A stretch of DNA of 20,000 nt from an uncultured virus (IMG/VR IMGVR_UViG_3300042466_001057). Lineage: Duplodnaviria > Heunggongvirae > Uroviricota > Caudoviricetes. The notes beneath the pieces were generated by a model that saw only the letters and a list, made by a program, of their open reading frames with translations, searched no databases and was not told the origin of the DNA. The position numbers were made by a program, and so were the translations under genes. Numbering within the stretch: position 1 is the stretch's first letter; every line of letters begins with the position of its first letter. This document shows positions 1-20,000 of the stretch, piece by piece. The stretch covers positions 51,896 to 71,895 of the IMG/VR virus record IMGVR_UViG_3300042466_001057; one strand, 5' to 3'.

Positions 1-2
1 AT

Positions 3-797
3 AACCAAAATCTTGTGGAATTAGCAATTGATATGGTTGAAACAGATAGAGCGGATTCTATTTATGTGTGTACAACACCTGACTTTAATTTATTCTTACC
101 TACGTATAATGATTTAGAAGAAGGTTTAATTTATCCTCAACAAGTTGTAGATAACTTAGAAAACACAGGTATCGACTCTAACTATACCGCAACTTATTAC
201 CCATGGGTTTTAACAAGAGATACAGTAAATAATACACAAATTTATTTACCGGGTACTGCAGAGGTAACTAAAAACTTAGCATTAACCGATAACATCGCTT
301 TCCCTTGGTTCGCATCTGCGGGTTACACAAGAGGTATCGTAAATGCTATTAAAGCACGTAAAAAGTTAACACAAGACGATAGAGACACACTTTATAAAGG
401 TAGAATTAATCCAATCGCAACCTTCTCTGATGTTGGTACAGTGATTTGGGGTAACAAAACTCTACAAATTAGAGAGTCTGCACTTGATAGAATCAACGTA
501 AGACGATTGTTATTACAAGCACGTAAGTTGATTTCAGCAGTAGCGATAAGACTATTGTTTGAACAAAACGATGATAAAGTAAGACAAGACTTCTTGGATT
601 CTGTTAACCCGATTTTGGATTCAATCAGAAGAGATCGTGGTTTAATTGATTTCCGTGTGACGGTATCAAACACTCCTGAAGATTTAGATTCAAACACTTT
701 AACAGGTAAGATTTTCTTAAAACCAACAAGAGCGTTAGAGTATATCGACATCGAGTTTGTTATTACACCAACAGGAGCATCTTTTGATGACGTATAA
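3..797 (+). CDS. Contractile tail sheath protein (T4 gp18-like), C-terminal part; gene begins upstream of the window
   Basis: Frame is open from base 3 (NQNLVELA...). Sheath C-terminal motifs PWFASAGYTRG, LYKGRINPIATF, VIWGNKTLQ, LDRINVRRLL, LFEQND and IFLKPTRALEYIDIEFVI. Stop TAA at 795-797. Confidence 0.95.
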   Translation, partial: NQNLVELAIDMVETDRADSIYVCTTPDFNLFLPTYNDLEEGLIYPQQVVDNLENTGIDSNYTATYYPWVLTRDTVNNTQIYLPGTAEVTKNLALTDNIAFPWFASAGYTRGIVNAIKARKKLTQDDRDTLYKGRINPIATFSDVGTVIWGNKTLQIRESALDRINVRRLLLQARKLISAVAIRLLFEQNDDKVRQDFLDSVNPILDSIRRDRGLIDFRVTVSNTPEDLDSNTLTGKIFLKPTRALEYIDIEFVITPTGASFDDV

Positions 798-812
798 ATA
801 AAAAAATAAACT

Positions 813-840
813 AAGTGGGGAGTAGAAATATTCCCCATTT
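813..840 (+). terminator. Stem-loop with GAAA tetraloop, probable intrinsic terminator or RNA-stabilising hairpin after the sheath gene
   Basis: AAGTGGGGAGTA-GAAA-TATTCCCCATTT forms a 12-bp stem (two G-U pairs), followed by an AT-rich tail. Confidence 0.75.
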
Positions 841-843
841 ATA

Positions 844-851
844 TATTTATA
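844..851 (+). promoter_or_regulatory. TATTTATA box (putative phage late promoter)
   Basis: 14 nt upstream of ATG 866; the same octamer recurs before four other genes. Confidence 0.6.
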
Positions 852-865
852 TTAAAAATAACACA

Positions 866-1003
866 ATGAAAATCGAAAAAAAAATCATTAAAGAAAGTGT
901 AGGTGATCAAAATATTAATAAAAAATCATTTTCTACTAAGAAACAAAACATAATAATAACTGAAGCTCAATTAGAATATATTTTATCAAAACTTAACAAG
1001 TAA
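866..1003 (+). CDS. Small hypothetical protein, 45 aa (MKIEKKIIKES...IIITEAQLEYILSKLNK)
   Basis: ATG at 866 lies after the TATTTATA box and an A-rich leader. The track's GTG start at 815 falls inside the hairpin. The stop overlaps the next start (TAATG at 1001-1005). Confidence 0.7.
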   Translation: MKIEKKIIKESVGDQNINKKSFSTKKQNIIITEAQLEYILSKLNK

Positions 1004-1962
1004 TGGATATTAAAAAACACATATATATACAAGTACTTAAAAAAAGAATTAATGAGGGGTTGGTCGATGATTACGAAACAAAAGAATTAAGACCTGACTT
1101 AAAGTATTATGCATTTGACTGGGACGATAACTTAATGTTTATGCCAACAAAAATAATGGTTATGTCTGAAAATGATGATGAGATCGGTATGTCAACTGAA
1201 GATTTTGCTGAACACCGAACTCAAATCGGTGTGGAACCTTTTAAATATAAAAGTGCAACAATTATTGGTTTTGCTAATGAACCGTTTAGGTTTTTCCGAG
1301 AAATGGGTGATAAAAGGTTTGTGGTCGACTCAATGACTGCACCACTTGGTCCAGCTTGGAATGACTTTGTTGAATGTATTAATGGTGGATCTATTTTTGC
1401 AATAATCACCGCTCGTGGTCACAATCCTGAAACTTTAAAAGAATCGGTTTACAATCTTATAATGTCAAACAAAAATGGTTTAAATAGAAAAAAACTTGAG
1501 GAGAGTCTTAGACAATACGATTTATTAACCTCTGAAGGGATCTCTGAAGATATTAGACCAAATAGGAACACAACCATAGAACAATATTTAAATATGTGTA
1601 AATTCCATCCGGTTTCTTATGGAAGTGGTAGTGCGGCATCTCCTGAAGAAGGAAAAAACAAAGCACTTAAAGAGTTTATTTCATATTGTAGAGATTTGGC
1701 CAAAAATTTAATACAGTTCATTTTAAAGAAGAATCCAAATATGGATCTTACCGATTTGGTTCCAAAATTTAAAAATGACGTAGCAATGGATGAACCGGTT
1801 ATTAATGTTGACGAATTTGTAAATAGACACACAACTATAGGGTTTTCAGATGATGACCAAAGAAATATTGAAGCATCATCAGAATTTTTAAATAAAGAGT
1901 ATGAAAAAAATCCAGTTAATTTATACTTAACTAAAGGAGGTAAAAAAACTAGATTTAATTAA
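1003..1962 (+). CDS. HAD-superfamily phosphatase-like protein (319 aa)
   Basis: Motif I YAFDWDDN (~1108-1131), motif II IITARG (1402-1419), candidate motif III Lys in EEGKNKAL, motif IV IGFSDDD (~1837-1857). Confidence 0.8.
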   Translation: MDIKKHIYIQVLKKRINEGLVDDYETKELRPDLKYYAFDWDDNLMFMPTKIMVMSENDDEIGMSTEDFAEHRTQIGVEPFKYKSATIIGFANEPFRFFREMGDKRFVVDSMTAPLGPAWNDFVECINGGSIFAIITARGHNPETLKESVYNLIMSNKNGLNRKKLEESLRQYDLLTSEGISEDIRPNRNTTIEQYLNMCKFHPVSYGSGSAASPEEGKNKALKEFISYCRDLAKNLIQFILKKNPNMDLTDLVPKFKNDVAMDEPVINVDEFVNRHTTIGFSDDDQRNIEASSEFLNKEYEKNPVNLYLTKGGKKTRFN

Positions 1963-2024
1963 GATACTAGTAAAGAAATATTACAAAATAAAAAAAAGTA
2001 AAGACAAAAAAATAAATAACACAA

Positions 2025-2032
2025 TATTTATA
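2025..2032 (+). promoter_or_regulatory. TATTTATA box (putative late promoter) upstream of tail tube
   Basis: In the A-rich intergenic region, 31 nt before ATG 2064. Confidence 0.6.
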
Positions 2033-2063
2033 TAAAAAATAAAAATACTAAAAATAAGAAAAC

Positions 2064-2552
2064 ATGGCTGATTTATTAATGAAAATGCCCTTTCAATATG
2101 AACCTAAAAGAAAAAATAGGTTTATTTTAACTTTCCCTTCTTCGTTGGGGATAAACTCTTGGTATGTTGAAAGCACTTCAAGACCTAAAATAGAAATTGG
2201 ATCTACAGAGATTCCTTTCTTAAATACGTCAACATATGTTGCTGGTAGATTTAAGTGGGGATCTATTGATGTTACGTTTAGAGATCCGATCGGTCCTTCG
2301 GCTTCACAAGCACTTATGGAGTGGGTTCGTTTACATGCAGAATCTGTTACAGGACGTATGGGATATGCTGCCGGTTATAAAAAAGACATCGATTTAGAAA
2401 TGTTAGACCCAACAGGGGTAGCAGTTGAAAAATGGATCTTACAAGGTTGTTTCTTAACCAATGTTGATTTCGATTCATTAGGATATAGTGAAGATGGATT
2501 AATTACGGTTAAAGCTTCAATGCAACCAGATAGATGTATTTTGGTTTACTAA
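2064..2552 (+). CDS. Tail tube protein (T4 gp19-like), 162 aa
   Basis: Size, position after the sheath, and motifs EPKRKNRF, AGRFKWGSIDVTFRD, LMEW, YKKDIDLEMLDPTG, EKWILQGCF. Confidence 0.9.
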   Translation: MADLLMKMPFQYEPKRKNRFILTFPSSLGINSWYVESTSRPKIEIGSTEIPFLNTSTYVAGRFKWGSIDVTFRDPIGPSASQALMEWVRLHAESVTGRMGYAAGYKKDIDLEMLDPTGVAVEKWILQGCFLTNVDFDSLGYSEDGLITVKASMQPDRCILVY

Positions 2553-2576
2553 AACAAAATTAAAATATTTTTTAAG

Positions 2577-2603
2577 AACCTCACCAACAAAGTGGGGTTT
2601 TTT
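2577..2603 (+). terminator. Rho-independent terminator after tail tube
   Basis: AACCTCAC-caacaaa-GTGGGGTT stem (8 bp, one G-U) followed by a T run. Confidence 0.8.
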
Positions 2604-2604
2604 A

Positions 2605-2638
2605 TTTACATAGAAAATAGTTAAAGTATTTTTATAAT
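2605..2638 (+). promoter_or_regulatory. Putative promoter for the chaperone gene (TTTACA-N16-TATTTT and/or variant TTTTTATA box)
   Basis: Lies right after the terminator, so the gene probably needs its own promoter. TTTACA at 2605-2610; TATTTTTATAAT at 2627-2638. Confidence 0.35.
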
Positions 2639-2647
2639 AAAAAAACT

Positions 2648-3406
2648 ATGGATCAATCAGCATTATACGGACAACAAGATTTTTCTCTACCACATGACGT
2701 GGTAAGACTACCTTCTAAGGGTATATATTACACACCAAGACGAGAGTCAATTAAAGTGGGGTTTCTAACGGCTAACGATGAAAACATTTTAATGTCACAA
2801 AATAATTCGAAAGAAGGTATTATATATACATTATTAAAACAAAAAATTTACGAACCAAATTTTAATGTGGATCATCTTTTAGATGTCGATGTTTCTGCAA
2901 TTTTAATATTTTTAAGAAATACCGCCTTTGGACCTGAATATAGTTATACTTTAAAGGATCCTGCAACAGATAAAACATTTGATATTACTATTATATTAGA
3001 TGAGTTAAAATATATCGACTCACCTCATACTGCAGACAACGAGGGGTATTTTACAACCAAACTTCCAAAAAGTGATAAATCAATTAAAGTTAAATTATTA
3101 AATTGGGGAGAAATAAAAGAAGTTGATAAAATGGTTGAAAAATATCCAAAAGGTATGATTGCTCCTGTTGTCACAAAAAAATTAGAACAACAAATTGTTG
3201 AAATCGATGGAAACAAAGATAAAGGACAAATTTCAAATTTTATTAAAAACATGCCAATTATGGATTCAAAACATGTTAGAAAGTTTATACAGGAATGCGA
3301 ACCATCAATCGATTTAAAACAAGAAGTAATAGCCCCGTCAGGAGAAAGAGTAACATTTAGTGTTACCTTTGGGGTTGACTTTTTTCGTCCTTTCTTCTCA
3401 GTATAA
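2648..3406 (+). CDS. Baseplate-hub/tail assembly chaperone (T4 gp26-like), 252 aa
   Basis: LPSKG...IKVGFLTANDENIL N-terminus, an internal second LPKSDKSIKVKLL repeat, and C-terminal DFFRPFF. Located between tube and tape measure. Confidence 0.7.
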   Translation: MDQSALYGQQDFSLPHDVVRLPSKGIYYTPRRESIKVGFLTANDENILMSQNNSKEGIIYTLLKQKIYEPNFNVDHLLDVDVSAILIFLRNTAFGPEYSYTLKDPATDKTFDITIILDELKYIDSPHTADNEGYFTTKLPKSDKSIKVKLLNWGEIKEVDKMVEKYPKGMIAPVVTKKLEQQIVEIDGNKDKGQISNFIKNMPIMDSKHVRKFIQECEPSIDLKQEVIAPSGERVTFSVTFGVDFFRPFFSV

Positions 3407-3539
3407 AAAACTACTTTTAGACGAAACCTACTATTTAACCAAACTGGCTAATTTTTCTTATTCAGATATTCTAATCATGCCGACTTTTGAACGTAAGTAT
3501 TTTATGAATAAACTAACGGAGGAATATCAAAAAAAATAA
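3375..3539 (+). CDS. Small gp51-like / chaperone-extension ORF (not in ORF track); may be translated by frameshift from the upstream gene
   Basis: Frame is +1 relative to 2648..3406 and open 3354-3539: ...TFFVLSSQYKKLLLDETYYLTKLANFSYSDILIMPTFERKYFMNKLTEEYQKK*. The S-x-x-D/E-I-x-x-MP-x-x-ER pattern resembles T4-like gp51 and tail chaperone 'T' segments. Only GTG/TTG starts occur upstream of the motif; the start coordinate is uncertain. Confidence 0.7.
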   Translation: MTFFVLSSQYKKLLLDETYYLTKLANFSYSDILIMPTFERKYFMNKLTEEYQKK

Positions 3540-3546
3540 TTTAACC

Positions 3547-3554
3547 TATTTATA
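3547..3554 (+). promoter_or_regulatory. TATTTATA box (AACCTATTTATAA context)
   Basis: 13 nt before ATG 3568; the extended context is identical to 5590-5602. Confidence 0.65.
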
Positions 3555-3567
3555 AGAAAAACTAACT

Positions 3568-5577
3568 ATGCTATTTTTATTTGGAGAAGCACCAAAAGCA
3601 CAATCAGATGATAAGGTTGTTGAGCAAACGACAAAAGGACAAGGAGTTATAAACCAACTCTCCACACTTACAACCGCATTAACTGAATGGGTTTTACCTA
3701 ATAGTGTTGAGAATCTTAATAAGGTATTTAAAAACGTTACTGAACAACTAACAACTCAGGAAGATTCTGCTTTGGCCCTTCAAAAGACAATGGGAGGAGT
3801 ATCTATTAATGCCGAAGGGTTTAGACACATACTTCAAGAATCATATCTAGAAACATTAAATATAGGAGGCACATTTAAAGACTCGGCAGAAATTGTACAG
3901 GGATTAGCTGGAGAGATGGGAAGAATTGTTAGTATATCAACGGAAGTAACAACACAATCAATACAATTTTCCAAGGCAACAAATATGACAAGCTCCGAAA
4001 CCGGTAAAATGGTTGCCGAATTTAGTAAATTTGGTGGCACACAAGAACAGTCGATTGGTAAAATGTCTGAGTTAGGTAAATCCGCAAGAAAAAGTGGGTT
4101 AGATGCTAAAAGTTTTACAACTGAAGTTGCAAAAAATTTAAAACAAGCGAGTTTATTTGGTTTTAAAGGTGGTGTAAAAGACATTGAAGAAATGGTTAAA
4201 AAAACCAAACTTCTTGGTACTAGTATGGAAAAATTACAAATTAAAGGTGCTGCTGAAAAATTACTTGATCCCGAAACTGCGATGCAAACCGCTGCGAGTT
4301 TACAAATGATAGGTGGAAATATAGGTGCGTTAGGTAACCCATTCCAACTATTACACATGGGTCAAAAAGATATGAAAAAACTTACAGATGAAGTTTTAAA
4401 TATGGCTAAGGCAACGTTTACATTTGATAAAGAAACGGGAGCATTCGCACAGACAACTGAAGATATGTACGCGTTAAGAGCACAAGCAGAGGCTTTAGGT
4501 ATTAATTATGAAGAAACTGCAAATGCTGGTAAAGAATTGGCTAAATTGGATTTCATTAAAAGTAGTACAAAATTATCAGAAAAAATAACAGATGAGGATA
4601 CTCAAAATTTAGTTGCAGGATTGGCTCAAATTAGTAAAGAAGGTACTGTTAGTATAGAACTACCAGGACTAAATAAATCTTTCTCTTCGTTGGACGATGC
4701 GTTAGCTGACCCTAAATTCATGTCTTCGTTAGAAGAATATCAAAAAAATGCGGCCTTGAGCGATAAAGACTTGACATTAAAACAAATGTCTATTGCCGAA
4801 AAACAAGCCGCGGACACTAATGTTATTAAAAATGCGGTTTTGGCTAATTTAAGTGCAACTAAAAAAGAATCAGTTTTGATGCAAAGTATTGCAGAAAATT
4901 CTGAAATGATGGGTACGGCAGGAAAATCCCTCGCAACGGGTGTTGCTGGAGAATCTGCAGATGCAATAACAGCAATAAATACCAAGGCTACAGAAGCCGC
5001 AAAAACAACAATTAATTTACTTAAAAACTTTAAACCCGGTGAGTTTGTTGATGGACTTGTTGGTGGTATTGGAAAAGAACCAGATAACGGAGGTCTTCCT
5101 AATGTTGCTGGCGATCAACAAACACCTGTTATTGAAACCAAGCCTCTTCCTAATGTTGCTGGAGATAAGACTCTTCCTACTGTTGCTGGTGGCTCAACCC
5201 CTCAACCTACACCAGTACCAGACGGACTTTTCTCCGCTGGATCCCCCCCAATGATAATGTCAAAAGGAAAAATTTATGAGGGATTAAAAGAAGATTCTGT
5301 ATATGTAGGTACCGATTTTGAAAAAATATTTGAAAGAGGTAAAGCAGCAACTAACGTATTATCGGAAATGATGGCTAAAGGTGGTGCTGGTGGTTCAAAT
5401 ACAGAAGTTTCAGGTAAAGTGGATTTTGGTGAAATTAAGGTAAAGATAGATGCTCCTGGCGTTGATACGTCTATGTTAGATAAGGCATTAAACAGTAGAC
5501 AATTCACCAACCAAATTATGTCAATGGTTGCGAATCAGAAATCTTTCTATACAAATCAAGCAACCCTACAAGGATAA
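3568..5577 (+). CDS. Tape-measure-like protein, 669 aa
   Basis: Ala/Gly/Met/Lys-rich, helical-looking sequence with very few Cys/Trp. Canonical position after tube and chaperone, before baseplate genes. Confidence 0.75.
   Translation: MLFLFGEAPKAQSDDKVVEQTTKGQGVINQLSTLTTALTEWVLPNSVENLNKVFKNVTEQLTTQEDSALALQKTMGGVSINAEGFRHILQESYLETLNIGGTFKDSAEIVQGLAGEMGRIVSISTEVTTQSIQFSKATNMTSSETGKMVAEFSKFGGTQEQSIGKMSELGKSARKSGLDAKSFTTEVAKNLKQASLFGFKGGVKDIEEMVKKTKLLGTSMEKLQIKGAAEKLLDPETAMQTAASLQMIGGNIGALGNPFQLLHMGQKDMKKLTDEVLNMAKATFTFDKETGAFAQTTEDMYALRAQAEALGINYEETANAGKELAKLDFIKSSTKLSEKITDEDTQNLVAGLAQISKEGTVSIELPGLNKSFSSLDDALADPKFMSSLEEYQKNAALSDKDLTLKQMSIAEKQAADTNVIKNAVLANLSATKKESVLMQSIAENSEMMGTAGKSLATGVAGESADAITAINTKATEAAKTTINLLKNFKPGEFVDGLVGGIGKEPDNGGLPNVAGDQQTPVIETKPLPNVAGDKTLPTVAGGSTPQPTPVPDGLFSAGSPPMIMSKGKIYEGLKEDSVYVGTDFEKIFERGKAATNVLSEMMAKGGAGGSNTEVSGKVDFGEIKVKIDAPGVDTSMLDKALNSRQFTNQIMSMVANQKSFYTNQATLQG
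5094..5189 (+). repeat. Three imperfect direct repeats TCTTCCTA(A/C)TGTTGCTGG encoding LP(N/T)VAG
   Basis: Copies begin at 5094, 5145 and 5172. Confidence 0.9.
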
Positions 5578-5593
5578 AAAATATAATTCAACC

Positions 5594-5605
5594 TATTTAT
5601 AAATA
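5594..5605 (+). promoter_or_regulatory. TATTTATA box, here part of the perfect palindrome TATTTATAAATA
   Basis: The octamer ends 12 nt before ATG 5614. Confidence 0.65.
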
Positions 5606-5613
5606 AAAATTGA

Positions 5614-8600
5614 ATGGAAAGCCCATTATCATTTAACTCTAGTGAAAATTTTAGAAAAAAATTACTTGTAAGGAATTTAAAACCTTACAGGGTTGATGGT
5701 AATTTTGGCGATTACTCAAGCCCCGCAACATCAGAATTTAACCTAATTGATTTTTCAGTGATAGATTCACCTACCGTTGATGTGGTAGGAAACAACCAAG
5801 AAAAATATTTGTATAAACAAAACAAATATGGACCACAACAAACAAACTCAACTTACGGAGACACTATTACTATTAACAGAAACTTAAATACAAGTACAAA
5901 TTATGGTGAGTACGATTTTTCTGATAGTGTTGGAAGTAAGTTAGAAACCATTGGTGACTCACAAGAAAATTTATTATACGTAAAAAATCTTTATGGTCCT
6001 ACAGAATATGGTACGTCTTACGGTAACGTCGTTAATGTGAATGTAACCCTTTTAAATAATAGTAATTTAGGTAATTACGGTTACATACAAACAGTTGGAT
6101 CAAAATTAGAATTAATTGGAGACACAAAAGAAACCGAACTAATTGTAAAGAACGTATATAAGCCAAACGATCAAAATAATTTTGGAGGAACGGTATGGTA
6201 CATTAATAACGATAAAACCATATTTACAAACGGATCAGGACAATACTCAATTGTAGATACTGAAAATAGTGTGTTATCTCAAGTTGGTAACGTACAAGAA
6301 GTATCTCTAAGAATAAAAAACAAATACACACCAGACCAACAAGGTGATTTTGGTCCAACCAAATATACAATTAATAATGATTTAATTTTAGGGTCTAACG
6401 AGGGTGAATATAATTTTTTGGATACTGTTGGAAATAGTTTGGAAGTTATAGGTAAAGATGAAAAGATAAGACTTATAGTTAGAAATGAATACAGACCTGA
6501 AGGTGGCCAAAGTCAAACCGAAGTTTCTCCATTCACTCTAATACCTAGACCAATCGCATCTAAAGGTAATTACAATTATGGTGACACATTAAATAGTGAT
6601 CTATTTTTAGAGGGTAAATTAGACAGACCACAACTTATTGGATTAAATCAATATGGACCTGATCAACCAAGAAGAGAACAACCCGTAAATCAAAATAACC
6701 AAACAAACTCAAACGAAGGTGAGTATGGGTTCCCTGATACTGTTGAAAGTCCATTAGAACTAATAGGAGAGGTCAATTTAGAACAACTAACAATTAATAG
6801 TTATAGACCCGAAACAAACAATTTAGGAATTGCTGATCCGAACATAAATTTACCTAAAAAACCAAACAAAGGAATTTATAATTTTAATGATACAATAAAT
6901 AGTGAGTTACAAATCGTGGGTACTTCAAAAGAAGGACAAGCATATGGAAAAAACAAATATGTTACAGGTACAGGAACTTATGAAGTTTTAACTATTGATG
7001 ATTTACAAATTAAAACAATTGGAACAGCATATGCTGATGGATTAAAAACGTTAGGGTATATACCATCAACATACACCCCATACAATATATTATTAGCCGA
7101 TAACCCAACAGGGTCTAACGGTAAACTTTCACAAGATTCGGATTTGGCGAGTTTAGGTGCTAAACAACTACAAAGAGAGTTTAAACATAGAGTCGCCTTA
7201 GAACTTATATCTCAAACATTAGGTAGAGTAAACGCATTAACCTCAAGTGTTAATCCGGATAGTGGAGAAATTTCAGTAAAACCAAACTTAGATCCGTTTA
7301 ATGCTATTGGAATCTTGAGTGGGACTATACCTGTATTGGCTCGGAATTATAAAATTAGTTCACCACAAGGACTTATAGGTGATGCCGTTGGGTTCGCAGC
7401 AAGACTTGCTGGTCTTTATTCACCGGTTTCTTTAATACCGGGTGAGTATTTTGATTATCCAAAAAGACGGTTATTAAATCAACTAATTGAAAATCCAATA
7501 GCTCCGTTGGTTCAGGGAGTTTTAGGGGCGATAAGAAAATTAACAGGAGCCGATAGTAAAACCTCATCCGATTTATTTGTAAATAACACATCTGAAGCAA
7601 CTAAAAGTTTGTTGTATGATCAACTTTTTTATAACGAATATAGACCTGATTACCGACTAAACACTCCATTAAATCCAAATTTATTTTCACCGGCACCAAA
7701 TTATTATGTCGGGACAAGAAAGGGTCAGATAACTGAATTGGTTTCTCCGATTAGTGAACAAGCACAAGATAAAAACGGTGATCCAAGTGGAGGTGCCGTT
7801 TTAAGTTATAGTAATATAGGAAAAGATTTTGAAGGACAAAAAATAACAGAAATATATACCGGATTTAACACTAGACCATACTATGATGGTTTAAATGGTG
7901 TACAAGGAGGATTGACATGGATGTCAAAAAATAATTACATAGAAAAATACCAATTTGTCGGACCAGGAGGAAAAACGGTAAACACGTTAGGTCAAGGGCT
8001 AGGTAAAGATAATACATTCTATCAAAGTAATGTTTTTGGTATTCAGTTTGATTCAACACAATCAACTAAAAACGACTTTACTAAAGGGTCTATTTTAGAT
8101 ATAACACAAAAATTAGTTGACGCTGGAAATAAATCCAGCATGAAATTAGAACATGTTGGTAATGCAATTAATCAATTATCTAAAGTTTTTAACGACGGAT
8201 ATGTAGAATTAACTAAAGGATCTAGGGTTGTTAGATACACAACAAAGACCTCAAGTCCAGCATCACCAGATGGTAAAGATGTTGTTGGTTATGAGTATTG
8301 TCGATTGTTTACCAAAGATAGACCATATATGACTTACGATGAGTTACAAAAAACTGATGGTAATATAAGAAAATACACAAACTCCGTTTTAGATAAAACG
8401 TTTAATTTGAATATCGCACCAATTAGGGGTAACGAGTCAACAAACGTACAAAACGGTAAGGTAAAAAAATATATGTTATCTATTGAAAATTTATCATGGA
8501 GAACATCGAACAAACCGGGATACACCTATGAAGATTTACCTGACTGTGAAAGAGGACCTTTTGGTGGTAGAATCATGTGGTTTCCACCTTATGAGTTAGA

Positions 8601-11600
8601 TTTTGATGAAAGTATACAAGCCGGATGGACAGACCATACGTTTTTAGGTAGACCTGAACCGGTATATACCTACCAAAACACAAGTAGAAGTGGTAATATT
8701 GGTTTTAAAATAATTGTAGATAACCCATCAATAACAAATCTTTTAGTTGAAAAAGAATTACAAGAATTATCTAATAATTCTGAAGTATCTAAAGTATTAG
8801 ATTCGTTTTTTGCTGGATGTTTAAAATATGATATTTACGATTTAGCAAAAAGATATAGACAATTTACACTAAAAGATATTTTTGACACCGTAAGTTATTT
8901 AGATGATGAAGAGGTTGATAAATTAACTGAAGTTTTACCTGCTGAGAATGTTGACGGAGACCCTGTTGTCGTTAATGACTACAGCGTACCAAGTGCCACA
9001 ACCAGTGCAACGACTGCAACAACCGCATCAACTGCAACAACCGCATCAACAGTTACGGAATTTAATTTAGTTGAACCTATAGTGTATTTTAGAAATGACT
9101 ATCCAGATCCTAAAACAACTAATGAGACAACAACAAAAAATATAAAAGACTTGTTTGACGATTATAAAACAAAAAGAGACTCATATAAGAAAAACAGTCT
9201 TAAAAAGATTATAAAGTACAACGATGCAACATATAAAGATTATACAAGTACAATCACTTCGTTACCTAATGCATCAACACAAACATGGTTAACTGAATAT
9301 ATTGACTGTAGAGAGGAATCGATGGATGCGTTTTTTGATTATGCGGAAACCGAATTTAAACAACTTCAAAATTTCTTAACCGAATTATCGAAAGCACTAA
9401 AATCGGGATCTGAAATTAAATTTAAATTGATTGGATCAGCATCTGCAATTACAACGGATACCTATAATGTGTCACTATCAAAAAGAAGAATAGATTCTGT
9501 TTTAAATTATATAAAACAATTTGCTTATGATGGACAAACTTTAGAAACGTACATTAAAAATAAAAAATTAACTATAGAACAAGACGCTAAAGGGGAAGAA
9601 GAAACGATTCAAGACGCTAAATATAAATCTATAAGTTGTACAAAAGAATTTCTTACAATAGGACAAGAGGGTGTGTTTTCAATAAACGCCATGGCTTGTA
9701 GAAGAGTTAGGGTTTCAGATATTGTTATTACTAATCCACAACCACAAAAAACTGAAGAGGACAAATCAAAAAATGAAGTACAAAAAGAAATAGAAAAGGC
9801 GGAATTTGTTTTACCAGCAAAAGAAGAAGATGACGAAAAAAAAGATACGCAAAATTTAAAAATAACAGAAAAAAGAAAAGTACAAAGAAAAAGAGGAGAA
9901 CCAAGAAAAGACCTAACAAAAAAATTATTAAGAAAATTACTTACAGAATGTAATTATTTTGATTTGGTGAAACAATCTAATCCCATGATTTATGATGGGA
10001 TAAAAGAAAAAATAAAATATTTCCAACCAGCATTCCATTCAATTACTCCTGAAGGTCTTAATTCTCGTTTAGTATTTTTACAACAATGTATGAGACCTGG
10101 AGACACTATACCTACAGTTAGTGAAGTGAACGGTGGTAGCACCACTTTAGTTTATGATGATGTAATAAATAGTGTATTTGGTGCCCCTCCTATTTGCGTT
10201 TTAAGGGTTGGTGATTTTTGGCATACAAAAGTTGTTTTTGATTCTTTAAGTATAACATACGACGATTCTTTATTAGACTTAAACCCTGAAGGTATTGGAG
10301 TTCAACCGATGATCGCCACAGTAAAAATGGGATTTAATTTTATTGGTGGACACGGTTTGGCTGAACCTGTTGCAAAACTTCAAAACGCACTTTCATTTAA
10401 TTATTATGCGAATACTGAAATGTATGATGAAAGAGCAGAAGCAACTGAAGATGTAACGTCAAAATACGACGCAGAACTTTTAAAAAGTATTAAAGACGAA
10501 TTAGGTATTATTGATAACTTTAATAGACCAGCAACTAATGATGGTGGTGTAACTATAGGTGCTATTACTAGTAATTATTTTGATCCGGATACGGGAATAA
10601 TTACTGGAGATATAAACTATAAAGACATTATGAAAGACATAACGGTTAAAACTAAGTCTTATGCTAACACAACCGTTAACTCTCTTGAGACTTTATATAG
10701 TAAACAATTACTTGGCGGTATATCGATCTTAACTGACGAAAGAAAATACTCAAAAGGGTATTTTGATTACTTGAGCGGTAACACGAGTAGTGGAGCAACC
10801 ATTTTTGGTAAAAGTGAAAAGATACAACCAAAAGTTGATAATCTATTTGAAAAAATAAAACAAGACATTGAAATTGAAACAATTCCAATTCTTAGAGGAA
10901 TGGCAACACAAGGGTTTACAAAAGATGATATTAGAAAAATTAAAAATAAACTTAAGCAAATGGCTGAAGCACTTAAACAATTATATTTGTCAGATCTTGA
11001 AACGGCCAACGCCACGATAGTTAAAGATGAACTTCCATTAATACGATTAGTAGATCAAATAAATTATGTTGCTGATACAACAGACGGATATATTAATAAA
11101 ATGGGTGGGGTGGTTGTTTATGGTATATCAGGAACATCAAAAGTTAATGTAAGTAGTGTCGGTGTTACGAACACTATTAATGAACTTAAACAAGACTTCT
11201 TTAAGATTTGTTCTGATTTAAACGAATTAGATACAAAACTGAGTGTTAATATAATACCAACAACATCCAAGACAAAATATAATGAAAATTTTAGCAACGA
11301 TATTGGGTTAGAGACAACAGGATTAGTAGGTGTTGAAAACAGATGTTTTATGGTTTTTGGTAAATCAATTTTAGAAGATCCTGTTAAGTTTATAACTACG
11401 GTTACTGAACCAGTTAAAAATACACCAACGGACATTAATTGGCAACCATTTATTTCAAAAAACGTTGGGTGGGTAACGGAGTTAAATTTGGCGACAGGTC
11501 AATTTAAAAATGAACCGGCAACTACCGGATTATACCCTGACTATAAAAAATCAAAAACAAAAACGGACGAGTATTGGAAAACGTTTAAAGATAGTTACTA

Positions 11601-11769
11601 CACTAATAAATTTACAAATTATATTCCATATAATTTAGACAAGACAAGACAAATGACATACTCTAAAATACTAAGTCCGGCGGATGTTCAACAAACTAAT
11701 TTAAAAGACATCTACTCAACTGTTAACTCAACATGGGATAAATTTAACCTTAAAAATACATTAAACTAA
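5614..11769 (+). CDS. Giant baseplate protein (2051 aa): N-terminal ~54-aa repeats, tube-initiator-like fold, OmpA-like domain
   Basis: Uninterrupted ORF. WFPPYELDFDE...W...FLGRPEPVYTYQNTSRSGNIGFKIIVD and PPICVLRVGDF...FDSLSITYD...PMIATVKMGFNFIG resemble P2 gpU / CIS tube-initiator halves. GSAS...YNVSLSKRRIDSV...G...RRV matches the OmpA_C-like signature. Confidence 0.7.
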   Translation: MESPLSFNSSENFRKKLLVRNLKPYRVDGNFGDYSSPATSEFNLIDFSVIDSPTVDVVGNNQEKYLYKQNKYGPQQTNSTYGDTITINRNLNTSTNYGEYDFSDSVGSKLETIGDSQENLLYVKNLYGPTEYGTSYGNVVNVNVTLLNNSNLGNYGYIQTVGSKLELIGDTKETELIVKNVYKPNDQNNFGGTVWYINNDKTIFTNGSGQYSIVDTENSVLSQVGNVQEVSLRIKNKYTPDQQGDFGPTKYTINNDLILGSNEGEYNFLDTVGNSLEVIGKDEKIRLIVRNEYRPEGGQSQTEVSPFTLIPRPIASKGNYNYGDTLNSDLFLEGKLDRPQLIGLNQYGPDQPRREQPVNQNNQTNSNEGEYGFPDTVESPLELIGEVNLEQLTINSYRPETNNLGIADPNINLPKKPNKGIYNFNDTINSELQIVGTSKEGQAYGKNKYVTGTGTYEVLTIDDLQIKTIGTAYADGLKTLGYIPSTYTPYNILLADNPTGSNGKLSQDSDLASLGAKQLQREFKHRVALELISQTLGRVNALTSSVNPDSGEISVKPNLDPFNAIGILSGTIPVLARNYKISSPQGLIGDAVGFAARLAGLYSPVSLIPGEYFDYPKRRLLNQLIENPIAPLVQGVLGAIRKLTGADSKTSSDLFVNNTSEATKSLLYDQLFYNEYRPDYRLNTPLNPNLFSPAPNYYVGTRKGQITELVSPISEQAQDKNGDPSGGAVLSYSNIGKDFEGQKITEIYTGFNTRPYYDGLNGVQGGLTWMSKNNYIEKYQFVGPGGKTVNTLGQGLGKDNTFYQSNVFGIQFDSTQSTKNDFTKGSILDITQKLVDAGNKSSMKLEHVGNAINQLSKVFNDGYVELTKGSRVVRYTTKTSSPASPDGKDVVGYEYCRLFTKDRPYMTYDELQKTDGNIRKYTNSVLDKTFNLNIAPIRGNESTNVQNGKVKKYMLSIENLSWRTSNKPGYTYEDLPDCERGPFGGRIMWFPPYELDFDESIQAGWTDHTFLGRPEPVYTYQNTSRSGNIGFKIIVDNPSITNLLVEKELQELSNNSEVSKVLDSFFAGCLKYDIYDLAKRYRQFTLKDIFDTVSYLDDEEVDKLTEVLPAENVDGDPVVVNDYSVPSATTSATTATTASTATTASTVTEFNLVEPIVYFRNDYPDPKTTNETTTKNIKDLFDDYKTKRDSYKKNSLKKIIKYNDATYKDYTSTITSLPNASTQTWLTEYIDCREESMDAFFDYAETEFKQLQNFLTELSKALKSGSEIKFKLIGSASAITTDTYNVSLSKRRIDSVLNYIKQFAYDGQTLETYIKNKKLTIEQDAKGEEETIQDAKYKSISCTKEFLTIGQEGVFSINAMACRRVRVSDIVITNPQPQKTEEDKSKNEVQKEIEKAEFVLPAKEEDDEKKDTQNLKITEKRKVQRKRGEPRKDLTKKLLRKLLTECNYFDLVKQSNPMIYDGIKEKIKYFQPAFHSITPEGLNSRLVFLQQCMRPGDTIPTVSEVNGGSTTLVYDDVINSVFGAPPICVLRVGDFWHTKVVFDSLSITYDDSLLDLNPEGIGVQPMIATVKMGFNFIGGHGLAEPVAKLQNALSFNYYANTEMYDERAEATEDVTSKYDAELLKSIKDELGIIDNFNRPATNDGGVTIGAITSNYFDPDTGIITGDINYKDIMKDITVKTKSYANTTVNSLETLYSKQLLGGISILTDERKYSKGYFDYLSGNTSSGATIFGKSEKIQPKVDNLFEKIKQDIEIETIPILRGMATQGFTKDDIRKIKNKLKQMAEALKQLYLSDLETANATIVKDELPLIRLVDQINYVADTTDGYINKMGGVVVYGISGTSKVNVSSVGVTNTINELKQDFFKICSDLNELDTKLSVNIIPTTSKTKYNENFSNDIGLETTGLVGVENRCFMVFGKSILEDPVKFITTVTEPVKNTPTDINWQPFISKNVGWVTELNLATGQFKNEPATTGLYPDYKKSKTKTDEYWKTFKDSYYTNKFTNYIPYNLDKTRQMTYSKILSPADVQQTNLKDIYSTVNSTWDKFNLKNTLN
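5770..6969 (+). repeat. Protein-level tandem repeat, 7-8 degenerate units of ~54 aa
   Basis: Recurring N-x-G-x-Y-x-x-x-D-T-x-x-S-x-L-x-x-x-G ... N-x-Y-x-P: NKYGP, NLYGP, NVYKP, NKYTP, NEYRP, NQYGP, NSYRP, NKYVT. Confidence 0.85.
9013..9048 (+). repeat. Perfect 18-bp tandem duplication ACTGCAACAACCGCATCA x2 in a Thr/Ala/Ser linker
   Basis: Copies at 9013-9030 and 9031-9048, within SATTSATTATTASTATTAST. Confidence 0.95.
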
Positions 11770-11770
11770 T

Positions 11771-12091
11771 ATGTCACAATATTATAACAGATACGAAAAC
11801 TTTTTAATAAACGGACAACAAACGGTTGTGCCTTTTTTACAATTACCACAAAGAGTAAGTGACCAAAAATATATCTATAGAACAGGACAAAGTAGGTTAG
11901 ATAAAATAAGTTATGAGAAATACGGCACACCATATTTTGGATGGTTAATTCAAATGGCTAACCCACTATACGGAGGTTTAGAGACTGATATTCCTAACGG
12001 AACCATTTTAATTATACCTTTTCCATTAATTGCTGCGTTGCAAGACTACAAAAGTGCGTTAGATACACATATTTTTTATTATGGCAGGTAA
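11771..12091 (+). CDS. LysM-like baseplate protein (P2 gpX / T4 gp53-like), 106 aa
   Basis: YIYRTGQSRLDKISYEKYGTPYFGWLIQMANP...IPNGTILIIP is a LysM-type pattern. Sits between initiator-like and hub-like genes. Confidence 0.8.
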   Translation: MSQYYNRYENFLINGQQTVVPFLQLPQRVSDQKYIYRTGQSRLDKISYEKYGTPYFGWLIQMANPLYGGLETDIPNGTILIIPFPLIAALQDYKSALDTHIFYYGR

Positions 12092-15000
12092 ACAAACTAA
12101 AAACGTTTTTATTGAAACACAATACGACAATATTGTTTTAATAGACCCAAATAAATTGTCGGACACGGAAGGTAAAGGAGTATCTCGATTGGTTGACCAC
12201 GAGGATTTGGTTTATTATGCAAATTTAGAAACGTTTATTATACCAAGAACAAAACTTGCGATAGGTGAAAGTTTTGACAATAGTGTTGTTAATACAACTA
12301 TTGCTAGTTTGACCAGTGATACGGATCTTAAAATAAACTTTTTACAACCAAAAGGTAAGAAAGCCTTTGATACAAGTTGGTCGGATCAATTTACAGGTAA
12401 AGAATCAAGACAAGGACAATCATCAAATCAAAAATTTGAAAATAATACAACAAGAAACGGACGACCAACATACGTTAATAGAGTAGAAAAGTTTGAGGAC
12501 ACTCAAATCTTAGGTATTAAAACAATTAATGTTACTGTTGCTGCTATGGGAGTACCAAAGGTTACCATAGAAATGGTTGACGTTCAAGGGAAGATGTTAT
12601 TTGAACAAGGTGAAAATTCAATGTATTCGGTATTTTTTACTTTTCCCTACCCAATTTTTTATTTAACACTTAAAGGGTATTATGGTAAGGCTATTAGATA
12701 TAGGTTATCTTTAGTTAGTTTTAATTCTAAGTATGATAGTGGTAGTGGAAATTTTAATATTACATTAGAACTTATAGGTAAATTTACGGCATTGTTGTTT
12801 GACACACCATTAAGTTATGGTAGGACGGCACCTAAAATGTTTCCTGCCCAAGTTACTGTAAGAAATAATACACAATCTACCGATACAACAATAGTTGAAA
12901 CAACGAGGGGTCAAATTATTTTAGATGAGGTTTATGACACATATAAAAGAAAAAAATTAATACCTGAAGATTTTCCACCATACACAATAGACACATTTAT
13001 AACTGCGGTATCTAGTTATGAGACTAAACTTTTGGCTAGTATAAAAGAAGGTGATTTTGCGGTTTTAAACGACGTACAAAGATTTAGAGAGATATTGACA
13101 GACCTTAAAGTGACTGTATATACAAACGCTAAAAAAAATTATTTGGATGGGGGGGCTTTTTATGTGTATGAAAATAAAAAATATTACCCATTTAGGAAGT
13201 CAATAAGTTTGGCTGACAGAGAAAAGTATAAAGCATTAACTGAAGAAAGAATTACATATTTTATCGAAGAGTTAAGAAAAAACAAAACATTTGGAGAGAA
13301 CGGGAAATATAAAAAGTCGGACGGGAACTCATTATCAACAGAGATTAATGTTTGGTCTAAAATACGAGGTAAAGGATCGGTAATAAAAGTTTTTCCATTG
13401 CAACAATGGTTTGAAAGTAAAAACGACATCAATAATACACAATACTATAGGACCGGTAGAAAACTAGATTTAACCACAACTGAGGGTCAAAACCAATTAA
13501 CAAAATTTATTAATGACGAAAGAACTATTGCTCCCGGAAAAGTTTTAGATTTAATAACAAATCAATTAGTGGACGAACCGTTAGACATGTATTATTTTGG
13601 AGACAAAAGATTTGATGACGGGGTGTATGAAACTAACAGTTTTTTAGATATAGTAAACGACGCATTAAAACAACTTGAGGTTAAAGAAACTCAAATCGAT
13701 GATGATTTATCTAAAATTTTAGCCGATAGAGTAGTTAACAGTAAATCTGGAATAGGGTTTAAACCAACAATAAGAAACATATTTGCAATACTTTTTGCGG
13801 GTGTTGATACCTTCTATCGACTAATGGAAGAGACACATCAAAATGCGTGGGACGTAAGAACAAATACACAAAGATTGTTATCTGTAATTCCACCCGAAAA
13901 AAACTTCTCAACTGATGGTTTAAATAGTATACAAAAGGAAAGTGGGCAGTTAAATAATGAGAATATTGTTTATCCGTGGCCATTATACTTTACAAAAGAA
14001 AGAAAAGATAATGGTAGTGAACAATATACACTTCAGTATCCAGGAGACCAAAAAATTATTAATCAAACACAAGGTTGGAATACACAGATTTGGCCTGAAG
14101 TATATTTTGTTGAGGAATTTATAAAGGCGTCTTTAACTAAAGAAACTTTAACTAAAACGAACATATTTAATAATCCAAAATCAGATACCACTTTAGCTAG
14201 CCCAAATGCGTTATTTTTTCCTTTTTATACTTTACCATATGAGAATGTGGATTCTGTGTCTGTTATGTATGAAATTTTAGAAAGAGCCATCATAAATTCT
14301 GAATATAATCGATTTGATTATGAGGAAGCGGAAAAACAACAAATTGATTTATTATTTGCAAACATTGAAGGACAAAATGTTGTTACATCAATATCGTCAA
14401 GTTTAGAACTTCAAAACTTATTAAGAGAGTATAAATTTAACTATAATAATTTTTTAGAATTTTTAAAAAAAATATCTAATAATGGTGTCGGACAAAGTTG
14501 GATAAACTACACGAGGAACATTTTTAACAATCAATATATTATAGAATCTTTAAACGAACAAAAAGAAATTTATAGTATAGAAACGATCAAACCAACAACA
14601 TCATTAACAATATCAACCGACGATTTATACTTGTCTAAAAACTTAAAAAACTATTTAGAAAGTACTAAAACTTCTAAGTCTGATGTTTTTGATACATTCC
14701 CATTTAATAATTTTAATTGGATGAAATCTAATTTATCGAATGGGGCATCTTTAAATGCTAAAGAAGATTTCTACGATACGACAAAAACTTTTATCTATTT
14801 AGCCGATAAAAAAACCATTGCTAGGTTAGATCAAACAGAAACAAAAACAGGAATACAACCCTTTACGTCAAAATATTCATTTGGAAATTCACTACAACCT
14901 TATTTAAGTAACGTAACAAATGGTATAAAAATATTTGATAAGCAATCATTAAAACAATACTTTACCGATAGGAAACAAAAAGATCTTTATTTTACTGAGT

Positions 15001-18000
15001 CTTACGTTGATTATGGTAACTCATATTCAGGAGGTGTTGGAACACAAATACAAACAACCTCATTATTAAATACACCGTATTTTATTAATGCTATTTTACA
15101 GGGTGTAGATAAAGAGACTAACGAAGAAGAAGATGCGTACGTACCTTTAGGTTATTTATATTTAAATTCCTTACCTTTAATTACAACTAAAGAAAGACTT
15201 AAAAGTTTTGATACAAATAACGTAGCGACTGATTTAGATTACTTAGCTGCTACCATTAAAAAATATTCAGCAATACACCAAATGCCGTATGCGTGGGTAT
15301 TGAAATACGGATCAATATGGCACAGATATAAAAAATACACATCGAGCGGTGTGGATATTTTAGATAGTGTGTGGAAAGATTTTGACTATAAAGTTAATTA
15401 CGACCCAACAACTTCAGCAACAACAAAACAATATGTGATACCTAATTACACAGGAGGACAAGAAACGATATTTTTAGAAAAAACGGAAACAATACCAAAT
15501 GTTACAGGTAAGACGGTGGATTTTATAAACACAGGTTTTTACCCTAATGTAATTAACAGTGTTTATAAATTTATTACTAAAAAAGATTTATTTAGTGGAT
15601 ACACTCAGGATGCGTTCTTTAAAACCTATACCGACAATGGATTTAGAATTGGTAAAAATAACCTATCAAAAACATTCTTTAATTTTGGATTTGATCCTAA
15701 TAATCCGAACAGATCTTTATTAAAGACAAACTATTACCAATATTTAGACTCTGAAAATAACTCAGACTTTAAGTCTAAATTATATTTTATATTCCCATCA
15801 ATGGGAGGTATACCATTTGATCAATCAATATATGAAACAACAGATAGTACAAATAAATTAATAAAAGAATTATCAGGTAACACTTCAGTATACAATGGAT
15901 CCGTCAGAACATTATGGGGGGCACCTCATTTTGGTTATTTTGACCACACATTAATTAAAAAACCAAAACCAACCGAATACCTTAAAACTATTAACACTCA
16001 ATCTGTTGAACAAAACTCTTTTGATTTAAAGAATGCGACATCAGAATATTCATACATAGATGAAATACTTTCAATCTTTAACGTGGATATGTTAAATAAG
16101 TTTGAAGAATCGTTTTTAAGTTTTTGTAATTACAAACCTAGTGCTGATAAATTAATACTAAAAGGTGAGGTACAAGCACCATCATATACACAATCAAACG
16201 TTATTAAAGATTTAAAAAATAGGAGACTATTTAGTCAAATGACTCAACTATTTTTGATAGGTAAAACGAGTGTCACATTGACTGATGAAAATACGGATGG
16301 TTTATCTTTAGGACAAAAACAAATTGTTAGTTTTACAGAATCCGTTAAAAACTTTTTAAGTTTTGATTGTATTATAAAAAATGCTAATCCTGGATTTTTT
16401 AGTATGCCGTTGTTTAGTTCGTTCTCATCACTTAAAAACTTTGTTCCAAACAATAAGTTAACTTTTGATCCATACGTTAAAGGGTCTTTACCTGGTGACG
16501 GAACAACAACAACTCTAAGTCAAAGTATATCACAAAATAAAGATGCATGGGAATCTTTAAGAACTTATGTTGGATTCTCATCAATACCTGGTGTGGATTT
16601 CCAAACCCAAGTTCAAACACAGTACCCATCAACAAGTTTATTAACTCCGACACAAACACAAACACAACAACCAATACAAGCACCAATACAAAATACGAGT
16701 ATTATGTCAGGACAAACAATGCAAAACCTTTGTACTGGTGATTATTTTAATGTTGTTGATCCTGACGACGTTAGTGATTTCGGAATGTATCAAGACGACA
16801 AAATTGTATATTTGGAATTAACCGATCAAGGAGGTGTTAATAAAAACTTCTGTGCAAAAAAAGTACCAAATAGTGCTTCAACTATAACTTATAATTTATT
16901 GTTGGATCATGGATTCTCAAATGACAACTTAGGAGGTTTAAGTGAAGGTTCGTACTGTTTATCATATTTTAGCCAAAACTTAAATTGCCCACAAAATAAC
17001 CAATTAAATCAAATTAGTTTAAAGTTTGTTGGTGAGTCTGGAACAATACTACCAACTGAACCAACAGAAACATATAATCAATATATAAATGTGGAAAAAC
17101 CTGGTGGAGGATATCAAGTATTCAAAATTGAGGATTCAGCATTTAATTATAGTGGAAAAGTGGAATCAATAAAATTCTTTAAATCTAATAGTGATATTAA
17201 TAACCCTGCAAATTTATTAAACACAAGTTGTAATAGTGGTATTTTTTATAACTTTTCTAATTATTGTAAGATAAATCAAAGTAATTCTGGTAATTACCAA
17301 ATTGTTGTGACTTACTACCCCGATGGACCAAACAATAAAACAAATAAATTATACCTTACCACTCAAGTAAGTTTAGGATCACAACCACAAAATAGCGTAC
17401 CCGCGGTTACTAATCCACAACCGGCACCACAACCGGCATCTCAGTCAACACAAGCAACGCAAGCAACACCACCACAAACACAAAGGTCTTATATTACTGA
17501 TTTCTTTATTGATATGGATATTGACTTTACTTCGGATAACGTTAAAACGTTAGCAACATTAATTAAAATTTACGCAACCAAAAAACAAGAAACACCAACA
17601 TATAATAAAGGACAATTTAATCAAACAATAAATGATATTTTAAATAACCAACTATCGTTCAAAGAAAAACTACTAAATAAAACGTTCGCGTTTATAAATA
17701 AAAATACACCAAAAATAACTGTAGAGACACAAAACCAAATTGATAATTCATCAATTAGTAGTGATCCAACTAAACTTACAACATATAATCTATTAAAAGG
17801 GTTTAACGATAAGTGGGTATCTGGTTCTGATTTAAAAACAAGAACGTTGTTTGAAGATTTTTTATTTTTAGATCAAACTAATAGTGATATTGGAGATTCG
17901 TTTATTGTTGACGTAAACCAAGTTAAAGATAGAATTGAAAAAAATCCAAAACAAAATATGATGCAAATCGTAAGTTGGATATTGAACGACAACTATTTCC

Positions 18001-19415
18001 AATTCTTTGCGATGCCAGCGTATATAAATTTTTATGGAATCCAAAAACAAATAGGTGAAAATGTACCAAAACAAGATATTACGATTGGAAATGATTTATT
18101 TGGTACACACCTTAATGTTGATTATTTAGAGTCGTCCGCTAAATTTCTTTGTCTTTATATTGGTAACCCATCTGAATGGCCAAAATCTGATAAAAATACA
18201 AGCGTTAAATATGGTGACGATGGTTTTGATTTAAGAATAACGGACAACCCTTTAAGGGTATCTGACCCAAATTTAGATATATCAAAAAGTAATAAAGTTG
18301 TTGGGTTTGCGGTTGATTTTGGTATACAAAACCAAAACATGTTTAAAGATTTAGACATTGATATGTCAGAGAAAACCAACACCGCCGAAACGTTTAAAAT
18401 AAATGCTGATTTAGGTAATTCGGTTTCTGGAGATAAAGTGGCTCTACAATCGGATTCCATGTACAGTATCTATAAGTCAAGATCATATACTTGCGGCATT
18501 ACCTCATTAGGTAACGTTATGATACAACCTACAATGTATTTTGCATTAAGACACGTACCACTTTTCTATGGTCCTTATTTAATTATGGAAGTTACACACT
18601 CTGTTAGTGAGACGGATTTTACAACTAAATTTAAAGGTACTAGACAGAGGACATACTCGCTACCAAAAATTGATAGTTTAGTTGCGTCGGTTAATAAAAA
18701 CGTACTTAAAAATTTTAAAGCAACACAACAAAAAACAACGGCAATACCTGAAACTGATAAGGAAAAAGATTTAGAAATTGATCCTAAACCGACGTTACAG
18801 GCAACTGAAATCGCATGTAGTGGATTAACAGCATTCCCATCATTAGGTTATGTTAACGTAAAACCAACACAAATATCTTATAATGATCTTGCGGATTTAG
18901 TTAAATCCAAAACTACTTCTAAACTATTACGAGCAATAGTTTATGGTATTGCTCAATCTAGTCCTAATAATATAAAGACTAATGAAATAATACAAACAAA
19001 TAATACTAATTTGTATTTCATTACAACGGTAAAAAGATATAAAGGGTCTATGGATAGTAAAATAAAAAATCAAACATGTATTAGATTAAACGGAAACCCA
19101 TTCCCAATTGCTGACTTTTCCACCTTTAGTGAGAGTACTGATTTTGTTTTATCGTATTTTAAAACATTAGAACCCATAATAACGGAATTAAATAAAATAA
19201 ATGTTAATACCAACATTAACCAAAGTTTTGGAGAATCTATAACTCAATTAGTATATACAACGTGGAATACCGATAAAGCGTTTACAGGGGATAACGGAAA
19301 TCCATTAACTGCTCAACAAATTAAAGACGTTTCTTTGGCGGATAAAGCTAGTGGTGATTTTCCTTATTATGATGATTATGTTAAAATATTTAAAGAATCA
19401 TATGAAAAACTTTAG
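12081..19415 (+). CDS. Giant baseplate hub-like protein (gp27/gpD/VgrG-like termini), 2444 aa
   Basis: N-terminal LGIKTINVTV...PKVTIEMVDVQG...FYLTLKGYYG and C-terminal YTCGITSLGNVMIQPTMYF...GPYLIMEVTHSVSETDFTTKFKGTR resemble hub beta-barrel ends. Follows the LysM gene with an 11-nt overlap. Confidence 0.65.
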   Translation: MAGKQTKNVFIETQYDNIVLIDPNKLSDTEGKGVSRLVDHEDLVYYANLETFIIPRTKLAIGESFDNSVVNTTIASLTSDTDLKINFLQPKGKKAFDTSWSDQFTGKESRQGQSSNQKFENNTTRNGRPTYVNRVEKFEDTQILGIKTINVTVAAMGVPKVTIEMVDVQGKMLFEQGENSMYSVFFTFPYPIFYLTLKGYYGKAIRYRLSLVSFNSKYDSGSGNFNITLELIGKFTALLFDTPLSYGRTAPKMFPAQVTVRNNTQSTDTTIVETTRGQIILDEVYDTYKRKKLIPEDFPPYTIDTFITAVSSYETKLLASIKEGDFAVLNDVQRFREILTDLKVTVYTNAKKNYLDGGAFYVYENKKYYPFRKSISLADREKYKALTEERITYFIEELRKNKTFGENGKYKKSDGNSLSTEINVWSKIRGKGSVIKVFPLQQWFESKNDINNTQYYRTGRKLDLTTTEGQNQLTKFINDERTIAPGKVLDLITNQLVDEPLDMYYFGDKRFDDGVYETNSFLDIVNDALKQLEVKETQIDDDLSKILADRVVNSKSGIGFKPTIRNIFAILFAGVDTFYRLMEETHQNAWDVRTNTQRLLSVIPPEKNFSTDGLNSIQKESGQLNNENIVYPWPLYFTKERKDNGSEQYTLQYPGDQKIINQTQGWNTQIWPEVYFVEEFIKASLTKETLTKTNIFNNPKSDTTLASPNALFFPFYTLPYENVDSVSVMYEILERAIINSEYNRFDYEEAEKQQIDLLFANIEGQNVVTSISSSLELQNLLREYKFNYNNFLEFLKKISNNGVGQSWINYTRNIFNNQYIIESLNEQKEIYSIETIKPTTSLTISTDDLYLSKNLKNYLESTKTSKSDVFDTFPFNNFNWMKSNLSNGASLNAKEDFYDTTKTFIYLADKKTIARLDQTETKTGIQPFTSKYSFGNSLQPYLSNVTNGIKIFDKQSLKQYFTDRKQKDLYFTESYVDYGNSYSGGVGTQIQTTSLLNTPYFINAILQGVDKETNEEEDAYVPLGYLYLNSLPLITTKERLKSFDTNNVATDLDYLAATIKKYSAIHQMPYAWVLKYGSIWHRYKKYTSSGVDILDSVWKDFDYKVNYDPTTSATTKQYVIPNYTGGQETIFLEKTETIPNVTGKTVDFINTGFYPNVINSVYKFITKKDLFSGYTQDAFFKTYTDNGFRIGKNNLSKTFFNFGFDPNNPNRSLLKTNYYQYLDSENNSDFKSKLYFIFPSMGGIPFDQSIYETTDSTNKLIKELSGNTSVYNGSVRTLWGAPHFGYFDHTLIKKPKPTEYLKTINTQSVEQNSFDLKNATSEYSYIDEILSIFNVDMLNKFEESFLSFCNYKPSADKLILKGEVQAPSYTQSNVIKDLKNRRLFSQMTQLFLIGKTSVTLTDENTDGLSLGQKQIVSFTESVKNFLSFDCIIKNANPGFFSMPLFSSFSSLKNFVPNNKLTFDPYVKGSLPGDGTTTTLSQSISQNKDAWESLRTYVGFSSIPGVDFQTQVQTQYPSTSLLTPTQTQTQQPIQAPIQNTSIMSGQTMQNLCTGDYFNVVDPDDVSDFGMYQDDKIVYLELTDQGGVNKNFCAKKVPNSASTITYNLLLDHGFSNDNLGGLSEGSYCLSYFSQNLNCPQNNQLNQISLKFVGESGTILPTEPTETYNQYINVEKPGGGYQVFKIEDSAFNYSGKVESIKFFKSNSDINNPANLLNTSCNSGIFYNFSNYCKINQSNSGNYQIVVTYYPDGPNNKTNKLYLTTQVSLGSQPQNSVPAVTNPQPAPQPASQSTQATQATPPQTQRSYITDFFIDMDIDFTSDNVKTLATLIKIYATKKQETPTYNKGQFNQTINDILNNQLSFKEKLLNKTFAFINKNTPKITVETQNQIDNSSISSDPTKLTTYNLLKGFNDKWVSGSDLKTRTLFEDFLFLDQTNSDIGDSFIVDVNQVKDRIEKNPKQNMMQIVSWILNDNYFQFFAMPAYINFYGIQKQIGENVPKQDITIGNDLFGTHLNVDYLESSAKFLCLYIGNPSEWPKSDKNTSVKYGDDGFDLRITDNPLRVSDPNLDISKSNKVVGFAVDFGIQNQNMFKDLDIDMSEKTNTAETFKINADLGNSVSGDKVALQSDSMYSIYKSRSYTCGITSLGNVMIQPTMYFALRHVPLFYGPYLIMEVTHSVSETDFTTKFKGTRQRTYSLPKIDSLVASVNKNVLKNFKATQQKTTAIPETDKEKDLEIDPKPTLQATEIACSGLTAFPSLGYVNVKPTQISYNDLADLVKSKTTSKLLRAIVYGIAQSSPNNIKTNEIIQTNNTNLYFITTVKRYKGSMDSKIKNQTCIRLNGNPFPIADFSTFSESTDFVLSYFKTLEPIITELNKINVNTNINQSFGESITQLVYTTWNTDKAFTGDNGNPLTAQQIKDVSLADKASGDFPYYDDYVKIFKESYEKL

Positions 19416-19434
19416 AAAATAAAAAAAACCATAA

Positions 19435-19442
19435 TATTTATA
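19435..19442 (+). promoter_or_regulatory. TATTTATA box
   Basis: 15 nt before ATG 19458. Confidence 0.6.
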
Positions 19443-19457
19443 TATAAAACTAAAAAT

Positions 19458-19682
19458 ATGAGTGTAAAAAAAATACTTGATGATTACTTGAGAAAAGACA
19501 CAAGAATCACAGAAAAACAAATTGATGCGGATCACAAACAAGTTTGTGATTTAGATACTGGGGATTGTTATACTATTAGAATGAAAGACGGTTTAATTGA
19601 AAGATTCGACAATACGTTACAAAAAAATAGAACATTGAGAGTAGAAACACCGGCAGGAGTTAAAACATTATTAAACGGATAA
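19458..19682 (+). CDS. Hypothetical protein, 74 aa
   Basis: ATG after the TATTTATA box and an A-rich leader; protein-like sequence containing C-x6-C (VCDLDTGDCY). Confidence 0.75.
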   Translation: MSVKKILDDYLRKDTRITEKQIDADHKQVCDLDTGDCYTIRMKDGLIERFDNTLQKNRTLRVETPAGVKTLLNG

Positions 19683-19693
19683 AAAAAATTGTA

Positions 19694-19999
19694 ATGGAAG
19701 TAGAAAGAAGAATATTGGAAGAATTAAAAAGATTTGACCAAATCACAAAATATGTTTTGAATGAACAAGATCCGGCAGCCGGAATTCCACCACCACCTGC
19801 AGATGCGGGAGCAGTACCACCACCTCCGGGTGGAGAAGATCCTGCGGCAGCGGCTGGTGATGTTGCGGGTGACGCAGCACCAACAGAAGTTCCTGAACCA
19901 ATTGATGTGGATAAAGATCCTGACGTTGAAGAAGTTGGTGGAGATGAAGATAAAGAAAAAGAAGGTGATGAAGACACTGAAGAAATTGATATAACGGAT
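19694..19999 (+). CDS. Pro/Ala/acidic low-complexity protein, 3'-truncated by the window (possible head core/scaffold-type protein)
   Basis: ATG at 19694, open to the window end: MEVERRILEELKRFDQITKYVLNEQDPAAGIPPPPADAGAVPPPPGGEDPAAAAGDVAGDAAPTEVPEPIDVDKDPDVEEVGGDEDKEKEGDEDTEEIDITD. Absent from the ORF track because there is no stop in the window. Confidence 0.8.
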   Translation, partial: MEVERRILEELKRFDQITKYVLNEQDPAAGIPPPPADAGAVPPPPGGEDPAAAAGDVAGDAAPTEVPEPIDVDKDPDVEEVGGDEDKEKEGDEDTEEIDITD

Positions 20000-20000
20000 T

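Follow-up and report, generated by a model that had tools for sequence, protein, structure and literature searches.

Does the gp26-family gene in the tail module of this uncultured phage end at its stop codon, or do some ribosomes leave its frame a few codons earlier and read on into a second, hidden open reading frame (ORF)? The stretch of DNA analysed here (the window, 20 kb) is the 3' end of a linear virus record of 71,895 bases, about 24% complete, which is contained in lake-water runs. An initial annotation had proposed a +1 or -2 programmed frameshift at a run of six T residues, fusing the gp26-like gene to a gp51-like ORF. Our results point to a +1 ribosomal shift at UUU_C, taken by a minority of ribosomes, which would yield predicted chaperones of 252 and 296 aa. 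Judging from sequence conservation, the probability of this reading is estimated at roughly 0.8.

Genomic setting

The window encodes a contractile tail module composed of sheath and tube genes, a PF12322/phrog_150 gene, a 669-aa gene and large baseplate-like genes (Table 1). The gp26-family gene reached the Pfam gathering score of PF12322 (28.1 bits for a cut-off of 24.5) and, as expected of a G/GT-type gene, sits between the tail tube gene and the tape-measure-like gene. No family match was found for the latter in Pfam or PHROGs; in three cultured relatives, the gene at its place is annotated as tape measure. No tRNA genes were found in the virus record.

Table 1. Features around the predicted shift site (window coordinates)
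Feature	Position	Strand	Remarks
Sheath gene	15-797
Tail tube gene, gp19-like	2064..2552	+	phrog_4542 (E 6e-27), phrog_45 (E 9e-11)
gp26-family gene, predicted short tail assembly chaperone (TAC-N), 252 aa	2648..3406	+	PF12322, phrog_150 (E 3e-11)
Bulged RNA hairpin 5' of the shift site, candidate stimulator	3332..3375	+	3332-3337 with 3370-3375; 3347-3355 with 3361-3369
First Phe codon, predicted E site	3380..3382	+	TTT favoured, TTC tolerated (TTT 107, TTC 4 of 111)
Predicted +1 shift site UUU_CGN (peptidyl-tRNA-Phe would move from UUU to UUC)	3383..3388	+
Dual-coding overlap: R-P-F-F-S-V-stop in frame 0, V-L-S-S-Q-Y-K in +1	3387..3406	+	CCT 109, TTC 110, TTC 102 of 111
Hidden +1 ORF, 50-aa C-terminal domain (TAC-C) of the predicted 296-aa long form	3387..3539	+
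TATTTATA box, promoter-like (putative function)	3547..3554	+	Same box ahead of several structural genes
669-aa gene, tape-measure-like by position	3568..5577	+

Copies of the TATTTATA box, whose reverse complement reads as the T4 late promoter consensus, occurred on the + strand at window positions 844, 2025, 3547, 5594, 15153 and 19435, several of them 13-40 bases before structural genes. By eye, gene starts in the record were A-rich with no evident Shine-Dalgarno motif, and between the tube and chaperone genes (2578-2610) a short inverted repeat with a T run behind it appeared terminator-like. Between sheath and tube, a 319-aa gene (1003-1962, +) had no Pfam or PHROGs match; its F-D-W-D-D motif is suggestive of a HAD-type phosphatase. 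Further downstream, a 2051-aa protein (5614-11769, +) matched the OmpA family weakly over residues 1240-1328 (E 5e-5, below cut-off); this segment may bind peptidoglycan as part of a hub or tail protein. In one related locus (L004), the N-terminus of the tape-measure-like gene, just after the TATTTATA box, was sharply different although the chaperone was 98% identical.

Two overlapping reading frames

The gp26-family gene ends with GAC TTT TTT CGT CCT TTC TTC TCA GTA TAA, the T6 run lying at 3380-3385 and the stop codon at 3404-3406, as initially annotated. A stop-to-stop frame of 61 codons (3354-3539), in +1 relative to the 252-aa gene, is open across this site and comes within 8 bases of the next box. 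Its first ATG, at 3477, is that of the MP motif. All this had been correctly described; in-frame GTG (3360) and TTG (3369 and 3375) codons had been missed.

An assembly error in the T run was ruled out, since the junction was the same in the four IMG/VR contigs reaching the site (98-100% protein identity) and free of indels in four of four DNA runs, which may be the source sample. Short contigs from RNA runs likewise spanned the shift site without indel, although contigs cannot reveal rare slippage or expression level. A 30-base cassette (3368-3398) was common to many co-occurring phages, and in three of the four lake runs the summed contig depth over it reached 139-248 versus 6-15 on either side.

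Relatives were collected by a pattern scan of IMG/VR in which the amino acids F-G-[V/A]-[D/E]-F-F-R-P-F-F were fixed and every synonymous position was left free. Among an estimated 2700 or so matching stretches, 120 were listed and reduced to 111 distinct loci; the scan recovers only relatives that keep this peptide, and as the loci are related, the counts given below are not independent events. The +1 ORF was complete (48-63 codons) in 109 loci and ran off the locus end in the other two. Over its codons 9 to 24, a segment lying beyond all frame-0 stops and ahead of the MP motif's Met, none of these 109 loci contained a stop, compared with 104 and 86 loci with stops in the other two frames. 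A crude pN/pS count over the same codons (44 disjoint pairs) gave 0.24, versus 1.30 and 1.68 in the other frames. The hidden +1 frame is thus coding and under purifying selection, and a chance ORF was ruled out by its conservation, the absence of stops and the low pN/pS. A -1 shift was also rejected: the -1 frame is closed, remaining open for a median of 11 codons only (111 loci), and the base before the T run was A, G or C in 109 of 111.

No start codon of the +1 ORF was conserved among the 111 loci, three of which lacked any ATG, GTG or TTG up to codon 20. The arrangement is that of G/GT pairs: a second ORF, read in another frame and overlapping the first at its end, is under selection and lacks a conserved start. 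A candidate for independent initiation, a TTG arising from TTT-GGG, was in frame with an open path in 94 loci (13 had no TTG and in four it was blocked by a stop). A small gene of its own is annotated in several cultured relatives, and some of the more distant relatives with a -1 ORF (see below) carry an ATG just after the stop. These observations would suit a separate small gene, started by coupling or re-initiation from TTG 3369, GTG 3360 or ATG 3477 and giving no fusion. We regard this as improbable: 17 of the 111 loci are without a usable TTG, the TTG is a by-product of TTT-GGG located in an arm of the hairpin described below, and a start at ATG 3477 would skip the selected codons 9 to 24. 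It would also leave unexplained the invariant UUU_CG and the gap-free natural fusions.

Conservation of the predicted shift site

At all 111 loci the second Phe was encoded by TTT and the following Arg by CGN, for same-gene backgrounds of 79% and 14%; elsewhere in these genes, AGR made up 86% of Arg and TTC 21% of Phe codons. The third base of the Arg codon was free (CGG 46, CGT 32, CGC 30, CGA 3). In a scan of the whole IMG/VR collection (about 2700 matching stretches, an estimate), neither TTC at the second Phe nor AGR at the Arg occurred once. Two matches for TTC at the second Phe in JGI metagenomes were unrelated sequence rather than homologs, and the two matches of a host search in genome contigs were non-homologs as well. 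As in G/GT genes, the slippery sequence was therefore kept at synonymous positions. On the 5' side, the site is bounded by five of the 111 loci, which have a +1 stop three codons upstream.

The first Phe codon behaved differently. TTC was found there in 52 stretches of the whole IMG/VR collection, 39 of them distinct and all 39 with an intact +1 ORF, and it arose by at least nine changes on a 122-leaf tree. Because TTC is tolerated at the first Phe and never occurs at the second, the site would be UUU_C rather than U6. The homolog comparison thus bore out an invariant TTT-CGN and the lack of a conserved start, while the first Phe proved variable and the U6 run dispensable, if favoured, which fits a P-site slip from UUU to UUC and not a -2 slip or polymerase slippage on U6.

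Among the 11,150 plus-strand codons of the record, TTT followed by CGN occurs once, at the site discussed here, where about two are expected from codon counts, a difference that is not significant. In the +1 product, CGN is also what retains Phe-[Gly/Val/Ala/Asp]; invariance of this codon alone is therefore no proof of a slow A-site codon.

A Mu-type -2 slip on U6, the second option of the initial annotation, reaches the same frame as +1 and would give a 297-aa product with one extra Phe. The window and 107 of the 111 loci do have the U6 run, but in the 52 stretches with TTC TTT C and an intact ORF, where the homopolymer is interrupted, such a slip would put tRNA-Phe on UCU; moreover, a natural fusion (P0264, below) fits the +1 spacing without gap. 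This option was abandoned as very unlikely. Equally hard to credit is a +1 slip two codons later at CCU_U (Pro), with the Phe-Phe-Arg codons fixed for some other reason. CCT was present in 109 of 111 loci and one locus had CCC_T, yet L101 displayed CCA with an intact ORF, CCT is accounted for by the Leu of the +1 frame (107 of 109), and the invariant TTT-CG upstream would find no explanation.

Upstream RNA hairpin

A bulged hairpin, overlooked in the initial annotation, lies 5' of the shift site, its stem ending 7 nt before the P-site UUU and 4 nt before the E site. Its arms, RCCCC and GGGGY, were conserved through codon choice: GCC or ACC precedes Pro in 109 of 111 loci, and Gly is GGG in 109 (GGG background 11%). 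Across 106 sequences, 84.5% of cells were paired in the two-helix structure, versus 76.3 +/- 0.5% after shuffling and at most 58.5% when slid, a test inflated by the relatedness of the sequences. The region also folded better than its synonymous recodings (mean z -2.33, versus -0.2 to -0.4 for three upstream control regions). Among all 21 IMG/VR stretches without GGG, 17, belonging to two lineages, had a compensatory A-U pair; in the remaining four the C-G pair was broken and the +1 ORF was still kept.

The bulge TCAGGAGAA (3338-3346) resembles a Shine-Dalgarno sequence, has its complement in TTCTTCTGA, downstream of the shift site, and contains GGA in 109 of 111 loci (background 33%). A long-range TCAGGAGAA-TTCTTCTGA pairing across the site was considered and rejected: its central pairs were kept, its flanks were broken and no compensatory change was seen. 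Neither was an RF2-like Shine-Dalgarno push by GGGG or GGAG retained, given that GAG occurred in just 45 of 111 loci, that GGGG covaries with the upstream CCCC, and that gene starts of the record show no such motif by eye.

On 70S ribosomes, +1 shifting is stimulated by an engineered upstream hairpin, which worked only at a stalled stop codon without RF2 and was said to juxtapose the E site (PMC6321510, in excerpt), whereas the stem found here ends 4 nt short of it. By analogy, it is plausible that the natural, covarying hairpin stimulates the +1 shift here. It is, however, not a family-wide feature, being confined to the window's clade: the covariation signal was absent in clades B and C described below (-14.0 vs -13.6 and -17.2 vs -18.1 kcal/mol), and hairpin z values ranged from -1.9 to +1.6 in eight distant +1 records.

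The hairpin also bears on a transcriptional origin of the frame change, in which RNA polymerase, pushed by the nascent hairpin, would drop one U on the T run and so produce the same 296-aa protein. The arrangement, a hairpin with a U run behind it, is like that of the Roseiflexus IS630 site, where one base is deleted, and the distance from the stem to the end of U6 is 10 nt, about the length of one RNA:DNA hybrid (PMC5009743, in excerpt). The preference for TTT at the first Phe (52 TTC among about 2700 stretches, versus a 21% background) points the same way. Against it, TTC TTT C variants (39 distinct with intact ORF, and also the records HSE3 and GXN1) would need an rC:dA mismatch, called inviable at the Roseiflexus site in the same excerpt, and the likely site of clade C offers just T3-T4 runs. 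Polymerase slippage is accordingly held to be improbable, and the ribosomal +1 shift at UUU_C is retained below.

Predicted products and natural fusions

A +1 step at the site would give a predicted product of 296 aa, close to the fusion of about 300 aa first proposed, whereas the unshifted product has 252. PF12322 matched once in the 72-kb record (about 24% complete), the hidden ORF lacks an N domain, and no long form encoded by a gene of its own, as for T4 gp26/gp51, was present in that record. A profile search returned 2689 representatives at E 0.001, and two of the 150 listed (P0259 and P0264) have the two domains joined within a single frame. The +1 product aligned end to end with P0259 (E 1e-31) and gap-free across the junction with P0264 (E 1e-23), and the TAC-C profile of the hidden ORF matched the C-terminus of a natural fusion (E 9e-13). 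Together with the invariant UUU_C and the selected +1 frame, these gap-free fusions lend good support to the proposed joining of the two ORFs.

In the three places shown, P0259 comes immediately after a 273-aa PF12322 gene, the two-gene layout of short plus long form attributed to T4. In L157 (986-2734), L158 and L159, which belong to an unrelated lineage, a short PF12322 gene (273 aa) stands in tandem with a long one (304 aa), a T4-like two-gene solution.

The AlphaFold model of the hidden ORF consisted of three helices (pLDDT 91.7); that of the short form had a pLDDT of 86. The top three of 48,161 structural matches of the short form, all with Z below 8, were 3KLU (Z 6.0, rmsd 3.3, 83 aligned), 2OB9 (Z 5.5, rmsd 3.9, 93 aligned) and 3FGX (Z 5.3, rmsd 4.2, 89 aligned), which are called tail assembly chaperones (PMC9603447, in excerpt). 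Foldseek searches of PDB and BFVD yielded nothing at E 0.001; the match of the short form with 2OB9 had E 0.9 and a probability of 0.57.

Relationships with T4 proteins were faint. The gp26-family gene and T4 gp26 displayed a weak alignment of 168 columns ending on the same FF (E 0.05). The label "gp51-like" given to the hidden ORF drew little from sequence: hhalign with T4 gp51 was weak (probability 0.5%, E 0.11, residues 223-245), phrog_634 was matched by three of 74 members (best E 0.0025), cyanophage gp51 frames matched at E 0.014-0.016, and all Foldseek rows lay above E 0.1; the label is better backed by the natural in-frame fusions. From their position, their fold and the lambda analogy, we infer that the 252-aa and 296-aa forms are a pair of tail assembly chaperones. 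Position, overlap and a conserved slippery site likewise support the G/GT-type role initially suggested.

Predicted shift direction in the gp26 family

Two further clades, gathered by DNA patterns, also displayed their second ORF in +1. Homology was confirmed for 91 of 92 distinct loci in clade B and for all 33 in clade C. In both, a codon choice resembling dual coding begins at TTT CTT (clade B, TTT 90 and CTT 89 of 91; clade C, TTT 33 and CTT 32 of 33), so that, judging from the sequences, the shift site is likely a UUU_C several codons upstream of the window's position; in clade B, a U7 run at Phe-Phe-Trp is an alternative site. After TTT CTT, the +1 frame of clade B loci (L160-L279) re-encodes a peptide resembling that of frame 0, F-F-x-L-T-S-x-F-F-G-L beside F-L-P-L-N-x-x-F-F-W-P, with AAC in 91 of 91.

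More distant relatives were represented by 19 annotated-collection records chosen from tblastn lists (from one list of 189, eight were examined). Eight of them, namely SP-15, LIS04, HSE3, GXN1, an immutovirus, Mel-JY01, RM378 and LR756508, had an in-frame UUU_Y and an ORF in +1. The other 11, cyanophages included, displayed a -1 ORF with U_UUU_UUC (nine) or U_UUU_UUU (two); among them are S-RIM8, S-SM1, PBECO4, RaK2, PA5oct and Atu_ph07. The TAC-C profile backed the frame in seven of the eight +1 and eight of the 11 -1 records (E below 0.02); it gave no match in RM378, Atu_ph07, PA5oct and CM1 (E above 0.5, four of 19), whose frame was assigned from the open frame only. In related phages, the slip at these two Phe codons appears to go backward.

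A more comprehensive reading, which we consider tentative and rather less than an even bet, covers both levels. In the window's clade, a natural covarying 5' hairpin, and not a Shine-Dalgarno sequence or 3' structure, would drive the +1 shift at UUU_C on the bacterial ribosome. Across the family, the shift would have changed direction at these same two Phe codons, being -1 at U_UUU_UUC among cyanophages and proteobacterial jumbo phages and +1 at UUU_Y in the others; in two clades it would have migrated upstream, with the hydrophobic junction motif re-encoded in +1, and in T4 and L157-type phages gene duplication would have taken its place.

Proposed mechanism and known systems

In the proposed mechanism, Phe-tRNA would sit on the second UUU (3383-3385) while a CGN Arg codon waits in the A site; the tRNA would re-pair on UUC and reading would resume at 3387. 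The slip rate would probably be set by the weak UUU in the E site and by refolding of the hairpin behind the ribosome. On the model of lambda gpG/gpGT, coating the tape measure protein would be the task of the short form, and the tail tube subunit would be brought in by the long form.

Several T4-like groups reportedly share conserved frameshifting (Vladimirov, Gautam and Davidson 2022). The correspondence of gp26/gp51 with TAC-N/TAC-NC is attributed to Vladimirov et al. 2022 (PMC12846349 and PMC10274946, in excerpt), and polyT slippery sites of T4-like TAC-N genes are called -1 signals in one of these two excerpts citing that study. The T4-like sites are thus described as -1, whereas the window's ORF is in +1 with a UUU_C site; the two-gene strategy of T4-like TAC genes is also present in L157-L159.

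In lambda, programmed frameshifting on one gene yields a short and a long chaperone, gpG and gpGT (PMC5009743, in excerpt). The window resembles it by its single gene before the tape measure gene, its predicted short and long forms and its TAC-like fold matches. It differs by a +1 shift at UUU_C instead of a -1 shift at a tandem heptamer (no X_XXY_YYZ heptamer with a -1 second ORF was found at the window's site) and by a candidate stimulator located 5' of the site. At 252 aa, its N domain is about twice the size of HK97 gp13.

Shifts of -1, -2 and +1 are known among tail chaperones, HSTV-2 being named for +1 (PMC5009743, in excerpt). The G-T gene of this haloarchaeal myovirus likewise involves +1 in a myovirus tail chaperone gene, in an archaeal host. 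Novelty had therefore been overstated initially, as both the link of gp26/gp51 to G/GT and a +1 shift in a tail chaperone were already published, according to the excerpts. A literature search, largely among papers free of subscription, found no report of a +1 UUU_C site or of a 5' hairpin in gp26-family genes; an excerpt of a phage G preprint mentions a frameshift chaperone, with no direction given there.

UUU_Ynn has a particular tendency towards +1 shifting in bacteria, and the predicted shift site has in common with such sites and with UCC_UUU_CGU of influenza PA-X the UUU_CG core and the re-pairing of P-site tRNA-Phe on UUC (PMC5009743, in excerpt). The parallel drawn with PA-X held for this core but did not extend to the codon 5' of it: unlike in PA-X, the E-site codon is UUU or UUC and never UCC (111 loci; Table 1), the third base of Arg is free and the ribosome is bacterial. 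The UUU_CG shared with PA-X is convergent, not homologous. With upstream hairpins that promote +1 shifting by refolding, the window has in common a stable stem just behind the E site (PMC6321510, in excerpt; PMC3639245). The hairpins of PMC6321510 (in excerpt) were engineered and tested at a stop codon, while that of the window is natural and covarying and lies in protein-coding sequence, the codon in the A site being a sense codon.

Conclusions

As judged from its conservation, the recoding signal is real and strongly conserved. The annotation is thereby corrected for a large group of uncultured jumbo phages (an estimated 2700 or so IMG/VR stretches) and for several cultured ones, in which the second ORF is otherwise missed or given a false start. 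The UUU_C site is shared by the cultured phages SP-15 of Bacillus subtilis, HSE3 and immutoviruses, so that +1 shifting at a sense codon in bacteria can be tested directly. Stimulation by a 5' hairpin, which the 70S study showed with engineered hairpins (PMC6321510, in excerpt), could be examined on a natural case with the covarying hairpin. For the family as a whole, the tail chaperone genes appear to conserve the product and not the direction of the slip.
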